Source: Oculatellaceae cyanobacterium bins.114
GTDB taxonomy: Bacteria; Cyanobacteriota; Cyanobacteriia; Elainellales; Elainellaceae
Assembly (NCBI GenBank): GCA_033764315.1
Contig: JANRJA010000203.1
Location: 20,678-84,677, forward strand
Length of the DNA: 64,000 nucleotides
Reading direction: 5' to 3'
Shown: piece after piece, positions 1 through 64,000 of the stretch
How the letters are laid out: every line of letters starts with the position of its first letter
Position numbering within the stretch: position 1 is the stretch's first letter
Made by a program: the position numbers and the translations under genes
The notes under the pieces: generated by a model
What the model was told of the DNA's origin: nothing
Seen by the model: only the letters and a program-made list of their open reading frames with translations
Databases searched by the model: none

Positions 1-194
1 TTGACTGGTTGAGTCAAACCATCAAGGTTTACAACACACAAACCATTGACTCAACACTACATCGGTTACTAAACCAGCAACTCGGTCAAGTGCTCAACCC
101 TCAGCAGTTGATGCTGTTGAATTCCACATTAACTCCAGCACAAGATGCTTTGTTAGGGCAAGAGACCTTGACTGCTTCTGCATTGGGATGGTAA
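1..194 (+). CDS. 3-prime end of an unidentified CDS open to the left window edge
   Basis: Track ORF 9..194 has no in-frame stop upstream inside the window (frame continues from nt 3). Stop TAA at 192-194. Q/L/T-rich tail with no motif I recognise. Confidence 0.3.
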   Translation, partial: DWLSQTIKVYNTQTIDSTLHRLLNQQLGQVLNPQQLMLLNSTLTPAQDALLGQETLTASALGW

Positions 195-256
195 ATGCAT
201 TGTCCTCTAACACTCTTTATCCCTTCTAATCCAAATCTATCCTGGGTTCATGCGCT

Positions 257-910
257 ATGATTTCCGTTGCTGATTTACTCACAAACAACCGAGTTCCGGG
301 TAACTATTTTGCCACTGATGCCTATGTTCGGGGCGATCTGGAGATGGGCTTGCTCGAAAATCGACAGGGCGATCGCCTCTTAGCACTGCCAGAAACCTTT
401 ATCCAATCGATCTATGCGGGTTTAGAGCAAGAGACCGGACAAGCCGCCCGGTTGGTGTTGTTCAACTGTGGTCGTTGGTGGGGTAAAAGTTTCTATACTC
501 GTTTTGCTGAACAAATTGGAGACTACTACGATATTGCCATTTCAGAAATGGCAATGGTCGAGTTCATGCAGGCTCTACAACAGTGTTGGATTACCCACGG
601 TTGGGGAAAAATTGACCTCGACCAAAGCTATCAACAGTTTGGTTTCCTGATCGTCAAGATTTGGAATTCTCCATTTGCTAAACTGGCTCCTCCTAAAGAT
701 CATCCCGTATGCCACTTAGAGGCAGGAGTGATGTCTTCCTTTTTTAGCCAGCTTTCGGGTCGAGAATTGCATTGTGTTCAAACCACCTGTGAATCAATGG
801 GAGCCGATTGCAATCGGTTTGTTTTAGGGTTGCCAAAACGATTAGAACCTGCTGAAACAATGGTTACCAATCTGGATCACGAAAGTATCATGCAACAGCT
901 TTGTCATTAA
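257..910 (+). CDS. V4R (4-vinyl-reductase-type) domain protein
   Basis: 217 aa, ATG start. The C-terminal half HLEAGVMSSFFSQLSGRELHCVQTTCESMGADCNRFVLG has the Cys-containing signature of V4R small-molecule-binding domains. Confidence 0.6.
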   Translation: MISVADLLTNNRVPGNYFATDAYVRGDLEMGLLENRQGDRLLALPETFIQSIYAGLEQETGQAARLVLFNCGRWWGKSFYTRFAEQIGDYYDIAISEMAMVEFMQALQQCWITHGWGKIDLDQSYQQFGFLIVKIWNSPFAKLAPPKDHPVCHLEAGVMSSFFSQLSGRELHCVQTTCESMGADCNRFVLGLPKRLEPAETMVTNLDHESIMQQLCH

Positions 911-926
911 TATGGCAGGCGAGAAT

Positions 927-957
927 TTGGTAGGCAAACATTGGTAGGCAAACATTG
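927..957. repeat. Exact 14-nt tandem duplication TTGGTAGGCAAACA x2 plus partial third copy
   Basis: Read directly: ttggtaggcaaaca ttggtaggcaaaca ttg. Confidence 0.9.
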
Positions 958-1030
958 TCTTGCAGTGTTGGTTCAGCTTAGACTGACTCCTACAAAATTT
1001 GTCTTGTACAGAATTTGCACAAAAGAGCTT

Positions 1031-1052
1031 GTACTAATTTGTACTAATTTGT
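1031..1052. repeat. Exact 10-nt tandem duplication GTACTAATTT x2
   Basis: Read directly: gtactaattt gtactaattt gt. Confidence 0.9.
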
Positions 1053-1166
1053 TGAGTTGCTTTCAATGAAGAAGCGACCTTGAGTTAAGGTGGGCGAAGC
1101 CTATCCAAAGCCATAGACTGAATAGGTTATCAACTGTTATTTATCAAGTGGAAGTCTACCATTGTT

Positions 1167-3038
1167 GTGTCAAGTCCACTGGGAACTGAGTTAAAACGCT
1201 CAAAATATCGCCTCTTAGGACTGGTTGGGCAGGGGCAGTTTGGGCGAGTATTCTGTGCGGCTCACCGTCGCACGGGTCGTTTAGTTGCCCTTAAAAACCT
1301 AGAACACCAGCGGTTTCCGACTCACAAGTTTTTGCGTGAACTGCGTATCTTGCTGAGTTTACAGCACCCCAATATTGTGACCTGTTACGCCTTGGAGCAT
1401 ACCCGTACAGGCCGCTATCTCGTGATGGACTATTGTGAGGGAGGCACCCTCCGCAATTTGATTGATGGGGATTGCAGGCTCAGCATTGCCCAGGCTTTCC
1501 AATTAACGAGTGATATTTTAGCTGGGTTAGAGCATGCTCATCACCGTGGAATTGTGCACTGTGACATCAAACCTGACAACATTTTGTTAAATGTTTTGCC
1601 AACAGGTTGGGTTGCTCGGATTTCCGATTTTGGCATTGCCCGTCTCACTCAAGAACTAGTGGGTCATGAAGGCTTGGGCAACACTGGTTCACCTGCTTAT
1701 ATGGCTCCAGAACGGTTTTATGGGCAATATTCTCAATCCTCTGATCTGTATGCTGTTGGGGTTCTCTTATTTGAGTTATTAGCCGGATATCGACCTTTTT
1801 CAGGAACCCCGGCTGAATTAATGTCAGGACATCTTAATCGACCGCTTAAATTACCAGAGTCGATTCCAGATGTGTGGCACTCAATTCTCATTACGGCTCT
1901 TCAAAAATTGCCAGCCCGTCGCTTTCGCTCTGCATCCGATATGCTTGTTGCCTTGAGAACAGCTGGGGCGATCGCTGGATGTAATGCTCCCGGAAGTAAC
2001 CCATCATCTATTTATTTGCCATTGCTGCAACCCCTGACCGTCATGGAGTCGCATCCTTATATCGCTCGCCACCAGATCCCACTGGAGCGGGCAATCACTT
2101 ATATGGCGATCGCTCCTTTAGGTGAAGAAGACTCTACAGTTGCAGGGCTATATTGCGCAAGTGAGCAGCAGTTGACGTGCTATTCCAATGTCAATGCTTT
2201 TGTTACTGAACCGCATTCTTCTTCCAAGCTAGAGCTATCCGCTCCAATAAAAGAGCTAATTTCCTATGCTCAGGGAGGCTGTGCTATTACCTCAACGGCT
2301 GTGATGTTAGTCTCACTGCAAGACTCACGCAAGCCAAACGTCATTACACCCTCTGAGCACTTATGTCTTGCAGCCGTGGAAACCCAGGGAGATTGGTTGG
2401 CGACCGTGTCTTTGCTGCCTGCTGGAGAAGGCCGTTTGCAGTTCACAAAATTGCAACCTTCGGGTAGGCTAGCTTCTGACCCTATACCCCTCTTAAACCG
2501 CGAAAGAGCACAACACTGGGTCAAATTGCTTGCACTAGACAGGCACCACGTTGCGGTTGTTGCTCGTGTCAGTGGTGATGAGAGCGTTTCTCGTAAACGG
2601 AGCAAAACCTCTGTAAATACTGTTTTTGAGGTGTTGACTCGCCGAGGAACACGATTGGGTATGTTGAGCATTCCAGTGTGTCTGACTCAGATTCACCCAA
2701 CTCTAACTCCATATCGGTTGATGGCAACGGATGAGCATGATCCCTATGCTCTGGTCATTGTTGATTTAAAGCCCTTCCGAGTGTTGCGGTTTGGCGTAGA
2801 GATTGCTCCTGTGTTTTTGGAGTCTACTGCATGGGGCTACATTTTGGTCGATGTGGCGGGACAGATCGTGTTGTTAGACAAATATGGGCAGCGCATTGGT
2901 CGGATTGAAGGGCCCAGTCATCCCACAGCGATCGCCTCCGTCAATAGTCATGAGCTGATTGTTGCAACTTGGAACGGAGAGGCAGGGTTCTCTTATGTGA
3001 TTGATTTACAAGAGTTAGGAGTGGATTTATTGTTTTGA
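1167..3038 (+). CDS. Ser/Thr protein kinase with uncharacterised ~330-aa C-terminal domain
   Basis: 623 aa, GTG start. Hanks-kinase motifs present: GQGQFGRV, VALK, HCDIKPDN, DFGIA, SPAYMAPE. I cannot name the C-terminal half. Confidence 0.9.
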   Translation: MSSPLGTELKRSKYRLLGLVGQGQFGRVFCAAHRRTGRLVALKNLEHQRFPTHKFLRELRILLSLQHPNIVTCYALEHTRTGRYLVMDYCEGGTLRNLIDGDCRLSIAQAFQLTSDILAGLEHAHHRGIVHCDIKPDNILLNVLPTGWVARISDFGIARLTQELVGHEGLGNTGSPAYMAPERFYGQYSQSSDLYAVGVLLFELLAGYRPFSGTPAELMSGHLNRPLKLPESIPDVWHSILITALQKLPARRFRSASDMLVALRTAGAIAGCNAPGSNPSSIYLPLLQPLTVMESHPYIARHQIPLERAITYMAIAPLGEEDSTVAGLYCASEQQLTCYSNVNAFVTEPHSSSKLELSAPIKELISYAQGGCAITSTAVMLVSLQDSRKPNVITPSEHLCLAAVETQGDWLATVSLLPAGEGRLQFTKLQPSGRLASDPIPLLNRERAQHWVKLLALDRHHVAVVARVSGDESVSRKRSKTSVNTVFEVLTRRGTRLGMLSIPVCLTQIHPTLTPYRLMATDEHDPYALVIVDLKPFRVLRFGVEIAPVFLESTAWGYILVDVAGQIVLLDKYGQRIGRIEGPSHPTAIASVNSHELIVATWNGEAGFSYVIDLQELGVDLLF

Positions 3039-3162
3039 GGAGAATTGGAGATCCCCTTCTCTATGCCCCCAGAAAAACAGTATCTTAGAGGTTTTAGCAG
3101 GCGATCTTGCTACAACTTTGATTGTGTCTCCATTTCACTAGCTCTCTATCGTTTTATTCTTC

Positions 3163-3876
3163 ATGCTCTACCAATGGCTTACCGATAGTCACGTCATCAT
3201 GTTTGGGTTGCTCGTCAGTTTTGCGATCGCCCATAGTGGGTTGGCGGCTTTGCGCCCTACGGCTGAAAAGTTTGTCGGAGCGCGGTTATATCGGGTTCTA
3301 TTTGCACTGGTCAGTCTGCCTCTAGCCAGTATTTTGATCATCTATTTCATCAACCATCGCTATGACGGCTTGCGGTTATGGAACGTGCAGGGAGTAACAG
3401 GAATAGAACCCTTTATTTGGATACTCTCAGCCATTTCATTTGTGTTTCTTTATCCAGCCACCTTTAATTTGTTAGAGATTGCGGCTGTTCAGAAACCTCA
3501 AGTTCATTTGTACGAATCAGGGATCATTCGCATTACTCGTCATCCTCAAATGGTTGGGCAAATTCTTTGGTGTATTGCCCATACTCTGTGGTTGGGAACA
3601 ACATTTATGGTGGTCACATCAGCCGGACTAATTTTGCACCACTTGTTTGGGGTGTGGCATGGCGATCGCCGCTTACAGGAACGTTATGGAGGATCCTTTG
3701 AAACCTTAAAATCTCGAACCTCAGTTGTTCCTTTTCTGGCGATTTGGCAAAAACGGCAAACCCTTGAATTGAAAGAGTTTCTGCGTCCGGCTTATGCGGG
3801 GATCGTCGGTTTTGTTTTGCTACTTTGGTGGGCACATCCACTTTTGATCCGTGCAACTAGTAACGTAGGCTGGTAG
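3163..3876 (+). CDS. NnrU-family membrane protein (Z-ISO-like)
   Basis: 237-aa polytopic membrane protein. GIIRITRHPQMVG and the overall layout are typical of the NnrU family, to which 15-cis-zeta-carotene isomerase belongs. Confidence 0.7.
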   Translation: MLYQWLTDSHVIMFGLLVSFAIAHSGLAALRPTAEKFVGARLYRVLFALVSLPLASILIIYFINHRYDGLRLWNVQGVTGIEPFIWILSAISFVFLYPATFNLLEIAAVQKPQVHLYESGIIRITRHPQMVGQILWCIAHTLWLGTTFMVVTSAGLILHHLFGVWHGDRRLQERYGGSFETLKSRTSVVPFLAIWQKRQTLELKEFLRPAYAGIVGFVLLLWWAHPLLIRATSNVGW

Positions 3877-3918
3877 GATGATCCCAAAGGAAATTTGAAT
3901 AATTTTTTTAGAGGCGTC

Positions 3919-4278
3919 ATGGTGCTAACTGTGAATGAAAAAACTTTTACCAAAGAAGTTTTGGGATCGCCGATTCCAGTTGTAGTTAATTTTTGGGCAC
4001 CGTGGTGTGGCTTGTGTTATATCGTCAATCCTCTGCTTCTACAAATACAAGAAGATTGGGGGGATCAAGTTAGGGTGGTTAGCATAAACGCCGACGAAAA
4101 CTTTAAGTTATCTAATACCTATCGGTTAACAACATTACCTACCGTCATGGTGTTTGAGAGTGGCACCCTGCATCAGCGATTGGACAAGTTTCGCAATCGA
4201 GATGACTTGCGGTTAGCGTCTAAGACCATTCAATCCGCATTAGCAGATCTCAATATGCAATACGGCTACTCGGCTTGA
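3919..4278 (+). CDS. trxC: Thioredoxin with atypical WCGLC active site (TrxC-like)
   Basis: In-frame ATG at 3919 preceded by AGAGG (track ORF starts at TTG 3895). VVNFWAPWCGLC replaces WCGPC. The 3-prime end overlaps the convergent recJ stop by 13 nt. Confidence 0.6.
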   Translation: MVLTVNEKTFTKEVLGSPIPVVVNFWAPWCGLCYIVNPLLLQIQEDWGDQVRVVSINADENFKLSNTYRLTTLPTVMVFESGTLHQRLDKFRNRDDLRLASKTIQSALADLNMQYGYSA

Positions 4279-6623
4279 CAGACAATCACCTCAATTGCAG
4301 GCAAGGGAACTTCATAAAAGTAGCGGCGGCGGAACTGCTCTTCGGCGATGGCAGCGAGAAACGGTTCGGCACCTTGTAATGGATTTAACTCTGCTGGATG
4401 GGTTTGCCAGTGCATCCAAAATCCTGACTCTGATGAGGTAATTTCAAACCCTAATGCTTGCAGGCTTCTAAAGCCTAATTGGAGGGTGCGATCGCCGATT
4501 CCTAATTTTTCGAGCAACTGGTTACGAGTCACAGGCTGTTGTGTTCGAGCCAGATATTTTGCTATCCCAACCAAGCGTCGCCAAATCTCGCTTGGAGGCT
4601 CTAACGAAGGAGCAGGGTAAGCGATCGCTAATTTTCGTCCCTCTCGTACCGCTCGACGAAACCAGAGTTGCAACTCATCCCAACTATCCGGGCAATGCGT
4701 CAGAGGCAATATCTCATGGGTTGCTAACTCAGCTATTTTTAGGGCAGGGTCAGGAGTATGACGCCAATCTAACAACCCATGAGTTGGGTATGGAGTTGTC
4801 AAGGAGCCGTTTGAGTTGTGAGGACGCACTGCCAGCAACCGAATTTCATAGCGTTTGTGATACATGTTGAAGTCGAGTTCAGCGATCGCTTCACAACGTC
4901 CTTTGGGGATTTCATCTCGATAGTGCTCCCACCAAATGCCTGGAAATGGACTTGCAGTTGAGTCATCTCGCAGCTCAAACTCCGTCTTGATATATTTAAC
5001 TTTGCGCCCTCGCCAATCTTTGATATTGGCGTTTTTGACCTGCTCAAACCAACAATTGCGGATCAAAAGCCTGGGAACAGAATTGCCCATACCACACGGT
5101 TCTAACAGCTTTAGCTCACGAAAGAGGTCTTTGCCTAACTCAACAACTGTCACCTCTAAATCAGCTTGAATGATTCCACCAGGTTTAGCTTCTCCAGTAA
5201 CCTGTTGTTCGCGAAGTTGACGGTTAATAGCTTCCGTAAATATCGGAATATTCTCTATAGGCAAGCTTAAACCCGCCGCAAAGGGATGTCCACCGAAGGT
5301 ATGCAACACATGCTCTTGAGTTTTGACCAATTGATACAAATCAATCTGATTGACGGATCGGGCTGAGCCTCGCGCCAACGGACTGGAGCCATTGACTTGA
5401 TCAGAGGGGTGAGAAAATAGGGCTTCTGTGCTAAGCAAAATCGTGGGACGACCATATTCTTGAGCGATCTGACCCGCCACTAACCCTAAAACCCCAATAC
5501 TCCATTGCGGATCGGTCAAGACAATAACACTCACCGTTGACAGATCTAAGTCTGCTAGTTTTGCTCTAACCTGTTGGGCAACGTCTTTTTGCAACGCTTT
5601 GCGCTGGGTATTCGCAATTTCTGCATCTTCTGCAAGCTGACGACATCGCTCTAGATCACGACTGGTGAGCAACTCGACCGCAAAGTGAGCATCTCCATAA
5701 ATGCGGCTAATGGCGTTGATACGAGGACCCAAACCAAAGGAAATATCAGTGGGGCGATCGCCACTGCGTTTGCACAGTTCCAACAACCGGGCAATACCCG
5801 GTCGCCTTGAAGTGGTGGGGTTTTGGTGTTGACGCAATCGATCAATTCCCTGCTGCGCCAAATAGCGACAATCTCCTTTGAGTTGTACCAAATCAGCAAT
5901 TAACCCGATCGCCACCAAATCTAATAGGTGTTCCAGTGGCTCTTGCGGCACCTCTGGCAATGTAGTGTACAGTGCCTCGACCAGCTTATAGGCGACGGCT
6001 ACCCCGGAGAGATAAGCAAGGGGATGGTCTAACGACAACGATCGAGGATTGAGAATAGCTGCTACGTTAGGACGCTCAGGTGGCAGAGTGTGATGGTCAG
6101 TAACGATGACATCAATTCCCAGAGTTTGAGCATAGTCAATTTCCCTCAAGTTCGTGCTACCTGTGTCACAGGTCACAATCAACTGACATCCTTTAGAGGC
6201 CAGGAGATCAATACCACCGATGGATAAACCATGCGACTCCAATAATCGATTGGGCACGTAATAAACCAACTGCTCATCTTTCGGAAAGAATTGCCCTAAT
6301 CCATCCCACAAAACGGCTGTGGCGGTAATTCCATCCGCGTCAAAATCTCCCCAGATAGCAACCGTTTCCTGGCAATCATAGGCTTGTTGCAGCCGCGCGA
6401 TCGCCCAATTAACCTCTTCTCCAAAGGCAAAGGGAGAGGTAGGTTGATAGCAAGCAGGATCTAGAAATCCTGCTAACTCTTGGGGGTGACGTAAACCCCG
6501 TTGCCACAGGAGGCGAGCAAGATACTGCCCCGGAACCTGAGCCAAACGCTGCACAACTTTTAGAAAGTCATCTGGAATGTCAAGTGAAGGATGAATTTGC
6601 CATTCTGGTGAAGGTTTAGGCAT
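4266..6623 (-). CDS. recJ: Single-stranded-DNA-specific exonuclease RecJ
   Basis: 785 aa with DHH-family motifs WGDFDADGITA, VTDHH and GGHPFAAG. Confidence 0.9.
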   Translation of the reverse strand: MPKPSPEWQIHPSLDIPDDFLKVVQRLAQVPGQYLARLLWQRGLRHPQELAGFLDPACYQPTSPFAFGEEVNWAIARLQQAYDCQETVAIWGDFDADGITATAVLWDGLGQFFPKDEQLVYYVPNRLLESHGLSIGGIDLLASKGCQLIVTCDTGSTNLREIDYAQTLGIDVIVTDHHTLPPERPNVAAILNPRSLSLDHPLAYLSGVAVAYKLVEALYTTLPEVPQEPLEHLLDLVAIGLIADLVQLKGDCRYLAQQGIDRLRQHQNPTTSRRPGIARLLELCKRSGDRPTDISFGLGPRINAISRIYGDAHFAVELLTSRDLERCRQLAEDAEIANTQRKALQKDVAQQVRAKLADLDLSTVSVIVLTDPQWSIGVLGLVAGQIAQEYGRPTILLSTEALFSHPSDQVNGSSPLARGSARSVNQIDLYQLVKTQEHVLHTFGGHPFAAGLSLPIENIPIFTEAINRQLREQQVTGEAKPGGIIQADLEVTVVELGKDLFRELKLLEPCGMGNSVPRLLIRNCWFEQVKNANIKDWRGRKVKYIKTEFELRDDSTASPFPGIWWEHYRDEIPKGRCEAIAELDFNMYHKRYEIRLLAVRPHNSNGSLTTPYPTHGLLDWRHTPDPALKIAELATHEILPLTHCPDSWDELQLWFRRAVREGRKLAIAYPAPSLEPPSEIWRRLVGIAKYLARTQQPVTRNQLLEKLGIGDRTLQLGFRSLQALGFEITSSESGFWMHWQTHPAELNPLQGAEPFLAAIAEEQFRRRYFYEVPLPAIEVIVCQAE

Positions 6624-6631
6624 GCCGACAC

Positions 6632-8230
6632 TTAACGTACCGTCTTGAGGCTTTCAATCCGACGGCTAAACAGATCGGTAAAGATGCTTAAGACAGTGCG
6701 ATCGCGAGTAATGATATTTGCAGTTACCGACATCCCAGATTGCAATTGCACGTCTTGGTTAACTTGTCCATCGCTGACTCTGAGAAATTGTTGATCGAGC
6801 GTAATTTGAGCTGGAAAGCGATAGTAAGGATTGATTTGGTCGGGGGGCAAGGCATCCGAGCCGATATTAGTCACTGTACCCTTGATATCCCCAAACTCAC
6901 TAAAGGGAAAAGAATCAATCCGAACATCGACAGGCATTCCTTCACTCACAAAACCAATATCCTGGTTTGTGATGTAGACTTCGGCCACCAAAGCATTACT
7001 GGGCACGATTTTGAGAATCGGTTCACTCGTATTGGCGACAAAGCCAGGACCTTTTGCCTGCAAATCAAACACAGTGCCATCGGTTGGGGCACGCAATGCC
7101 TGATACCGCAAGGTTAATTCTGCTTCACTAAGCTGGCTATCAATTTCAGATAGACGCTTTTCATTTTCAACGATCGCCTTATTCAGTTGACTGTCAATTT
7201 CAGCCAACCGTTTTTCATTTTCAGAGAGGCGATTCAACACATTGTTTTGTGAGAGAGCAACAGTGTTCTGATATTGCTCACCTGCTTGGGCGATCGCAAA
7301 CTGGAGCCGCTGCTGTTCCTGGGTTAGACGATCAACTTCAGCTTGACCATTCATCACTTCCTGCTGTTGCCGCAGGTATTGAATTCGTGCTATGCCACCT
7401 TGTTCAACCAGCGGACGAATATCTTCAAGAATGCCCTGGTCAATTTCAAGAGTAGCCCGTGCTGTTGTGAGCTGTACCAGTGTCTGGCTCAGTTGACGTT
7501 GAAGCTGGGAGACTTCCAATCGTGCTGCTGCTGCTGCCGATTGAGTTTCCATCAGTCCTGACTGGAGCCGAGCCTGTTGATCTGGGGTTAAACCTGCCCC
7601 TGATGAAGAACCAGTCAGTTGAGCACGATAAATCTGATTTTCAGCGATGATAGCCGACCGATTAGACGTTAATGCCAGCATTTCAGGTGGCAAGGTTAAC
7701 CCAGCTCCCTCTGGCACAGGACCATCGATACCACTCAATTGACTGCGATAAAAATTATTTTCTTGAATCAGGGAGGTCTTTATCTGTTGTAAGGAGCGTT
7801 GTTGAGCAGCGGCAGCCGTGGTGTCAAACCGAATCAACACGTCACCCTCTTTAACCTGCTGCCCATCATCTACCAAAATTTCTTTGATCACCCCACCGAC
7901 TGGAGCCTGTACCTCTTGAACCCGATCCTGAGGCTCTAGCTTTCCAGTGGCTGGCACCGCTTCCTCAATCCGAGCAAAGCAAGCCCAAAGCACAACAAAG
8001 GTTGTGACCCCAACAATGCCCCAAACAATAGACCGTGACCACAACGAGGTTTGCTGAAGCAACACAGGTTGGTCAAACGCCTCGGTTCTAACCAACTTAT
8101 TAGAGGCCATCGAGGGAGCTGACTCTTCTGACCCAGTGTCGTTCACCGTCGCCAATGCACCTCGCCCATTGGGTTTGGTTCCGTTACCGCCACCTCCATT
8201 TTGTCCGTTGGATGCAGGATGATTGTTCAT
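6632..8230 (-). CDS. HlyD-family membrane-fusion (periplasmic adaptor) protein
   Basis: 532 aa. N-terminal TM helix IVWGIVGVTTFVVLWACFA, lipoyl-like hairpin GGVIKEILVDDGQQVKEGDVLIRFD, a long coiled coil with an internal 18-aa duplication (ENEKRLAEIDSQL / ENEKRLSEIDSQL), and a C-terminal beta-barrel region. Confidence 0.9.
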   Translation of the reverse strand: MNNHPASNGQNGGGGNGTKPNGRGALATVNDTGSEESAPSMASNKLVRTEAFDQPVLLQQTSLWSRSIVWGIVGVTTFVVLWACFARIEEAVPATGKLEPQDRVQEVQAPVGGVIKEILVDDGQQVKEGDVLIRFDTTAAAAQQRSLQQIKTSLIQENNFYRSQLSGIDGPVPEGAGLTLPPEMLALTSNRSAIIAENQIYRAQLTGSSSGAGLTPDQQARLQSGLMETQSAAAAARLEVSQLQRQLSQTLVQLTTARATLEIDQGILEDIRPLVEQGGIARIQYLRQQQEVMNGQAEVDRLTQEQQRLQFAIAQAGEQYQNTVALSQNNVLNRLSENEKRLAEIDSQLNKAIVENEKRLSEIDSQLSEAELTLRYQALRAPTDGTVFDLQAKGPGFVANTSEPILKIVPSNALVAEVYITNQDIGFVSEGMPVDVRIDSFPFSEFGDIKGTVTNIGSDALPPDQINPYYRFPAQITLDQQFLRVSDGQVNQDVQLQSGMSVTANIITRDRTVLSIFTDLFSRRIESLKTVR

Positions 8231-8313
8231 AGAAATCCAGGTTTGAGAGTTCAGTGAGCGAAACTTAAGCGTTAGTCGATCGGGAATGATGCTGGTGATG
8301 ATTTTAGATGATC

Positions 8314-11289
8314 TTACATCTGAGATTCTTGTTGTTGGTATAGACAGTAGTAGCGTCCCTTGAGTGCCATCAGCTCATCGTGGGTGCCCTGTTCAACAAC
8401 AGAACCCTTATCCATTAAAACAATCTGGTCGGCGTTGCGGATAGTGCTGAGACGGTGAGTGATAAAGAAGACGGTACGACCCTGAAAAGCATCTGCCAGA
8501 TTGAGACAGACTCGACGTTCCGAATCATAGTCTAGCGCACTCGTCGCCTCGTCTAAGATCAACAGTCCCGGGTTTTGAAGCACCGTACGAGCGATCGCAA
8601 TCCGTTGTCGTTGTCCCCCTGACAGGGCAGAGCCTCGTTCTCCCACGCGGGTATTGTATCCATTGGGCAAACTCATGATGAAATCATGGGCGGCGGCGAC
8701 TTCTGCGGCACGAATAATGTCATCAGACGAAGCATCCGGGCAGTTTAAGGCAATGTTTTCTTGAACTGAGCCTTCAAACAACAGGGTGTCCTGTGGCACA
8801 ATCCCAATCTGTTGACGCAGCGAGTAGAGTTCTACCTTGCTAATATCATAACCGTCGATCAAGATACGACCCGATTCCAGATCATACAAACGAGGCAGCA
8901 ATTTCATCAACGTACTCTTACCAGAACCACTCTGTCCGACAATGCCCACAAACATGCCTGCCGGAAACTCTAGGCTGACATTGTTGAGCTGTAGTGGCCC
9001 TGTTGTGCCAAAGCGAAACGAGACACTGTCATAGGTCACTGCCCCTTGAATCGAAGGCATAGGAATGTTGTAGCGATCGACTTCGTCTGCTTCGGGTGCC
9101 GCATCCACAATGTCACTGAGGCGTTCGATTGATAGCCCAACTTCCTGAAAGTTTTGCCACAACTGCGCCAACCGCAATAGCGGGCTAGTCACATAGCCTG
9201 CAATGATGCGAAACGCGATTAACTGCCCCAGGGTCAAATTGCCTTTGAGCACCAGATAGGCTCCCACCCAGAGCACCAGCAAGCCAGACAACTGGTTGAG
9301 GAAGTTGCTCGTAGAACTGGCGGTAGTTGACGTCAAGACCGTTTGGAAGCCAGCACTGACATAGCGAGCATAGCGTTGTTGCCATTGCCAGCGGGCGCGT
9401 AGTTCCATGTTTTGAGCCTTAACGGTTTGAATCCCTGAAACAACCTCGACTAAATAAGACTGAGTTTCAGCGTTCCGCTCTGCTTTGGTGCGAAGCTGAT
9501 TGCGAATCAACGGAGAGGCGATCGCCGCCAATATCACAAAGAAAGGAATCGTCACCAACGATACGAGGGTCAAAATCCAACTGTAGATGAACATGACCAC
9601 GATATAGATCACCGAGAACACGGCATCTAATACCACCGTTAAAGCAGTCCCCGTCAGAAATTGACGAATGTTTTCTAACTCGTTAATCCGAGTTGCCAGT
9701 TCACCGACCGGTCGCCGCTCAAAATAACGCAAGGGCAAGCGCAACAGGTGATCAATAATCTCTGACCCCAGTGCCATATCGATGCGGTTGGTCGTATCCA
9801 CAAAGAGATACGTTCGCAAACTGGTGAGAATCGCCTCAAAAATCGCCAGCACCAGCAGGAAAACCCCTAGAACTTGCAGTGTGTCTACACTCTCCTGCAC
9901 GATTACCTTGTCAATAATCACCTGAATCATCAGTGGGTTTGCCAAAGCAAACAACTGCACAAAGAACGAGGCAATAAAGACCTCCCACAACACCCGCTGA
10001 TGCTTCTTAATGGAGGGCAGGAACCACTCTAAGCCAAACCGCTTTTGGGGGGTTTGCTGAGTCGGCTTCAGCAAGAGGACTTCCCCTTGCTCTCCCCAAG
10101 TTTCAACAAACTCAGCGGGCTTCCGCCGAACGATCCCCATATCAGGCACGGCAACTACCAGTTCTCGTTCACTCACTTCATATAGCAGAACGACTGTATC
10201 TTGCCATTTCAACAGGGCCGGTGCCTCTAACCGACCAATCGCATTGGCAGGCACCATCACTAATTGAGCATTTAAGCCCATCAATTCTGAGACTGCGCCA
10301 CACAGTTCGAGCGACATACTCCCTGTTCGCTGGCTCTGGCTAACCAGGATGCGTTGCACCACATCTCGTCGGAAGGGAATATTGAGATGCTGACACAGCA
10401 TTTGGAAACACGCTAATGCTCCGTCGATCGGCCCTGTACCCCGAATGAACGGATAGTTTTGAGTTGTGGTTTTGCCAGTCGTAGAGCGAATTTGGGGATC
10501 AGCCTCAGAAGGGCGATCGGGGGCATAGGGAATATCAACTTCGGCAGGAGTTGTGGCGACTGCTGGCTCTGCAATCGTCGTTGCCATCGGTTGCAAGATG
10601 GTTTTAGGAATCCCCAAAATACGGGCGGGTTCTGACCCAGTCACCTCTAATTGAGAAACCGCTTCGACTTTAATCGAGCTACCTACCTCAAACTGCTCGA
10701 TCGCCCCACCTCCACTCACTAACCAGAGACGATTAGACTCTAACGGAGTCGTCGGAGTGCTACCGGGTGGCAAGTTGCAAATCACAGCATCAGCTTGGGC
10801 TTGTAATGCTAAATCTTTAAGGACTACATCTCCGATCGCTTGTCGATGAATCTCAGCCCCTAATAAGTCAAACACTTCAATCAGAGAACACTGACTACGA
10901 AACACCGCTGCCATTTCTGGCTCACGTTCTAGCAATGCTAGAAAGTCAGTAGCAGATAGCACTAAAGAAATTGTTTCAATCGAGGCGATCGCCGTTTCAC
11001 AGGGCACCCCACGCACCAACCCAACCCAACCCAAAATCGCACCCGGTTGTGCCAAGCCCAGCGTAACAGGTCGCTGTGTCCGAGGATCGTACCCCAATTG
11101 CCGTGCCTGCCCCTCATAAATAATATTGAGCTGAGCTGGCATCTTGTCTCGCACTAACATTGCCTGCCCCATGCGATAGCGCAGCAATTGCAACTGTTCT
11201 GCTAATGCAGCCAGTGCATCCGCAGAGAGCAGATCAAACGGGGGCACCGTAGCCAAAAATTCTAAGACAGTGGTTTTGGTATAAGTCAT
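8314..11289 (-). CDS. ABC exporter with N-terminal cNMP-binding-like and C39-peptidase-like domains (HlyB-type)
   Basis: 991 aa. cNMP-binding-like region at aa ~25-240, C39-like region at aa ~278-410, then a TM exporter domain. NBD has Walker A GQSGSGKST, signature LSGGQRQR and Walker B LLILDEATS. Confidence 0.9.
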   Translation of the reverse strand: MTYTKTTVLEFLATVPPFDLLSADALAALAEQLQLLRYRMGQAMLVRDKMPAQLNIIYEGQARQLGYDPRTQRPVTLGLAQPGAILGWVGLVRGVPCETAIASIETISLVLSATDFLALLEREPEMAAVFRSQCSLIEVFDLLGAEIHRQAIGDVVLKDLALQAQADAVICNLPPGSTPTTPLESNRLWLVSGGGAIEQFEVGSSIKVEAVSQLEVTGSEPARILGIPKTILQPMATTIAEPAVATTPAEVDIPYAPDRPSEADPQIRSTTGKTTTQNYPFIRGTGPIDGALACFQMLCQHLNIPFRRDVVQRILVSQSQRTGSMSLELCGAVSELMGLNAQLVMVPANAIGRLEAPALLKWQDTVVLLYEVSERELVVAVPDMGIVRRKPAEFVETWGEQGEVLLLKPTQQTPQKRFGLEWFLPSIKKHQRVLWEVFIASFFVQLFALANPLMIQVIIDKVIVQESVDTLQVLGVFLLVLAIFEAILTSLRTYLFVDTTNRIDMALGSEIIDHLLRLPLRYFERRPVGELATRINELENIRQFLTGTALTVVLDAVFSVIYIVVMFIYSWILTLVSLVTIPFFVILAAIASPLIRNQLRTKAERNAETQSYLVEVVSGIQTVKAQNMELRARWQWQQRYARYVSAGFQTVLTSTTASSTSNFLNQLSGLLVLWVGAYLVLKGNLTLGQLIAFRIIAGYVTSPLLRLAQLWQNFQEVGLSIERLSDIVDAAPEADEVDRYNIPMPSIQGAVTYDSVSFRFGTTGPLQLNNVSLEFPAGMFVGIVGQSGSGKSTLMKLLPRLYDLESGRILIDGYDISKVELYSLRQQIGIVPQDTLLFEGSVQENIALNCPDASSDDIIRAAEVAAAHDFIMSLPNGYNTRVGERGSALSGGQRQRIAIARTVLQNPGLLILDEATSALDYDSERRVCLNLADAFQGRTVFFITHRLSTIRNADQIVLMDKGSVVEQGTHDELMALKGRYYCLYQQQESQM

Positions 11290-12038
11290 GGGGCAGTCGA
11301 AGCCGAGGAGGTATTAGAAGGAATGAGATTAATCTGACCGAGTTGTTCTTGCAGCCACGTGTTAAACAGCTCATTTAGCAAACGTCGCCGCATAGCGTCA
11401 TCTAACTGAGCTGGAATGAATCGCTCTAGTCGCACAATTACCAGCCACTCACCAACACGAGTCGGTGCCCACAACTGGCCAGGTTGACTGATAGAGAGCA
11501 TTTGCGCCAGAGTCGGATTGGGCACACTCAATTCAACAGGACCAATTAAACCATCGGTTTGTGCCTCTGGCCCTTGTGAATACGTGCGCGCCAACTCCGC
11601 AAAGGATTGTTCCCCTTCCAGCACTCGAAAATACACTTCTTGAGCAATCCCTAAATCTTGCGTCCGAATTAATGAATAGATAACGCGATCGAGTTGAGAT
11701 TTGCGATTGAGGAAATAGGACTCTAGCTTGGGGCCCCACGTTGATTGCTTAAATTTTTCAATCTTGACCTCACGCATGGCACGCGCCTCAAGCTGAGTGG
11801 CAGTCATGCCATGTTGTTGCAACCAGGCTCTACGGCTCTCTTCTGACGCCAAACCATGTTGAGCATAGAACTGTTGACAGGCCGCCTCTTTCTCTTCAGA
11901 GGTACATTCTATGGTGGCGATCGCCTGATCAATCAAGATCTCTTGTAGCAGTTGAGGCAGCATTTGATAGCTCGCTAATAGCGGAATAACCTCTTCTGCT
12001 AAAATCTGACGATTTCCAACCTGTAAAACGACAGTCAT
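11286..12038 (-). CDS. Peptidyl-prolyl isomerase-like protein (PpiC/parvulin type)
   Basis: 250 aa. The C-terminal half resembles a parvulin rotamase domain (FAELARTYSQGPEAQTDGLIGPV...WLVIVRLE). Its stop overlaps the ABC start (ATGA at 11286-11289). Confidence 0.7.
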   Translation of the reverse strand: MTVVLQVGNRQILAEEVIPLLASYQMLPQLLQEILIDQAIATIECTSEEKEAACQQFYAQHGLASEESRRAWLQQHGMTATQLEARAMREVKIEKFKQSTWGPKLESYFLNRKSQLDRVIYSLIRTQDLGIAQEVYFRVLEGEQSFAELARTYSQGPEAQTDGLIGPVELSVPNPTLAQMLSISQPGQLWAPTRVGEWLVIVRLERFIPAQLDDAMRRRLLNELFNTWLQEQLGQINLIPSNTSSASTAP

Positions 12039-13599
12039 TTAGGTTAATCTCTTGCACTTCATTAACGATCTACTTCTTTTAATCTCAGGCTGAACTGAGC
12101 CAACCTACCCTTTATTTATCTCATTTCACTTTATTTATCTCATTTGAAGATTAAGATGAACACTCATAATCTAAATTTTTCAGTATGGTATGTAACTTTT
12201 ATGAGTAAGCATACTAAGAAGACGACCTAAATGATCGTCCACTTTAGGTTAACTTCTGCTTATAACAGTGTCTTGATGAGATTGATATTTAGCAACGCTT
12301 TGTTACATCCAAGGCACTTCCAATCCAACTAATCGCCCTCAGAGAAGGTCTGAGAAATTCTTGGCAGTTAAAACCGCGACTACAAAAACAAAGTCCGCCC
12401 TAAACCCTTGAATTCTCAAGAAGGTAGTAGTTGACAGCCATTCTAGTCTGTCTGCGATCTAGAGCACCCTAGTAGACATCTGGTAAACATTATGTCTCGA
12501 ATCCGCCGTAGAGCAACTTGACGCCAGTGCGGCTCCCTTAAAAAAAGGGGTTTTATCTGCACCACCCCAGGCTTTTCTATAAAAAGAGACTTCTAAAAAA
12601 TAAATTGGGTTCAATTTTCTATCTTGACCCTACATATATACGCATAGCCATACGTATATACCTACATTAAGCCGAAGTTCCTCTCGTCTGATGAATTTCA
12701 GCTTAATTCTACGAATGAGGCAAAACCCTTACTTGCCAAGAGTTACCCGTAATTTATACACCTGTTCTATCTGGAGGTTGTGCTGAGTTATGAATTGAAC
12801 AGTTAAGAGATGATCATCACAGTCATGAGTAAAACTACACCTCAACAAACACTTTTCCTTAACATTAATCCCACTTGTGATCAAACACTCCGGAATGAGT
12901 CGTAAGTCTTGGGAATTAGGGAAGATCCTCCCCTGAGGGATAAAGCTCAACTGAGAGATTTTTCTAATGTCAATTAGTTTACTTTTCTACCCATTGATAG
13001 ATTAAGAATTTGTTTGCTCTACCTCTATAGGATGCTACTAAACCCCAAGACTGCTGTAGTAGACTCTAGTCAAGTCAGCCAACCTGGTTGAAATAGTAAT
13101 GGAAAGAAAGAGGCAAGCCGTTCACATTCGTTTGCATTTGGTGATCCAAACAGAGATTTTTGTAAATATCGACACCTTATTCAGGTTGTTGGGCCACTCG
13201 CTAGATCTCAATATCATCTCTTTTTTTCCTTCAAGACATTGAGACTCTTTCTACCGTAGCCTTTGGGCTGATTTTGTAGTTTAGACAACCACGAAAACCT
13301 TCTTATGAGATAGCTTGAGGGGGAGCTGAAGTGGTTTATCAAGGCGATCGCCTTTGTCAAAATCGTTTTGTGGTGTCTCACACCCATCTACCTAAATGCA
13401 TCTAGATGGGTAAAATCTATCTTTTATCTCCAATTACTTGAATCTCTTGGATCAACCGAGTAAAGTTATCAAAACTATAGCGACCCTACTCTTAGAAACT
13501 AGTTAGCAAAATTAAAGGAATACTCCAGGTACTTTCATAACAATTTTTTCAATTTTTGATATTGACAAAACCGATCATAGCTAGGATAACCATCTTCAT

Positions 13600-14844
13600 A
13601 TGACAGCAATATTCAATCATCACTCTGGGCAAGCAATGGAAAACTCTACGATGGATTCGACCGATACCTTGCAGTTTGAAACTGCTTTTGAGGATGACTT
13701 TTTTAATACCCTTGATACCAAGGAATTAGACACAGATGATGTCGAAGACATTCCTATTGATGTAATAGAGGATGTCATCAAAGATGTTGAACCAGAGACA
13801 GAAGACAGCTTGTCTGCATTTGCTGCTGATGATCAAGCCGATGAAGATGTAGAAGCGGTCATCGCTGAGCATTTTCCGGGATATCGAAAGACTATTTCTG
13901 ATGACGCAGTTGGCGCGTTCTTTAAAGAAATGGCGCGTTATCCTTTGCTCAAGGCAGATGAGGAAATTGAGCTAGCTCGACGGGTCAAATTTTTAATTGA
14001 AATTGAGGAGTTGCGCGATCGCCTCCAGACTGAGCTAGACCATAACCCTTCTAAAGCAGAGATTGCCGCTGCTTTAGAACTCAACGAACGTCAGCTCGAA
14101 CATCGCCTTTATCGCAGTCGCATGGCAAAGCGCAAAATGATTCGGTCAAACCTGCGCCTGGTCGTGTCGATCGCCAAGCGATATCTTAATCGGGGTGTTC
14201 CTTTCCTAGATCTAATTCAGGAAGGTGCTTTAGGCCTCAACCGAGCAACCGAAAAGTTTGACCCCGACAAGGGATACAAATTCTCAACCTATGCCTACTG
14301 GTGGATTCGGCAGGGCATTACTCGGACGATCGCCAACGATGCTCGCACTATTCGCCTGCCGATTCACATTGTTGAGAAGCTGAATAAGCTCAAGAAATCT
14401 CACCGAGAACTACGAAAAGAGCTGAATCGCAACCCAACTGAGGCCGAGTTAGCTGCTGCTCTTGATCTCACCCCTGACCAACTGCGCAATCTACAACAAG
14501 TGCGGCGGCGATCGCTCTCGCTTAACCATCGGGTCGGCAAAGGTGAAGACACTGAACTGATGGAATTGTTGGAAGACAGTAGCACGCTCTCTCCGGAAGC
14601 GCAGATGAGCGAAACTATGATGCGCCAAGAAATTCACAGCATCTTAGGAGATGTGTTGACCGAACGGGAGAAGGACATTATTTCATTGCGTTATGGATTA
14701 ACCACCGGGGAACCTCATACCCTCGAAGAAGTGGGGGGTTTGTTTAATCTCTCTCGCGAACGGGTACGTCAGATTCAAACAAAAGCGATGCGGAAGTTGC
14801 GCCGTCCTCAAGTGGCAGCACGACTCAAAAGTTGGTTGAGATAG
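13600..14844 (+). CDS. RpoD-family sigma-70 factor, group-2-like with acidic N-terminal extension
   Basis: 414 aa. Region 2 DLIQEGALGLNRATEKFDPDKGYKFSTYAYWWIRQGITR, region 3 TIRLPIHIVEKLNKLKK, region 4.2 LSRERVRQIQTKAMRKLR. The YAYWWIRQG and EKLNK variants are those of cyanobacterial group-2 factors. Confidence 0.9.
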   Translation: MTAIFNHHSGQAMENSTMDSTDTLQFETAFEDDFFNTLDTKELDTDDVEDIPIDVIEDVIKDVEPETEDSLSAFAADDQADEDVEAVIAEHFPGYRKTISDDAVGAFFKEMARYPLLKADEEIELARRVKFLIEIEELRDRLQTELDHNPSKAEIAAALELNERQLEHRLYRSRMAKRKMIRSNLRLVVSIAKRYLNRGVPFLDLIQEGALGLNRATEKFDPDKGYKFSTYAYWWIRQGITRTIANDARTIRLPIHIVEKLNKLKKSHRELRKELNRNPTEAELAAALDLTPDQLRNLQQVRRRSLSLNHRVGKGEDTELMELLEDSSTLSPEAQMSETMMRQEIHSILGDVLTEREKDIISLRYGLTTGEPHTLEEVGGLFNLSRERVRQIQTKAMRKLRRPQVAARLKSWLR

Positions 14845-14915
14845 CGTCAGCCGCTCCCTTAGTTCAAGCATTGGGTTCTCCGTGATACTGTCAAAGCAGT
14901 GTTACTTCGTTTTTT

Positions 14916-15434
14916 ATGCCTGATTCTGCAACTTTCTCGACTTCAGCACTAACGATTCGTCCTGCCACAGCCGCCGATGCCGCTGTTCTATTTCAACTGA
15001 TTCAAGCTTTAGCAGACTATGAGAAGTTATCTCACGCTGTCACAGGCAGTGTTGCAGCACTTGCCAGGGATTTGTCAGGCGATCGCCCCGCTTGTGAGGC
15101 GATTTTGGTAGAACATGACCACACACCTATTGGATTTGCATTATTTTTTGCCAATTACTCCACATTTTTAACCAAACCTGGCATTTATTTAGAAGATTTA
15201 TTTGTATTGCCAGAGTATCGAGGACAGGGCGTTGGCAAAACCTTGTTGTCTTACCTGGCACAATTGGCGCAACAGCGAGACTGTGGACGCTTGGAGTGGA
15301 GCGTCTTGGACTGGAACGAACCTGCGATCGCCTTTTATCGGCGGATGGGAGCCACCTTGCTAGAAGAGTGGCGGATCTGTCGGGTAACGGGTGATGCGAT
15401 CGCAGTTTTAGCGAATTTGCAACCTCCTGCTTGA
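14916..15434 (+). CDS. GNAT-family N-acetyltransferase
   Basis: 172 aa with acetyl-CoA motif A, YRGQGVGKTLL. Confidence 0.85.
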   Translation: MPDSATFSTSALTIRPATAADAAVLFQLIQALADYEKLSHAVTGSVAALARDLSGDRPACEAILVEHDHTPIGFALFFANYSTFLTKPGIYLEDLFVLPEYRGQGVGKTLLSYLAQLAQQRDCGRLEWSVLDWNEPAIAFYRRMGATLLEEWRICRVTGDAIAVLANLQPPA

Positions 15435-15516
15435 AAAATCTTCACTGCAGAGCCTGAAAGAGAGCGATAAAATCTAAGACATAAACCCAGATCATTCTTA
15501 ATTAAGGTTGAGTCGC

Positions 15517-15726
15517 ATGAAAACCATTTGGGTCAACGAGCAAATTGATCCCTCTGGGATTATCTACTCCTGTATTGCCTCCTGCAACGAAAATGAAGCT
15601 CAAGAATGTCATACGTCGTTTCAACAAAATCTGACCCCAGACCAAAAAGCAGCAGGTTGGATTGCCCGCATTCGTACTGTTGAGTCGTGGGATCTGGTTC
15701 CCGCCAATGCACTTAAACTCGATTAA
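15517..15726 (+). CDS. Hypothetical small protein (69 aa)
   Basis: ATG at 15517, 9 nt after TAAGG. Balanced hydrophilic composition. A mutually exclusive antisense ORF exists at 15502..15735. No recognisable motif. Confidence 0.35.
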   Translation: MKTIWVNEQIDPSGIIYSCIASCNENEAQECHTSFQQNLTPDQKAAGWIARIRTVESWDLVPANALKLD

Positions 15727-15789
15727 CTCTGCCACTCAGCTTGGAATGTTATACCGTTTCTATGTGAGCTTGCACTCAATCAATGTGAA

Positions 15790-15811
15790 ACAAGGGGCTT
15801 AATCCCCTTGT
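15790..15811. terminator. Perfect 8-bp stem hairpin between convergent genes
   Basis: ACAAGGGG-cttaat-CCCCTTGT. It lies between the + ORF end (15726) and the - ORF end (15852). A T-run follows on the minus strand. Confidence 0.55.
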
Positions 15812-15851
15812 CTAGTGCAGATTCATGTTGGATGCATCATTAAATGCATCC

Positions 15852-16544
15852 CTAGCGGTGGCGACGATATCGAATATCCATAATCTCGGCTAAACCTGCA
15901 TCTTCCCAATCCAGAGGAGTGCTTTCATCAGCTGGCACAACTGTCACCACGGGTTGCTCAGATTCAAGAGATGGCTCTGTTGAGGGAGTCGAGACCGCGG
16001 CAGGCAAAGCATTCATAGCATGAGATGTAGGCAAAGCAGGAAACGTCATAGCTGCGACATCAAGCTGTTCAGGCGGGTCGATCTCAGCAGATGAAGCCCT
16101 TGCACCAGAATGTGTTTTGAGCGATCGCGACTCATAGCGGAGTTGTTTAAATCGTTGAGAGATCAGGAATGAACCCGCCACACAACTCAAGGCGATCGTC
16201 CCTAGTGCCCACAGGGGTAGAGTTTTAGGATTAGAATCAACCGCAATATCAGGCTGAGAGCTATCAGTGCTATTGGGGTGATCTTGTTTTGACAATTCAG
16301 GACTCATCAGACTGGTCATGGCAATTCCCATGATCAGCAACAAGAGCACCCAAATGCCACTCCAAAACACAAGAGGGTGCTGCCAGAGCAACTGCACCCA
16401 CGACAGCAAGTTGATGGTGTTTGGTGCAGAATTTTTAACCCAAGGTTCATCAACAGGTGTGGATGACTCCAATGGTTGAGCTGGCTGACCTGCCCATGCA
16501 TCACTCTCAGGAGAGGATTGCTGAAACCTCTGATCGCTATCCAT
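15852..16544 (-). CDS. Hypothetical membrane protein, Pro/Ser-rich
   Basis: 230 aa. Two hydrophobic spans (VFWSGIWVLLLLIMGIAMTSL; LWALGTIALSCVAGSFLI) flanked by low-complexity acidic/Pro/Ser regions. Confidence 0.5.
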   Translation of the reverse strand: MDSDQRFQQSSPESDAWAGQPAQPLESSTPVDEPWVKNSAPNTINLLSWVQLLWQHPLVFWSGIWVLLLLIMGIAMTSLMSPELSKQDHPNSTDSSQPDIAVDSNPKTLPLWALGTIALSCVAGSFLISQRFKQLRYESRSLKTHSGARASSAEIDPPEQLDVAAMTFPALPTSHAMNALPAAVSTPSTEPSLESEQPVVTVVPADESTPLDWEDAGLAEIMDIRYRRHR

Positions 16545-16901
16545 ATTGCCCTACGGTAGCTGCTAAATAAAAGATTTGATTTGTATTGTAGAACATTTGT
16601 TCGGAAGCTCCCACTTTTCCTTATTGAGGAAAATTTTAAGGAATAGGACCGCGTAGAACTGTCAAGACAGGTGATACAGGGAGGTGTAAAGCTTCGCCTC
16701 ATCCTGGTTGCTATAGCCCTACAACGCTCTATTCACGCTCTGTTCATTGGTTTGAGGGGTATGAATAGGACGTTTGAGTCAAGTGTAATAGCATCTCAGT
16801 AAATTCACCTAGGTAATAACGCTGAACCTTAAACTAGAAAACTTACCGTTCATATTTCGGCCTTTGCGAGACTATAACTGGTTTATTGAGAAGAATTAAG
16901 C

Positions 16902-17168
16902 GTGGGACGGTCAATGATGCCGCTTGTCATTCAGGAAGAGTCGGTGCGGACATTTAATTTTTATCTCAATGGTTCTGTTTGGCAAGGCATGGTTTGCCAA
17001 AACAAGCTTTATAAGTTAGTGTCCTCATTTGAGCCAAATGACTGCCCTAAAGCCTATGCGTTAGGTTGGAGCTTGGGCTGTGGCGGAACCCCTGCCGTTA
17101 TCACTCTGGCAAATCAAGGTTATGGGGTGTGGATTGATTTGAGATCGCACTCTCAAGCCAGTTTCTAA
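16902..17168 (+). CDS. Hypothetical protein (88 aa; alternative ATG at 16914)
   Basis: ORF only, no motif recognised. Confidence 0.3.
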   Translation: MGRSMMPLVIQEESVRTFNFYLNGSVWQGMVCQNKLYKLVSSFEPNDCPKAYALGWSLGCGGTPAVITLANQGYGVWIDLRSHSQASF

Positions 17169-17319
17169 AAGTTCTAAAAATTACGCGATGTGCAACTTAG
17201 AGGTTTAGATCCTCGGTTACTTGTTCAGCATTCTCACAGTAATCTGATTTGCGTCACAGCAATCAACGATCTGAGGAAAGTCGCACACGAGGTAAAAAGT
17301 AGTTTTCTAAAGAACGCTA

Positions 17320-17952
17320 TCAAACGCTCCCTTCTCCCAATACTCCGTTGAGAAAAATATCGGCAATCCCTTCTGCCATTTCCTGCATTTCTTGCGGAGA
17401 CGAATTTTCAGCCATCACCGTATCACGACTAAAGCCTGCTACTGCAAACATTCCCAAAAATACCTGGGCAACAATGCGCGGATTCATACGGCGATAAACA
17501 CCCTGATCCATCGCTGTTTGAAAGAAAGCCTCTGCAACATCGGTCATTTTGGCGATCACTTCTGCTTGAATGCGATCGCGCAACTCAGGATGAAATTGAG
17601 CTTCCATGAAGCACACCCGCAACATATCAGCATTGCGGTGCAGATTTAACATACGCTTTCGCATCACTTGAGCGATCGCTTTATAGCTACCCATCTCACT
17701 CAGTTCAGTGAGCAGATCGGTCAAAATTTCAATCCACCCTTGAGTCGCTACTTCTACTAAAATTGCCTTTTTGTTTTCAAAGTGGCGAAACAACGTGCCC
17801 TCAGCGACTCCTGCCGCTTCTGCAAGATCACGTGTCGTCGTGCCATCATAGCCACGACGAGCAAATAACCGCTGTGCTGCTTGAAGAATCCGAGTTCGAG
17901 TCTCCACCTCAGGTTGGGGTGGACGTTGAAAGATCTGCATCGCGGTAGCCAA
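17320..17952 (-). CDS. TetR/AcrR-family transcriptional regulator
   Basis: 210 aa with N-terminal HTH RILQAAQRLFARRGYDGTTTRDLAEAAGVAEGTLFRHFENKKAIL. Confidence 0.9.
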   Translation of the reverse strand: MATAMQIFQRPPQPEVETRTRILQAAQRLFARRGYDGTTTRDLAEAAGVAEGTLFRHFENKKAILVEVATQGWIEILTDLLTELSEMGSYKAIAQVMRKRMLNLHRNADMLRVCFMEAQFHPELRDRIQAEVIAKMTDVAEAFFQTAMDQGVYRRMNPRIVAQVFLGMFAVAGFSRDTVMAENSSPQEMQEMAEGIADIFLNGVLGEGSV

Positions 17953-18075
17953 GTGTGACAGACATCTGCATCGATCATTGTCGATCGGTTGTTTAAAACT
18001 GCGGCAGAAGATTTATACAACATTACGTTTGTTTAGAAATCTAGATTAAGGTTTGTGAGTAGAGAGAGGCTGAGG

Positions 18076-18110
18076 TTTGAATTTTGAGTTTTGAACTTTG
18101 AATTGTGAAT
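18076..18110. repeat. Five heptamers TTTGARN, the inverted complement of the 18165-18318 array
   Basis: tttgaat tttgagt tttgaac tttgaat tgtgaat. TTTGAGT is the exact reverse complement of ACTCAAA. Confidence 0.75.
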
Positions 18111-18164
18111 TAGAGGTCGAGAGCGATTAGAAATTGGCCATCGACTGTTATCTCAACACCCCGG

Positions 18165-18318
18165 CCTCAAACCTCAAACCTCAAACCTCAAACCTCAAAA
18201 CCCAAAACCCAAAACTCAAAACTCAAAACCCAAAACTCAAAACCCAAAACTCAAAACCCAAAACTCAAAACTCAAAACCCAAAACTCAAAACCCAAAACT
18301 CAAAACCCAAAACCCAAA
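18165..18318. repeat. Heptanucleotide tandem array (STRR-like), 22 units
   Basis: 5 x CCTCAAA (18165-18199) followed by 17 x AC(C/T)CAAA (18200-18318). It abuts the stop codon (18328-18330) of the TIR gene. Confidence 0.95.
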
Positions 18319-18327
18319 ACCTCCTAC

Positions 18328-19695
18328 CTAATAGTCCTCCTTAGGTGGACGGGTGACTCGTAAAATGAGCGCACTCAATCCTAGAAACCAAATCAGGGCG
18401 ATCAAATAGGCCATTGACATTAACTTACGTACTGATTGCTTAAGGCTAACCACATAATCGGCATGAACATCTAGCCCGATCGCCCCAACCACCACTCCAC
18501 GAGAATTACGAATGGGCGCATATGCAGCAAATTGGGCACCCCGTTGATCACGACTGACAAAGGTTGTGAGGCTGAGTTGCGAGAGCCCTTGATAAATAGC
18601 CGAGTTAGATTGATCGATTGTGAATGGCTGCCGAAATGTCGTTGCCTGTTCAGGAGCAATCTTTCTTAAAACGTCTCCAATGATCAAGATCTCACGAGGC
18701 TGATCACCCCAGGTATAGCTGTAGGGATTGGCATAGGGAACTAGAGTATGCACTCGATAGAGCCATTCTTGATGGCTGCGATAGAGAGCATTATTAGTGG
18801 GTTCAGTTTGTCCAGCAAGCAGAGGAGTGCGGGTCAGGGTGGCAAACTCCTCGCCATTTACTCCATCCACTGTCGCATTCAACGCCTGCACCATCTCGCC
18901 TTTAATACGAGCAACCGTGGTCTCCCAAAGATAGTAGTAAAACCAATAAAACCCTAAAGTGACGATCGCCATATTGACAACAACAGTTGTCACCATCACA
19001 ATCCATTTAGCGCGTTGGCGCGATTGATAAAGTGCCAGTTTGGCCGCTTGACTAGCATCAATGTAGCGGTTTTGAAGCTCGGTTGGCTTAAGGTCTTGGT
19101 TGATGCTGCTTGCAAGCCACTGCTCAGCATCCTTTAAGTCGCTGCCCCGTAATAAATAGCTGTCGTTGTAGTCTTTGCGTTTCCACTCGATCGCCCGAAC
19201 CAAAAGACGAGTGTGAGCATGGATATAGTCAATATCTGTGTTGACTGCCTGGAGCAATTCTTGAAAGGCGTGATCGAAGTCATCCGTTTCTCGGAAAAAG
19301 ATCCAGTTGTGTTTGCTGATTTGAGGGTGCACTTGTTGAGGATCAAATCCCTCTCGCCGCACGATTGGCAAAAAGCGTTTGTGGCAATGAGTCGCGTATT
19401 CAATTTCATCTCGACAAACCTTAGAGGTAACTGAGTCAGGGCTAATCACAAAAATGAATGTGCTAGCAGACTCAATGCCTCGTTGAATGGCTTGCCACCA
19501 CTCTTCCCCTTTATAGATGTCATTCCAATCAACCCACGGATCTTGCCCAACCCGCTTAAATGCCCCGTCTAGCATCTCAACAAATGCTTTATCTCGACGA
19601 GAGTAAGAGATAAATACCTCGTTGGTTGGTGCTTTAGTCTCACTGGGTTGTGATTGAGTATGAACAGCAATATTAGACGATTGACCCTCAAGCAT
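18328..19695 (-). CDS. TIR-domain protein with TM - Cache/PDC-like extracytoplasmic domain - TM
   Basis: 455 aa. TIR at aa ~26-150 (VFISYSRRD; SPDSVTSKVCRDEIEYA; FLPIV). Helical module HTRLLVRAIEW...LLRGSDLKDAEQWL. Hydrophobic spans at aa ~231-256 and ~425-445 bracket a ~170-aa domain ending RDQRGAQFAAYAPIRNSRGVVVGAIGLDVHADYV. Confidence 0.85.
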   Translation of the reverse strand: MLEGQSSNIAVHTQSQPSETKAPTNEVFISYSRRDKAFVEMLDGAFKRVGQDPWVDWNDIYKGEEWWQAIQRGIESASTFIFVISPDSVTSKVCRDEIEYATHCHKRFLPIVRREGFDPQQVHPQISKHNWIFFRETDDFDHAFQELLQAVNTDIDYIHAHTRLLVRAIEWKRKDYNDSYLLRGSDLKDAEQWLASSINQDLKPTELQNRYIDASQAAKLALYQSRQRAKWIVMVTTVVVNMAIVTLGFYWFYYYLWETTVARIKGEMVQALNATVDGVNGEEFATLTRTPLLAGQTEPTNNALYRSHQEWLYRVHTLVPYANPYSYTWGDQPREILIIGDVLRKIAPEQATTFRQPFTIDQSNSAIYQGLSQLSLTTFVSRDQRGAQFAAYAPIRNSRGVVVGAIGLDVHADYVVSLKQSVRKLMSMAYLIALIWFLGLSALILRVTRPPKEDY

Positions 19696-19824
19696 GATTG
19701 ATGCCCCCGACAGCAGTGATTATTTGCTTGTACTCACTCTAAACGACCGTTTTGAAAGGGTAAAGGATTAAACACTGAAGCGTAGAATAAGGTCGATTTT
19801 TATTCTTGATGTTTTGCCAGCTAA

Positions 19825-19893
19825 CTGAGGACATAGAGGGTGTGGGGGCGGTGCCCCCAGCCAGGGGTTCCACCCCTGCACCCCGTCCTAACC
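19825..19893. repeat. GC-rich double-hairpin dispersed repeat (inverted copy of 44080-44131)
   Basis: Its reverse complement reads GGTTAGGACGGGGTGCAGGGGTGGAACCCCTGGCTGGGGGCACCGCCCCCACACCCTC..CCTCAG. The copy at 44080 reads GGTTAGAACGGGGTGCACCCCTGGCTAGGGCTTTGCCCCCAAACCTCCTCAG. Confidence 0.8.
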
Positions 19894-19925
19894 TGAATGA
19901 CTACGGCTATACCTCTCATCTTGGC

Positions 19926-22706
19926 TCACGGTTTCTGCTGAAACTGTTGACAAGTGTTTTGAGCACCTGCGATCGCGTCTTTTTCAGACGGAGTCAGTTT
20001 TGCATTCAAGTGTGCCAAGAAACTATAACCTTGAAACTGATTACAGGCGATCGCTAACCACCGTTGCCAGGTCATATCGTGCCAAAGATACAGCGTGCCC
20101 ATCTCATCTCCAGTCACAATCGTGTGTCCGTCAGGTTGAAAAGCAACGGCAGAGATGACTTTACCTTGTTCTCTAAACGCCTGCCCCAGTGGATTGCCGT
20201 TGGTGTCCCACAGTCTCAGAGTGCCATCTTCACTGGTGCTCGCGATCGTTTTTCCATCAGGGCTATAGGCAACAGCCGTGATATAGCCTTCATGTCCTTG
20301 AAACGGACTGCCCAACAGCCTTTTTGCCTCGACATCCCACTGCCGCAAAATGCCATCGCCCCCTGCACTCACCACCACCTCTCCCGTTGGGTTAAAGGCA
20401 ACAGCTGCAATGCCAAACTGCTGCTCTTCTTGAAAAACGGCTAGAGAACGCCCTTGCAGATCCCACAGGCGAATGGTGGAGTCATCGCCACTACTGGCAA
20501 TCAAGTCTCCCTTTGGGCTAAAAGCCACCGATCGGACGCTGCTTTGATGTCTCTGAAAGGGTTGCCCTATCGGTCGCTGTTCTTTGACGCTCCATAACTG
20601 AATTGTGCCATCGTCGCTACCACTGATAACCGTTTGACCATCGGGGCTGAAGGCGACCGATTGAATCGCCCCATCATGCTCTACCAAAGGTGCTCCGAGA
20701 GGTTGCCGTTGCTGCACATCCCAAAAGCGGAGTGAGCCATCAGCTCCAGCACTGACTAAAACGGTACCAGAGGGATCAAAAGCGATCGCATTCACCCCAT
20801 CTGAATGGGCTTGCAACGGAGAACCAACCTGTTTCCCAGTGATATCCCAAAAGCGAATGGTGCCATCGTCACTGGCACTGGCAAAGGTGCGATCGTGGGG
20901 ATTAAAGGCGATGGATGGAATAGCATCGTCATGGGCTGACACCCGTTGACTTGTCATCAGATTTTGCACATTCCACAGGCGAATCGTGCGATCGGCACTG
21001 GCGCTAATCAAGGTTTCGCCATCTAAGCTAAACACAGCAGGAAAGACAAACCCCTCATGTCCGCGAATGGGGGTGCCGATCGCGTTGCCCTGCAAATCCC
21101 ACAGGCGAATGGTGCGATCGTTACTAGCACTAGCGATCGTCTGACCATCGGGACTAAAGACAACGGCTTGAATGGCAGATTCATGCCCAATGAACGGTAA
21201 GTCGATGGGGTTGCCCTCCAAATCCCATAGACGCACCGTGTTGTCACTTCCTCCACTGATCAGCTTTTGACCATCAGGGCTAAAGGCAACGGTCAATACG
21301 GCACCGTCATGCCCTCGAAAGGGTTCTCCCTGCGGTTGTCCTTGACGATTCCACAGGCGAATGGTGTCATCTACACTGCCGCTAGCGATGATTTGACCAT
21401 TAGGGCTAAATACAACACTATACACAGAGTCGCTGTGCCCCTCAAACGGTTTTCCGATTGCCTGCCCTGATACATCCCATAGGTACACCTTCCCATCATC
21501 ACTCCCGCTGACGATCTGCTGGCTATCAGGGCTAATTGCCAGTGAGTTTACAGCCCGATTTTGGGCTTGAACTGATTCGCCAATCCGATGTCCATCTGCT
21601 GTCCATCGCACAATCCTACCGTTGGCATCACCACTGACAATCAGTTGCCCATCAGGACTCCAGGCGATCGCATAAATTTCGGAGTCACTCGCCTGAATTG
21701 GTTCCCCAATCGGCTCACCCGTTTCCAAATTCCAGAATCGCAGAACACCTTTATTATCAGTACTCGCTAATCGTGTTCTATCTGGATTCAGGGCGATCGC
21801 ATAGATCTCTCCCTCATGCCCCAACAAACGGTCTTTTTCTCGATTGCCCTGAATCGCGCTGAGTAAACTCGCTCGTGCTTCATCAAAGACCTCCTGTGAA
21901 GGGTTTTGTAGACTAGTACCGATCGTGTGTAGTGCCAAAATCAATCCACTGGTTGGCTTTACCGCCATCAAATTATTGACTCGTGCGACTCTTTCCCGTA
22001 ACTCTGCCTCAGCTCGTCGATGGTGTTCTGCCTTACGATATTGCTCAAATGCAATTAGGGTTGAAGTTGCCGTAATCACCAACCCCAGTGAAATGGCACC
22101 TATCGTTAAGCGTTCTCGTCGAACCACTTTGCGGCTGGTACAAACAAAATCGATCTGCAAGGGCGCAGGTTGAGGATCTTTAGTTCCTGCCTCAGTCAGC
22201 CATCGTTCTGCCTTTCTTAAGTCACGGCCTCTCAGCAAACAACTTGAGTCTTGTCCTTGCTCCTTCCATTCGTTGGCTCGCACCAACAGCCGAGTGTGAA
22301 AGGTAACGTGTTCCAGGTCGGTTTCGAGTGTCTTGATTAACTTTGCAACCGATTCATCAAAGGAATTCGTTTCTTTGAAAAAAATCCAGTTGATGGACGC
22401 CAAGGTTGGATGAACCTGGCCGTATTGCACCTCTTTGCAGACGATCGGGATAAGCCGCTTACTAGAGGCGACCGCCAGTTCTAACTCAATACTGCATTCT
22501 CGTGATGCCACCCATTCTGGGCTGAGCACAAAAACAACCGCATTGGCTTGTTTAATGCCATCAGCAATTTCAGCCCGCCAATCCGCACTGGGGGGAATAT
22601 CTTCCCAATCGATCCAGACATCCTTACCCTGCCCCACTAAAAAACTGTGGAGTTTATCAACAAATTCCTTATCTCTACGACAGTAGGAAATAAATACATC
22701 TGTCAT
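19926..22706 (-). CDS. TIR-domain protein with hydrophobic span and 14 WD40 repeats
   Basis: Start moved to ATG 22706 (GGAGG 4 nt upstream; the track ORF extends to 22808). 926 aa. TIR motifs VFISYCRRD, SPEWVASRECSIELELA and LIPIV. Helical module HTRLLVRANEW...LLRGRDLRKAERWL. Hydrophobic segment LTIGAISLGLVITATSTLIAF at aa ~200-220. Fourteen ~42-aa WD40 units (GH..V..VAFSPDG..I.SGS.D.TIRLWD) at ~20070-21840. Confidence 0.9.
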   Translation of the reverse strand: MTDVFISYCRRDKEFVDKLHSFLVGQGKDVWIDWEDIPPSADWRAEIADGIKQANAVVFVLSPEWVASRECSIELELAVASSKRLIPIVCKEVQYGQVHPTLASINWIFFKETNSFDESVAKLIKTLETDLEHVTFHTRLLVRANEWKEQGQDSSCLLRGRDLRKAERWLTEAGTKDPQPAPLQIDFVCTSRKVVRRERLTIGAISLGLVITATSTLIAFEQYRKAEHHRRAEAELRERVARVNNLMAVKPTSGLILALHTIGTSLQNPSQEVFDEARASLLSAIQGNREKDRLLGHEGEIYAIALNPDRTRLASTDNKGVLRFWNLETGEPIGEPIQASDSEIYAIAWSPDGQLIVSGDANGRIVRWTADGHRIGESVQAQNRAVNSLAISPDSQQIVSGSDDGKVYLWDVSGQAIGKPFEGHSDSVYSVVFSPNGQIIASGSVDDTIRLWNRQGQPQGEPFRGHDGAVLTVAFSPDGQKLISGGSDNTVRLWDLEGNPIDLPFIGHESAIQAVVFSPDGQTIASASNDRTIRLWDLQGNAIGTPIRGHEGFVFPAVFSLDGETLISASADRTIRLWNVQNLMTSQRVSAHDDAIPSIAFNPHDRTFASASDDGTIRFWDITGKQVGSPLQAHSDGVNAIAFDPSGTVLVSAGADGSLRFWDVQQRQPLGAPLVEHDGAIQSVAFSPDGQTVISGSDDGTIQLWSVKEQRPIGQPFQRHQSSVRSVAFSPKGDLIASSGDDSTIRLWDLQGRSLAVFQEEQQFGIAAVAFNPTGEVVVSAGGDGILRQWDVEAKRLLGSPFQGHEGYITAVAYSPDGKTIASTSEDGTLRLWDTNGNPLGQAFREQGKVISAVAFQPDGHTIVTGDEMGTLYLWHDMTWQRWLAIACNQFQGYSFLAHLNAKLTPSEKDAIAGAQNTCQQFQQKP

Positions 22707-22743
22707 GGTGCCTCCAGCTTGGCGGAAGTGGCAGTTGCAAAGA

Positions 22744-23019
22744 TTAAGAAGGTCGTGGAGCCGGAGAACGTGGAGTCGGAGATGGAGTGGTCGTTTCACA
22801 GGGACCAAGACGGGAAGTCTCCTGACGCCGACAGGGAGGAGTTCTCACTGCTTTGGGTTCGCCTGTTTTGGATAGGGTGGTATGAGGCGATTCTCCTTTG
22901 AGGGCGATCGCTGCTGCATATAAAGGTGTTGTAGCAATTAACGGCAACAAAGCCCCTGTGATGAGAGTAGCTCCTAATAGTAGGCTTGCGAGTTTATCTT
23001 TATATCTAGTTTGAGTCAT
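22744..23019 (-). CDS. Small membrane protein with Pro/Thr/Arg-rich tail (91 aa)
   Basis: Hydrophobic helix LASLLLGATLITGALLPLIATTPLYAAAIAL followed by the tail ...TTTPSPTPRSPAPRPS. Its ATG overlaps the stop of the upstream gene (ATGA, 23016-23019). It ends 37 nt before the TIR-WD40 start. Confidence 0.5.
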   Translation of the reverse strand: MTQTRYKDKLASLLLGATLITGALLPLIATTPLYAAAIALKGESPHTTLSKTGEPKAVRTPPCRRQETSRLGPCETTTPSPTPRSPAPRPS

Positions 23020-23729
23020 CTTCTTCCCTCACCCCAGTTACCAGAAGGACGAACCCTTCTTCCATCAAAACGAACAATGGGTCCTTCAATGCTAGTGCCG
23101 TCTGCGTTACAAACTTCAATTTCTCTTACAATTTGCTCTTGGCCATCACTGTATACACCTCTAAAGTCATAAAGACATTCGTTGGAGTCAACAGGAATTA
23201 TGGCTATATCACCCGGAGATAGCTCCTGTGCAATTAGATCTTCACCCCAGTCGGCTTGAGTGACCGGAGTGAAATAAATTTCTAATAACGGAAGATCAGC
23301 CGTGTTTTGGATATTAAACGTTCTATCGTTGTCGTCGTAGTAGGTGTAAGTACCCTCGTCAATGCAGAGATCGACCTGATTTTCGTCAATGGGTGGTCCT
23401 TGATCAAACACACCTCGGACATCATAGAAACAGTCACTCCGACTGTCATCCACAACAATTTCTCGGACATCTCCCGGAGCAACCGAATCACCCTGCAACT
23501 TCTCAGCTTCTTCTTCCCAGGTAGATACATCGGTTGGCGAGACATAAAACTCCAACAACGTATAGTCTGTGAAGTTTTCAACCGTAAATGATAAGGGATC
23601 GCTCAGCTCATCTTGAGCCAATGCTCGTTGACCCCTAAAGGGGAAGTGCGTTGCATCGCCTCCCCAAGTCAAAATGGGTAAAGTCACAGCAGTTGCGATC
23701 AGAACTGAGTGACCCAGGTTTTTAAGCAT
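23016..23729 (-). CDS. Exported acidic protein made of two ~85-aa Cys-containing repeats
   Basis: Start moved to ATG 23729 (AGGAG 7 nt upstream). N-terminal signal-like MLKNLGHSVLIATAVTLPILTW. Repeat 1 is FTVENFTDYTLLEFYVSP..W.....PGD..EIVVDDSRSDCFYDVRGVFDQG....VDLC. Repeat 2 is FNIQNTADLPLLEIYFTP..W.....PGD..IIPVDSNECLYDFRGVYSDG....IEVC. Confidence 0.65.
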   Translation of the reverse strand: MLKNLGHSVLIATAVTLPILTWGGDATHFPFRGQRALAQDELSDPLSFTVENFTDYTLLEFYVSPTDVSTWEEEAEKLQGDSVAPGDVREIVVDDSRSDCFYDVRGVFDQGPPIDENQVDLCIDEGTYTYYDDNDRTFNIQNTADLPLLEIYFTPVTQADWGEDLIAQELSPGDIAIIPVDSNECLYDFRGVYSDGQEQIVREIEVCNADGTSIEGPIVRFDGRRVRPSGNWGEGRR

Positions 23730-23887
23730 GGTAGTTCTCCTGAGCGACGGGCAGATTGATCTGGATAAGTACACCGCAATTGATTATTACTTAAGTATTG
23801 ATACGTAGCTTTATAGAATTTATGCGGAGTGTCATCCAGTTTTGCAGGTTGGGCGACCAATGGTTGAGAGTGCTGAGTGCTGGCTCG

Positions 23888-25120
23888 TCAGGGTGAATTC
23901 AGGTTAAACAATTGCCCACACAAGCCCAGCAAACCACCAGCAATCACGAGCCAAGCGGAGTTGACCTTGTAGTAGAACAGTGCGATCGCCCCTATTACCG
24001 CAATCCCAATCGTCAACCAATCGACGATCGCAGCTTGTCCCAGTTGCCAGGTGACAACCGCCATTAACCCCAATGAGGCAGCATTGACTCCATCTAAAAA
24101 GCCGCTTGCCCAGGTTGATTGACGCAACTTGGGCACCCAGGGATTGATGATCGCCACTAAGACAAATGCTGGGAGAAAAATGCCAATCGTGCCTGCGATC
24201 GCCCCGGCATTGCCTGCTAATAGGTAGCCCACAAACGTAGCGGTGGTAAACACGGGACCAGGGGTTAACTGCCCAACCGCGATCGCATCCAGCAGTTGTT
24301 GAGAAGTAAGCCACTGAGTTCTCTCGACGAGTTCTCGTTGCAAAAACGCCAACAACACATAGCCACTGCCATACAGCACGGCACCAATCTTGAGAAAAAA
24401 TAGGAAGACTCGAATCCAATTAGGAGAACCGTATGCCCCAACCCCGCTGCCGACTTGGGCCAACAGACTGGGAATCGGTAACATCAACGCAGAAGCCGTT
24501 GTGCTGCCACCCCGTCCTCGGTTCTTAATCAGCATCACTGCGGCTCCAGCCAAGAGCAGCAACACGATCTCGTCACCACCCAAGAAAAAGGCAACGATGA
24601 CAGCAATACCTGCCACGATAGTGGGAAGATCTTTAGCTGCCGATTTGCCTAACTTCCAGAGTGCCTGGAGCACAACTGCAATAATGATGGGCTTAATGCC
24701 ATAGAGCAACCATCCCAACTCAGGTAATTCTTGATAACGAGCATAAAGCGCGGCTAATACCCAGACAATCCCCATCGCTGGGAGAATAAAGCACGTTCCG
24801 GCGATCGCCAATCCCCACAACCCAGATCGCTCATAGCCAATGTGAATGGCCAATTCCGTTGAGTTTGGCCCTGGAATCAGGTTGGTGACTCCCAGCAAAT
24901 CCAGTAATTTTTCTTCAGTAAACCACTTGCGCCGCTTCACAAACTCATCGTTCATCATGGCGATGTGGGCTGCTGGTCCCCCAAAGGCGATCGTTCCTAG
25001 CCTAAAAAAGCCGATCGCCAACTCCTTGAGCCGTTGTCGTTTTTGCTCAGGTTCTAGCGTCTCATAAGGAGGAGACTCACTGATGTCAGTGGTTTCAGGC
25101 TTATCAATTTCGTGGGACAT
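23888..25120 (-). CDS. chrA: Chromate transporter (CHR family)
   Basis: 410-aa polytopic protein with a duplicated CHR layout. N-terminal signature GFFRLGTIAFGGPAAHIAMM. Confidence 0.8.
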   Translation of the reverse strand: MSHEIDKPETTDISESPPYETLEPEQKRQRLKELAIGFFRLGTIAFGGPAAHIAMMNDEFVKRRKWFTEEKLLDLLGVTNLIPGPNSTELAIHIGYERSGLWGLAIAGTCFILPAMGIVWVLAALYARYQELPELGWLLYGIKPIIIAVVLQALWKLGKSAAKDLPTIVAGIAVIVAFFLGGDEIVLLLLAGAAVMLIKNRGRGGSTTASALMLPIPSLLAQVGSGVGAYGSPNWIRVFLFFLKIGAVLYGSGYVLLAFLQRELVERTQWLTSQQLLDAIAVGQLTPGPVFTTATFVGYLLAGNAGAIAGTIGIFLPAFVLVAIINPWVPKLRQSTWASGFLDGVNAASLGLMAVVTWQLGQAAIVDWLTIGIAVIGAIALFYYKVNSAWLVIAGGLLGLCGQLFNLNSP

Positions 25121-25292
25121 AGCTCAACGACTGCGATCGCACAGATAACTACTTTCAAACTCTTCCACGTTTCCTCAATAGATTCAATTAAAACTGGGTT
25201 AACTCCGGGCTAGGTGTCACGTGCTGAGTGAGGGCTAAGCCGTGCTGCGTACTGAGTAGGAGGGTTAGACAGTAGGAAAGGATAGCCTGTCA

Positions 25293-25373
25293 TCCTTCAT
25301 TCTTTTCTTTCCTATCTTTTCCCTCTTCTCTTCTTTCTTCTTTTTTCTTTCTTCCTTCTTCCTCCTTTCCTCC
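25293..25373 (+). repeat. Polypyrimidine (CT) tract; 59 nt uninterrupted at 25315-25373
   Basis: Read directly: ...tcttttccctcttctcttctttcttcttttttctttcttccttcttcctcctttcctcc. It lies in the divergent spacer between chrA and the PhoD-like gene. Confidence 0.95.
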
Positions 25374-25485
25374 GACAGAAGCGAAATCGCACACGATCAT
25401 GATATTTCTGGCACAGCACTCAGCAATCAGGTGTTTGCCATATTGCCCGTTTAAGAGTGCTAGATGGTTGCGTGGAGGATGTGAT

Positions 25486-27921
25486 ATGAGGTGGATGTCG
25501 GTAGGCGATAACCCAATTAGAGTAACGGCTTCGCATCGTCTACATCAGTTGCCGCTGGTGTTAGCCGGTCCCATGCTACGACGAACTGAGGCAGATGCGG
25601 TGACGGTTTGGGTTGCCTTGCAACACGCCTGTGTCGTGACACTCCAGGTTTATGCCACCCAGGATCAGGGAAATCAACTCGATCGCCTGATGTTATCGGG
25701 CACTCGTGAAACGATCGCTGTCGGTCAGCACCTACATATCGTGGCCGTTACAGCGATTCCAGTGGCGGACGACAACCCCGTTTCGCATCACCTCACCCCC
25801 GATAGCTTGTACGCCTATGACCTCCGCTTTAGCCCACTACAAACGGATGAGCGACAAGACATCCCGACAGATCTAACGATCTCAGATCTAACGTTGTTAG
25901 AGGCCATCCAAACCCCGTTTAGTGGTGAGACTTCCATCAGTTATTTTCAGCATCAGTTACCGACCTTTGCCTTACCTCCCTCTGATTTAAACCAACTCAA
26001 CATCGTTCATGGTTCCTGCCGCAAACCCCACGGCAGCGGACGGGATGCCCTAATTTTTCTAGATCAGTTGTTGGAGCGGAATAGCCATGACCCCAACGCT
26101 AGACCCCATCAAGTGTTTTTGACAGGCGATCAAATTTATGGAGATGATGTGGCCGATCCCTGGTTGTGGTTACTAACCGATATTGGGGACACCGTGTTGG
26201 GGTGGCAAGAGCAGTTGCCGTTAGATCACGAGAGCACTATTCTGGCCCATCAATATCCACCTGGACAACGCAGTGAGTTGGCTGAAACCCAAGCTGGACT
26301 GACCGCTGGGCTGAAAAATAAACCGGAATATGCCAAAAGCCATCTGTTAAGCTTTAGCGAATATTGTGCAACGTATTTGTTAGCGTGGTCGCCTGTACTC
26401 CATCCACCGACGCTGCCAAATCAGCCACCCGATCTGCTCAAGGGGCGATCGCGATCGTGGCGACAAGAAGTTAAAGCCTTGCGGCAGTTTACTCAACAAC
26501 TCTGGCGAGTGCGTCGAGCCTTAGCAAATACCCCCACTTACACCGTGTTTGATGACCACGACATTAGCGATGATTGGTATCTCAATCAAGCCTGGTGTTT
26601 GCGCGTGTTAGGCAAACCCTTAGGCAGACGGGTGGTGCAAAACGGCTTACAAGCCTATGCTCTGTTTCAAGGGTGGGGCAACACACCTGACCAATTTGTC
26701 GCAGGGCAAGCGGGTGAAACCCTGTTGCAAGCGATCGCCCACTGGTCAGCCACACAGGGCAAAGATGTCAAAGCAGATCAGACGATCGCCTCTCTTTTAG
26801 GGTTGCCGCCGCAAAACCCCCACACAGGGTTGCCCCAGTTTACGCGAGATGGAGAAACGTTAATTTTAGACCGCGATCGCGGTGCTTTGGATTGGCACTA
26901 CACAGTGCGAGGCGATCGCCACGAAGTAATTGTGTTAGATACTCGAACCTGGCGCGGCTATCCTGCTGAGCGATCGCCCAAAGCACCCCCCATGTTGTTG
27001 AGTCCAACTGCATTTGAGCGACAACTGCAAACTCCCTTACAACTCACCGACCAACTCAACCAGTCTGGTGCTCAGATTGAACTGACGCTTGTGATTGCTC
27101 CTACTAATCTGGTTCATATGCGAGCCATTGACTGGGTGCAACAGTTAAATCTCAAACAGGGCAATGTTTACAACAACGATGTGGGCGATGCCTGGAACCT
27201 CCACAAAGGGGCATTGGCAGCATTGTTGGCAACGCTATTTGAGCAGCGCGATCGCATTGTTGTGTTGTCAGGTGACATTCATTATGGGTATGCAACCCGG
27301 CTCAACTATTGGTCACAGACACCATCAGCGATGGCTCCATCAAAGCCCCCTAAAACGCCACATGTCTTAGCACAGTTAACTTCTAGTGCCTTTAAAAACG
27401 CGGAGTGGAAAACGCAAATTGTTCACACTAAACTCAAGGCGATCGCACCAGAACCCTCACAATATTGGTTGGGTTGGCAATCTCCTCTGTTAGAACAGTT
27501 GCCAGACGCCCCCATTGCCAAACAAATTCACTCTTTTTGGAGAAATCCAGAAAAAGTATGGACTGCTGCTCTTCAAAACTCGCCAGATCCACCGGATTGG
27601 TTCTATCGCCTGGATTGGATCAAACGCCAACCTGCTCAACTAGCTTTTGAAGTAACTTTTCCTCCCGAAAAAAGTCAACAGGGCTGGCTCCCTCGCCTCT
27701 TACAACCGATGAGTTGGCTATGGCGCAATCGTTGGCTGCAAGAAGGCCCCGAAGTCGTTGGTCACAATAACTTAGGAGTGGTGCGGTTTCAATGGTCTGA
27801 GTCTAAAACTGTGATTCAAGATCTATATTGGCTTGCCCCCTGGCACCCCAATCAAGTCATCACTAGCCGCTTTGAGGTTCCCCTGACGCTTGATCCGTCA
27901 CCCACTCTCAATCACAAATGA
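25486..27921 (+). CDS. Large PhoD-like metallophosphatase-superfamily protein
   Basis: Start moved to ATG 25486 (GGAGG at 25474-25478). 811 aa. Ordered motifs HGSCRKPHG, FLTGDQIYGDDV, VFDDHDISDDW and LSGDIHYGY resemble the PhoD/calcineurin-like metal-ligand blocks. Confidence 0.55.
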   Translation: MRWMSVGDNPIRVTASHRLHQLPLVLAGPMLRRTEADAVTVWVALQHACVVTLQVYATQDQGNQLDRLMLSGTRETIAVGQHLHIVAVTAIPVADDNPVSHHLTPDSLYAYDLRFSPLQTDERQDIPTDLTISDLTLLEAIQTPFSGETSISYFQHQLPTFALPPSDLNQLNIVHGSCRKPHGSGRDALIFLDQLLERNSHDPNARPHQVFLTGDQIYGDDVADPWLWLLTDIGDTVLGWQEQLPLDHESTILAHQYPPGQRSELAETQAGLTAGLKNKPEYAKSHLLSFSEYCATYLLAWSPVLHPPTLPNQPPDLLKGRSRSWRQEVKALRQFTQQLWRVRRALANTPTYTVFDDHDISDDWYLNQAWCLRVLGKPLGRRVVQNGLQAYALFQGWGNTPDQFVAGQAGETLLQAIAHWSATQGKDVKADQTIASLLGLPPQNPHTGLPQFTRDGETLILDRDRGALDWHYTVRGDRHEVIVLDTRTWRGYPAERSPKAPPMLLSPTAFERQLQTPLQLTDQLNQSGAQIELTLVIAPTNLVHMRAIDWVQQLNLKQGNVYNNDVGDAWNLHKGALAALLATLFEQRDRIVVLSGDIHYGYATRLNYWSQTPSAMAPSKPPKTPHVLAQLTSSAFKNAEWKTQIVHTKLKAIAPEPSQYWLGWQSPLLEQLPDAPIAKQIHSFWRNPEKVWTAALQNSPDPPDWFYRLDWIKRQPAQLAFEVTFPPEKSQQGWLPRLLQPMSWLWRNRWLQEGPEVVGHNNLGVVRFQWSESKTVIQDLYWLAPWHPNQVITSRFEVPLTLDPSPTLNHK

Positions 27922-27958
27922 CATCGTCAAGCGATGACGGACTCATAACGATTGGCTC

Positions 27959-29809
27959 TCAACACTCAGCACTCACTTCAACCAAGGGCATGACACAGTA
28001 GAGATTGCGCCCTTGAGTTTTAGCCTTATAGAGTGCCTGATCAGCGTTTGCAAATAATGTTTGGGGGGTGTGTTGAATGCTGGGAACAGTGCTAGAGATT
28101 CCCAGACTAATCGTGACCTGTTGACTAACGATAGAAGACGCATGGGAAATGGCAAGTTGAGCGATCGCCCCTCGAATCTGCTTTGCCATACAGACTGCTC
28201 CTTCGATGTCAGTATTAGGCAAAATAATGGCAAACTCTTCACCCCCATATCGGGCTACAAAATCAGCAGGACGCTTAGCAGTTTGAGCGATCGCCAGAGC
28301 AATTTGCTGTAAGCACATGTCACCTGCTTGATGACCATAGTAATCGTTGTAGTTTTTGAAGTAGTCAATATCGCAGAGCAAGAGAGACAGAGGCACTTGT
28401 TCTCGTTTAAGACGATGCCACTCCTGCTCAAGATAGGCGTCAAAACAGCGACGGTTTGCCACTTGAGTCAGGCTATCCATCAGGGCTAACCGTTGTAACT
28501 CTTGGTTGCTGGCCTGCAAATCTTGATATAGCTGAGAGTGTTGAATGGCGATCGCCACAGACTGAGATAGTTGCTTGAGCAGGTCAATTTGACTGGGTTG
28601 CCACAGATATGGGGCAGAACAGTGTTGAACTGCAATTAACCCCCACACTTGCTCACCTTGCAAAATTGGCACAACCAGATTGGCTCTCACTTGAAGCTGA
28701 CTTAACAAATTGGCATAACACGGAGCCACCGACGCAGTTTTAACGTCAGCAATAGCTTGGATATGCCCTTGAGTATAGGCAAGGATGCACGAGTCTAATC
28801 GGACACAGTCATCCACAATCTCCTTGCCTAGCAACGACAACCAAGACTCACCAACTGACTCTGCAATAACAGTGCCCTTGTTATGGTCATCAAAGCGATA
28901 AATCAAAACGCGATCGGTCTGAAAGAGGTGGCGAACTTCTGCGACCGTTGTACTGAGAATGTCATTCAGGTCAAGCGATCGCTGGATCTGGTGCGTCATC
29001 TCAACCATCAATCTTTCTTGTGCTGCTTCTTGCCGCAGAGAGTCAATCGTTTGCTGACGATGGCTCGCGTCTTGCACCACCAACACCCCGCCAATCATAT
29101 GGCCCTTGTCGTCTGTAATGGGCGAGGCAGAAAGACTGACAGGCCGTTCTGACCCATCTCGGAGGGTCAAAGTACAGGCATCGGGCAGAGAGATCCGAGT
29201 TTGAGTTTGAATGGCTGTAAGAATCGGGTTGGCGATCGCGTTTGAGGTACTGCTATCGTTTAATCGAAATATCTGAGTCACACATTGACCCAACGCTTCA
29301 CTGAGGGGACATCCCGTCAATGTTTCAGCTATAGCATTCATAAAGGTAATGCGACCCAGGCAATCCGTCGTGATCGTTGCATCCTGAATGCTACTTAACG
29401 TTGGTTTTAACCATTTCTGAACGTTACTTAACTCTCGCTCGACTTGGTGACGTCGCAAAGCTGTCTCGATCGTGACCTGCAACTCCATGCGGCTAAAAGG
29501 TTTGAGTAAATAACCAAAGGGCGCAGTAACCATTGCTTGCTTTATTGTTTGGTCATCAGCATGGGCCGTTAAATAAACCACTGGAATCTGAAATTGAGTC
29601 CAGATTGTTTGAGCTGCCGCGATTCCATCCATCCTGCCATGCAAGCGAATATCCATCAGCACTAAATCAGGATGAACCTCACCTGCGATCTGCACAGCTG
29701 TTTCAGCACAGGCAACATTTGCCACAACGGAATGATCAAAAATCTGCAAAATTTCTTGAATATTCCAGGCAACCACGCGCTCGTCTTCAACGACTAAAAT
29801 TCTTGCCAT
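27959..29809 (-). CDS. Response-regulator receiver - PAS - GAF - GGDEF diguanylate cyclase
   Basis: Start moved to ATG 29809 (MARILVVEDE). REC with DLVLMD, PAS, GAF, and GGDEF with an intact RYGGEEF motif. Confidence 0.9.
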   Translation of the reverse strand: MARILVVEDERVVAWNIQEILQIFDHSVVANVACAETAVQIAGEVHPDLVLMDIRLHGRMDGIAAAQTIWTQFQIPVVYLTAHADDQTIKQAMVTAPFGYLLKPFSRMELQVTIETALRRHQVERELSNVQKWLKPTLSSIQDATITTDCLGRITFMNAIAETLTGCPLSEALGQCVTQIFRLNDSSTSNAIANPILTAIQTQTRISLPDACTLTLRDGSERPVSLSASPITDDKGHMIGGVLVVQDASHRQQTIDSLRQEAAQERLMVEMTHQIQRSLDLNDILSTTVAEVRHLFQTDRVLIYRFDDHNKGTVIAESVGESWLSLLGKEIVDDCVRLDSCILAYTQGHIQAIADVKTASVAPCYANLLSQLQVRANLVVPILQGEQVWGLIAVQHCSAPYLWQPSQIDLLKQLSQSVAIAIQHSQLYQDLQASNQELQRLALMDSLTQVANRRCFDAYLEQEWHRLKREQVPLSLLLCDIDYFKNYNDYYGHQAGDMCLQQIALAIAQTAKRPADFVARYGGEEFAIILPNTDIEGAVCMAKQIRGAIAQLAISHASSIVSQQVTISLGISSTVPSIQHTPQTLFANADQALYKAKTQGRNLYCVMPLVEVSAEC

Positions 29810-29868
29810 ACGTTTGTGTTCACTGCCCAGTAGTCTCAAACAAACGACCACATTTCTATAACAACGTT

Positions 29869-29921
29869 ATATAGCAATCCCAAAAGAGTGCACCTCTCAC
29901 AACCCCTTTGGAATTGCTATC
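29869..29921. repeat. Short hairpin element related to the TATAGCAATCC family
   Basis: ATAGCAATCC...CTCTCACAACC...GGAATTGCTAT. The terminal inverted repeat has a 1-nt bulge. It shares TATAGCAATCC and CTCTCACAACC with the element at 52696-52796. Confidence 0.6.
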
Positions 29922-30547
29922 GCTAGCTTTTGAAGTTTGATATCGGAATGCTATTCATTAACATCGCCCCTTTATCTACCAAGAAAGGCTTATTTCTGTC
30001 GAGTACAGTCTCTCAAAAATTCAGTTGAAAATCACGCCTTGCTGCTCTAAAAATAGGCTTAATTAATCGTTGCTATAGCCCCAACGTTAATCTCTGAGCA
30101 AAAGCTCAAGCCTCACAAGCAGATCGTCTGAATGAAATTGGCCTCAGCGTAGGTAAGTGTCAATAGTCAATTAACAGGAACTTATATCAGCCACCAACTA
30201 TCAGCTAATGGCTTAAAACTCAATTCACTGTCAATACAAAATTCCACCCTGATCATCATTCAGATCAATATTAATACGTTCAGAGATAAAAGAAGGTAGG
30301 TTTTGTGGGGATTATTCACATCAAAAGACAGAAATCTTATTCTTTTCTACTGAATAAAGAGATGTATATTTAATTTACAACTACTGACAAAAGTCTGTAA
30401 AATCAACAGATTTACATCGTGAATTGATCATAGTTGATAACAATTGATGTAAGTTTTAAGTCATGTTTGCGTGAGCTTAAAAACGACTTGGACAAGGTTT
30501 GAGACTGGTTGACGGGCAATCGCAGAAGTCCATTGCAGAGATTGCTC

Positions 30548-31384
30548 TCATTCTTCTGATGAAACCTGCATTTGAACATAAATCAAGGCAATCGTTACAG
30601 CCAGTAAGATCGTTGCAGCTGCAGCCGCATAGCCAAAATCAAATTGGGCAAATGCCTCTTCATAGATATAAAACACTAACAGATTGGTGGAATTGAGCGG
30701 TCCTCCACCTGTCATCACATAAGGCTGCTCAAAGCTGCGTAGGGTAAAGATCGCAGTCGTAACAGCCGCGAAGATCAGAGTAGGACGCAACCCTGGTAGT
30801 GTAATGTACCAAAACTGATTCAACCGATTGGCTCCATCTAGCTCAGCGGCCTCATAGCGACTTTGAGGAATCGTTTGCAACCCTGCTAGAAAAACCACCA
30901 TGTTAAACCCAAGTTGTTTCCAAATACTGAGCACAATTAACACAGGCATTGCCCAAACCGGGCTGCCTAGCCAGGGAATGGGATCAAGTGCGATCGTTGC
31001 TAACGCTGCATTGATTGGCCCATCGTTTTGAAACAACCAGCGAAAACCCAGACCCACTGCCACAAGCGAAGTGATTGAGGGAATGAAATAGGCAGTTCGC
31101 AACAAGCCTCGCAACACAAAAGCCCGGTTGAGCAGCACAGCTAAGCCCAAGGGAATCGCCAGACTAGGAACAAGAGTCGCCAGCGTAAAGTAGACGGTAT
31201 TGCCCAAGACTTGCCAAAAATCGGGGTTAATCAGCAATCGCCAATAATTTCTGAACCCAATCCAATGGATGCCTGCTCGTGTAAAGCTGCCTTCTGTGAG
31301 GCTGAGGTAGCCGAGATAGGCGATCGGAAACAACACAAAAATGCTGAGTAAGATCAGTGCAGGGGCTAAAAAAGCCCAGGCCAT
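30548..31384 (-). CDS. Carbohydrate-type ABC transporter permease (MalF/UgpA-like)
   Basis: Start moved to ATG 31384, because the upstream codons are the translated heptamer array. 6-TM layout. EAA loop YEAAELDGANRLNQFWYITLPGLRP. Confidence 0.85.
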   Translation of the reverse strand: MAWAFLAPALILLSIFVLFPIAYLGYLSLTEGSFTRAGIHWIGFRNYWRLLINPDFWQVLGNTVYFTLATLVPSLAIPLGLAVLLNRAFVLRGLLRTAYFIPSITSLVAVGLGFRWLFQNDGPINAALATIALDPIPWLGSPVWAMPVLIVLSIWKQLGFNMVVFLAGLQTIPQSRYEAAELDGANRLNQFWYITLPGLRPTLIFAAVTTAIFTLRSFEQPYVMTGGGPLNSTNLLVFYIYEEAFAQFDFGYAAAAATILLAVTIALIYVQMQVSSEE

Positions 31385-31410
31385 CAGAGTTTCACTAGAG
31401 CGGGCAGAGC

Positions 31411-31445
31411 TTGACCACTGACCATTGACCATTGACCATTAACCA
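31411..31445. repeat. Heptamer tandem array (T/C)T(G/A)ACCA x5
   Basis: ttgacca ctgacca ttgacca ttgacca ttaacca. Confidence 0.9.
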
Positions 31446-31506
31446 TCAAAAACTGCTGTAACAATGGTAGGGTAAGCATCCATAGTCTGTAATTCTTTTT
31501 CGATTC

Positions 31507-32211
31507 ATGATATCTGATGTCTCGTCAGTTGATATTGGGTCACAGGCCATGCGAAACCATTCCTCTGGTGAGGTTGCCAGTTTAGTGTCGCCTGATGTTG
31601 CCGCGATCGCCCCTCGTTTTTCAGAGCCACCGTTGCGACTGGGGGTGATGGCGTCAGGGAGTGGCAGCAATTTTGAGGCGATCGCTCAAGCCATTGCCAA
31701 TCAACAACTCAACGCCCAAATTCAAGTACTCGTTTACAACAATCCTGATACGAAAGCAGCTACCCGTGCCGATCGGTGGGGCATTCCCAAGGTGTTGCTC
31801 AACCATCGACAGTTTGACAGCCGAGAAGCGTTGGATGGGGCGATCGCAGAGACAATGCAGCACTATCAGGTCGATTTGATTGTGATGGCAGGCTGGATGC
31901 GAATCGTGACTGAGGTGCTGATCAACGCCTTTCCCGATCGCCTGCTGAACATTCACCCCAGTTTACTCCCCAGTTTTCGGGGTGCTCGTGCAGTCGAACA
32001 GGCTCTCGCCGCAGGGGTCAAAATCACAGGTTGTACCGTTCACCTAGTGCGCCTGGAGGTCGATAGTGGCCCGATCATCATCCAGGCAGCCGTACCGATC
32101 TTGCCAGAAGATACGGTGGAAAGCCTGCATCAACGCATTCAGGTAGAGGAGCATCGCATTTTTCCAGCCGCGATCGCCCTGCTAGCTCACCAACACAGCC
32201 AGACCCCGTAA
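31507..32211 (+). CDS. purN: Phosphoribosylglycinamide formyltransferase
   Basis: LGVMASGSGSNFEAI and HPSLLPSFRGA motifs. The exact start is uncertain, with several in-frame candidates before LRLGVMASG. Confidence 0.85.
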   Translation: MISDVSSVDIGSQAMRNHSSGEVASLVSPDVAAIAPRFSEPPLRLGVMASGSGSNFEAIAQAIANQQLNAQIQVLVYNNPDTKAATRADRWGIPKVLLNHRQFDSREALDGAIAETMQHYQVDLIVMAGWMRIVTEVLINAFPDRLLNIHPSLLPSFRGARAVEQALAAGVKITGCTVHLVRLEVDSGPIIIQAAVPILPEDTVESLHQRIQVEEHRIFPAAIALLAHQHSQTP

Positions 32212-32225
32212 TTGCTTAAATGCTC

Positions 32226-32807
32226 TCACTCGGCAGCAAATACCTGTTCAACTGTCAGATTTAGCTCTGGAAAGGTTTGGAGTTGAACGCGATCGCCCCC
32301 CAAAAACTCAGTTGCCTCGTACAAATCTTCGATAGAGTTGAATACCGTGATTTTCGAGCTTAGGGGATCGACCACTACATATTCGGGAATTTCCCGCACG
32401 TTATATTCCAATCGCTTAGCCCGGTAGTCTACGGTTTTGGTCGTTTCACTGACCACCTCCACAACCAAAAAGGGAGCAGGTTCATTTAGCTCAATCACGG
32501 CTTCACGGGTTCTCAGATTACGCCACTGCTCTAACGAAATCACCACGACATCGGGAATGCGAGAGGTATCCCAGCGACCCCCACGAGGCGAGCGAATACC
32601 CACTGTCATCTGTTTAGATGTCCACTCCCTTCCCAATCGCTTAATTTCAGCGCGAAAGGCATCGTTCAAAAACTCTGCGATCGCTCCATGTTGACCTTCT
32701 CCCAAACTCATAGGAACCAATTCACCCTGCACCAATTCATAACGAGTGTCTGTGCCATCGTTATAGGTTAGATATTCTGCGAAAGTAAGGCGCGTTGTAG
32801 TAACCAT
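32226..32807 (-). CDS. Uma2-family (DUF820) putative endonuclease
   Basis: 193 aa. N-terminal FAEYL...[12 protein letters not shown] and PD-(D/E)xK-like IPDVVV...[11 protein letters not shown], typical of the highly paralogous cyanobacterial Uma2 family. Confidence 0.85.
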
Positions 32808-32818
32808 TGCTCTAGCCG

Positions 32819-32846
32819 TTGACGATTGACTATAAACGATTGACCA
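32819..32846. repeat. Heptamer array TTGACNA-type x4
   Basis: ttgacga ttgacta taaacga ttgacca. Same family and orientation as 31411-31445. Confidence 0.75.
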
Positions 32847-32850
32847 TCCA

Positions 32851-33678
32851 CTAAACTTTTGAGCGATCGGTCAAAATCTCGTAGCCTTTGTCAGTCACCA
32901 ACACCGTGTGTTCAAACTGTGCCGAAAGAGCGCGATCGACTGTAACCACCGTCCAGCGATCGGCTAGAGTGCGAGTAAATTTTGAGCCTGCATTGAGAAT
33001 CGGCTCGATCGCCAATGTCATCCCTGCTTTGAGTTTCACATTGGGCATTTCGTGAGTGCGGTAGTTAAAGACAGAGGGTTCTTCGTGTAAGTTGCGCCCC
33101 ACACCGTGCCCAGTGAAGTCTTCAACGACTTTAAAGCCATTGGCTTCGACGTGATCTTGAATTGCGCCTGCAATATCTAACAAATGATTGCCTGCTTTGA
33201 CTTGCTCAATCCCTTTATAGAGGGCTTCTTCTGCCACTCGAATTAGCTTAGCAGCAGCAGGAGTGACATTACCCAGGGCGATCGTGATGCAGGAGTCACC
33301 ATGAAACCCATTGTAAAAGGCACCCGTATCCACCTTGAGCACATCTCCTCGACACAGCACCTTCTTGCGATTGGGAATGCCATGCACCACTTCGTTGTTG
33401 ACACTGGCGCAGATCGAGGCAGGGAAGCCGTGATAGCCTTTGAAACTGGGAGTCGCACCCATGTCACGAATACGCTTCTCAGCATACTCATCTAAATCAG
33501 CCGTGGTCATTCCAGGCTGCACCATCTCAGAAATTTCCTTGAGCACGGTGGCGACAATGCGGGCAGACTGTCGCATGATCTCAATTTCTCGAGCGGATTT
33601 GATCTCAGCTCCTCGGCGTTGTTTGGTGATCCGGGGGCCAGGAGTCGGTTGAGATAGAATGCTAGTCAAAAAATTCAT
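32851..33678 (-). CDS. map: Type I methionyl aminopeptidase
   Basis: Start moved to ATG 33678. Motifs [36 protein letters not shown] and LAIEP. Confidence 0.9.
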
Positions 33679-34012
33679 GGATGGTGGAAAAATTGCAAGA
33701 TGTGGTGGGAGGAGGAACATTGATAGCTCCTATCCTAAGGTAGCTCAGTTTTGTCAGATTCAAGGCAAGGGCTGAAGGCTTTGCCACCCGTCTCAGTTGC
33801 ACCCTGTCAAAGAGGAAATTTCTTTCCAGGCTTGATTCACTGAGCCTCTTTGGCTTCGCACTCAGCCCTATCCAGCTTTAGCTCGTAGGCGTTGCTAAAC
33901 ACAGAGATGATCTCGTTGATTAAGACAACCGCTGATCAAGACAGCAAGGGAGGTTTCGCAAAACGCCCTGAGATTTTATACAGTTGATCAGCAACGCTCA
34001 CTCTTGACCTAT

Positions 34013-34399
34013 TTAATCGCCACAGTAGACGATCAAATCGATCTCGACGTCACCCAATCCAGCTAGAGCGGTGACTCCAACGGTGGTGCGGCACGGTAAC
34101 CGAGTTGGGTCAAAGTAGGAGGCATAAATTTCATTCACCGTTGGAAAAAATCGAAAATCGGTGACAAAAATTCGTGCCATGACGACCCGGTTAAAGCTTG
34201 TCTCAGCGTGGTCTAAAACCAACTTGAGATTGTCCATAACCCGTCGCGTCTGTTCATCAATGGAACCGCGCACGATCTGCCCCGTGGCCGGATCTTCTGC
34301 TAATTGACCCGTGACAAACAAAAAACCTCCGGCTCGGACAGCATGAGAATAGGGGGCAACAGCGGGCAAGACGTCGTCGGGTAAGGTGATATATTCCAA
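34013..34399 (-). CDS. RidA/YjgF-family reactive-intermediate deaminase
   Basis: 128 aa: APYSHAVRAGGFLFVTGQ...RIFVTDF...R.TVGV..L.....VEID. Confidence 0.85.
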   Translation of the reverse strand: MEYITLPDDVLPAVAPYSHAVRAGGFLFVTGQLAEDPATGQIVRGSIDEQTRRVMDNLKLVLDHAETSFNRVVMARIFVTDFRFFPTVNEIYASYFDPTRLPCRTTVGVTALAGLGDVEIDLIVYCGD

Positions 34400-34538
34400 A
34401 TTTATTGCTCCTGAAAGACTAGTCCGTAAAGAACCATACGAATAGGTTCTCGACAGTACAATCTATCGTGAGGAGTTCAGTTGACACTGTGATTCTTCAT
34501 GCTGAATGGCACATTAAAAACTTGTTGGGGGAGATCTG

Positions 34539-35951
34539 GTGAGCTACACAATTCAAAACGCGATCGTTCCAGTTGAGGCAGGATATAACACTGTTGATGT
34601 GCAGATTGAGGGCGATCGCATTATTGCCATTGCCCCCCACCTTGAGCCAAACGGTACTGTGATCGATGGGCGAGACAAGCTCTTATTACCCGGATTTGTG
34701 AATGCTCACACTCACTCATCTGAAATGTGGCAGCGAGGCTTGATTCCACCGCGACCTTTAGAACTGTGGCTAGGAGAGTTGCATGATTTTGCCCCGGTCG
34801 CTCCAGAGCAGGTTTATCTGGCTGCACTGGGAACAGCAGTTGAAACGCTGCTATCAGGGGGGACAACCGTGGTCGATCACTTAGTTTTGATTCCCGGACA
34901 GGAGAAGGAGTCGATCGCCGCTGCTGTTCGAGCTTATCAAGAAGTCGGCATTCGCGTATTCTTGGGGCCTCTGATTCAAGATGAGCCGTTGAGTGCGGGT
35001 ATGCCGTCTGGCAAGTATGAGATTAAGCATGAGCCATCTGGCTGGAGCACCGAAACGGTACTTGATTTGATGCATGACACGGTGAAGAAATTTCATCACC
35101 CTGAGCAGGGCGTCAATATTATGGTGGCTCCTACCGGAATTCAGCTCTGCTCAGATCAGCTATTTGAGGGGTGTATCGAGTTGAGCGATCGCCATCAGTT
35201 GTGTCGTCATACCCATCTGCTCGAAACCAAAGCGCAACACATGCTGGCTTACGAGAAATATGGGTGTACAGCGGTGCAGCACTTAAAGCACCTTGGCTTT
35301 CTCAGTTCTCGCACCTCTCTGGCTCACTGTGTCTGGCTAGAGGATGCTGACATTCCCATCTTGGCAGAGACCCAATCAACCGTAGTGCACAACCCCCTCA
35401 GCAACCTGCGTTTGGGGAGTGGCATCGCCCCTGTCTTAAAATATCGTCAAGCCGGAGTCAACGTAACGTTTGGGTGTGATGGCTCTGCCAGCAATGACTC
35501 TCAAGACTTGTTAGAGGCCATTAAGCTTGGCACCATTCTCCACAACGTCACTGATCGCGATTACTACCACTGGATCACCCCTCGACAAGCCATCGAAATG
35601 GCGGCTCTGGGTGGAGCAACAGGCTTAGGCATGGCAGACCAAATGGGATCACTGACGGTAGGCAAAAAAGCTGACCTGGTTTTATATGACCTCAAGAGTT
35701 TGTCACTGTTGCCCCGCACTGACCCGATTGGCTTACTCGTGTTGGGCCGACCGATCGCCGTTCACAGTGTGTGGGTTCATGGCAAAGCCGTGGTCACAAA
35801 TGGCACGGTCACAACGATTGATGTGCCCCAACTGCAACAAACCCTGTTTGACAAAAGCGAATGGCAGACTACGCGGCGATCGCCCTCTATGCAAGACATG
35901 GAAATGCACTATCGCCATGTCATGGGGTTAACTCCCACGAGTGAAAATTGA
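34539..35951 (+). CDS. Amidohydrolase-superfamily deaminase/chlorohydrolase-like enzyme
   Basis: 470 aa, GTG start. Metal-binding LLPGFVNAHTHS, later HTHLLE, and C-terminal GCDGSASNDS, as in the MtaD/guanine-deaminase/TrzA group. Confidence 0.8.
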   Translation: MSYTIQNAIVPVEAGYNTVDVQIEGDRIIAIAPHLEPNGTVIDGRDKLLLPGFVNAHTHSSEMWQRGLIPPRPLELWLGELHDFAPVAPEQVYLAALGTAVETLLSGGTTVVDHLVLIPGQEKESIAAAVRAYQEVGIRVFLGPLIQDEPLSAGMPSGKYEIKHEPSGWSTETVLDLMHDTVKKFHHPEQGVNIMVAPTGIQLCSDQLFEGCIELSDRHQLCRHTHLLETKAQHMLAYEKYGCTAVQHLKHLGFLSSRTSLAHCVWLEDADIPILAETQSTVVHNPLSNLRLGSGIAPVLKYRQAGVNVTFGCDGSASNDSQDLLEAIKLGTILHNVTDRDYYHWITPRQAIEMAALGGATGLGMADQMGSLTVGKKADLVLYDLKSLSLLPRTDPIGLLVLGRPIAVHSVWVHGKAVVTNGTVTTIDVPQLQQTLFDKSEWQTTRRSPSMQDMEMHYRHVMGLTPTSEN

Positions 35952-36060
35952 AAAAGAAATTTGATTTTCTCTCTTCTTTTTTCGCCTCTCTCAGCCTCTC
36001 TTCCTCCTCACGATAGAATTAAACCTGGGATCTTCAGAGGAACCTGAGGCAACAGCAGAC

Positions 36061-36801
36061 ATGATTGAAACCTTCCGACTCTGGCTCTATGGGCTAGAAC
36101 AGTTCGCTAATGGGCAAGTAGCCGCTCAGTTGACTCACCTGACTCCATTAAGTGTGGGGATCATTTTTGTGGCTGGGTTGCTCACCAGTCTCACCCCTTG
36201 CATGTTGTCGATGTTACCGATCACGATTGGCTATATCGGCGGCTATGAGGCAACCAGTCGAGTTCGAGCAGCCGCACAATCGACCTGGTTTTCTCTGGGC
36301 TTGGCAACGACTCTGGCGATATTGGGCATTGTGGCAGCGATCGCAGGCAAGTTATATGGGCAAGTGGGCATAGGTCTACCAATTGTCGTCAGTGTTGTGT
36401 CGATTCTCATGGGACTCAATTTGTTAGAGGCATTGCCCTTACAGTTGCCGTCATTTACTGGGTTAGGGTTCATCCCCCAAAATGCTCCTGAAGGGGTGAG
36501 ATCCTATCTGTTAGGTCTCACCTTTGGATTGGTAGCATCCCCCTGTAGCACCCCAGTATTAGCAACGTTGCTGGCGTGGGTTTCCACCACTCACAATCCC
36601 GTATTAGGAGGGGCCATGCTGCTGTCTTATACGGCGGGTTACGTTGCTCCCCTAATCCTGGCAGGGACGTTTACGGCTTCGATTAAAAAGATTTTAGAGC
36701 TGCGGCGTTGGTCAGGTTGGATCACCCCTACCAGTGGCGCGTTATTGGTCGGATTTGGCGTGTTTTCTCTCCTGTTTCGGCTGTTTCCTACAGGGGTTTA
36801 A
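36061..36801 (+). CDS. ccdA: Cytochrome c biogenesis thiol-disulfide transporter CcdA
   Basis: 246-aa polytopic protein with conserved Cys motifs LTPCMLSMLP and ASPCSTPVLA. Confidence 0.85.
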   Translation: MIETFRLWLYGLEQFANGQVAAQLTHLTPLSVGIIFVAGLLTSLTPCMLSMLPITIGYIGGYEATSRVRAAAQSTWFSLGLATTLAILGIVAAIAGKLYGQVGIGLPIVVSVVSILMGLNLLEALPLQLPSFTGLGFIPQNAPEGVRSYLLGLTFGLVASPCSTPVLATLLAWVSTTHNPVLGGAMLLSYTAGYVAPLILAGTFTASIKKILELRRWSGWITPTSGALLVGFGVFSLLFRLFPTGV

Positions 36802-36861
36802 CGAAATTTCAATTCCAACGGACGCAATGAATCGCTTTCTTCCACACTTAAAATTCAGTAC

Positions 36862-36881
36862 AGACGCGATTAATCGCGTCT
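36862..36881. repeat. Perfect 20-nt palindrome AGACGCGATTAATCGCGTCT
   Basis: Read directly in the ccdA-ccs1 spacer. A degenerate half-copy, GACGCAATGAATCGC, lies ~40 nt upstream. Confidence 0.9.
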
Positions 36882-36911
36882 CTTCGGCTCAAAATTTCTA
36901 ACTGCCTCTCC

Positions 36912-38306
36912 ATGATTCCAGACACTCCAGAGACTCCAACCCCATCCCGTCTGTCTAGCTTCAACCAGTTGATTCAGCATTACTTTCAAAAAGAATTGCT
37001 GCCTCTTCTGGCAGACTTACGGTTAGCGATTTTGTTGCTGTTGGCGATCGCCATTTTTAGTATCTCTGGCACGGTCATTGAGCAGGGCGAAACCCTGGAA
37101 TTTTATCAAACCAACTACCCCGAACACCCAGCCCTGTTTGGCTTTCTCACCTGGAAGCTGATTTTGATGGTGGGGCTAGACCACGTCTATCGCACCTGGT
37201 GGTTTCTGGCTTTGTTGATTTTGTTTGGCTCTAGCTTGACGGCTTGCACATTTACCCGCCAGTTTCCAACGCTGAAGTCGGCACAACGCTGGAGCTATTA
37301 CACCCAACCCCGACAATTTGAGAAGCTGGCATTGAGTGCTGAATTGCCGGATGGCTCTGTGGATGCCGTATTGCCGCTGTTGGCGGGTAAACGCTATCGC
37401 ACCTATCACGAGGGAGACACGATTTACGCCCGCAAGGGCATTGCCGGACGGATTGGGCCAATTATCGTTCATGCCAGCATGTTGATTATTTTGGCAGGGT
37501 CGATTTTAGGAGCCATGACAGGCTTTTTTGCCCAAGAGATGGTGCCCAGCTACGAAACCTTTAAGGTGCAACACGTCTTTGATGCGGGGCCGTGGGCAGC
37601 GGCTCAGATTCCCAAAGATTGGTCTGCAAAGGTCAATCGGTTTTGGATTGATTACACCCCTAACGGCACGATTGACCAGTTTTATTCTGACCTCTCCATC
37701 CTGGATGCAGAAGGCAATGAAGTAAAACGCAAAACCATTCATGTGAATGAGCCATTGCGCTATCACGGGGTGACTTTATATCAAGCCGATTGGGCGATCG
37801 CCGCTGTGCGAGTGCGGTTTAACAACAGCCCAGTGCTGCAATTGCCAATGGCAAAACTGGACGTTGGCAGTGGGCGGGTCTGGGGCACCTGGATTCCGAC
37901 CAAGCCGGATCTGAGCGAAGGTGTCTCGTTATTAGCCAAAGATCTCCAGGGCACGGTCTTGATCTACGATAACAACGGCAATCTGCTCTCAACTGTGCGC
38001 GAAGGGATGACCCTTGAGGTCAATGGCGTAACGCTCTCAGTGGTTGAGTTGATCGGCAGCACCGGGTTGCAAATTAAGGCAGATCCTGGCATTCCCATTG
38101 TCTATTTGGGGTTTGGATTGCTGATGCTGGGAGTCGCCATGAGTTATGTCTCTCATTCCCAGATTTGGGCATTGCAATCGGGCGATCGCCTTTACATTGG
38201 AGGCAGAACGAATCGAGCACAGGTTGTGTTTGAGCGCGAAATGCTGGACATTTTAGATCAGCTTGACCATCCTTTGAATTCCTCTCAACCCACCCAACCA
38301 TCATGA
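36912..38306 (+). CDS. ccs1: System II cytochrome c biogenesis protein Ccs1/ResB
   Basis: 464 aa. N-terminal TM helices, a large soluble loop and a C-terminal TM with VSHSQIW. Located directly downstream of ccdA. Confidence 0.85.
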
Positions 38307-38911
38307 CCAACCCTGATCCCGAGATTCGCCGTTTAATCGAGTTAATGCCTGCATCAGGGCGAATGCACTGCAAACTCGTCAGCAAACCAGAGCAATCCAC
38401 TGTGATCACCGCTGAGTTTCCGGTGCCCTGGAAACAAACTCGCCCAATTGTGATTAACTTTGACCTGTGGCGAGAAATGCCTCGTCCGCAGCGAGATTTA
38501 GTGCTGTTGCGAACGGTGAGTTGGCTGATGTCTGTTAAGTGGCTAAAGATTAATCCTGCTAGTGGGTTAGTCGCCGCTGGTGTGGTCGGCACCGTGTTTG
38601 AGCTGGTACAAGTTGACATGGTGGGGGCGATCGCCGCTGGAGCACTGACCACCCTCGCAGGCTTGCAAGTCTGGCGCAGCCACCGCAGCACCCAACGCGA
38701 ACTAGAAGCCGACGAAGCCGCTGTGCAGATAGCATTGCGACGCGGATATTCTGAGTCAGACGCCGCACGGCACTTGCTCAGCGCAATCGAAGCCATTGCC
38801 CGCATTGAGGAACGCCCCGGCACCTTTACCGAACTCGTGCGCTGTCAAAACCTCAAAGCGATCGCTGGGTTATCTCCCGTGGGTGTGCCCCAATCAGTGC
38901 GGAGCGAGTAA
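38303..38911 (+). CDS. Conserved cyanobacterial hypothetical protein (DUF3318-like)
   Basis: 202 aa. [15 protein letters not shown] start block and a central hydrophobic hairpin. Its ATG overlaps the ccs1 stop (ATGA). The family name is from memory only. Confidence 0.55.
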
Positions 38912-39185
38912 GTAAGAAACAATAAAAAAGAAGAGAAAAAATGAATCTAATACCGATCTAAACGGATTTTTGGGCAGATCAAAGTTTAGGAGGGGCTTGG
39001 CAGTGTCAAGCCCGTACCAGGATCTGTCGCGTTTACAATTCAAATTGGTATGCTGACGACATAGGAGAGCATATCCAGTTTTTTTGGATCAGCCCAAGGG
39101 TTGTCGTCACTCATCTTGCCTTCTGAATTAGCAATACGTAACGCGATTGATAACCGCATCCTAGCCATTAACCCTCTTCTTTTTT

Positions 39186-39213
39186 CATCCTTTAGCCTTC
39201 ATCCTTTAGCCTT
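39186..39213. repeat. Exact 14-nt tandem duplication CATCCTTTAGCCTT x2
   Basis: Read directly. The same 14-mer occurs as a reverse complement at ~59201-59214. Confidence 0.9.
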
Positions 39214-39355
39214 TTCTATTCTCAACTTCCCTTTTTTTATGCTTAAAGAGCAGTCAAAACAGAACATTTAATGCGATAAATAAGCCAAGGCTCGACAACA
39301 TCATCCATCGACAAAGGCAACAAGGGATTTGTATCCCTTGGAGTATGGTCACTTC

Positions 39356-42300
39356 ATGGTTCTCAGTTTCGACCGATCCAATCTACTGCGAGGAGTTGCC
39401 CAAGCTACCAGTCAACTCCTGACCAGCAGCGACTTTACGATCGCCATTCACAATGCCCTCGCGACACTAGGGCAGGTGACTCAAGTCGATCGCATCTACA
39501 TTTGTGATATTCATCCCCATCCCCTAACTGGAGAACCAGCATCAAGTCAGCAGTTTGAGTGGGTGCATGAGTCAGTTCCGGCGTTGATCGATAACCCCAA
39601 CCTACAAGATTGGACGTTTACCGTTGGTCGGTTTATCGACTGGCTCAAGACATTACAGGCCGGAGAGACGGTCAGTTGCATCATCCGAGAACTATGCCCG
39701 GATGAGTTAGACCATATGCCCGTTCAGGATGTCTACTCTATTTTGATCGTCCCTATTTTTGTCAACGGCAACCTGTGGGGCTTCATTGGGTTTGATGATT
39801 GCAACCGCGAGCGTCAGTGGTCTAAAGACGAAGAAGCCGTCTTGCAAACGATGGCAGCTAGCATTGGTGGGGCGATCGCCCGTCAACAGGTTGAAATGGC
39901 TTTGCGGCAAAGCGAAGCCCAACTCCAACGGATCACCGCCAATGTTCCAGGCATGATCTATCAGTTTTTGTTAAAGCCCGATGGCACCCGACAAGTTTTG
40001 TTTGCCAGTTCTGGTTGCCAAGAATTGCTGGAATTATCGCCAGAGTTCATTCAGAGCGACTTTTGCCACATTGCCGATCTGTGTCACCCAGACGATCGCC
40101 TGGGGTTTGAGCAATCTGTCACTCACTCTAGTAACACGATGCAGCCCTGGAATTGGGAAGGACGAATTATCACAGCATCAGGAGAATTAAAATGGCTCCA
40201 GGGATTTTCACGTCCAGAGCGGTTATCGAATGGCAATCTCTTATGGGATGGGGTGCTGGTTGATATCACCGAGCGCAAGCGAGTTGAGGAAGCCTCCCGT
40301 CACAGTGAGTTGCGCTATCGAGCCATGTTGGATGCTAGCCCAGATTTAATGTTTCGGCTAAGCATGAATGGTCGATATCTCGACTTTAAAGGCAGTCGCG
40401 AAACCGATATGCCCCGTGAGGTGATCGTCGGGCAATATTTACATGATGTGTTGCCCCTCGATGTCGCAGAGTTAGCCTTGCAAACCATTCGCAAAACCCT
40501 AGCAACAGGCGAGTTGCAAATCTGTGAATATCAACTCCTCAATGACAAGGGTTGGCGCGATTATGAAGCCCGTCTGGTTGTCAGCGGTAAAGATGAGGTG
40601 CTTGCAGTAGTGCGCGATGTCACCGATCGCAAACAAGTTGAGGCAGAGTTACGGGCTAGCGAAGAGCGTCTTCAAAGCTTTTTTGAAGCCACCTCTGAGG
40701 CGGTGATCATCCATGATTTTGACCAAATTTTAGACGTCAACCCCTCCGCAGAAGCGATGGTGGGCTATAGTTGCCAAGAACTAATTGGCATGCCTGTTCT
40801 CGATCTGGTGGCTCCTGACTTTCGAGAGGGGGTAATCCAAGAATGGCGATCGCTCACCTCTCCCGATCAACCCTACTATTACGAAAGTGTCGGCATTCGC
40901 AAAAACGGCTCGACCTTTTTAGCCTCGGTGTGTGCCAAAGCTCTGTTTTATCGAGGACGCCAAGTGCGGGTTGCGGGCATTCGCGATATTACAGAACGCA
41001 AACAAGCCGAAGCCGCTATTCTGCAAAGTGAAGCTCGTAATCGGGCGTTGGTCAATGCCATTCCTGACTTGATGTTTTTGATTCATCGCGATGGCACCTA
41101 CCTAGATTGCAAAGTAGACGACGATAACACCTCCCTGTTACCTGCCCATGAGCTGATTGGACGGACAGTCTATGATGTCTTGCCGCCGGACTTAGCCCAG
41201 CAACGCATGGCCTACATCGAGCAAGCACTCAAAACAGGTAAAATGCAACGCTTTGAGTATCAGCTACATCTCGATGGCAGCGATCGCGCTAGTTCTCTTT
41301 ACCGTTCAATCAGTCCCAATTTGTCTCCGACAACCACAGACGAGGCTCATATCCGCGACTATGAAGCACGAGTCGTGGTCAGTGGAGAAGATGAAGCCTT
41401 AGCGATCGTGCGAGATATTACGGAACGCAAACGCTCTGAAGCCGCCCTGCAAACCTCTGAAGAAAAATTTTCTAAAGCGTTTCGCTCTAGCCCCAATCCT
41501 ATGACGATCGCCACCTTGCACGAGGGTCTCCTGATTGAGGTAAATGATAGCTATATCGAAACCTTAGGGTATTCCCGCGAAGAGTCATTGGGAAAAACTG
41601 CCCATGATTTGCAGTTGTGGGTCAACCGCAGCGATCGCGATCAAGTGGTGCACCTTTTAACCCAACATGGATCAGTGCGGAGCTTAGAGTTTCTCTTTCG
41701 GGTTAAGTCAGGCGACATTCGCATTGGGCTATTCTCAGCAGAAATCATTCAAATCGAGGATGAGATGTGTCTGATCGATTCCATCATCGACATCACCGAA
41801 CGCCAACGCTCTGAAGAACGGGATCGGCTGCTGGCAGAAATTGCCCTGCGGATTCACCAATCGCTTGATCTGCAACAAATTTTCAACACCACCGTGGCCG
41901 AGGTGCGCCAATTTCTGCAAGCCGATCGGGTGTTTATTGGGCAATTTGATGTTTCAGGCAACGGGCATGTGGTGGCTGAGTCAGGCAACCCCAATTTTTC
42001 GTCAGTACGCGATTGGGTGATTGATCAAGCGGCTTATGAAGAAATTAAAACCGTGTATCTTCAGGGCAGTTTTATCATTAATGACGTCACCCAAATTGAC
42101 CTGCCACCGAGTGCTAAACATGCCTTTGAGCACTATCAGACCCGCGCCACATTAGGGGTGCCGATCGTCTCAGAAGGTCGATTGTTTGGGGCAATCGTAG
42201 CCCACCAATGTGGGGTTCCCCGTGAGTGGCAAGCCTTTGAAGTGAACTTAATGGAACAATTGGCCACCCAAGTGGCGATCGCCATTCAACAGGCACAACT

Positions 42301-43120
42301 GTATCAGCAAGTGCAAGACCTCAACACTGGACTCGAACAACAAGTAGCCGATCGCACTGCTCAGTTGCAGCAAAAAATGCAGGAACTGCAAGATCTCAAC
42401 GACCTAAAAGACGAGTTTCTCAATGCTTTCTCCCACGACTTAAAAACCCCGGTCATGGGCATTTCTCTAGTGCTCAAAAATTTGCTGAATCAAGCAGGGG
42501 ATCCGATGCCGATTTCGCGCTCTATTTTAGAACGCATGATGCAGAGCAGCGAGCACCAACTGCACTTGATTACCTCTCTGTTGCAAGCGCACTCCAGTGA
42601 AACCAGAGGCGTGACGTTGCATTATGAACTGGTGCAACTGAGCCTGTTGACCCAAGTGATCGTTGAAGATCTAGAACCCATCATTCTCAAAAATCAAGCC
42701 ACGTTTACTAATCAAGTACCCCCCAACTTGCCGCTGGTCAATGCTGACCCCGTGCATCTGCGGCGGGTGTTTGAAAATTTGATTACGAATGCGTTGCACC
42801 ATAACCCCCCCGGCATTCACATCACCCTCGATGCCACCTCAGAAGAAGAGATGGTGCGCTTTACGCTACATGACACGGGCATGGGCATGACTAAGGACGT
42901 GTGCGATCGCCTCTTTCAACGCTATACCCGTGGTCCAAAGTCACGGCATTCCACTGGAATTGGCTTGGGGCTATATCTCTGTCGCCAAATCATCACCGCT
43001 CACGGCGGCGAAATCGGAGCCTATAGCACTCCAGGTCAGGGGTCAACCTTTTGGCTGACACTACCTTTGGCGATTCCTTCAGTTGCTCAACCTAATGCGG
43101 CGCGACAGGATGAAGCATAG
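39356..43120 (+). CDS. Multi-sensor histidine kinase (GAF - 5 x PAS - GAF - HisKA - HATPase)
   Basis: Start moved to ATG 39356 (track TTG 39329 sits inside a hairpin). Five PAS modules each end in a (V/I).D(I/V)T(E/D)R(K/Q) junction. H-box FSHDLKTP, N-box NALHHNPPG, G-boxes HDTGMGM and GIGLGL. No receiver domain. Confidence 0.9.
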   Translation: MVLSFDRSNLLRGVAQATSQLLTSSDFTIAIHNALATLGQVTQVDRIYICDIHPHPLTGEPASSQQFEWVHESVPALIDNPNLQDWTFTVGRFIDWLKTLQAGETVSCIIRELCPDELDHMPVQDVYSILIVPIFVNGNLWGFIGFDDCNRERQWSKDEEAVLQTMAASIGGAIARQQVEMALRQSEAQLQRITANVPGMIYQFLLKPDGTRQVLFASSGCQELLELSPEFIQSDFCHIADLCHPDDRLGFEQSVTHSSNTMQPWNWEGRIITASGELKWLQGFSRPERLSNGNLLWDGVLVDITERKRVEEASRHSELRYRAMLDASPDLMFRLSMNGRYLDFKGSRETDMPREVIVGQYLHDVLPLDVAELALQTIRKTLATGELQICEYQLLNDKGWRDYEARLVVSGKDEVLAVVRDVTDRKQVEAELRASEERLQSFFEATSEAVIIHDFDQILDVNPSAEAMVGYSCQELIGMPVLDLVAPDFREGVIQEWRSLTSPDQPYYYESVGIRKNGSTFLASVCAKALFYRGRQVRVAGIRDITERKQAEAAILQSEARNRALVNAIPDLMFLIHRDGTYLDCKVDDDNTSLLPAHELIGRTVYDVLPPDLAQQRMAYIEQALKTGKMQRFEYQLHLDGSDRASSLYRSISPNLSPTTTDEAHIRDYEARVVVSGEDEALAIVRDITERKRSEAALQTSEEKFSKAFRSSPNPMTIATLHEGLLIEVNDSYIETLGYSREESLGKTAHDLQLWVNRSDRDQVVHLLTQHGSVRSLEFLFRVKSGDIRIGLFSAEIIQIEDEMCLIDSIIDITERQRSEERDRLLAEIALRIHQSLDLQQIFNTTVAEVRQFLQADRVFIGQFDVSGNGHVVAESGNPNFSSVRDWVIDQAAYEEIKTVYLQGSFIINDVTQIDLPPSAKHAFEHYQTRATLGVPIVSEGRLFGAIVAHQCGVPREWQAFEVNLMEQLATQVAIAIQQAQLYQQVQDLNTGLEQQVADRTAQLQQKMQELQDLNDLKDEFLNAFSHDLKTPVMGISLVLKNLLNQAGDPMPISRSILERMMQSSEHQLHLITSLLQAHSSETRGVTLHYELVQLSLLTQVIVEDLEPIILKNQATFTNQVPPNLPLVNADPVHLRRVFENLITNALHHNPPGIHITLDATSEEEMVRFTLHDTGMGMTKDVCDRLFQRYTRGPKSRHSTGIGLGLYLCRQIITAHGGEIGAYSTPGQGSTFWLTLPLAIPSVAQPNAARQDEA

Positions 43121-43292
43121 GAAGCCAGGGAAGTGGGTAGCAGGCTTCCGCCATCTGCAAGGAAGGGTTAGAAGCACACCTCAATCCCCTGAGTTAAGGT
43201 TGAGCGATTAACATTTCAGAAATGGCGAGACCTGACGTGAATTAAATGGTAGAGATTTAGCCATGACACATGCAACATGTGTTTAGACGGGT

Positions 43293-43907
43293 ATGTTAAA
43301 TGTTCAAATCCGCCGATCGCACCCGGACGATTTAGACAAAATTCTTGAAGTCCAGACCGCTGCGCTGAGAGCCTTATCGTTTACCTACGATTCTACTCAG
43401 GTGGAGTCTCTCGTGCGGAGTCAGGCAACAGCTCGAACAGCAGAAGACGAAATCAGGGTGATTGCAGAATATGAGGGAGAATTGATTGGATATGCCGCAA
43501 TTATGGCGTTGAAGCCTCAGATTTCTGGGATCTATGTCGATCCGAGATTTGTCAGGCAAGGAGTAGGCAGCCAACTACTAGAGGCGATTGAGCACATTGG
43601 GATTGAGCGTGGATATGCCATCGTGAACGTTATCTCATCCCTGGCAACAGTCGATTTTTACAAAGCTAGAGGATACCAAAATCCTTTGACAACTGGTTTT
43701 TATTCAGAGCAAAAGCATTGGATCCGCTGTGTCAGCTTGCAAAAACAACTGATCAACATCCCAAAAGTTAAACGGTGGCGTCAACATTCCCATCGCTGGC
43801 TGAGTGGGCTAAAAGCAATCATGGTTTGGCTCCTGTTTCAAGTAGCCGTCATAGCGATCGCCTCTCTCGTTCTGTTTCTGATCTTTGCTATCCTCGTTCT
43901 CTTTTGA
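43293..43907 (+). CDS. GNAT-family acetyltransferase with C-terminal membrane anchor
   Basis: 204 aa. Motif A VRQGVGSQLL. C-terminal hydrophobic tail IMVWLLFQVAVIAIASLVLFLIFAILVLF. Confidence 0.7.
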   Translation: MLNVQIRRSHPDDLDKILEVQTAALRALSFTYDSTQVESLVRSQATARTAEDEIRVIAEYEGELIGYAAIMALKPQISGIYVDPRFVRQGVGSQLLEAIEHIGIERGYAIVNVISSLATVDFYKARGYQNPLTTGFYSEQKHWIRCVSLQKQLINIPKVKRWRQHSHRWLSGLKAIMVWLLFQVAVIAIASLVLFLIFAILVLF

Positions 43908-44079
43908 GATTGCCATTCTTGGCGGCACCCCTATCTATAAACCTTGCCCCATAAATAAAGCTTCACAACAATATTCTGGTTTTTGCCCAACAGTAGTGGT
44001 AGTACAAAATGAATCCATCAAGATGGGCAGAAGACTGAGTGTAATCCCAATCCGGCTGATGCAATATCACCCAAGAATC

Positions 44080-44131
44080 GGTTAGAACGGGGTGCACCCC
44101 TGGCTAGGGCTTTGCCCCCAAACCTCCTCAG
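44080..44131. repeat. GC-rich double-hairpin dispersed repeat (copy of 19825-19893)
   Basis: GGTTAGAACGGGGTGCACCCCTGGCTAGGGCTTTGCCCCCAAACCTCCTCAG. It is followed by the perfect palindrome CAACTGTC-tt-GACAGTTG at 44134-44151. Confidence 0.8.
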
Positions 44132-44264
44132 ATCAACTGTCTTGACAGTTGCTATAGCGACATCAGGAGAGTCAAACCAAATAATTTTGTGTAAGCAATT
44201 TAATCGCCTCTGTTAAGTGGGCAAACTAAAAACACGAACAATCCTTACTGGACTGGAGTAATCC

Positions 44265-45317
44265 ATGAAGATCCTTGAGCAAACCCCCGATCGGTTGGTT
44301 CTGCGCCATCGTCCCTTAGGGTGGTGGATAGCAGGTGGTATATTTGCTCTCGTGGGTTTGCTGATTACCCTCTCAGGAGAACAGTCCACTCTGCGCTGCG
44401 ATCGCATTCAACCCACTCAAGGAACCTGTCAACTCAGCCACAAAAGACTCCTCAGTTTTTCCTCTCGCACCCTGCCTCTAGAGGTGATTGAGGGTGCAAC
44501 GGTCAATGTCACCTCCATTCAAAAGACAGATCACTACACGGTCATCTTGCAAACCCAAACCGAAACGATTGGATGGGGCGAGCTCTCGACTGATCGCCCT
44601 AGCACAGAAGCGATCGCGGCCCAAATCAATGCATTTCTCAATAACCCTAACGAAACCACGTTACTCGTTCAACAAGATGGACGCCTAAACCTTTTACCCG
44701 GTGGCAGTCTTGTGGTTGTTATTGGGGTTAGCTTGATCATCTTTGCCACCACCAGCAAGTGTGTCTTTGACAAACCAAAAGGCAGCGTCTGGATTCACCA
44801 TCAACGGCTTTTTCACACTCAAACCGTGACTTGTCCTCTAGACGAGATTGAAAGGGCTAGACTGTCAAAATCGACATCGCGTAGCAAAGGTAAGACTGTT
44901 CATGAATCGCGCATTGTGCTTGTGCTCAAGTCAGACAAGTTATTGCCCTTGACCTCCAGTTACATGGCCAATCACAAAAGCCAGCAACATCTTTTAGAAC
45001 AAATTCTGGTATTTTTAGCCTCGGCTCAGACTCACTCCTCTAGCCCATCAGAGGTTGATTTGATCAGCCATTTGCCCAGTCCCTCCTTGCTCAGAGAACA
45101 AAAAGCGATCGCCCAGTTAAAAGCGATCGCCCAACATAATCCAAACGATGCTGACGCCCACTATCGCTTGGGAATGGCCCTCTATCGCAGTAAGCAGGCT
45201 CAAGCCGCCAGTGAAAGCTTAAACACAGCAAAAGCCTTGTTTACAGCTCAAAACAATGCTCAAAAAGTGATGGAAGTGCAAGAAATATTGTGGGATTTGC
45301 AGCTAGAACCCCGATAG
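44265..45317 (+). CDS. Hypothetical membrane protein with duplicated N-terminal module and C-terminal TPR-like region
   Basis: 350 aa. Two hydrophobic spans, each followed by a similar ~60-aa segment (TLRCDRIQPTQGTCQL...LPLEVIEGA / KCVFDKPKGSVWIH...CPLDEIERA). C-terminal DADAHYRLGMALYRSKQ. Confidence 0.6.
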   Translation: MKILEQTPDRLVLRHRPLGWWIAGGIFALVGLLITLSGEQSTLRCDRIQPTQGTCQLSHKRLLSFSSRTLPLEVIEGATVNVTSIQKTDHYTVILQTQTETIGWGELSTDRPSTEAIAAQINAFLNNPNETTLLVQQDGRLNLLPGGSLVVVIGVSLIIFATTSKCVFDKPKGSVWIHHQRLFHTQTVTCPLDEIERARLSKSTSRSKGKTVHESRIVLVLKSDKLLPLTSSYMANHKSQQHLLEQILVFLASAQTHSSSPSEVDLISHLPSPSLLREQKAIAQLKAIAQHNPNDADAHYRLGMALYRSKQAQAASESLNTAKALFTAQNNAQKVMEVQEILWDLQLEPR

Positions 45318-45334
45318 GGAGAGGCGATCGCCAT

Positions 45335-45358
45335 CCTCTTTCAAAAGCTTGAAAGAGG
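45335..45358. terminator. Perfect 10-bp hairpin between convergent genes
   Basis: CCTCTTTCAA-aagc-TTGAAAGAGG, 18 nt after the stop at 45315-45317. Confidence 0.6.
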
Positions 45359-45464
45359 GGCAAAGCATTTGCCTCCAGATCGAGAGTGTCAAATCTAGAT
45401 TGATCGTGCAAATACTCTACCCCTAAACCCTAGATGCTGTTTAGATCAGATCTAAAGAGGCACT

Positions 45465-47369
45465 CTAGAAGCTAAACTGCGTTCTCAAGTTGCCCACATA
45501 AATTGTGGGATTGCTATCAAAATTATTGGCATTACCAATAATGTAGAAAGCAGGAACCAGCGCAATATTGTCAGTCAAGGGATAGAAATAGGTGGCTTCA
45601 AATTCGTATTGAACTCCACCATCACCCGATCCTGATACCAAAAGATCGTGTCCATCCAAGACAGAGAAGGGAATCATATAAGACAGAGTCAACTGTGACC
45701 CTTCCTTCAACAGATCCAGGAAGGCAATACCTCCTTGAACGGCCTGAGCATCGACATCACCCGGTTCAATATGGGTGATGCCATAGGTATAGCGTCCAAA
45801 CAACCCAATTGTAGGAGTCACCAACCAGTCAAAGTTAGCACTGAAAGTGTCAGCCGTTGCATCATTCAGTGCTCCACCATTGCCGTCATCCAACAACCCA
45901 TAAATTGGCTCCCCAGGCGCACCCCCAACCTGTCCAAACAAAGCATTCAGGTTCGAGCGGTTATACAGCAACCTCAAGTTAAAGTCACTGCTAGGCGAAA
46001 ATGTCACCTCAGCAGTAATCGTATTGGTTCCACCAAACAAGCCCTGGCTAGGGTCAGAAGAGGTGTTAAACAAACCGCTCGGCAAAAACTCGTCATTCTC
46101 ACCTAGATAAGCCACATTCAGACGAAACTGATCGTTAATTTTCCATAACAGTGCCGCACCCGAACCCCGGTCAATCGTATTGAGCAGCGTGCTGCCACCA
46201 GAGTTAAAGCTGCTCGCACCCGTCAAGAAAAAGGTGAAGCGATTGTTGTCAAAATAGCGATACCAGTTGATTCGCGGACCAACCACGGCTTGCAACGAAT
46301 CGGTAATGGGAAACGAGTAAAAGATTTCGCGAACAATCACCGTGCTGGAGCCGATATCAACTCCCGCTGTTTGATCAGTAAACGGAGTTCCAAAGGTGTT
46401 GTACAGACCTGCCGATGCAAAGGCATTAGCCGGTGAATCACCGTTACCGACAGCTAGTTGAGTCACCAGGTTATCTTTTCCAGTAAAAGACGTAGAGAGG
46501 GTCAACCAGGTCAAATAACTAAAGGTAATCTCTGGATCGTCTTCGACTGTAGCAACCAGGGGACGCCCCGTGACCGGATCGCGTCCTGCCGGTCGAATGA
46601 CAGATGGAGCTGAGAGATCAGAGGTTTCTACTTGAATATCGCCATCTGCAAAAGCACCCGTCAGGTTAAACCAGGTCAAGCCCCGCAGCACAGTCGTTGT
46701 TGAAAACTGGTTGGCTTCTAGTTCCGCAGTCCGTCCTTCGAGCGCATCGACTCGGCCTCTCAGAGTCGCCAGTTCCGCAGCAAACTCCTCTTGCATCCGT
46801 TGAATGGTTGCCAGATCATCAGCGGTGACAGCATCGGCTAGACCTGCGGCAATGAGTTCGTTCACTCGATCGAGACAGGCATTCAAACCCGCTGCAAACT
46901 CATAGCGAGTCAGGGTGCGATTGCCCCGAAAGGTGCCATCGGGGTAGCCAGCAATGCAACCATAACGCTCGACCAAACTCTGAAGTGCCTGAAACGCCCA
47001 AGCGGTTGGTTCAACATCAGAGAGTTGAGAAACCGAGGTTACTTGCGCTAAACCATCTTCATCCTCAACCACTTGTAGAGGATCTACAACGCTGAGCGGA
47101 TCAGGCGTTTCTAGCGAAGAAGCCGCCAATGTGTCTTCAACTGTAACCGTCTGAGGCAGAGAATCACCTACCAGAGTGACCGGTTCACTGCTAGTTACAG
47201 GTTCATTGGCAGATCCTACCAACTCAGCATCTAAAGGATTAGGCTCTATTGCCACCACTGCTGAAGTATCAACAGACACCTCAGCTGCCAGAGCTGGAGC
47301 TGAAGTCATCCAATGGGAAATAAACACTGTTGAACTGATCAACAGCATGTACCACGAATATTTATGCAT
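45465..47369 (-). CDS. Outer-membrane porin, SLH domain + OprB-like beta-barrel
   Basis: 634 aa. Signal peptide, SLH motif AFQALQSLVERYGCIAGYPDGTFRGNRTLTRYEFAAGL, a coiled-coil linker, and a long beta-rich C-terminus ending in Phe. Confidence 0.85.
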   Translation of the reverse strand: MHKYSWYMLLISSTVFISHWMTSAPALAAEVSVDTSAVVAIEPNPLDAELVGSANEPVTSSEPVTLVGDSLPQTVTVEDTLAASSLETPDPLSVVDPLQVVEDEDGLAQVTSVSQLSDVEPTAWAFQALQSLVERYGCIAGYPDGTFRGNRTLTRYEFAAGLNACLDRVNELIAAGLADAVTADDLATIQRMQEEFAAELATLRGRVDALEGRTAELEANQFSTTTVLRGLTWFNLTGAFADGDIQVETSDLSAPSVIRPAGRDPVTGRPLVATVEDDPEITFSYLTWLTLSTSFTGKDNLVTQLAVGNGDSPANAFASAGLYNTFGTPFTDQTAGVDIGSSTVIVREIFYSFPITDSLQAVVGPRINWYRYFDNNRFTFFLTGASSFNSGGSTLLNTIDRGSGAALLWKINDQFRLNVAYLGENDEFLPSGLFNTSSDPSQGLFGGTNTITAEVTFSPSSDFNLRLLYNRSNLNALFGQVGGAPGEPIYGLLDDGNGGALNDATADTFSANFDWLVTPTIGLFGRYTYGITHIEPGDVDAQAVQGGIAFLDLLKEGSQLTLSYMIPFSVLDGHDLLVSGSGDGGVQYEFEATYFYPLTDNIALVPAFYIIGNANNFDSNPTIYVGNLRTQFSF

Positions 47370-47730
47370 TTATCCTCACACCAAAAATCAAAACAAGACC
47401 GTAGCAGCCTGACCGTATCAGAGCCAGATAAGCCGATATGTAATTTGGAATACTAAGGAGAAAAAATGTGAGGAGAATCTCATAGAGAAATGTTACATAA
47501 AAGACTCAGTATCTTTAGCCACAGTTCTCAAGAGGGTTATATGTCAATTCTGAGAATATAAATCTGAGAATCTAAAGTGCGAAGCGAATGCTGTATTCTT
47601 AAATCCTTATTAACTCCGATTCTCTCATCGGCTTACCGGAGTATAATGATTATCAAAGGATTACTTGGGGAATGTGGGATTCAGTAAGCATCATAAATCC
47701 TGTTTCCCCCTTACAGAAGGAGTTTCAGCT

Positions 47731-48723
47731 ATGCAAATTGCAAACGATGTTACAGGATTGATTGGGAAGACACCTCTGGTGCGCTTAAACCGGATTCCTC
47801 AATCAGAAGGGGCTGTGGCACAGGTCGTTGCTAAGTTAGAGGGCATGAATCCTGCGGCTTCGGTTAAAGATCGAATTGGGGTGAGCATGGTGCAGGTGGC
47901 GGAGGAGGCTGGACTCATTGCTCCGGGTAAGACGATTTTGGTTGAACCGACCTCTGGCAATACTGGAATTGCTTTAGCGATGGTTGCGGCGGCGAAGGGA
48001 TATCAACTGATTTTGACGATGCCTGAAACTATGAGCCTGGAACGACGGGCCATGTTAAAGGCCTATGGCGCACAGTTAGAGCTGACTCCTGGTGCACAGG
48101 GCATGAAGGGAGCATTGGCACGGGCAACCGAAATTGTGAATGAGTTACCGAATGCTTTTATGCCGCAACAGTTTGCCAACCCAGCAAACCCTAAAGTCCA
48201 CCGGGAAACCACTGCCGAAGAACTATGGGCAGACACAGATGGACAGATCGATATTTTGATCGCTGGAGTTGGAACGGGTGGCACCATTACTGGCATTGCA
48301 GAAGTGCTAAAACAACGAAAGCCTGAATTTAAGGCGATCGCCGTTGAACCTAAAGAAAGCCCTGTCTTATCAGGTGGCAATCCTGGCCCTCACAAAATTC
48401 AAGGCATCGGTGCAGGCTTTGTGCCTCAGGTTTTGAGAACTGACCTGATCGATGAAGTGATTCCGGTCAGTAGCGAAGAAGCCATTACCTTTAGCCGTCG
48501 TTTGGCACGAGAAGAAGGGCTATTGTCTGGCATTTCTTCGGGGGCAGCGTTGTTTGCGGCTATTCAGGTCGCCAAGCGTCCAGAAAATACTGGAAAATTG
48601 GTGGTCTTTGTGCAACCTAGCTTTGGCGAACGCTATCTCAGCACGGTTCTGTTTCAAGACTTGCCAGCGGTGGAAGTTGCCCATCTCAATGGTGGCGATC
48701 GCGTTGTTGCGGCAGTCAACTAG
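47731..48723 (+). CDS. cysK: Cysteine synthase A (O-acetylserine sulfhydrylase)
   Basis: Start moved to ATG 47731 (AAGGAG upstream). [13 protein letters not shown]-Lys block [11 protein letters not shown], and GTGGTITG. Confidence 0.9.
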
Positions 48724-48876
48724 GGTCAACCTACTCCTGTCAGCCAACTCATATCAGCTTGGGTATGAGCCTCACCGATTCATTCCTGGCTATATAGGGC
48801 TTACGTTTGCGGCTCACTGGAGCTGACGGGGAAACCTGTGGTTTCAACGACCTAGATCCTGTGGTGAAATTGAGGA

Positions 48877-49863
48877 TTAAGCAAACAATTGGCTAAGCCG
48901 TCGCAAATCAACATTGCCCCCGGTAATTACAACCCCAACGCGAGCACCAGGGGCAGGGTTAACAATGCCCTCTAACAGAGCCGTTGCTGCCAACACCCCA
49001 GTAGGCTCCACCACGATTTTGAGGCGTTCCCAAAAAAATGCCATCGTCCGCAGCAGAGCCTCATCGGAGACAGTGACGATCTCATCCACATAGTGCAATA
49101 CCAACGGAAACGTGAGGCTCCCTAAGGCAGGAGTTCGCGCACCATCGGCGATCGTCTCTGGGTTATAAATCGTTTGCAGGGTTTTAGTGCGGAACGATCG
49201 CGCCGCATCATCAGCCGTGGCTGGTTCTACCCCAATAATTCGACAATGAGGAGAGAGGGCACGAGTGGCGATCGCACATCCTGACAGCAAACCACCTCCA
49301 CCGCAACAAACCAACAGAACATCAAGTGTGCCAACTTCGTCAACCAGTTCTTTAGCAGTCGTGCCTTGCCCAGCGATCACATGAGGATGGTTATAGGGAG
49401 GAATGATCGTCATACCGCGCTCCTGGGCTAGTTGTTGACACAATTCCACCCGCTTGGCTTCAGCCCGATCATGCAACACCACATTTGCCCCATATCCTCG
49501 TGTTGCCTCTTGCTTCACCAAAGGCGCATCCCGTGGCATCACAATGGTGGTGGGAATGCCCAGTAATTGACCTGCCAGGGCAATACCTTGAGCATGATTA
49601 CCAGAGGAATAAGTCACCACGCCGTGTCGTTGTTGCTCTGGAGTCAGTTGAGACAAGGCATTGTAAGCCCCCCGAAACTTAAACGACCCGGTGCGCTGGA
49701 AGTTTTCGCACTTAAAAAAGATCTGACACTGAGTGCGATCGCCCACGGTGCGTGATGTCATCACAGGCGTGCGATTGGCAACCCCCATCAGCCGCTCGGC
49801 AGCAGCAGCAACATCCACATAATTAACAGAACCGGAAACTTCTGGGGGTAGAATGCCAGTCAC
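48877..49863 (-). CDS. PLP-dependent Ser/Thr dehydratase-family enzyme (serine-racemase / threo-3-hydroxyaspartate ammonia-lyase-like)
   Basis: 328 aa. PLP-Lys motif FQRTGSFKFRGA, SSGNHAQG, and Gly loop GGGGLLSG. Confidence 0.85.
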   Translation of the reverse strand: MTGILPPEVSGSVNYVDVAAAAERLMGVANRTPVMTSRTVGDRTQCQIFFKCENFQRTGSFKFRGAYNALSQLTPEQQRHGVVTYSSGNHAQGIALAGQLLGIPTTIVMPRDAPLVKQEATRGYGANVVLHDRAEAKRVELCQQLAQERGMTIIPPYNHPHVIAGQGTTAKELVDEVGTLDVLLVCCGGGGLLSGCAIATRALSPHCRIIGVEPATADDAARSFRTKTLQTIYNPETIADGARTPALGSLTFPLVLHYVDEIVTVSDEALLRTMAFFWERLKIVVEPTGVLAATALLEGIVNPAPGARVGVVITGGNVDLRRLSQLFA

Positions 49864-49966
49864 ACCTAACCTCGATCATGCTATCGATATAAATGTAGCT
49901 TACGTTAGAGGTTAACTTCATTTCAGAGATCTACTGTGAGGTCGTCAACCCAAACCCACCACAGCT

Positions 49967-50152
49967 ATGTTCAACAATCCCTTAATCAAAGGTTTATTGG
50001 TGTTTTTAGCGATCCTGTTTGTCGTCGCTCCATTTGCCGGATTAGTGCCTTTAATGCTGTTTTTATTGTTTGCTGGAGTTTTTTACGCGATCGCCTCCGT
50101 GTTTGACACCTCCACTCCCTCAGACCAGTCCAAGCCTCACTCCAATCCTTAA
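49967..50152 (+). CDS. Hypothetical 61-aa two-helix membrane peptide
   Basis: Two hydrophobic helices followed by a Ser/Pro tail. No clear SD. ORF-only support. Confidence 0.35.
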   Translation: MFNNPLIKGLLVFLAILFVVAPFAGLVPLMLFLLFAGVFYAIASVFDTSTPSDQSKPHSNP

Positions 50153-50163
50153 AACACCCTGCA

Positions 50164-51942
50164 TCAGGTTATCACCAACAACTCTGGAGGCAGGTCTGAA
50201 CGGAGAGGCAACGTCACTGTAAAGGTTGTCCCTATCCCTTCTTTACTGGTAAAGGTGATGGTTCCTTGATGATGGGCAACGCACTCTCGAACGATCGCCA
50301 GACCTAACCCTGTTCCACGAATGGTGCTGACATTACTAGCCCGGTGGAATAGCTCAAACAAGCGAGGTTGATCATCCGAGGGAATTCCAATGCCCTCATC
50401 TTGAATCACGAAAACAGCACTGTACTGATCACACGATAAGTGAAACGTCACAATGCTCTTAATGGGTGAATATTTAATCGCGTTAGAGAGCAAGTTTGTC
50501 AAAATCGATCGCAATAGTTTTGGATCCGCTTTTACCTCTGCACAGTCTCCTTCAGCCGCAAAAGCAATCTCATAATTGCTGCCCACCCCCATTTGCATCT
50601 CTTCCACAATTTCATAACAAAACTGCTTGAGGTCAAGCGTGGTCGGGTTAAACTCTAATCGACCTGCATCTGCCTTGCCAATCGTCAAAACATCTTCTAA
50701 CAATTGAGTCATGTTTTGCACCGCCATCTGACTCCGTTGAAAATATTCTCGCTTTTTAGACTCAGTGACAACATCGTGATAACGCTCTAGCAATTCAAGA
50801 GACGTCCGAATGACCGTCAATGGGGTGCGTAGCTCATGAGACACCATCGAGACAAACCGAGACTTTAACTCATTCAACTCCCGCTCTTCTTGCAGTGCCA
50901 ATTGCATCTCATATTCTGCTTGCTTGCCCTGGCGAATCATGTGCTCACGCGTGCGAATGCTGTCTACCATCGTCTCAAACACTTGTGCCAGGGTGTTTAG
51001 CTCATCTGGAAAAGGGCTTTTTGTGAGAGATGACAGATCCAGACTATAGGCTCCATCTCCAATGCGCTTAGCAGACTCTGTTAACTCAGTCAACTGCTGA
51101 GTCAACGCCCCCGACAAAAAGTAAATCAAGATAAATAGAACGGCATAGGTAATGACAAATGAAATCAAAACAAGGCTCCGAACTTCGGTCTGCACTTGAT
51201 GCACATAGTCTGCCTGAATGTCTAATCCCAGAACGGCTACAATTTCGCCACGCTCGTCTCTTAACGGGGCAAATGCCGACAACCAAGTTCCCCATTGGTC
51301 GGTATAGATTTTAGGAGTTTCAACAATTTCACCCTCTCGCAAGACTTGGTAAGTGACTGGACTGGGGACATCAGCCTGCAAAAATCGAGCCGCTTTCGAC
51401 GGGTCATACACAGACCATAAATCAGTTAAATAGACAATTTCTAATTGATCAGGTTTAACGGCTGGTGCCCCTATTCGGCGATTGTTGCGTGCCGTACCCA
51501 CAGCATAGGAATAGAGCCAAACTCGTGGCTCAACTGAATGCACCGTTTGAAACCAGCGCAATTGATTGATATAGCGCAAGTCGCTTGAAAAACCACTGGG
51601 ATTGCGTTCTCCCTCTGCGTAAAGTGCCATTAACTCGTCAACATCCACTCCAGCCGCTGCGCCAATCAATGTTGTTCTCATGTCAGCTTTTAGCCGAGTC
51701 ATGATCTTGGCAGTTGCAAATGTATAGAACCAGTAGAAAGCACCCGCAAAGACAATGCTAAATACGATACTAAAACCGATTAGCAACTTGACCCGTAGGC
51801 TAACTGGTTGATTGTATCTTTTTGACTGCTTGGAGGCTGTTTGTCGCTCTACTGAGAGAGGGGGCTGCTGCAATTTGACCTCGTTGAAGGCGTAAATCAG
51901 AAAGTATTGAACTGTAACTGCCAACGGATAGGCTACTTGCAT
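50164..51942 (-). CDS. Sensor histidine kinase (TM - Cache/PDC-like - TM - HAMP - HisKA - HATPase)
   Basis: 592 aa. H-box VSHELRTPL, N-box LSNAIKYSP, G-boxes QDEGIGI and GTGLGLAIV. The periplasmic domain (aa ~76-255) is paralogous to that of the TIR protein at 18328-19695. Confidence 0.9.
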   Translation of the reverse strand: MQVAYPLAVTVQYFLIYAFNEVKLQQPPLSVERQTASKQSKRYNQPVSLRVKLLIGFSIVFSIVFAGAFYWFYTFATAKIMTRLKADMRTTLIGAAAGVDVDELMALYAEGERNPSGFSSDLRYINQLRWFQTVHSVEPRVWLYSYAVGTARNNRRIGAPAVKPDQLEIVYLTDLWSVYDPSKAARFLQADVPSPVTYQVLREGEIVETPKIYTDQWGTWLSAFAPLRDERGEIVAVLGLDIQADYVHQVQTEVRSLVLISFVITYAVLFILIYFLSGALTQQLTELTESAKRIGDGAYSLDLSSLTKSPFPDELNTLAQVFETMVDSIRTREHMIRQGKQAEYEMQLALQEERELNELKSRFVSMVSHELRTPLTVIRTSLELLERYHDVVTESKKREYFQRSQMAVQNMTQLLEDVLTIGKADAGRLEFNPTTLDLKQFCYEIVEEMQMGVGSNYEIAFAAEGDCAEVKADPKLLRSILTNLLSNAIKYSPIKSIVTFHLSCDQYSAVFVIQDEGIGIPSDDQPRLFELFHRASNVSTIRGTGLGLAIVRECVAHHQGTITFTSKEGIGTTFTVTLPLRSDLPPELLVIT

Positions 51943-52381
51943 CTTAAACGAAAGCCACTGCTTCTATCAGTGCATCAACTTCCAAAACACTGATTCAGCA
52001 TTGCTCTTACATGCTCTTTTCAATCAAAATTGAGGATATCCTGATACTTTTGGTTGCAACCTATAACAAATAAGGGTAGTCGTCTAAAAGTAATGATTTT
52101 TGAGTAAGGATACGCTGCGATGAGCGGGGCATATCCTTACTTGTTTAGGGCTACCCCAATCAATAGGTGGGAGTCATTAATTGTAAGATGCGTTTCGACT
52201 GCGCGTTCAATTAAGCTCACGCCGAAGTCTCACCGCTCTCATCTCTCTGACAGCGAGTTAAATGGAGTCAAAACCCGAATTCTAAACTGAGTTTAATGAG
52301 GTTCTCTACTTATAACCAGCTAGTTTAAATGATGAGAAAAATTGTGGCAGCATTTCTCTCTCATAAAATCTCTCTGCTATC

Positions 52382-52409
52382 TATAGCAATCCTAAATGGG
52401 TTGTGAGAG
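52382..52409. repeat. Solo left-end copy of the TATAGCAATCC element (28 nt identical to 52696-52723)
   Basis: TATAGCAATCCTAAATGGGTTGTGAGAG is present at both positions. Confidence 0.85.
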
Positions 52410-52660
52410 ATGTAAACAACTCATCTAATCACAGCTTGAGAGTTAAGTGTGCTTGATTACTCTGCTATTAGCGATGACCCATTGATCACGAATACCAGAC
52501 AGTTGCTTTCTAGCAATTTTTGGGCTTTCAGATCACACTACTTTTAATCAGTCGCTACTTAGTTGAGGCACAGTTCATGCTCTCAGGAAGATTTTGCAAA
52601 CCCTCTTGTGAACCTGTGCCATCTATCAGAAGGGTAATAGAAGGTAATAGGTGTAATCAT

Positions 52661-52693
52661 AAAAAACCGTACTGCTTTATAAAGTAGTACGGT
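52661..52693 (-). terminator. Intrinsic-terminator-like hairpin for a minus-strand transcript
   Basis: The plus strand reads AAAAAACCGTACTGCTTTATAAAGTAGTACGGT. On the minus strand this is a ~13-bp near-perfect stem followed by U6. Confidence 0.5.
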
Positions 52694-52695
52694 GA

Positions 52696-52796
52696 TATAG
52701 CAATCCTAAATGGGTTGTGAGAGTCGCACCCCGGAGGGGTGCGACTCTCACAACCTCACAACCTCCTAATTTCACAAATGATTTAGGACGGCTATA
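52696..52796. mobile_element. MITE-like ~100-nt palindromic element
   Basis: Outer inverted ends TATAGCAATCCTAAAT / ATTTAGGACGGCTATA. The core is a perfect 20-bp stem, GGTTGTGAGAGTCGCACCCC-gga-GGGGTGCGACTCTCACAACC (52713-52755). No coding capacity. Confidence 0.6.
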
Positions 52797-52884
52797 GTTC
52801 AGAATAAAAATCTATGGCGTAGCGGCAGATTTCCGGGGAGAGTCTATCTAAAAAACAGGTTTATAGAAGCTTGAAATAGTTTGT

Positions 52885-52917
52885 AAAAGCTCTCATCTTT
52901 CAACTTGAGAGTTTTTT
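52885..52917 (+). terminator. Weak terminator-like hairpin plus T6
   Basis: AAAAGCTCTCA-tctttcaact-TGAGAGTTTTTT. Only 6 strong base pairs. Confidence 0.35.
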
Positions 52918-52961
52918 ACAAACCCGTTGCTGATCCTTGCTGATGGATGAGTCCAGTCAGA

Positions 52962-52996
52962 AGTTGTGAAAGAGTTGTGAAAAGGTTGTGAAAGAG
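52962..52996. repeat. Three tandem copies of GTTGTGAAA(G/A)AG (11-12-nt period)
   Basis: agttgtgaaag agttgtgaaaag gttgtgaaagag. GTTGTGA also occurs in the arm of the neighbouring hairpin element. Confidence 0.85.
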
Positions 52997-53539
52997 TATA
53001 AAAAGTATTCGAGACAAGCAAGCGATCGCACTAAACGAAATTAATTACAGCTTGGATAGATAGCTCGATCACAGGGTGGGTTTTTGAGTTGAAAGTCAAT
53101 CAATACGTGCTGATTAATGGAAGTGCTCATCGTTGAGGTCACGAACATGACGATTGCAAGAAGGATTTCCATAGGAACTAAATAGGGTAACTGCACCTGT
53201 GCAACATCATGTCTGATCAGTATCCAATTTGCGATCCGAGCATTTAACTATTCTTTTCTTAAAAAATCGATTGTCTTCGTAGATCTACGGGGTCTGAAGT
53301 AATTTTTATGGGCATCTCAGGCATTTTATAAACTCTTAAGGAAAATAAAAAATATCCTCTAAGCCTGCTATGACTGGGTTTTGACAACTGGCCGATGGAG
53401 GTGAGACAAAACCTTGTTACAAGTTTTGTATTCTTGAGCAAAGCAATTTGCCAGGTTACACACTGCGGTAAGCTTGAATGAGTGGCTAAACGCCCATTGG
53501 TTTAATATTTCACTGTATTTCTAAACAGCGCTTCACAAA

Positions 53540-54499
53540 ATGGTTGCAAGTCTCCCTCGCACGATTCGGATTGGTTCCCGCAAAAGTCAGCTTGCTCTAG
53601 TTCAAACCCATTGGGTGCAAGAGCAGTTGCAACAAGCGTTTCCCAACCGAGTCTTTGACGTTCATACCATGAGTACACATGGTGACAAGATTTTAGACGT
53701 GGCACTCGCTAAGATTGGTGATAAAGGGCTGTTTACCAAAGAGCTTGAAGTTGGCATGGTCAATGGAGATATTGATTTTGCGGTTCACTCTCTCAAAGAT
53801 CTGCCAACCCGATTGCCCGATGGCTTAGTCCTAGGCTGTGTTACTGAGCGCGAAAATCCGGCTGACGCACTGGTGGTTCATGCCAAACATCACGATAAAC
53901 AGGTCGATACCTTACCTGAAGGGGCGGTTATTGGTACTTCCTCGTTGCGGCGATTGGCTCAACTGCGGCACCACTATCCTCATTTGACATTCAAAGATGT
54001 TCGGGGAAACTTGAATACTCGCCTCCAAAAATTAGATTCTGGGGAATATGATGCCCTCATTTTGGCGGCGGCTGGGTTGCACCGTTTGGGCATGAGCGAT
54101 CGCATTCATCAGGTATTGCCACCCGATATATCACTTCATGCGGTTGGGCAAGGGGCATTGGGCATTGAATGTCGTGCTGATGATACTGAAGTTTTGACCT
54201 TATTAAAAGAACTAGAGCATCGGCCAACCGCCTTACGGTGTTATGCTGAGCGTTCTTTTTTGCGAGAGTTAGAGGGTGGCTGTCAGGTGCCGATTGGCGT
54301 CAACACTGAGTTAGAGGGAGATACGTTAACCCTGGTTGGCTTGGTTGCCAGTCTAGACGGACAACGGTTGATTAAAGATCGTGTGACGGGTTCAGCAGAG
54401 CAAGCCGAACAACTGGGGATTGACTTAGCTCATCGACTCAAGCAACAAGGGGCACAAGCCATTTTAGATGAGATTTTTGCCACGATTCAGCGGAGTTAA
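53540..54499 (+). CDS. hemC: Hydroxymethylbilane synthase (porphobilinogen deaminase)
   Basis: 319 aa: [26 protein letters not shown], and the C-terminal cofactor-Cys region [10 protein letters not shown]. Confidence 0.95.
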
Positions 54500-54542
54500 T
54501 CACTCGGTTGGCGATCGCTCCTGATTACCTCATCATCGTTAT

Positions 54543-54588
54543 AAAAGCGGGGTTTGCTCTCAATCAGCTTGAGGTCGCCCCGCTTTTT
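54543..54588. terminator. Rho-independent terminator after hemC (bidirectional shape)
   Basis: AAAAGCGGGG...(25-nt partly paired loop)...CCCCGCTTTTT. Confidence 0.75.
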
Positions 54589-54767
54589 GCAGGCATTGCC
54601 CCTGATTTCTCTGAGTCGAGTTACGAAAAGGTTACAAAAAGTTGATAGGGTTTTAGATAGCTGAGCGATCAGCAGAGAGAGTGATCCCTCAGGGGCGGTT
54701 ATCTCATCCGAGGAAACGGCTTTGCATCGCCACAGCCAATACCACTGTTTTGGGGACTTAGACAGCA

Positions 54768-56192
54768 ATGCGAATTTTGTTTGTTGCAGCAGAAGCGGCT
54801 CCTGTGGCTAAAGTCGGAGGCATGGGAGATGTCGTCGGTGCGTTACCCAAAGTGTTGAGAAGGATGGGGCATGATGTCCGTATCTTCTTGCCCTATTACG
54901 GGTTTATGCCCGATAAAGTTGAGATCCCCACTGAGCCCATTTGGTATGGCTCAGCCATGTTTCAAAGCTTCCAGGTTTATCAAACCACTCTCCCTGGCTC
55001 AGATGTGCCACTTTATCTGTTCAAGCATCCGTCGTTTAACCCTCGCCGCATTTATTCGGGTGAAGACGAAGACTGGCGATTTACACTATTTTCTAATGGA
55101 GCCGCTGAGTTTTGCTGGAACTATTGGAAGCCAGAAGTTGTGCACTGTCATGACTGGCATACGGGCATGATTCCAGTGTGGATGCATCAATCTCCTGATA
55201 TCTCATCGGTATTTACTATTCACAACCTGGCCTATCAGGGACCCTGGCGTTGGAAATTAGAAAAAATGACTTGGTGTCCCTGGTATATGCAAGGGCATAA
55301 CGTCATGGCCGCTGCCGTCCAGTTTGCTGACGTCGTGACCACCGTGTCACCCACCTATGCTCAACAAATTCAAACCGCAGAATACGGTGAAACGATTGAG
55401 GGTCTATTATCCTTTATCAGTGGCAGATTGACGGGTATTCTCAATGGCATTGATACGGAGTTGTTTGATCCTGCTAAAGATAAGCAAATTGCTCAACCGT
55501 TTACGATTGAGACAATCGACAAACGAGCTGCTAACAAAATTGCTCTGCAAGAAGAGGTGGGTTTAGAAGTTAACTCTAAAGCGTTTCTGTTGGGCATGGT
55601 GTCACGATTAGTCGAGCAGAAGGGATTGGATTTGATCTTGCAAATCCTCGATCGCTTTATGTCCTACAGTGATGCTCAATTTGTCGTCTTAGGATCGGGC
55701 GATCGCTACTATGAAACTCAACTGTGGCAACTCTCGTCTCGCTTTCCTGGCCGCATTGCCGCCTACTTTTTGCAAAGCGATGGACTAGCCCGCCGGATTT
55801 ATGCCGGGTGTGATGCGTTTCTCATGCCTTCGCGCTTTGAGCCGTGTGGCATCAGTCAAATGCTATCTATGCGCTATGGCTGTGTGCCTATTGTGCGCCG
55901 GACTGGGGGTTTAGTCGATACAGTCAAACATCATGATCCTGCTGCAAAAGCGGGAACAGGTTATTGTTTCGATCGCTATGAACCGCTTGACCTTTATACC
56001 GGGATTGTCAGAGCGTGGGAAGGGTTTCACTACAAACCAGAGTGGCAGGCGTTACAACAACGGGGCATGTTGACTGACTTTGGTTGGGAAAACTCTGCTA
56101 GAGAATATATCAAGGTTTATCGCCGGATTTTGGGATTGCCTGAAGAGGAGCCACAGGTGGTTGAGACTGCACCTGAGTTGGTGAGTTCGTGA
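54768..56192 (+). CDS. glgA: Glycogen synthase
   Basis: 474 aa: [27 protein letters not shown] (K-x-GG motif), with C-terminal PSRFEPCG. Confidence 0.95.
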
Positions 56193-56242
56193 GTTCGTGA
56201 TTTATCGAGGTCACTAGTCATGAGTCACTAGTCATGAGTCAG
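56183..56242. repeat. Two adjacent exact tandem duplications (8 nt x2 across the glgA stop; 14 nt x2.4)
   Basis: gagttcgt gagttcgt ga (56183-56200) and gtcactagtcatga gtcactagtcatga gtcag (56210-56242). Confidence 0.9.
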
Positions 56243-56250
56243 TTGTGAGA

Positions 56251-56319
56251 CTGATCCCCGGCTTCTGTTGGGAACCGACTTCAAGAGGTTTGATGTCATC
56301 ACCAAAAGCCGGGGATCAG
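56251..56319. terminator. 14-bp perfect inverted repeat with 41-nt loop between convergent genes
   Basis: CTGATCCCCGGCTT (56251-56264) pairs with AAGCCGGGGATCAG (56306-56319). Confidence 0.5.
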
Positions 56320-56346
56320 ACAGAGTTTCACCTGGGTCAACGACGA

Positions 56347-56718
56347 TCAGGTTTTTACCGTTAAAATGGTTAACCGATATGTGGTTTCCCCGGCTCCACG
56401 AGGGATCACCTTGAGGTAATAGACTCCACGAGGGGCAATCCCTGTGGTGAATTCTGAGGCAGTCCCCGTTCGATTTAAGAGATTAACTCGGCGACGATTT
56501 TGATCATAGATTTCAACATCCGCATTTGAGCGCAACCCCGTCAGGGCAATTGTGCCTGTGCAGCGTCGGGCCACGGTAAACCGATAAAAATCAGCCCGAT
56601 CGTTCGTCCCTACTGAATCATCCACAATCACGCTGTTATCTCGAAACAAACCGAGATTGCGAGCATTGCCAAACGTGTTACCCGCCAGATCAGCCTGGGT
56701 CGTTTTAATTCTTGCCAT
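56347..56718 (-). CDS. Stand-alone pre-peptidase C-terminal (PPC)-like domain protein
   Basis: 123 aa: NARNLG......D.VG..DRADFYRFTV......I.L.GL.SNADVEIYD......GVYYLKV pattern. No signal peptide or catalytic domain. Confidence 0.65.
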   Translation of the reverse strand: MARIKTTQADLAGNTFGNARNLGLFRDNSVIVDDSVGTNDRADFYRFTVARRCTGTIALTGLRSNADVEIYDQNRRRVNLLNRTGTASEFTTGIAPRGVYYLKVIPRGAGETTYRLTILTVKT

Positions 56719-56926
56719 ACATGCAAAACCCTATAGACACAAGAATTGTGTCAGCTTAAGCCCTCATAGTCGGTGCTGACAACCCCGCTAATGGGGGAAG
56801 CGGGGAATGGGAAAGAATGAAGCTGAATTATGGTCAGGACTTAAGTATCATCATGAACGGTTGATCCCTGACGATTCACGACTCAACACCCAGCACTCCT
56901 GCTACTGCTGTGTTTAAAATAAAGTC

Positions 56927-57643
56927 ATGACGGATTCTAATCATTACGACACGCTGGATATTCATTCGGCGGCGAGTCAGGCGGAGATCAAACAAGCCTA
57001 TCGCCGTCTGGTCAAGCAACACCATCCCGATGTCAATCAGGATGGGGGCAATCACGATCGCATCGCCAGCATTAATGCAGCTTATGAGGTGTTGGGTGAT
57101 CCTCAACGGCGACACAGCTATGATCAGCATCTCAGCTATCAAACTCACGGTGGAATCGATATTGAGGCCATTCGGCGCGATCGCCAAGAACGCACAACCG
57201 CCGCCCAAAATCGTCATCGTCGTCGCCAAACCGGACATGACAGTGATGAGCAGTTGCAGTTATGGCTCAATCGGGTTTATCAACCTGTGAATCGGTTGCT
57301 CAACCAAATCTTGAATCCTCTACAAGACCAGATTGACGACCTGGCGGCTGATCCCTTTGATGATGAACTGCTAGAGGAGTTTTTGTTGTATTTGGAGGAG
57401 TGCCGTGATTTCCTGCAAAAAGCCCAATCCCTCTTTCGCTCTATTCCCAATCCTTCTAATGTGGCAGGGGTAGCGGCTCATCTCTATTACTGCCTCAATC
57501 AAGTCGGGGATGGCATCGACGAACTAGAGCGGTTTACCTCTAGTTACGATGAACACTATCTGCACACCGGACAGGAGCTATTTCGGATTGCCAAAGGATT
57601 GCGGCGAGAGGCACAAGCCGCACTGCGAGAGCTTCCGGTCTAA
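56927..57643 (+). CDS. J-domain (DnaJ-like) protein
   Basis: 238 aa with N-terminal J domain NHYDTLDIHSAASQAEIKQAYRRLVKQHHPDVN (HPD motif). No Zn-finger or G/F region. Confidence 0.85.
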   Translation: MTDSNHYDTLDIHSAASQAEIKQAYRRLVKQHHPDVNQDGGNHDRIASINAAYEVLGDPQRRHSYDQHLSYQTHGGIDIEAIRRDRQERTTAAQNRHRRRQTGHDSDEQLQLWLNRVYQPVNRLLNQILNPLQDQIDDLAADPFDDELLEEFLLYLEECRDFLQKAQSLFRSIPNPSNVAGVAAHLYYCLNQVGDGIDELERFTSSYDEHYLHTGQELFRIAKGLRREAQAALRELPV

Positions 57644-57787
57644 GCTTTGAACGAGGTATAGCCTTCGCGTCATGGCTCAACTACTACCTTAAGCAGCACC
57701 TCAAACTATCTCGGATGACTCTTGTTTTTTGTAGCTCTATAGAATTTTTGCAGGCAGATAGCAAAAATCTAAGCAACAATGGAAGAA

Positions 57788-57814
57788 GTGCCTGAATAGG
57801 CACACAAGTTTTTT
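57788..57814 (+). terminator. Terminator-like hairpin + T6 just upstream of der
   Basis: GTGCCT-gaat-AGGCAC acaag TTTTTT, ending ~18 nt before the der ATG. Confidence 0.4.
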
Positions 57815-57831
57815 ATCTTTTCTGTGCTGTT

Positions 57832-59193
57832 ATGCCTCTCCCCGTTGTCGCTATTATTGGTCGTCCAAATGTCGGTAAATCAACTCTTGTTAATCGCTTA
57901 GCGGGAGTGACAGAGGCGATCGTGCATGATGAACCGGGGGTGACGCGCGATCGCACCTATAAAGAAGCATTTTGGGGCGATCGCGACTTTTTGGTCGTAG
58001 ACACAGGTGGTTTGGTGTTTGATGATGACACTGAGTTTTTGCCCCTGATTCGGCAACAAGCTATGGCGGCGTTAGCTGAAGCCAGTGTTGCCATCATGGT
58101 GGTGGATGGGCAAGTTGGGCCCACCGGAGCAGATGAGACAATCGCTACTTGGTTGCGTCAGCAATCAGTGCCTGTGCTACTCGCTGTTAATAAATGTGAA
58201 TCGGTAGAGCAAGGGTTGGTGCAAGCCGCCGAATTTTGGAGTTTGGGTTTAGGAGAACCTTATGCCGTCTCTGGAATTCATGGCAACGGCACAGGCGACC
58301 TCTTAGATCAACTCGTCACTTATTTACCCTCTACAAATGCTTTAGAAGAGACTCATGAAATTCGGGTGGCTATCATTGGGCGACCCAATGTTGGCAAATC
58401 TAGCTTGCTCAATGCATTCGTAGGAGAAAATCGGGCGATCGTTAGCCCTATTTCAGGCACCACGCGAGATGCCATCGACACGGTAGTAGAGCGTCAGGGG
58501 CAACAATATCGCCTGATTGACACAGCTGGAATTCGCAAGAAAAAGCAAATTGAATATGGCACCGAGTTTTTTAGCATCAACCGCTCCTTTAAGGCGATTC
58601 GTCGGTCAGATGTCGTCTTATTTGTCATTGATGCTCTAGATGGTGTCACCGAGCAGGATCAAAAATTGGCTGGTCGCATTGCCGAAGAAGGTCGAGCTTG
58701 CGTCATTGTCGTCAACAAATGGGATGCGGTTGAAAAGGATTCTCATACGATCTATGAGTTTGACAAAGGCATACGCGATCGCCTCAATTTTATGGAGTGG
58801 GCAGAGACAATTTATATCAGTGCCCTCACCGGACAGCGGGTTGAAAAGATCATCGAGTTGGTCAACACAGCAGCAGAACAACACAAACGTCGGGTCAGCA
58901 CCTCTGTCATTAACGAAGTGTTAGAAGACGCTGCAAGATGGCATTCTCCCCCAACCACTCGCCAGGGGCGACAGGGCAAGATTTACTACGGCACTCAAGT
59001 TTCTAGCCAACCGCCTTCGATCGCTCTCTTTACCAACGAAGCCAAGTTATTTAACGACAACTACCGCCGCTATATTGAGCGACAGTTTCGCAAGAGTTTG
59101 GGTTTCACGGGCACCCCCATGCGCTTGTTGTGGCGCAGCAAAAAACTGCGGGAGGTCGAACGCAATACTGCTAATCGGGCAACGAAGGTGTAA
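57832..59193 (+). CDS. der: Ribosome-biogenesis GTPase Der/EngA
   Basis: 453 aa with two G domains ([10 protein letters not shown] and [10 protein letters not shown]) plus a C-terminal KH-like domain. Confidence 0.95.
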
Positions 59194-59196
59194 GGA

Positions 59197-59332
59197 GATA
59201 AAGGCTAAAGGATGAGGAGTAAAAGATGGAAAATAGAGCTGTGTTATTGTTTATGGGCTGTATTGATCTCTGCTTTTAGCCTTTATCTTTCATCTTCAGG
59301 TTTAGTTCCGCTTCTTAGCCTTTATCCTTCAT
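59197..59332. repeat. Palindromic repeat element in the der-ecfT spacer
   Basis: GATAAAGGCTAA (59197-59208) is the exact inverse of TTAGCCTTTATC (59276-59287). A second direct copy, TTAGCCTTTATCC, sits at ~59315-59327. The element contains the reverse complement of the 14-mer CATCCTTTAGCCTT. Confidence 0.8.
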
Positions 59333-59353
59333 TGTTCATCCTTCTTTTGACTC

Positions 59354-60349
59354 ATGGATCTGCTGCGATCGCTCCCCATTGGGCTTTACCTAGAACAACC
59401 CATCAGTTGGTTGCATCGGCTTGATCCTCGTGTCAAGTTAGCTTGGCTCTTAACGTTTTTGCTCACTCCCATCGCAGCAAGTTCTTATTGGCGATTGTCG
59501 TTAGTGGGTTGGCTGTTGTTGTTGACCCTCACCACCCTGATTCCGTTTCGAGTTTGGCGTAACCAAATGGGGTTGGTGCTGATTTTTAGTTTTCTGCTCT
59601 TTTTTGCCACGTTACTGGCTCCAGACGGGTTGAATGTCGATTATCAACCTCGGCTACCTGTTGAAGAACTGTCGTTTGCCTTCCCTGAATCAACATCCGC
59701 AACGACATCAGGAGCACCACAACGCACTTCTTCTGATGGGGCGATCGCCCCTGAACCAACAGTCAGCCCGGCGGCGACTGGAGTGGCAAGCATTCTAGAA
59801 CGGTTTGACTCCTATCAATATGTTTTATTTCAACAAGGGTTTCTCCGCATTACCCGTCGTTCAGTTGAACTAGCCATTCGGATCAGCACACTGTTGTTTA
59901 CATTGATCTACAGCACTAATCTCTATCTATTAACAACAGCCCCAGAGGAAATCACTGCTGGACTGGATATCCTGCTACAACCTTTGCGCCGCTTTAAAAT
60001 CCCAGTGACTGAAATCGTTTTAACCCTGACGTTGTCTCTGCGGTTCATTCCCTTGGTATTGGAGGAAGTCCAAAATCTAGTACGGTCTGTGCGAACCCGC
60101 GCTATCAACTGGAAAAAATTGGGGCTGAGAGGCAGCACTCAGGTTTGGCTGATGATTGCAGAACGACTTTTAGACAACCTGCTCGTCAGGGCTGAGCAAA
60201 TTGCCAGTGCCATGCAAGTGCGTGGTTTTACCACACCCAACCAACACCAGGTCAAGTGGCATGTGTTTCGATTATCGAAGGCAGATTGGCTAGCACTGCT
60301 GGGCTTATCGCTCTTTTGGGTAGCCCGGATCAGTTGGGGCGGACGATAA
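59354..60349 (+). CDS. ecfT: CbiQ/EcfT-family energy-coupling-factor transporter transmembrane protein
   Basis: 331 aa: WLHRLDPRVKL start block, a multi-TM layout with a Ser/Thr/Pro-rich insert, and a C-terminal ...MQVRGF motif. Confidence 0.75.
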   Translation: MDLLRSLPIGLYLEQPISWLHRLDPRVKLAWLLTFLLTPIAASSYWRLSLVGWLLLLTLTTLIPFRVWRNQMGLVLIFSFLLFFATLLAPDGLNVDYQPRLPVEELSFAFPESTSATTSGAPQRTSSDGAIAPEPTVSPAATGVASILERFDSYQYVLFQQGFLRITRRSVELAIRISTLLFTLIYSTNLYLLTTAPEEITAGLDILLQPLRRFKIPVTEIVLTLTLSLRFIPLVLEEVQNLVRSVRTRAINWKKLGLRGSTQVWLMIAERLLDNLLVRAEQIASAMQVRGFTTPNQHQVKWHVFRLSKADWLALLGLSLFWVARISWGGR

Positions 60350-60820
60350 GAAAATCGCTAGAAAATTAAGAGTTTTGCAGTCTGTCAATCCTCCGGAGGG
60401 ATGACCAAGAGAGACAAACTTGAGAATTTGGTAGCGTAGTGACACAATTTCTCATACAGTATTGAGATACGTGTGCAACAAAATATCTTTAAAATTTTTT
60501 GAAGAAAAATTATTGCCTATCGTTGACTGTTTTCGGTAGCACTACCCCCTTAGGGAGACGGCTTCACACCGCTCTAAGTCTGCAACTAACCCCCAGTTTT
60601 GCAACTTGGAGTCGTAAGCAACGGCATCAAAGCTATCGTCACACGTTGAGTGCCCCCTGCTCTACCAAGCGAATCTAAGCGTCTCAGGTCTCTAGCAACG
60701 ACCTCATACCGTTCCTGAATGCTGCCCACTTTAAAAACTCATCTTCAACCCTCTGCGTAGGAAAGCTCTATGTCTCCCGTTCCTTCACTGGCACAGCAGT
60801 CTTTGGCACAATCTAAATCA

Positions 60821-61090
60821 ATGAGCACGGAAACCTATCTCAACCACCCTACATTTGGTTTGTTGTATAGGGTTTGTATTGTCGAAGAGTCTCAAGAATT
60901 ATTTGCTACGCTGTATGCCCAACGGTTATTTTTTCTAGTCACCAATACCCCAGAAGGCTTTCAATTTGACCCTGTCAGCCGAACGGATGCACGGTTGTTA
61001 TTAGAAAATCGCATCCGCAATTTACGCCGTCAGGGGTTAGGCAAAGAATATGAACAGTTGCAAAAGGTGCATCGTCAAACCTTTCAGTAA
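60821..61090 (+). CDS. pipX: PII-interacting protein X
   Basis: Start moved to ATG 60821 (89 aa). YLNHPTFGLLYRVC and LFATLYAQRLFFLV match PipX almost word for word. Confidence 0.9.
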   Translation: MSTETYLNHPTFGLLYRVCIVEESQELFATLYAQRLFFLVTNTPEGFQFDPVSRTDARLLLENRIRNLRRQGLGKEYEQLQKVHRQTFQ

Positions 61091-61215
61091 TCAACAGGGG
61101 GTTGAGATTTCGGGCTAAACCTGCCTACACTAAAAGCTTGAACCTGCTTAAAACCACATGAATAATGGTGCTGGCAGGGGTCATAGCCCACAGTTACTCT
61201 CAATCGCTAAACTCA

Positions 61216-61899
61216 ATGATCGTGCCTGAGCTTAAGGAAACCATTGGCGATCGCCTCAGTCAGATTCGTCAAACTGTTCCTGATTCCATTCGCTTAATCG
61301 CTGTTAGCAAGCAAGTCTCGATTGATGCAATGCGAGTGGCCTATGAAGCAGGAGTGCGAGATTTTGCTGAGAGCCGCATTCAAGAGGCAACGGTTAAACA
61401 AGCCGCACTACAAGATTTGCCTGACATTACCTGGCATTTTATCGGACATCTGCAAAGTAACAAAGCGGCAAAGGCGATCGCCCAGTTCCAATGGATCCAC
61501 TCTGTTGACAATTTAAAGCTGGCTCAACGACTCGACCGACTAGCGGTTGAACTCCATCAATCTCCTAATCTTTGCCTGCAAGTTAAAATCGTGCCCGATG
61601 ACTCTAAGTCCGGCTGGGCTGTTTCTGAGTTGTTGGCTGATTTGCCTGCGCTCGATCAATGCCAACACCTCAAAATTGTCGGGTTGATGACTATTCCCCC
61701 TTATGGGTTAACCCCCTCAGAAACCCGCTCAATTTTTCAGCAAACCCATGATCTAGCCACCCAAATTCAGCAACAAAGCTGGTCAACTCTATCAATTCAC
61801 CAGCTTTCGATGGGGATGTCAGATGATTATCCATTAGCGATCCAAGCGGGAACAACCATGATTCGCCTAGGGCGGATCTTGTTTGGTAAACGCCAGTAA
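61216..61899 (+). CDS. pipY: YggS-family PLP homeostasis protein
   Basis: Start moved to ATG 61216. LIAVSKQ (PLP Lys) and HFIGHLQSNK. Located directly downstream of pipX. Confidence 0.9.
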   Translation: MIVPELKETIGDRLSQIRQTVPDSIRLIAVSKQVSIDAMRVAYEAGVRDFAESRIQEATVKQAALQDLPDITWHFIGHLQSNKAAKAIAQFQWIHSVDNLKLAQRLDRLAVELHQSPNLCLQVKIVPDDSKSGWAVSELLADLPALDQCQHLKIVGLMTIPPYGLTPSETRSIFQQTHDLATQIQQQSWSTLSIHQLSMGMSDDYPLAIQAGTTMIRLGRILFGKRQ

Positions 61900-62575
61900 T
61901 TGATCAGAAACCGAGAGCCAGAGCGATCGCGATCAATTGCTGTTTAAAAAATTAGTGGGTGTCAGCGATCGTTTACAAGGATTGAAAAAGAAGCAAAGAG
62001 TTTTGCCAACTGTTTAAAGATGTCAGGTTGTACCCTACAACGCCCCATTTTCTGGCTCTTCGCCCCTACTAGAAATAGAGATTTTAGGCTGGATCGATCA
62101 CGCTTCCGTTGAAAGCTCCTTAACCGATCATTGGCCGATCAGTTGTGAGTCAATCTTGGGCGATCGCCCTATCCTTCTCAACATCATGATTGCTTGATCA
62201 AAGCTACTGAAAAAATGAGTTTTATCAGGTAATGTAGAGTGAATGAATTGAGAATCTGTTTAATAAAGAGCAATACTCAATCACATTCGCAGGAAAAAGA
62301 TCGATTTCAGGGAGAATATGGTGGTCAATTTATAAAATTGATGTATACTGTTGACTCAAACTAGACGCATCTTCAGAGGGTGTTCACGAATCGACGTCTT
62401 GGGCTTAAATTAGGACTTATAAACATTATCTTTTTGTTAAGTCCCGTTTGACTGCCTAAGTCAACAGGAAAGTTTTAACAAACCTGAATTCGGTCTACCT
62501 TGAGCGTTTAAACTGCGTGGAGACTCAATTCCTAGCTAATTAGCTAATCTACCTAGTGATGATGGAGCGTGAACA

Positions 62576-63172
62576 GTGAACAATATTTTCAGCAAGTTGC
62601 GAGATTTTGTAGGGTTGAATGACCCATCAGAATATGAATATGAGTATGAAGAGATGGACGGGCAAGAATATCAAAACCTCTATCAAGAAGAGAATATTCA
62701 GCCCGCTCAAGAAGAAGAACCTCGTCGCCGCCGCATGCGCGAACGAGTCCTCTCAGCCGAACCAGGAGTTACAGCTATGAACAGTGGTATGAGCAATGTC
62801 ATCGGTATGCCTGGTGCAATTAATGGCATGTCTGAGGTGGTTGTGATGGAACCTCGCACGTTTGAAGAAATGCCTCAAGCGATTCGAGCATTGCGCGAAC
62901 GTAAGTCGGTTGTTTTAAATCTCACCATCATGGATCCCGATCAAGCACAGCGTGCAGTTGACTTTGTTGCAGGTGGCACCTACGCGATCGACGGTCATCA
63001 AGAAAGAATTGGGGAAAGCATCTTCCTGTTTACGCCTAACTGTGTTCAAGTCAGCACTCAATTAGGTGCAATGGGCGAAGTGCCGATGCAACAACAGCCT
63101 CCGGCAGCGCGTCCTTCCCGTCCAATGGCTCCTACCCCCGCGTGGACTGGTGACCAAGCTCGGATGGCTTAA
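62576..63172 (+). CDS. sepF: Cell-division protein SepF
   Basis: GTG start, 8 nt after GGAG. 198 aa. Conserved C-terminal domain [30 protein letters not shown]...IFLFTP. Confidence 0.9.
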
Positions 63173-63326
63173 GTAGTTAGTCCTTTTGATCACTCTAACG
63201 TTCCAATTGACGATTCATGAGTCTCGTTCCCTGTTGATTTATCGTCTTAGCAGGTTTGACTGCTTTAAGCTTTGTTTGCCGCATTGCGATAAATCAGGTT
63301 TTTTGGCTAGATAGTGTTCGGATCGT

Positions 63327-63360
63327 ATTAGTTCAGGCTGCACATTAGTTCAGGCTGCAT
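63327..63360. repeat. 17-nt tandem duplication ATTAGTTCAGGCTGCA(C/T) x2
   Basis: Read directly in the sepF-proC spacer. Confidence 0.9.
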
Positions 63361-63391
63361 TGTAATGTTTCCTTAGGAGCTGGCAATTCTG

Positions 63392-64000
63392 TTGTCAACA
63401 AAATTTGGTGTAATTGGTGGCGGGGTAATGGGGGAAGCTCTCTTATCCCGTCTCGTCGTGCAACAAATTTATGCACCTCGTGAGGTGCTGGTGAGTGACC
63501 CCCAACCCCAGCGTCGAGACTGGCTGACGCAGCAATATGGGGTGCAAGTGACGGATGATAATCAGGTTATTTTATCAACCGCAGACGTTGTGCTTTTGGC
63601 TATTAAGCCACAAGTGTTTGAGGCCGTTGTCTCTGGTTTAACCCGCTCTCGCACCGATCAATTGGTGGTCTCCATTTTGGCAGGGGTGCCGTTGAGCAAA
63701 TTAGAGGCCGCGTTTCCAGGGCAACCTGTGATTCGAGCAATGCCAAATACTCCCGCTACGGTGGGGGCTGGCATGACGGCGATCGCCCCAGGGCAACACG
63801 CTACATCAGACCACCTAAAAACGGCTGAGACCCTCTTTCAAGCGGTTGGTGAGGTGGTACAAGTTCCCGAATCTTTGATGGATGCGGTGACAGGGTTATC
63901 TGGCTCAGGACCGGGCTATGTCGCTATTTTGATTGAGGCACTGGCGGATGGAGGAGTAGCCGCAGGACTCCCTAGAGCGATCGCTCTACAACTTGCGATT
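63392..64000 (+). CDS. proC: Pyrroline-5-carboxylate reductase, 5-prime part (runs off the right edge)
   Basis: Not in the ORF track because there is no stop in the window. My translation gives KFGVIGGGVMGEALL (NADP fold), AIKPQVF, RAMPNTPATVGAGMTAI and GLSGSGPGYVAILIEALADGG. TTG at 63392 is the most plausible start after the in-frame TAG at 63374-63376 (TAGGAG upstream). Confidence 0.85.
   Translation, partial: MSTKFGVIGGGVMGEALLSRLVVQQIYAPREVLVSDPQPQRRDWLTQQYGVQVTDDNQVILSTADVVLLAIKPQVFEAVVSGLTRSRTDQLVVSILAGVPLSKLEAAFPGQPVIRAMPNTPATVGAGMTAIAPGQHATSDHLKTAETLFQAVGEVVQVPESLMDAVTGLSGSGPGYVAILIEALADGGVAAGLPRAIALQLAI

What the first reader, a model, noticed from the sequence alone, without database searches (positions are those of the whole stretch)
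18328..23729. Candidate undescribed system: two membrane-anchored TIR proteins with extracytoplasmic-looking sensor parts, plus exported partner proteins
The genes run in order on the minus strand.
- A (23016-23729): an exported two-repeat Cys protein.
- B (22744-23019): a one-helix protein with a Pro-rich tail. Its start overlaps the stop of A.
- C (19926-22706): TIR + hydrophobic span + 14 WD40 repeats. It starts 37 nt after B.
- D (18328-19695): TIR + TM + Cache-like domain + TM. It follows after a 230-nt spacer that carries a GC-rich hairpin repeat.

Both TIR domains keep the beta-A motif VFISY(S/C)RRD. Both keep the Glu in S(K/R).C..E(I/L) (E97 in D, E74 in C), which corresponds to the catalytic Glu of NAD-cleaving TIR domains. 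They also share a post-TIR helical module, HTRLLVRA.EW....LLRG.DL..AE.WL, so they are paralogues with swapped sensor parts.

The cluster and its flanks contain no SIR2/SLOG/Macro (ThsA-like) protein, STING, cGAS-like cyclase, NACHT/AAA STAND ATPase, caspase or nuclease. It therefore does not fit Thoeris, TIR-CBASS/Pycsar or Avs-type layouts.

The predicted topology is a cytoplasmic N-terminal TIR with the ligand- or protein-binding domain outside. That is the topology of animal Toll-like receptors, not of known bacterial TIR defence proteins. The function could be envelope- or phage-adsorption-triggered NAD depletion, or cell-cell or self-recognition signalling.
Basis: partly seen in the sequence, partly recalled or inferred. 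Interest (0 to 1): 0.8.

Follow-up and report, generated by a model that had tools for sequence, protein, structure and literature searches.

The report
Membrane-anchored TIR receptors in a cyanobacterium
Two neighbouring cyanobacterial genes encode proteins that seem to carry an NAD-cleaving TIR domain inside the cell and a sensor domain (Cache-like or WD40 propellers) outside it; this receptor layout has not been described for bacterial TIR proteins, but the four genes are not one system.

Summary
All four ORFs, both TIR domains, the conserved Glu (E97 in D, E74 in C), the shared post-TIR helical module, the 14 WD40 repeats and the hydrophobic spans are present at the stated coordinates.

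The Cache-like call for D is weak by Pfam (E 0.09). It is strong by structure: AlphaFold pLDDT 93, with Foldseek hits to WalK, Tlp3 and DctB sensor domains.

The "four-gene system" reading fails.
- D belongs to a stand-alone family of about 85 full-length homologues in thin filamentous cyanobacteria. In four other genomes it sits alone in unrelated housekeeping contexts.
- A-B-C recurs as a trio without D in other contigs.
- The A-B pair recurs without C, next to a TPR protein with hydrophobic segments instead.

C and D share a constant cassette of TIR, helical linker and TM helix. Across cyanobacteria this cassette is fused to interchangeable C-terminal parts: Cache-like, WD40, DUF4101, CHAT or coiled coil.

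Four lines support a TIR-in, sensor-out topology: flanking charges, Cys distribution, the structure model, and the exported partners. None is experimental.

The locus is not in a defence island, and no Thoeris, CBASS or STAND partner is present.

Verdict: a new architectural variant of sensor-coupled TIR enzymes. It is uncharacterised and moderately to highly interesting.

The parts
18328..19695 (-). Gene D: stand-alone transmembrane receptor-type TIR protein (455 aa)
   Evidence: ORF. About 85 full-length homologues at 40-79% identity in filamentous cyanobacteria. Found alone in other genomes.
19240..19620 (-). D TIR domain (aa 26-152), with E97 at the catalytic position
   Evidence: Pfam TIR_2 E 1e-26. 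E97 aligns to the Glu of plant TIR 7xoz and Cat1 and is invariant in 80 sequences. Foldseek best hits are SPARTA TIR-APAZ, SARM1 and AbTir.
19012..19239 (-). D post-TIR helical module (aa 153-228), containing HTRLLVRAIEW...LLRGSDLKDAEQW
   Evidence: Shared with C. Modelled as helices 155-173, 184-199 and the start of helix 206-277. Mean identity 52% in the family.
18928..19011 (-). D TM1 (aa 229-256), signal-anchor helix
   Evidence: Kyte-Doolittle 2.08. Part of one continuous modelled helix 206-277. Flanking K+R is 5.2 on the N side against 2.2 on the C side across 84 homologues.
18436..18927 (-). D predicted periplasmic single Cache/PDC-like sensor domain (aa 257-420)
   Evidence: AlphaFold pLDDT 92.9. 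Foldseek hits: WalK/YycG extracellular domain (TM-score 0.65-0.69), Tlp3, DctB and KinD Cache domains. Conserved residues include F284, Y305, H308, Q309, W311, Y327, D341 and R344. Pfam Cache only E 0.09.
18355..18435 (-). D TM2 (aa 421-447), followed by only 8 residues
   Evidence: Kyte-Doolittle 2.22. Modelled helix 412-447. Present in nearly all D homologues.
19837..19884 (-). GC-rich stem-loop in the C-D spacer, starting 41 nt after the C stop; possible transcript boundary
   Evidence: Fold of 19835-19925: -43 kcal/mol, z -1.9. Single copy in the window. No U-tract, and not called as a terminator.
19926..22706 (-). Gene C: TIR + helical module + TM + 14 WD40 (926 aa)
   Evidence: Orthologues at 70% (L001), 75% (L006, partial) and 57% (L004/5) identity, always preceded by A-B.
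22317..22706 (-). C TIR domain (aa 1-130), with E74 equivalent to D E97
   Evidence: PADLOC and NCBIfam TIR models. PDB TIR hits. C-D alignment.
22110..22316 (-). C post-TIR helical module (aa 131-199)
   Evidence: 43% identity with D over TIR plus module. Motif found at the same position.
22044..22109 (-). C hydrophobic span (aa 200-221), predicted signal-anchor TM helix
   Evidence: Kyte-Doolittle 1.96. The equivalent span lies about 50-58 aa after the LLRG motif in 107 of 113 motif-bearing family members, whatever the C-terminal domain. Charge bias is N-in in 89% of the non-Cache members and never reversed.
20079..21854 (-). C: 14 WD40 repeats (aa 285-876), i.e. two 7-bladed propellers, predicted periplasmic
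   Evidence: Pfam WD40, 14 stretches. Repeat alignment. No Cys in the repeats.
19929..20078 (-). C C-terminal tail (aa 877-926) with a conserved Cys pair (C888, C919)
   Evidence: The Cys pair is conserved in L001 and L004 orthologues. A C-terminal Cys pair is also present in P0101, P0104, P0112 and P0115.
22744..23019 (-). Gene B: small exported or anchored protein (91 aa) with a CRR-x-GPC Cys pair and a Pro/Ser-rich tail
   Evidence: Conserved after A in L001, L004/5, L006, L011 and L022, and apparently fused to A-like repeats in L019. No family hit.
23016..23729 (-). Gene A: exported protein with two ~80-aa repeats, each carrying a conserved Cys pair
   Evidence: The repeat is a widespread unannotated domain: 2466 representative proteins, some fused to trypsin-like peptidase, PDZ or kinase+FGE-sulfatase. 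No Pfam, PADLOC, NCBIfam or PDB match.

Best explanation
The region holds two separate units, not one system.

**Shared cassette.** C and D are paralogous members of a large cyanobacterial family built from a constant N-terminal cassette. The cassette is an enzyme-type TIR domain, a ~75-aa helical linker and a signal-anchor TM helix. It is fused to interchangeable C-terminal parts that lie outside the cytoplasmic membrane.

**D.** D is a stand-alone one-component transmembrane receptor: cytoplasmic TIR, a continuous helix through TM1, a periplasmic single Cache/PDC-like ligand-binding domain, and TM2.

**C.** C carries the same cassette with two WD40 propellers in the periplasm. It is probably co-transcribed with A and B, two small exported disulfide-type proteins that are its likely periplasmic partners or ligands.

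**Proposed mechanism.**
1. A small molecule (D) or a protein or peptide (C) binds to the outside domain.
2. This changes the packing or oligomeric state of the trans-membrane helices and the helical linker.
3. The TIR domains self-associate.
4. NAD+ cleavage is switched on, giving either NAD+ depletion or an ADP-ribose-derived signal.

**What is shown and what is inferred.**
- Shown: domain content, conservation and gene-neighbourhood patterns.
- Strongly indicated in silico: the topology.
- Inferred: catalysis, the direction of signalling and the A/B-C interaction.

A physiological or envelope-signalling role is more likely than classical phage defence.
For: **Domains.**
- TIR_2 in D at E 1e-26. 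The catalytic-position Glu aligns with a plant TIR cyclase and Cat1 and is invariant in 80 homologues.
- The D model's TIR is closest to the NADase TIRs of SPARTA, SARM1 and AbTir.
- The D outside domain is modelled at pLDDT 93 as a PDC/Cache fold between two TM helices. It matches WalK, Tlp3, DctB and KinD sensor domains.
- In the full-length model, one helix (206-277) runs from the linker through TM1 into the sensor.

**Cassette.**
- Among the 113 hits that carry the LLRG motif, 107 have a hydrophobic span about 50-58 aa after it. Their C-terminal parts are Cache-like, WD40, DUF4101, CHAT or coiled coil.

**Topology.**
- Flanking K+R is 5.2 on the N side against 2.2 on the C side in the Cache group (N>C in 99%). 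In the other architectures it is 4.8 against 2.7 and never reversed.
- C has 5 Cys in its 199 N-terminal residues and only 2 in the 705 residues after the TM, both in the C-terminal tail (Fisher p 0.007).
- Even Cys counts after the TM, including a C-terminal pair, recur in all seven family members whose C-terminus is complete.
- D has no Cys after TM1.
- A and B are signal-bearing, Cys-paired proteins. A's repeat occurs in proteins carrying trypsin-like peptidase plus PDZ, or kinase plus FGE-sulfatase domains.

**Gene linkage.**
- D stands alone in Halomicronema, Kovacikia, Leptolyngbya NIES-3755 and Leptolyngbya FACHB-541.
- A-B-C is conserved in L001, L006 and L004/5. In L004/5 the flanks differ.
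- A-B without C lies next to a homologous TPR protein with hydrophobic segments in L011 and L022, and an A-like gene does so in L019.

**Context.** The flanks are housekeeping genes.
Against: - There is no experimental evidence for topology, NADase activity or ligand binding.
- Pfam does not call the Cache domain (E 0.09). Foldseek also lists GAF folds with similar E-values, so only the fold class is firm, not family membership.
- The charge bias around C's own TM is weak: K+R 5 against 4.
- A family member with a CHAT protease after the TM (P0100) would place a caspase-like domain outside the membrane, which is unusual.
- A-B-C synteny is seen only in four contigs of related organisms (A 47-59% identical). 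It could therefore reflect shared ancestry.
- In L004/5 the C orthologue is split by a frameshift.
- No downstream receptor for a TIR product was found nearby.
Confidence: 0.5

Rival explanations
1. A, B, C and D form one four-gene envelope-triggered anti-phage (abortive-infection) system, in which two TIR receptors and two exported partners act together to deplete NAD+.
For: - The four genes are adjacent and on the same strand in the window and in Oscillatoria sp. FACHB-1407.
- Both TIR domains carry the catalytic-position Glu.
- TIR models from PADLOC give hits.
Against: - D occurs alone in four other genomes.
- A-B-C occurs without D, and A-B occurs without C or D.
- The only second four-gene instance is a fully syntenic close relative.
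- A GC-rich hairpin and a 230-nt AT-rich spacer separate C from D.
- There is no defence-island context.
- Conservation is high and orthologue-like, not the pattern of rapid turnover.
Confidence: 0.05
2. The hydrophobic span of C is not a membrane helix, or it is a peripheral or re-entrant anchor. C would then be a cytoplasmic TIR-WD40 sensor, an NTPase-less analogue of STAND/NLR-like proteins, and A-B would be unrelated neighbours.
For: - WD40 arrays fused to TIR, caspase or NTPase effectors in multicellular bacteria are generally discussed as intracellular sensors (PMC7159879).
- The charge bias at C's own span is weak.
- A family member has CHAT after the span.
Against: - The span is conserved in position across 107 family members, including the 2-TM Cache group, where membrane insertion is hard to avoid.
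- The family-wide charge bias is never reversed.
- The propellers are free of Cys, with a conserved C-terminal Cys pair.
- C is consistently preceded by two exported proteins in four contigs.
Confidence: 0.12
3. The TIR domains act as non-catalytic assembly or adaptor modules, as in animal TLR/MyD88 signalling. They would recruit an unknown cytoplasmic partner, or each other through a C-D hetero-association, rather than cleaving NAD+.
For: - C's sequence hits include MyD88 and Toll-related TIRs.
- The conserved ~75-aa helical module after the TIR could be a docking surface.
- No receptor for a TIR-made nucleotide is encoded nearby.
Against: - The catalytic-position Glu is invariant in 80 of 80 D homologues and present in 118 of 120 family hits.
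- The closest structures are the NADase TIRs of SPARTA, SARM1 and AbTir.
- From my own knowledge, all bacterial TIRs with this Glu tested so far are NAD+-consuming enzymes.
Confidence: 0.15
4. A-B has nothing to do with C. It is an independent exported protein pair that happens to lie upstream of C in one lineage.
For: - The A-B pair exists without C in L011 and L022.
- More distant A-like genes have no TIR neighbour.
- Other TIR-TM-WD40 proteins have no A-B.
Against: - The A-B overlap is 4 nt and the B-C gap is 37 nt, on the same strand.
- The trio persists in L004/5, where both flanks differ.
- Where C is absent, the neighbour of the A-like genes is again a repeat protein with hydrophobic segments (TPR), conserved in three contigs. 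This suggests that A(-B) works with such a partner.
Confidence: 0.3

Closest known systems
Sensor-coupled bacterial TIR NADases (TIR-SAVED and TIR-STING in CBASS, TIR-APAZ in SPARTA, ThsB in Thoeris)
   Same: A TIR domain with the catalytic-position Glu, fused or coupled to a sensing module. Activation is presumably by ligand-driven oligomerisation. The D TIR model is structurally closest to SPARTA, SARM1 and AbTir TIRs.
   Different: Those sensors are cytoplasmic and read nucleotides, nucleic acids or phage proteins, and they sit in multi-gene defence operons. Here the sensor part is predicted to be extracytoplasmic, the protein spans the membrane, D is a single stand-alone gene, and there is no defence context.
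Extracytoplasmic Cache/PDC sensor receptors (WalK, DctB and KinD histidine kinases; Tlp3-type chemoreceptors)
   Same: A TM1 - periplasmic PDC/Cache-like fold - TM2 sensor unit, with a long helix leading through the membrane.
   Different: The output domain lies N-terminal to TM1 and is a TIR domain. It is not a C-terminal kinase, MCP, GGDEF or cyclase domain after TM2, and only 8 residues follow TM2. I found no paper that treats TIR as a Cache output.
Animal Toll-like and IL-1 receptors
   Same: A single-pass or membrane-spanning receptor with a repeat or ligand-binding ectodomain and a cytoplasmic TIR domain.
   Different: The domain order is reversed: the TIR is N-terminal, with no signal peptide. 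The ectodomains are WD40 or Cache-like rather than LRR or Ig. The TIR is of the enzyme type rather than the adaptor type. This is analogy only, not homology of architecture.
Effector + repeat-sensor proteins of 'multicellular bacteria' conflict systems (Kaur, Burroughs, Iyer and Aravind 2020/2021; PMC7159879, PMC8195603)
   Same: An N-terminal effector (TIR, caspase/CHAT) fused to WD40 or TPR arrays. They are enriched in filamentous cyanobacteria and have variable domain partners on a constant module.
   Different: No STAND, MoxR or vWA NTPase, EAD/Death-like adaptor or TRADD-N domain was found here. The helical module is all-alpha, not the TRADD-N alpha/beta fold. The WD40 array is stable rather than diversifying.
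Eukaryote-like Ser/Thr kinases with an extracytoplasmic beta-propeller or PASTA sensor (e.g. M. tuberculosis PknD, PknB); from my own knowledge
   Same: A cytoplasmic N-terminal catalytic domain, a single signal-anchor helix, and a large C-terminal extracytoplasmic repeat or propeller sensor.
   Different: The catalytic domain is a TIR, not a kinase.

Membership tests
TIR domain superfamily (Pfam TIR_2 PF13676), enzyme-type | Significant match to the TIR profile or fold | tested here: met
   D: TIR_2 E 1e-26, above the gathering score. C: TIR hits in PADLOC, NCBIfam and PDB. Foldseek places the D model on SPARTA, SARM1 and AbTir TIRs.
TIR domain superfamily (Pfam TIR_2 PF13676), enzyme-type | Glu at the catalytic position (alpha-C, C..E motif) | tested here: met
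   D E97 aligns to the Glu of 7xoz and Cat1. It is invariant in 80 homologues. C E74 is equivalent.
TIR domain superfamily (Pfam TIR_2 PF13676), enzyme-type | NAD+ hydrolase or cyclase activity | not testable with these tools
   Needs a biochemical assay of purified domains and the E74A/E97A mutants.
Thoeris | A ThsB-type TIR gene next to a ThsA effector (SIR2, SLOG, Macro or TM) | tested here: not met
   No such domain in the flanking ORFs scanned between 13600 and 29851 or in ten large ORFs elsewhere in the window. ThsB model hits are weak (E 1e-8 or worse) and cover only the generic TIR core.
CBASS / Pycsar TIR effectors | An adjacent CD-NTase or pyrimidine cyclase, and a SAVED, STING or cNMP-binding domain on the TIR protein | tested here: not met
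   No cyclase, SAVED or STING domain in C, D or their neighbours. The PADLOC SAVED_TIR hit covers only the TIR part, residues 15-98.
STAND / Avs / NLR-like TIR proteins | A central NACHT, NB-ARC or AAA NTPase between the effector and the repeats | tested here: not met
   Between the TIR and WD40 of C there is only the helical module, the TM span and a linker. No NTPase profile hit appears among the families listed.
Cache / PDC extracytoplasmic sensor superfamily | Sequence match to a Cache profile | tested here: inconclusive
   Cache_3-Cache_2 E 0.09, far below the gathering score, covering only residues 389-424.
Cache / PDC extracytoplasmic sensor superfamily | A PDC-type alpha/beta fold with a long N-terminal helix, located between two TM helices | tested here: met
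   Model pLDDT 92.9. Foldseek probability 1.00 to WalK/YycG, Tlp3, DctB and KinD sensor domains; TM-score 0.65-0.69 on WalK extracellular domains. GAF folds are also listed, so the fold class is firm but the subfamily is not.
WD40 beta-propeller | Tandem WD40 repeats in multiples that can close propellers | tested here: met
   14 repeats by Pfam and by manual alignment.
Toll-like receptor architecture | An N-terminal signal peptide and LRR ectodomain, a TM helix and a C-terminal TIR | tested here: not met
   The domain order is reversed and no LRR is present. The resemblance is topological only.
Bacterial TRADD-N / EACC conflict proteins | A TRADD-N (alpha/beta) or EACC domain between the effector and the C-terminal repeats | tested here: not met
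   The post-TIR module is modelled as all-helical. The description of TRADD-N proteins in PMC8195603 does not match.

The most novel reading that the evidence does not exclude
D defines a conserved family of extracytoplasmic-ligand-gated TIR enzymes. This would be the first case where a periplasmic Cache-type small-molecule sensor directly controls a cytoplasmic TIR NADase or cyclase through the membrane, making TIR a new output class of bacterial one-component transmembrane signalling. In filamentous cyanobacteria, NAD-derived nucleotides would then act as physiological second messengers rather than only as phage-defence signals. C, together with its exported partners A and B, would be a protein- or peptide-sensing counterpart. 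That would make it a functional analogue of Toll-like receptors that arose independently.
Probability: 0.3. Interest if true: 0.85.

Novelty: new variant of a known kind. Interest (0 to 1): 0.58.

Why it matters
All bacterial TIR enzymes characterised so far, as far as I know, sense cytoplasmic cues such as nucleotides, nucleic acids or phage proteins, and act in defence.

A conserved family that couples a TIR domain across the membrane to periplasmic Cache-like or WD40 sensor domains would change that picture in three ways.
- It would extend TIR signalling to the sensing of the outside or the envelope.
- It would add a new output domain to the repertoire of transmembrane receptors.
- It would give an independently evolved, experimentally tractable parallel to animal TLR/IL-1R topology.

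The D family is especially testable. It is a single gene, it has about 85 full-length homologues, and it has a well-modelled ligand pocket with invariant Tyr, His, Gln, Trp, Asp and Arg residues.

The work also corrects the tempting "four-gene system" reading. It shows the real units: D alone, and A-B plus a repeat protein with a predicted membrane anchor.

Tried and rejected
**Searches that found nothing or failed.**
- Exact look-up of the window's D protein: not on record.
- First genome-contig scan with a 4-sequence alignment of A: no confirmed relative.
- A 13-sequence alignment of A was too divergent for pattern search.
- Third homologue search, with C residues 130-300 (helical module, TM and linker). 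It was meant to show whether the cassette also follows non-TIR effectors. It returned nothing, not even the source protein. Long WD40 proteins appear to be missing from that index, so the question stays open. From memory, similar "W...LLRG..L..A..W + TM + WD40" cassettes follow NACHT-type NTPases in actinobacteria. This is a lead, not a result.
- Pfam, PADLOC and NCBIfam for A and B: no hits.
- A PDB profile search for A gave only insignificant Ig/FN3-like hits, E 0.08 or worse.
- Literature searches for membrane-anchored bacterial TIR, TIR plus Cache, or TIR-TM-WD40: no description found.

**Ideas considered and rejected.**
- The post-TIR module is a TRADD-N domain. Rejected, because the module is all-helical.
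- The spacer hairpin is a dispersed repeat. Rejected, because it is single copy.
- The WD40 array is a hypervariable, recently expanded sensor. Rejected: 36% inter-repeat identity, and 70% positional identity to the orthologue.
- The promoter and terminator scans gave no more sites than shuffled sequence, so they say nothing about operon structure.

Full report
**1. The observation**

All four ORFs lie on the minus strand at the stated coordinates.
- D is 18328-19695 (455 aa).
- C is 19926-22706 (926 aa from MTDVFISY).
- B is 22744-23019 (91 aa).
- A is 23016-23729 (237 aa).
- The A stop and B start overlap by 4 nt. The B-C gap is 37 nt and the C-D gap is 230 nt.

The TIR domains are real.
- D matches Pfam TIR_2 over residues 27-148 at E 1e-26.
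- C's TIR is recognised by PADLOC and NCBIfam TIR models and by solved TIR structures.
- C and D are 43% identical over their first ~190 residues, including the post-TIR motif HTRLLVRA.EW...LLRG.DL..AE.WL.

C has 14 WD40 repeats of 42-43 aa.

The source is an Oculatellaceae cyanobacterium MAG.

**2. The catalytic Glu**

- D E97 aligns with the Glu of the "C.DEL" motif of a plant TIR ADP-ribosyl cyclase (7xoz) and of Cat1. That this Glu is the catalytic residue is from my knowledge of TIR NADases.
- E97 is invariant in an 80-sequence alignment of the D family.
- The S..C..E motif is present in 118 of 120 family hits.
- C E74 is the equivalent residue.
- The TIR part of the full-length D model is structurally closest to SPARTA TIR-APAZ, SARM1 and AbTir, all of which are NAD+-consuming TIRs.
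- Activity itself was not testable.

**3. What D is**

- A model of TM1, the outside domain and TM2, built on 80 homologues, has mean pLDDT 92.9.
- Foldseek against the PDB returns extracytoplasmic PDC/Cache-type sensor domains. These include WalK/YycG (TM-score 0.65-0.69 on the target), Tlp3, DctB and KinD, as well as a full-length WalK model.
- The related GAF fold is also listed. The fold class is therefore firm, while Pfam membership is not (Cache E 0.09).
- In the full-length model (pLDDT 86), the TIR spans 27-152. Two short helices and then a single long helix (206-277) run from the linker through TM1 into the sensor.
- TM2 is helix 412-447, and only 8 residues follow it.
- The TIR part is much better conserved than the sensor: 69% against 33% mean identity.
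- The sensor nevertheless keeps a set of near-invariant residues: F284, Y305, H308, Q309, W311, Y327, D341 and R344. I read these as a possible conserved ligand pocket.

**4. D is a stand-alone gene**

- About 85 full-length homologues (40-79% identity) occur in thin filamentous cyanobacteria. Genera include Leptolyngbya, Oculatella, Kovacikia, Halomicronema, Stenomitos, Alkalinema and Crinalium.
- In Halomicronema hongdechloris, Kovacikia minuta, Leptolyngbya sp. NIES-3755 and Leptolyngbya sp. FACHB-541, D sits in four different housekeeping neighbourhoods. No A, B or C homologue is nearby (tblastn check).
- Only Oscillatoria sp. FACHB-1407 (D 79% identical) has the window's arrangement. There the entire neighbourhood is syntenic: ChrA, a PhoD-like gene and a GGDEF regulator on one side, TetR, GNAT and a sigma factor on the other. 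That adjacency therefore carries no independent information.

**5. A-B-C is a recurrent trio, and A-B is the tighter pair**

*The trio.*
- A, B and C homologues lie in the same order in L001, with identities of 49%, 43% and 70%.
- They also do so in L006 (56%, 44%, 75%; the contig ends inside C) and in L004/L005 (47%, 41%, 57%).
- In L004/L005 both flanks differ (Uma2-family genes) and D is absent.

*The pair without C.*
- More distant A homologues at 40% identity (L011, a Coleofasciculaceae MAG, and L022, a metagenome contig) are still followed by a B-like small ORF. It has the same hydrophobic N-terminus, Cys pair and Pro-rich tail, but no C or D is present.
- In L011, L019 and L022 the next gene is a convergent, homologous (39-42% identical) ~470-590-aa protein with hydrophobic segments and TPR repeats.
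- In L019 several A-like repeats and a B-like Cys tail appear fused in one 555-aa protein.
- My inference is that A(-B) works with a repeat protein that has a predicted membrane anchor. Its identity differs between lineages: TIR-TM-WD40 here, a TPR protein elsewhere.
- Other TIR-TM-WD40 proteins, with 7 repeats, lie in unrelated contexts without A-B.

*A's repeat.*
- It is a widespread unannotated ~80-aa domain with a conserved Cys pair.
- It is found in 2466 representative proteins at E<=1e-3, with 1-7 matched stretches per protein.
- Of ten multi-domain members scanned, five carry a trypsin-like peptidase (one also PDZ) and one a Ser/Thr kinase plus FGE-sulfatase domain.
- I take these to be extracytoplasmic contexts, from general knowledge of HtrA-like proteases.

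**6. The constant cassette**

- Among the 120 best hits to D, 113 carry the LLRG motif. In 107 of these a hydrophobic span of about 20-23 residues lies 50-58 residues after the motif, whatever follows.
- What follows can be a Cache-like domain plus TM2, WD40 repeats, DUF4101 (PF13355), a coiled coil plus CHAT, or a coiled coil only. Some proteins carry three TIR-plus-helical units in tandem before the TM.
- C and D are therefore two members of a modular family, not a specific pair.

**7. Topology**

All evidence is in silico and agrees on TIR inside and C-terminal part outside.
- There is no signal peptide before the TIR.
- Flanking charges follow the positive-inside rule. K+R is 5.2 on the N side against 2.2 on the C side in 84 Cache-type members (N>C in 99%). 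It is 4.8 against 2.7 in 27 other members and never reversed.
- C has 5 Cys in its 199 N-terminal residues but only 2 in the 705 residues after the span, both in the C-terminal tail (Fisher p 0.007). The pair is conserved in the orthologues.
- After the TM, Cys counts are even, including a C-terminal pair, in all seven family members with complete C-termini.
- D has no Cys after TM1.
- The D sensor has the fold and the two-TM framing of known periplasmic sensors.
- The genes upstream of C encode exported Cys-paired proteins.

The weak points are that the charge bias at C's own span is small (5 against 4) and that a CHAT-bearing member would put a caspase-like domain outside the membrane.

**8. 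Context and function**

- The flanks encode a sigma factor, GNAT, TetR, ChrA, a PhoD-like phosphatase and a GGDEF response regulator.
- The ten large ORFs scanned in the rest of the window encode a Ser/Thr kinase, two histidine kinases, RecJ, a C39-ABC exporter with its HlyD partner, a rotamase, an amidohydrolase, a porin and ResB.
- There is no defence island and no ThsA-like, cyclase, SAVED/STING or STAND partner.
- The WD40 array is stable, not diversifying.
- The C-D spacer carries a GC-rich stem-loop followed by AT-rich sequence. This is compatible with separate transcription of D. The consensus promoter and terminator scan was uninformative.
- Most likely, outside ligand binding is transmitted through the TM helix or helices and the helical linker to drive TIR self-association and NAD+ cleavage. 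The ligand would be a small molecule for D and a protein or peptide, possibly A or B, for C. This step is inferred by analogy with oligomerisation-activated TIR enzymes and with helix-coupled Cache receptors.

**9. Comparison and novelty**

- It works like sensor-coupled TIR NADases (TIR-SAVED, TIR-STING, SPARTA) and like Cache-type transmembrane receptors. It is not a member of Thoeris, CBASS/Pycsar, Avs/STAND, TRADD-N or TLR families; the membership table gives the tests.
- TIR-WD40 fusions in cyanobacteria are known as architectures (PMC7159879, PMC8195603, PMC7517822).
- I found no description of the transmembrane receptor reading, or of a TIR-TM-Cache-TM family, in the searchable literature.
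- I rate it a new variant of a known kind, with interest 0.58. The architecture and conservation are solid and the idea is testable. Against that, activity, topology and biology are unproven, and the "system" as proposed does not hold.

Noticed in passing
window 18166-18320 (and 18071-18111): A heptanucleotide tandem repeat, CTCAAAA x22 (90% matches), starts 8 nt after the D stop codon. It creates a spurious plus-strand ORF (18134-18331) encoding KTQNPKL repeats. A second short array, TTTGAAT x5, lies nearby. From memory it resembles the short tandemly repeated heptamers (STRR) of filamentous cyanobacteria.
   Followed up: partly
L004 1905-4755 and L005 1412-4262: The C orthologue is split by a frameshift near residue 140 into a 145-aa TIR ORF and an 809-aa helical-TM-WD40 ORF. 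The split appears in two separately assembled records (JGI and Logan). It could be a pseudogene, a natural split or a shared sequencing error.
   Followed up: partly
L011 9091-10494 (-), L022 7032-8543 (-), L019 9522-11288 (-): A homologous (39-42% identical) ~470-590-aa protein with hydrophobic segments and TPR repeats lies convergent to the A(-B) genes in three unrelated contigs. It is a possible alternative partner of the exported A-B pair where C is absent.
   Followed up: partly
L019 7821-9488: A 555-aa signal-peptide protein carries several A-like repeats and a C-terminal B-like Cys tail (PPRGKTCLARSKSNVCR). This is an apparent A-B fusion.
   Followed up: no
window 23016-23729 (A repeat); proteins P0124-P0273: The ~80-aa Cys-pair repeat of A is a large family with no Pfam, NCBIfam or PDB match: 2466 representative proteins at E<=1e-3, with 1-7 matched stretches per protein. 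Some members are fused to trypsin-like peptidase/PDZ or to Ser/Thr kinase plus FGE-sulfatase. It is a candidate new extracytoplasmic domain family.
   Followed up: partly
L011 10736-11929 and 12041-16261: Next to the A-B locus of the Coleofasciculaceae MAG lie two genes. One is a caspase-domain (Peptidase_C14) protein with a Tat-like signal (RRHFLQF). The other is a 1406-aa repeat-rich protein with an N-terminal signal-like sequence; I read it by eye as TPR-CHAT, without a domain scan. They suggest that caspase-like effectors can be exported in these organisms.
   Followed up: no
proteins P0087-P0090: Some cyanobacterial proteins carry three tandem copies of the TIR plus helical-module unit. 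In P0090 these are followed by a TM helix and a coiled coil.
   Followed up: no
window 6632-12038: A HlyD-family protein, a C39-peptidase ABC exporter and a PPIase-domain protein form a peptide-export-type locus about 7 kb from the cluster. The exporter and PPIase genes are also seen in FACHB-1407 (L001 17801-21368). No link to B was found.
   Followed up: no
P0014 and P0065: Public annotations of D homologues are misleading. The Halomicronema hongdechloris protein is named 'histidine kinase' and the Leptolyngbya sp. NIES-3755 protein 'RHS Repeat family protein'. Both are TIR-TM-Cache-like-TM proteins.
   Followed up: yes
L002 7390-9321: In Halomicronema the gene upstream of the D homologue carries an eCIS_core (PF13699/DUF4157) domain. 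This is not seen next to other D homologues.
   Followed up: no

Follow-up and report, generated by a model that had tools for sequence, protein, structure and literature searches.

A TIR domain joined to a PDC/Cache-like transmembrane sensor module in filamentous cyanobacteria

We have identified a 455-residue protein in which an N-terminal TIR domain is joined to a PDC/Cache-like ectodomain held between two predicted membrane helices. It is encoded within the window analysed here, which spans 64,000 nucleotides of contig JANRJA010000203.1 from Oculatellaceae cyanobacterium bins.114. On balance, we favor the view that it is a single-protein transmembrane receptor with TIR activity as its output, although this remains some way from certain. 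TIR domains are common to the innate immunity of animals, plants, and bacteria. To our knowledge, all characterized bacterial TIR systems respond to signals within the cytoplasm, for example nucleic acids, cyclic nucleotides, or phage proteins.

Architecture of the TIR-sensor protein

The gene is complete and begins with an ATG start codon in the list of open reading frames (ORFs). NCBI holds an identical protein (100%) from the metagenome-assembled genome (MAG) Oculatellaceae cyanobacterium. The gene and the parts of its product are as follows.

18328..19695, reverse strand: TIR-sensor gene, complete, 455 residues plus stop codon (ORF list, identical database protein)
19240..19620, reverse strand: TIR domain, residues 26-152 (Pfam TIR_2, Foldseek)
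19405..19407, reverse strand: codon of Glu97, where TIR NADases are presumed to have their catalytic glutamate (alignment)
19009..19239, reverse strand: helical linker, residues 153-229 (AlphaFold2), with the conserved motif HTRLLVRAxEW...LLRGxDL...W
18925..19008, reverse strand: first membrane segment (TM1), residues 230-257 (hydropathy), with invariant Asn241 and conserved Thr236/Thr237 (column frequencies)
18427..18924, reverse strand: PDC/single-Cache-like sensor domain of 166 residues, residues 258-423 (AlphaFold2, Foldseek, homology)
18358..18426, reverse strand: second membrane segment (TM2), residues 424-446 (hydropathy), with invariant Trp436 and conserved Ser441 (column frequencies)
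18331..18357, reverse strand: predicted cytoplasmic tail after TM2, residues 447-455, VTRPPKEDY

This order of TIR domain, helical linker, TM1, ectodomain, TM2, and short tail had been read from the translation in the initial annotation, and its coordinates proved right within 1-2 residues. The string assigned to TM1 occupies residues 230-257, the stretch DQRG...HADYV covers residues 383-415, and the ten-residue tail was found as RVTRPPKEDY (9-10 residues, as counted). The domain composition is well established. No NTPase domain was detected, and the matches of the PADLOC and NCBIfam models are confined to the TIR part. A Kyte-Doolittle analysis gave exactly two hydrophobic segments, with the peaks of the 19-residue window starting at residues 229-235 and 422-432. 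The full-length AlphaFold2 model, calculated with the orthologue alignment as input, has a pLDDT of 86.3 and places TM1 within one continuous helix (residues 206-277) of high pLDDT. The flank on the N-terminal side of TM1 carries four Lys/Arg and no Asp/Glu residues.

We predict that residues 258-423 are extracytoplasmic and that the TIR domain and the tail are cytoplasmic, because homologous modules run straight into a cytoplasmic HAMP domain after TM2 (see below). This topology is derived by homology and remains a prediction.

Fold of the ectodomain

We modeled residues 225-455 separately with AlphaFold2, obtaining a pLDDT of 93.6 and a pTM of 0.83, with the pLDDT of the ectodomain exceeding 90 over most of its length. 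In the numbering of this model, a long helix (2-54) continuous with TM1 is followed by helices 57-64 and 79-94, an antiparallel sheet of six strands, and a C-terminal helix running on into TM2. A Foldseek search of the PDB with the model returned 42 matches at E<1e-3, the majority of which are extracytoplasmic Cache/PDC sensor domains. They include the ectodomain of WalK (TM-score to target 0.65-0.68), Tlp3, TlpA, and TlpC (dCache), Tlp1, KinD, DctB, and the sCache formate sensor 8py0, with a Foldseek probability of 1.00 to WalK, Tlp3, KinD, DctB, and 8py0. The remaining matches are GAF domains and two coiled-coil or regulator entries. A GAF identity for the middle domain was rejected, as the GAF matches stand lower in the ranking and GAF domains belong to the cytoplasm.

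Curated sequence models did not reach the same result. No Pfam Cache model matched the ectodomain at threshold; the best, Cache_3-Cache_2, scored 12.5 bits against a cut-off of 27.7 and was limited to residues 389-424, corresponding to the last two strands. A family profile built from 25 sequences found nothing significant among the PDB sequences, the best matches being LOV/PAS domains and 8py0 (E~0.5-0.8), again on the last two strands. Some relatives of the module give weak matches to dCache_1, sCache_3_3, or Cache_3-Cache_2, and a few attain E values of 1e-5 to 1e-6 with dCache_1 or sCache_3_3; their dCache_1 and Cache_3-Cache_2 matches with listed scores are below the cut-off. The ectodomain and Cache/PDC sensor modules have in common the strand motif PY.D..G.W.S..PI.N..G..VG..G.D.

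The Cache/PDC assignment made in the initial annotation is thus upheld by the predicted fold and by the sensor homologues described below, but not at the threshold of the curated Pfam models. Because its predicted structure matches Cache/PDC domains and no curated HMM passes, we regard the middle domain, as modeled, as a divergent PDC/Cache-like family outside the curated models. Its probable task is to bind a small ligand or to monitor the state of the envelope. Either role is inferred, without binding data and without an identified pocket.

A sensor module common to HAMP and histidine kinase proteins

An exhaustive phmmer search with residues 225-455 against 1.84 billion representative proteins retrieved 241 relatives at E<1e-3. 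Among the 115 with a near-complete module, the module is N-terminal and followed by more protein in 97, and an N-terminal extension precedes it in 11. We scanned 105 relatives with Pfam and found HAMP in 63, HATPase_c in 25, and further outputs comprising HisKA, HisKA_3, GAF, PAS, and Response_reg. TIR_2 was found in six of the 105 and nSTAND1 in two. One kinase carrying the module is encoded in the window itself.

50164..51942, reverse strand: paralogue of the sensor module in a kinase with the order TM, sensor, TM, HAMP, HisKA, HATPase_c (tblastn, BLASTP, Pfam)

Its sensor is 29% identical to that of the TIR protein (E=8e-21, over aa 68-277). The original proposal that the membrane-framed domain is a sensor of the kind found in histidine kinases is therefore supported by homologues of the same module, which mostly stands N-terminal in HAMP/histidine kinase proteins. 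Its companion claim, that the usual output is absent, also stands: nothing lies C-terminal to TM2, and the only other domain is the N-terminal TIR.

The junction after TM2 points to the origin of the module. In HAMP-bearing relatives, the consensus TRPIxxLT follows TM2 directly. The tail of the TIR family reads LR(A/V)TRPP, with [TS][RQ]P present in 45 of 80 orthologues, and the TRP of the TIR-sensor protein corresponds to the first residues of HAMP in the kinase-type relatives. Because of this match, we conclude that the sensor module was taken from a HAMP sensor and cut at the start of HAMP. Asn241 is absent from the kinase-coupled versions, and TM1 of the TIR-coupled version appears, from the alignment, to have been remodeled at this residue and at Thr236/Thr237. 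Both TM1 and TM2 contain polar residues that are particular to the TIR family.

Related architectures with the same sensor are TIR-nSTAND1-TM-sensor-TM, nSTAND1-TM-sensor-TM, and a three-TIR fusion, and the NTPase (nSTAND1) is present in relatives P0160 and P0161. In the nSTAND1 fusions, the module sits where STAND proteins carry C-terminal sensor repeats.

Orthologues and integrity of the gene

We found about 80 clusters of full-length orthologues with 41-79% identity and lengths of 435-490 residues. Their hosts are Leptolyngbya, Oculatella, Kovacikia, Halomicronema, Stenomitos, Alkalinema, Crinalium, Nodosilinea, and related thin filamentous cyanobacteria, and a single full-length orthologue outside the cyanobacteria comes from a Chloroflexota MAG. 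The search for the taxonomic spread of the architecture that had been suggested at the outset gave a conserved family.

A pseudogene or truncated kinase had been named in advance as the finding that would refute the receptor. One could suppose that the protein is such a remnant of a sensor kinase, truncated or fused, or that its ectodomain is a mere membrane anchor without sensing, given that the tail retains the first three HAMP residues and that a repeat array abuts the stop codon. This array, already recorded in the initial annotation, consists of 22 copies of the heptamer CTCAAAA at 18166-18320 and ends 8 bp short of the stop codon. However, only the array and then a TetR gene lie downstream, and no kinase-like sequence was found downstream of the stop codon. 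All orthologues end 9-30 residues beyond TM2, and the TIR-sensor protein is therefore no kinase that has been cut short. Its ends and its architecture recur in the approximately 80 orthologue clusters, down to 41% identity, and the architecture also occurs in Chloroflexota. The ectodomain, moreover, has a confident fold with Phe284, Arg344, and Gly404 invariant among the orthologues. We have rejected the pseudogene or truncated kinase on the orthologue evidence, and the wider notion of a remnant or inert anchor seems to us barely tenable.

A scan of 17900-23100 for promoters and terminators found sites no commoner than in shuffled sequence.

The TIR domain

TIR_2 (PF13676) matches residues 27-148 over the full length of the model, with E=1.1e-26 and 94.2 bits against a cut-off of 28 bits. 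The best Foldseek matches of the domain are the TIR domains of SPARTA TIR-APAZ, SARM1, and AbTir. PADLOC TIR models match at 1e-13, the ThsB_TIR model at only E=2e-4. Glu97 aligns with the glutamate of CLDEL in plant TIR domains, CWDEL in Cat1, and KEL in PdTIR, a position that we take to hold the catalytic residue in TIR NADases, and it is invariant in 80 of 80 orthologues.

The tryptophan of the WxxxE motif of enzymatic TIR domains, by contrast, is absent from the TIR-sensor protein. The position -4 from Glu97, occupied by tryptophan in PdTIR, plant TIR domains, and Cat1 in the alignment, is Val93, which is conserved at 90% or more in the family. In some TIR enzymes, the tryptophan at -4 contributes to the active site and to the choice of product. 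Because it is replaced by Val93, catalysis or its product may be atypical, or catalysis may be absent. An NADase activity of the TIR-sensor protein is accordingly an inference, for which there are no biochemical data.

The TIR-linker-TM cassette and its neighbor

In the AlphaFold2 model, the linker consists of helices at residues 155-173, 184-199, and from 206 onward. The TIR domain, the linker, and one membrane segment (residues ~25-250) together form a multi-copy cassette, a second copy of which is encoded upstream of the TIR-sensor gene across a gap of 230 bp.

19926..22808, reverse strand: TIR-linker-TM protein with 14 WD40 repeats, 960 residues (Pfam WD40 x14)

Its true start is probably Met35, at position 22706. 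Over 191 residues of TIR and linker, the cassette and the N-terminal part of this neighbor share 43% identity, and the neighbor has a single hydrophobic segment (residues 234-255). In a genome scan with the full-length alignment, TIR-cassette paralogues made up most of the 80 matches listed; at least 571 stretches of species-representative genomes, which is a lower bound, encode relatives of the cassette, often several per genome and in one case on a plasmid. WD40 repeats follow the membrane segment in 45 of the 58 cassette paralogues examined, and others carry ARC6-IMS-like (PF13355) or CHAT domains; the linker is common to paralogues of all three kinds. A single TM, at about residues 205-260, is present in nearly all of the paralogues. 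The cassette is also present in Anaerolineae (two loci).

WD40 is a protein-binding fold, and its standing as the usual partner of the cassette raises the possibility that the TIR domain is a scaffold, which counts against an enzymatic reading. Animal Toll-like receptors recruit adaptors by TIR-TIR contacts, and the TIR-sensor protein might analogously recruit other TIR-linker proteins, e.g., the adjacent TIR-WD40 protein, without being an enzyme. Genomes indeed encode many paralogous TIR-linker-TM proteins, the adjacent paralogue is retained in the closest relative, and the tryptophan at -4 is missing. However, all 80 orthologues keep the glutamate at the catalytic position, the domain is structurally nearest to those of SPARTA, SARM1, and AbTir, and the gene pair is not retained in the more distant orthologues. 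We consider a purely scaffolding TIR domain improbable.

Genome context and possible role in defense

Among six orthologue loci, synteny was found only with the closest relative, Oscillatoria sp. FACHB-1407 (79% identity), where it includes the large upstream gene. The five more distant loci are surrounded by unrelated genes, with neither the TIR-WD40 pair nor any common partner kept. Neither a partner gene nor a receptor for a TIR product is conserved across the six loci, and a ThsA-type gene (SIR2/Macro-SLOG) is absent from these loci and from the window. The TIR-sensor gene looks self-contained. The lack of a conserved partner, the failure of every curated Cache model to pass, and the replacement of tryptophan by Val93 all count against the receptor reading.

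The receptor could serve as an envelope sentinel against phages, acting by abortive infection. The ectodomain would then detect an attaching phage, the injection of DNA, or damage to the envelope rather than a metabolite, and the TIR domain would deplete NAD+, killing the infected cell and sparing the filament. This is a sub-case of the receptor reading, with which it has the mechanism in common; only the trigger and the purpose differ. TIR NADase effectors are typical of defense systems, the PADLOC TIR models match as given above, and relatives fuse the same sensor to an nSTAND1 NTPase. The cassette is multi-copy and limited to multicellular phyla, as for conflict systems (PMC7159879), and membrane-sited phage sensing has precedents in Kiwa, Zorya, and SNIPE (PMC13434031). 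The sensor also diverges faster than the effector, with mean pairwise identities among the orthologues of 0.69 for the TIR domain, 0.57 for the linker, and 0.36 for the ectodomain. Against this role, the surroundings of the orthologues are housekeeping or mixed and no defense island was found, the exception being one of the five distant loci with other TIR genes within 4 kb. No full-length copies were found on plasmids or phages, and ordinary two-component kinases use homologous sensor modules. The lack of defense islands and of copies on mobile elements counts against the receptor reading as well. We regard a dedicated antiphage function as possible but rather unlikely.

Proposed mechanism

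In the receptor that we favor, the ectodomain would face the periplasm, or the thylakoid lumen, between the two membrane helices. In the kinases, TM2 and HAMP carry the signal out; here, the module would have been severed where HAMP begins, with the conserved linker and the TIR domain attached by way of its N-terminal helix and TM1. A change in the ectodomain would travel through the unbroken helix 206-277 and the linker, altering the packing of the TIR domains of adjacent protomers. Such an altered packing would switch TIR activity on; TIR enzymes need self-association to build their active site. The likely outcome would be cleavage of NAD+, which would either deplete NAD+ and so arrest growth or kill the cell, or yield a signal derived from NAD. 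Both the direction of signaling and the physiological outcome are inferred. A route through TM1 would be unusual, which is a further point against the receptor; the Cache/PDC kinases studied signal through TM2 (PMC7857512).

A broader reading, which we put forward only tentatively and hold to be rather less probable than the receptor itself, is that filamentous bacteria possess a repertoire of receptors in the style of Toll-like receptors, built on one TIR-linker-TM cassette with swappable outward domains (WD40, ARC6-IMS-like, PDC/Cache-like). The PDC member, a receptor in one protein, would convert an extracellular chemical cue directly into NAD+ cleavage or a messenger "backwards" through TM1, ending in cell suicide or in filament-level behavior such as sacrificial cells or the containment of infection.

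Comparison with known systems

A limited literature search found no published description of a TIR domain joined to a Cache/PDC ectodomain, in agreement with the earlier statement that no described system coupling TIR to an extracytoplasmic small-ligand sensor was known; the evidence from such a search is weak. If true, the combination would extend TIR signaling to outside-in sensing in prokaryotes and give the repertoire of Cache/PDC sensors a further class of output. It would also constitute a natural experiment, in which one sensor module drives HAMP through TM2 or TIR through TM1, both within one genome. The protein is compact (455 residues), encoded by a single gene, and conserved, which makes it directly testable. 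At the level of folds, it meets the tests for a Cache-type receptor and for a TIR effector.

With the Cache/PDC sensors (WalK, DctB, KinD, Tlp3; Pfam clan Cache), the TIR-sensor protein has in common the TM1-domain-TM2 frame, the long N-terminal helix, and the PAS-like alpha/beta core, and direct homologues of its module, one of them in the window, carry HAMP and kinase outputs. It differs in having no output after TM2, where its sequence ends with the opening residues of HAMP, in carrying its sole other domain N-terminal to TM1, and in the family-specific Asn/Thr motif in TM1.

The bacterial TIR effectors, comprising SPARTA TIR-APAZ, Thoeris ThsB, TIR-STING, TIR-SAVED, and TIR-STAND/NLR-like proteins of multicellular bacteria (Kaur et al. 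2020, PMC7159879), likewise combine an N-terminal TIR domain, with glutamate at the catalytic position, with a C-terminal sensing part. Both they and the TIR-sensor protein are enriched in filamentous bacteria. Unlike theirs, the sensor described here is extracytoplasmic, according to the predicted topology, and membrane-embedded, and the protein lacks an NTPase, an Argonaute, a cyclic-nucleotide sensor, a ThsA-type partner, and a conserved operon. Thoeris requires an adjacent ThsA-type gene, and the STAND/NLR-like TIR conflict proteins have a central STAND NTPase; neither is present here.

Animal Toll-like receptors follow the same logic of ectodomain, membrane span, and cytoplasmic TIR domain, with a repertoire of paralogues on one cassette. 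Here, however, the TIR domain is N-terminal, so that the order is reversed, there are two membrane segments, the ectodomain is PDC-like rather than LRR, and the TIR domain is probably enzymatic. The likeness is best taken as an analogy, with homology limited to the TIR fold. The conflict-system paper of Kaur et al. (2021), in which Cache is mentioned 0 times, contains the nearest published idea, caspase-CHASE2 (PMC8195603). Its plan is the same, a death or conflict effector with a membrane-flanked extracellular sensor of the small-molecule type in cyanobacteria, whereas both the effector (caspase versus TIR) and the sensor (CHASE2 versus PDC/Cache-like) differ.

A sensor family with two outputs

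The 455-residue TIR protein, encoded at 18328-19695 on the reverse strand, shares its PDC/Cache-like ectodomain with a second membrane protein encoded in the same genome:

50164-51942 (-), histidine kinase of 592 residues, with TM, sensor, TM, HAMP, HisKA and HATPase_c

The ectodomain of the TIR protein and the periplasmic domain of this kinase are paralogues with a 29% sequence identity (E=8e-21), and therefore one sensor family serves two different outputs in this genome.

The TIR gene and its surroundings

The TIR protein gene adjoins another TIR-encoding gene and lies close to two repeat arrays:

19926-22808 (-), TIR-WD40 gene, whose product carries 14 WD40 repeats after a TIR domain, a linker and a single predicted TM
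18166-18320, tandem heptamer array CTCAAAA x22 (90% match), ending 8 bp from the TIR gene stop codon
18071-18111, smaller TTTGAAT/14-mer array near the CTCAAAA array

The TTG start listed for the TIR-WD40 gene is probably too far upstream, the likely start being Met35 ("MTDVFISY"). If its TIR domain is cytoplasmic, the propeller region of about 700 residues would be extracytoplasmic, an unusual placement for WD40 repeats. The TIR-linker-TM cassette, i.e., the N-terminal part of the TIR protein, is strongly multi-copy in filamentous cyanobacteria (loci L023-L085), with at least six loci in Stenomitos rutilans, at least four in Lyngbya sp. HA4199-MV5, and at least three, one of them plasmid-borne, in Leptolyngbya sp. 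BL-A-14 among the matches listed. Anaerolineae also have the cassette. WD40 repeats follow the TM in 45 of the 58 copies examined.

The CTCAAAA array resembles the short tandem heptamer repeats of cyanobacteria. The ORF at 18134-18331 (+), with its KTQNPKL repeats, is a mere translation of the array. The G+C content falls below the ~0.48 of the window at 12001-14000 (0.39) and 52001-54000 (0.42).

The sensor module in other architectures

The commonest relatives of the TM-sensor-TM module are proteins of ~340-360 residues, composed of TM, sensor, TM, HAMP and a conserved helical C-terminus of ~80 residues (e.g., P0130-P0135 and similar proteins, and 2453-3478 of locus L086, a Deinococcus plasmid). 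This C-terminus, bearing the motif "LxIxxDxxKxxxxVxEI...FFxxLxxKA", has no Pfam match and is an unassigned, putative output or partner-binding segment. The module is also C-terminal in the variant proteins P0153, P0160 and P0161, among which it follows three tandem TIR domains (875 residues), TIR-nSTAND1 (854 residues) or the NTPase domain nSTAND1 alone (779 residues). Whereas STAND NTPases usually possess a WD40 or TPR sensor arm, the nSTAND1 variants carry a membrane PDC-like domain in its place.

Follow-up and report, generated by a model that had tools for sequence, protein, structure and literature searches.

A cyanobacterial TIR protein with a probable membrane span ahead of fourteen WD40 repeats: a candidate type II receptor with a Toll-like layout

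To our knowledge, the bacterial TIR proteins examined to date are soluble and respond to intracellular events. A survey published in 2024 states that bacterial TIR systems seem to lack the membrane span and the repeat ectodomain of the Toll-like receptor (TLR) (PMC11350192). On the WD40 side, the solved fourteen-bladed structure to which the protein described here can be likened is WRAP of Nostoc punctiforme (Npun_R6612, 2YMU), whose nearly identical blades form two seven-bladed propellers at the C-terminal end of a STAND ATPase; the discussion of this protein concerns innate immunity and does not touch on a membrane. The topology of TIR-WD40 proteins of the present type is not discussed in the literature searched, nor is a span preceding WD40 arrays in Kaur et al. 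(2020 and 2021), Hu et al. (2017), Jiang et al. (2010) or the WRAP papers.

The protein considered here, P0001, is the TIR/WD40 product of a gene in a 64,000-nucleotide window, that is, the whole stretch of DNA that was analysed (Table 1). Cyanobacterial and Chloroflexota TIR-WD40 records (Leptothoe, Oscillatoria sp. FACHB-1407, Sodalinema) have the same architecture and length, with 33–63% identity over aa 1–300, and nothing essential sets P0001 apart from them except that its span is unusually weak. Unlike WRAP, the array of P0001 has diverged blades and is preceded by a TIR domain and a membrane span, with no NTPase. Observed in silico are the domain composition, a conserved span with asymmetric flanking charge, paralogues in which CHASE2 or PDC modules replace WD40, and the synteny with two upstream genes, A and B. 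The best explanation, which we hold to be fairly probable, is that P0001 is a type II receptor with a cytoplasmic TIR domain and periplasmic propellers, acting as a ligand-switched TIR NADase. The TIR domain and the helical juxtamembrane module would stay in the cytoplasm, residues 200–220 would cross the cytoplasmic membrane within one long helix, and the stalk, the two seven-bladed propellers and the two-helix tail would lie in the periplasm, the tail probably being stapled by a C888–C919 disulfide. The propellers may recognise a ligand in the periplasm; a protein or peptide is most likely, and the exported products A and B are the best candidates. Binding or release of this ligand would alter the oligomeric state of P0001 and bring TIR domains together into a composite active site, as NAD-cleaving TIR enzymes need, and the output would be NAD+ depletion or production of a nucleotide signal.

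Table 1. Features of the P0001 locus, with positions in the window, strand and basis of assignment.
Feature	Residues	Positions	Strand	Basis
Complete P0001 gene: TIR, helical module, span, 14 x WD40, Cys-pair tail		19926..22706	(-)	ORF list, translation, orthologue, AlphaFold
TIR domain, putative catalytic Glu E74 in C71-x-x-E74	2-128	22323..22703	(-)	Pfam TIR_2 E 6e-29
Helical juxtamembrane module (HTRLLVRAxEW ... LLRGxDLxxAExW ... P.PxxLQ)	129-198	22113..22322	(-)	homology, AlphaFold
Predicted single membrane span LTIGAISLGLVITATSTLIAF, N-in/C-out	200-220	22047..22109	(-)	hydropathy, homologues, AlphaFold
Helical stalk, from span to first propeller	221-293	21828..22046	(-)	AlphaFold helices to 249, 251-265, 271-287
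Fourteen WD40 repeats, predicted two seven-bladed propellers	294-885	20052..21827	(-)	in-register units, Pfam, Foldseek
C-terminal two-helix tail with C888 and C919	886-926	19929..20051	(-)	AlphaFold helices 880-898, 906-924
Gene B: small exported protein, signal peptide, conserved PPC-x(8-9)-GPC loop		22744..23019	(-)	sequence, B-like ORFs elsewhere
Gene A: exported, signal peptide ending ALA|QDE, two ~85-aa repeats each with two conserved Cys		23016..23729	(-)	internal repeat, homology
Downstream paralogue: TIR, helical module, span, ~170 aa Cache/PDC-like region, second span		18328..19695	(-)	TIR_2 E 1e-26

The open reading frame covers 19926..22808, and translation from the ATG at 22706 yields 926 aa beginning with MTDVFISY. 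An earlier, sequence-only reading of this DNA had preferred 22706 to 22808 as the start, and rightly so: a GGAGG lies 4 nt upstream of this ATG, orthologues begin with MTDVFISY or MTDAFISY (P0003, P0007, L026, L027), and the ATG is the true start because the N-terminal extension from 22808 would overlap the 3' end of gene B. The N-terminus carries no signal peptide, and a scan for promoters and terminators gave no signal above shuffled sequence. The layout proposed in the same reading (a TIR domain, a single hydrophobic span and a two-propeller WD40 array, with no ATPase module) is confirmed by Pfam, hydropathy and an AlphaFold model (mean pLDDT 91.9), in the order TIR_2, helical module, 21-residue uncharged segment, helical stalk, 14 WD40 units and two-helix tail, and no NTPase family was matched in Pfam or NCBIfam searches. 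The orthologue P0003 is 63% identical over aa 1–300 of P0001, and 60% across the full-length alignment.

The WD40 family (PF00400) matches P0001 with 449 bits over 13 stretches, and exactly 14 units of 42–43 aa can be delimited, as had been counted from the letters; the strand pattern of the AlphaFold model fits this number. The 126-nt periodicity claimed for the DNA is also found, self-identity reaching 45% at lag 126 and 41% at lag 252 against an average of 26.8 +/- 3.5% for in-frame lags. Tandem Repeats Finder reported no repeat across the WD40 region since these repeats, though real, are too diverged. The best Foldseek match is 2YMU (38% identity, E 4e-56), and the split into 7 + 7 blades is predicted from that structure and from the model. 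The tail, described as containing Trp and Cys, does so (W879, W882, W884, C888 and C919).

At the other end, the TIR_2 model of Pfam (PF13676) covers aa 4–124 with 101.4 bits (cut-off 28), and the closest solved TIR by PDB sequence search is PdTIR (3H16, E 1.7e-5). E74, which we take to be the catalytic Glu (C/W-x-x-E, helix alphaC) from established knowledge of TIR NADases, is invariant in 40/40 aligned homologues, with C71 conserved at 90% or more. The helical module that follows (helices 131–149, 160–175 and from 182 onward in the AlphaFold model) is, judging by sequence comparison, a single travelling unit with the TIR domain. Tandem (TIR-helical)x3 arrays occur in paralogues of this genome, and a similar module plus span is found in paralogues located elsewhere in the genome that carry nSTAND1 or AAA_35 and WD40 (pairwise E 2e-5 and 9e-5, respectively). 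The downstream paralogue is 43% identical to P0001 over aa 3–192 (TIR and helical module), with hydrophobic segments near aa 231 and 427 from its ATG (239 and 435 on the stop-to-stop ORF) and a weak Cache_3-Cache_2 match (E 0.21). Two further paralogues (C213, C81) have a (TIR-helical)n module and a span followed by CHASE2 plus three spans (Pfam E 1e-55), and in another (C141) the TIR-helical module is followed by a span, a PDC/dCache region (MCP-like_PDC_1 above cut-off) and a second span. As the CHASE2 and PDC sensors have spans on both sides, the TIR module is placed in the cytoplasm. Within its family, which is very large (3,649 clusters at E<=1e-30), P0001 itself is an ordinary member; the layout is common in its lineage.

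Could such a protein signal without acting in defence? One alternative, which we judge unlikely, keeps the proposed receptor topology and makes the TIR domain, instead of a suicide NAD+ depleter, a producer of a nucleotide signal for a separate effector (Thoeris-like) or a mere assembly scaffold (TLR/MyD88-like), serving cell-cell or envelope signalling in the filament rather than phage defence. The 10 paralogues of the genome, with their varied sensor domains, do resemble a signalling family, the MyD88 TIR is among the PDB sequence matches of P0001, and the locus, where the neighbours are A, B, the TIR-Cache paralogue, TetR, ChrA and a PhoD-like gene, is not a defence island. Similarity to ThsB-type proteins is weak (PADLOC ThsB models, E 1e-6; NCBIfam ThcB4, 31 bits and far under the cut-off of 220; Pfam ThsB_TIR, 19.1 and below the threshold of 21.2), and as the PADLOC and NCBIfam matches are generic and at TIR level only, they gave no defence-system assignment. 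Against a Thoeris-like role, the locus has no ThsA-like partner, and the catalytic-position Glu, being invariant, points to an enzyme and not to a scaffold.

The receptor reading depends on the hydrophobic segment. As had been noticed from the sequence, RKVVRRER precedes a 21-residue hydrophobic stretch, here assigned to aa 200–220. Its Kyte-Doolittle 19-residue maximum of 1.96 is the highest in P0001, and its summed Hessa value of +0.37 is marginal, against a family median of -1.48; with five Ser/Thr and two Gly, it is the least hydrophobic segment of the family. Both flanks are charged, with five K+R on the N side vs four on the C side and net charges of +3 vs 0, a weak asymmetry. These values lend some weight to a second alternative, distinctly unlikely in our estimation, according to which P0001 is wholly cytoplasmic, the helix serving for oligomerisation or peripheral membrane docking and the propellers sensing intracellular proteins, as STAND-WD40 NLR-like proteins are assumed to do; the closest solved propeller comes from such a STAND protein, and a few span-less relatives exist (P0079, P0124, P0152, P0212). 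The family as a whole speaks against it. An uncharged stretch (median 23 aa) lies just after the helical module in 112/113 WD40-type homologues, clearly favourable spans occur at this position in the orthologue and in 109/121 sequences of a first homologue set, and hydrophobicity is conserved there while the sequence varies freely. Among 112 homologues, K+R content is higher in the N flank than in the C flank in 86, equal in 14 and lower in 12. The AlphaFold model places the segment inside one continuous 68-residue helix (aa 182–249, pLDDT dipping to ~68), which in this model is not a packed core helix and whose charged ends mean that the segment cannot dip into the membrane and return; in the paralogues, the same combination of module and span is followed by CHASE2 and PDC sensors, the stalk beyond is conserved in homologues, and the WD40 arrays are Cys-depleted. 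In 75% of homologues, an RR pair occurs in the 12 aa preceding the span; a Tat-type signal was considered on this account and set aside, many cyanobacterial members carrying KRQK instead.

Judged by sequence, the segment probably does cross the membrane, in N-in/C-out orientation. The sequence-only reading had left a signal-anchor and a cytoplasmic protein side by side, and the conserved span, the positive-inside charge, the CHASE2/PDC paralogues and the Cys-depleted arrays favour the former. It had also named, as evidence against a span, a buried helix together with otherwise identical homologues lacking the segment: segment-less homologues are rare (1/113 and 4/99 in two sets) and are not otherwise identical, since their arrays are Cys-rich or the tail Cys pair is lost. 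Its remark that an extracytoplasmic WD40 array would be unusual does not hold in this organism, in which 14/27 WD40 ORFs come after a hydrophobic span, PA14 and RTX repeats occur as fusion partners of WD40 repeats, and one WD40 protein begins with a signal peptide.

The distribution of Cys provides another line of evidence. C888 and C919 are the only two Cys after the segment, five being located before it. Exactly two Cys are present in the last 75 aa of 99/112 span-containing homologues (only 2 have one), and the single span-less homologue among 113 has lost both; the pair is weakened as an export marker by P0152, which keeps it with no span, and by P0042, which has a span and no pair. WD40 arrays following a span are nearly free of Cys, against 1.2–2.7% in those lacking one. 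In this genome, the 14 arrays behind a span contain 0–0.5% Cys and the two span-less 14-blade NB-ARC-type arrays 2.65% and 1.47%, some span-less kinase-WD40 proteins being likewise Cys-poor. Among representatives, span-less members average 1.68% (n=4) vs 0.41% with span (n=95; Mann-Whitney p 0.002, a significance that is overstated because homologues are related to one another). Post-span Cys counts are even in 78 and odd in 34 of 112 homologues, a weak support only, as it is driven by cyanobacterial members and inconsistent in Chloroflexota, where counts are often odd. No VKOR, the disulfide oxidase that cyanobacteria usually have, turned up in the 90.7%-complete assembly, which has three DsbA-like Thioredoxin_4 ORFs. 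Cyanobacteria have two membrane systems served by the same Sec/SRP and Tat machinery, and the Cys argument fits the periplasm or the thylakoid lumen, both being oxidising compartments; the same topology in the thylakoid membrane, with propellers facing the lumen, is nevertheless quite improbable, for although the sequence holds nothing to distinguish the two membranes, the co-conserved A and B carry ordinary cleavable signal peptides and the paralogues bear CHASE2/Cache sensors typical of cell-surface sensing, neither point being decisive.

If the propellers of P0001 are periplasmic, what may they bind? Genes A and B had been put forward as partners, and this suggestion has gained support. The start of B overlaps the stop of A (ATGA), and the A-B-TIR/WD40 block is present in 4/4 lineages where A exists, with different outer flanks. 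A is 45% identical to its counterpart in L001; only two other close relatives occur in a collection of 5.8 billion proteins, each beside a B-like ORF and a TIR gene, and in L001, L026 and L027 a B-like ORF separates A from the TIR gene. Searches of genome and metagenome contig collections returned no related loci of A, and Pfam, NCBIfam and PADLOC no match; its AlphaFold model, at a pLDDT of only 58, is all-beta with two repeats. Distant single-domain A-like genes are found in 17/400 other cyanobacterial genomes, 16/17 of them not beside TIR or WD40 genes, the exception (L006) lying beside a WD40 fragment. No paralogue of A or B occurs in this genome, and none of its other nine TIR-helical paralogues is preceded by a comparable exported pair. 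The orthogroup of P0001 is the only one carrying A and B.

A bolder extension, possible but rather doubtful, would make the A-B-TIR/WD40 block a self-contained alarm from periplasm to cytoplasm, analogous to a Toll-like receptor. The exported Cys-loop peptide B, the two-repeat protein A, or both would serve the periplasmic double propeller as ligand, co-receptor or guarded decoy, and the cytoplasmic TIR NADase would be switched across the membrane when they bind, are lost or are cleaved. At the same level of doubt, most cyanobacterial 'NLR-like' proteins of the form X-span-WD40, where X is TIR, CHAT-nSTAND1, AAA_35 or a Ser/Thr kinase, would sense events outside rather than inside the cytoplasm.

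Should the propellers face the periplasm, a TLR-like arrangement would exist in bacteria, many cyanobacterial 'apoptosis/immunity' proteins would use their WD40 arrays to sense at the surface instead of inside the cell, and the A-B-receptor module would offer a tractable case for the ligand of a prokaryotic WD40 propeller, none being named in the literature searched. The family appears to wire a TIR unit through one span to WD40, CHASE2 or Cache modules. All of this is read from sequence analysis.

Taken together, P0001 shares parts with several known systems. STAND/NLR-like receptors (NACHT, NB-ARC, nSTAND) have a P-loop NTPase between effector and repeats, which P0001 does not. Thoeris ThsB, AbTir, PdTIR (3H16) and SpbK have the TIR fold and the conserved Glu of P0001, but these proteins are soluble, and P0001 differs from Thoeris in scoring below the ThsB cut-off and in having no ThsA-like effector nearby. 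Receptors of the ToxR/CadC type and of the PknB type (PASTA or WD40) show the same order of N-terminal cytoplasmic output, single span and C-terminal extracytoplasmic sensor, and Ser/Thr kinase-span-WD40 proteins of this build exist in this genome; the output is DNA-binding in ToxR/CadC and a kinase in PknB, whereas in P0001 it is a TIR domain. Finally, animal Toll-like receptors and P0001 would have in common a repeat-built ectodomain, one span and a cytoplasmic TIR domain, and activation through ectodomain-driven TIR proximity would be expected in both. The Toll-like receptor is a type I protein with a signal peptide, an LRR ectodomain and a C-terminal TIR domain, whereas P0001 would be of type II, with WD40 repeats and an N-terminal TIR domain that, unlike those of Toll-like receptors, retains at the catalytic position the Glu that NAD-cleaving TIRs typically have. 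By this comparison of layouts, P0001 is an analogue of the Toll-like receptor, with homology limited to the TIR fold.

P0001, the 926-aa protein made of TIR, helical, hydrophobic and WD40 parts, is encoded by a gene whose start is best placed at ATG 22706, because this codon has a GGAGG 4 nt to its 5' side, orthologues begin with MTDVFISY or MTDAFISY, and the TTG-extended ORF runs into the end of the upstream gene B; the sequence-only reading, which had judged the listed start at 22808 to be probably wrong, was thus right. Its description of the primary structure also stands: a single 21-residue hydrophobic segment follows the TIR and helical module, directly after RKVVRRER, and precedes 14 regular WD40 units and a Cys-containing tail. 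The 126-nt periodicity that it had noticed is visible in the WD40-region DNA (self-identity of 45% at lag 126 vs 26.8 +/- 3.5% at other in-frame lags), and Tandem Repeats Finder reported no repeat within the array. Pfam and NCBIfam profile searches detected no NTPase domain in P0001, in line with the claim that it has no ATPase module. In the TIR domain, E74 of the motif C71-x-x-E74 is unchanged in 40 of 40 aligned homologues, this putative catalytic Glu being therefore invariant; we take its position to be that of the catalytic Glu of TIR NADases.

Coordinates of P0001, the upstream genes A and B and related loci (window positions unless a locus, contig or aa range is named)
Feature	Position	Strand	Remarks
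P0001 gene, ORF as listed	19926..22808	-	start best placed at ATG 22706, 926 aa
TIR_2 of P0001	aa 4-124	-	Pfam, 101 bits
Helical region of P0001	aa 129-198
Uncharged stretch of P0001, LTIGAISLGLVITATSTLIAF	aa 200-220		directly after RKVVRRER
Helical stalk of P0001	between hydrophobic stretch and WD40 array
WD40 array of P0001	aa 294-885		exactly 14 units, 42-43 aa each
C-terminal tail of P0001			41 aa; C888 and C919, sole Cys after hydrophobic stretch
Gene A	23016-23729	-	signal peptide, two ~85-aa repeats with two conserved Cys each
Gene B	22744-23019	-	signal peptide, PPC-x(8-9)-GPC loop
B and B-like ORFs	22744-23019; L001:5720-5926; L026:3026-3313; L027:1622-1825
Split TIR-WD40 orthologue	L027:1905-4755; L028:1412-4262
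Locus of distant A-like gene (L006)	G156:C1:3159070-3162351
TIR-helical paralogues	C241, C246, C156 (three in tandem), C213, C81, C141; 18328-19695
Cassette behind CHAT-nSTAND1, AAA_35, Ser/Thr-kinase modules	C222, C213, C16, C248, C239, C135, C164

The AlphaFold2 model (40-sequence alignment; mean pLDDT 91.9, pTM 0.69) comprises, from N to C, a TIR fold, helices 131-149 and 160-175, one unbroken helix 182-249 that encloses the hydrophobic stretch with a local pLDDT dip (~68-80), two further helices, 14 blade-like strand groups, and a helical hairpin (880-898 and 906-924). Its top PDB match (38% identity, E 4e-56) is 2YMU, the WRAP domain of Nostoc punctiforme Npun_R6612, whose 14 blades fold into two seven-bladed propellers, and the 14 predicted blades and this 7 + 7 match both support the earlier proposal of two seven-bladed propellers.

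Taken alone, the P0001 segment is marginal (Kyte-Doolittle 1.96, Hessa sum +0.37), and it is regarded as a span because of family evidence. Among the 120 matches listed for aa 1-300, an uncharged stretch (median length 23 aa) occupies the equivalent site in 112 of 113 WD40-type homologues, with a median Hessa sum of about -1.5 (-1.18 in the orthologue P0003), its hydrophobicity being kept and its sequence variable. Lys and Arg in the 15-aa flanks are more numerous on the N-terminal side in 86 homologues, equal in 14 and fewer in 12, the p-value of this asymmetry being inflated by descent among the homologues. Residues 200-220 are thus probably a true membrane span. According to the model, a charged-ended stretch of such length in one straight helix cannot turn back, so that the TIR domain and the propellers would have to lie on opposite faces of the membrane. 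Of the WD40-type homologues (set P0001-P0121), 75% carry a twin arginine (typically T-R-R-Q-R) in the 12 residues that lead up to the span; this may be no more than positive-inside charge, or could point to a propeller that is folded before export by the Tat pathway.

The organism's own assembly (6.64 Mb; the window is C127:20678-84677) holds ten paralogues of the TIR-helical module, in which the span is followed by a WD40 array with an equivalent Cys-pair tail (six), by CHASE2 and three more spans (two; Pfam E 1e-55), or by a PDC/dCache-type domain and then another span (two: the one on C141, whose sensor matches MCP-like_PDC_1 above cut-off, and the neighbor of P0001 in the window). CHASE2 and Cache/PDC sensors are extracytoplasmic, and those of the paralogues have spans on either side, which suggests that the TIR-helical module is cytoplasmic and that the WD40 arrays occupy the place of an outward sensor. 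Several paralogues carry three tandem TIR-helical units ahead of the span, and the three tandem genes of C156 have an extra TPR region beyond the Cys-pair tail. The cassette of span, stalk, 14 WD40 units and Cys-tail also occurs behind CHAT-nSTAND1, AAA_35 and Ser/Thr-kinase modules, proteins with a similar juxtamembrane helix module before the span (pairwise E 2e-5 and 9e-5), and 14 of the 27 WD40 ORFs of this genome lie behind a hydrophobic span. Fusions of PF00400 repeats with a PA14 domain and with RTX (HemolysinCabind) repeats also occur (contigs C106, C27, C239), and one 7-blade WD40 protein from these contigs begins with a signal-like peptide and ends in an anchor. WD40 domains outside the cytoplasm thus appear routine in this organism, and the "unusual" character first attributed to them does not hold here.

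Cysteine content is supportive of exported arrays, albeit with exceptions. The 14 span-preceded arrays of this genome have 0-3 Cys per ~600 aa, whereas two span-less 14-blade NB-ARC-type arrays have 16 and 8 (2.65% and 1.47%); these span-less STAND proteins (C21, C115) end in another tail (CPCEGMNILG... or PYEGMIITG...). A full-library search with aa 1-300 returned 26,555 proteins at E<=0.001 (3,649 at E<=1e-30), and among the 99 WD40-type proteins in the best 149 of these, the four that are truly span-less have 1.2-2.1% Cys in the array vs a median of 0.30% in the rest (Mann-Whitney p 0.002). Exactly two Cys lie in the last 75 aa of 99 of the 112 members counted in the first set (none in 7, one in 2), and both are gone from P0079, its sole span-less member. 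Against this argument, Chloroflexota homologues often have odd Cys counts, the span-less P0152 keeps the tail pair, and P0042 has a span but not the pair. Also against it, VKOR (PF07884) was not found in the assembly (90.7% complete) and was detected in a Synechococcus elongatus control; three Thioredoxin_4/DsbA-like ORFs are present (C228, C223, C248).

Genes A and B, joined by an ATGA overlap and predicted to be translationally coupled, are separated from the start of the TIR gene by 37 nt. Only three close relatives of A were found (two in a 5.8-billion-protein collection and the copy beside P0003), and the order at each is A, a B-like ORF, then a TIR(-WD40) gene. The flanks differ, with ChrA (window, L026) or Uma2 (L001, L027/L028) upstream and TIR-Cache (window) or DUF2358 (L001, L027/L028) downstream. 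No paralogue of A or B was found elsewhere in the genome, nor any A/B-like pair beside its other TIR-helical paralogues. Gene order conserved despite differing flanks, together with this uniqueness, argues that A, B and the receptor gene form a conserved three-gene module, and two exported partners would fit a sensor facing their compartment. The sole conserved mature feature of the small B product is K[AG][VI]x[RKT]PPC-x(8-9)-GPC, followed by a Pro/Ser-rich tail in the window and L026; the A product gave a poor, all-beta model (AlphaFold pLDDT 58). At L027 and L028, identical in DNA across two samples (one a JGI metagenome, the other an SRA run), the orthologue is split into a 145-aa TIR ORF and an 809-aa helical-span-WD40 ORF by a frameshift exactly at the TIR/helical module boundary (FEYVA|HTRLLVRA), which could reflect decay, recoding, or a version naturally made as two proteins. 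In another cyanobacterium, a distant single-domain A-like gene adjoins, at the edge of the locus, a fragment that encodes WD40 (L006).

From these comparisons, we consider it reasonably likely that P0001 acts as a receptor in N-in/C-out orientation, its double propeller lying in the periplasm and binding a protein or peptide ligand, with A and B as the first candidates, and that ligand-dependent clustering would assemble the TIR domains on the cytoplasmic side into an active form that cleaves NAD. The paralogues with three tandem TIR-helical units suggest that TIR-TIR packing matters in such proteins. It is unlikely that the TIR domain signals or scaffolds in cell-cell or envelope signaling instead of depleting NAD+. 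A wholly cytoplasmic P0001, compatible with its marginal segment, seems slightly less likely still: of the two branches initially proposed, the signal-anchor is favored by span conservation across the family, charge asymmetry, and the CHASE2 and PDC paralogues. A thylakoid location, with the propellers in the lumen, would also place them across a membrane from the TIR domain and is the least probable.

The domain architecture of cyanobacterial TIR-WD40 proteins has long been known, and P0001 is a typical example. Three identities were ruled out for it: STAND/NLR (no NTPase), Thoeris (ThsB model below cut-off, no ThsA) and TLR. Searchable papers on these protein networks yielded no discussion of a span ahead of WD40 arrays, and TLR-like membrane and repeat features seem to be missing from bacterial TIR systems (PMC11350192); the sole precedent found is the database annotation "periplasmic WD repeat" for Synechocystis proteins. 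In layout, P0001 resembles ToxR-type and PknB-type receptors, and also TLRs, whose ectodomain is however made of LRR instead of WD40 and whose orientation is opposite.
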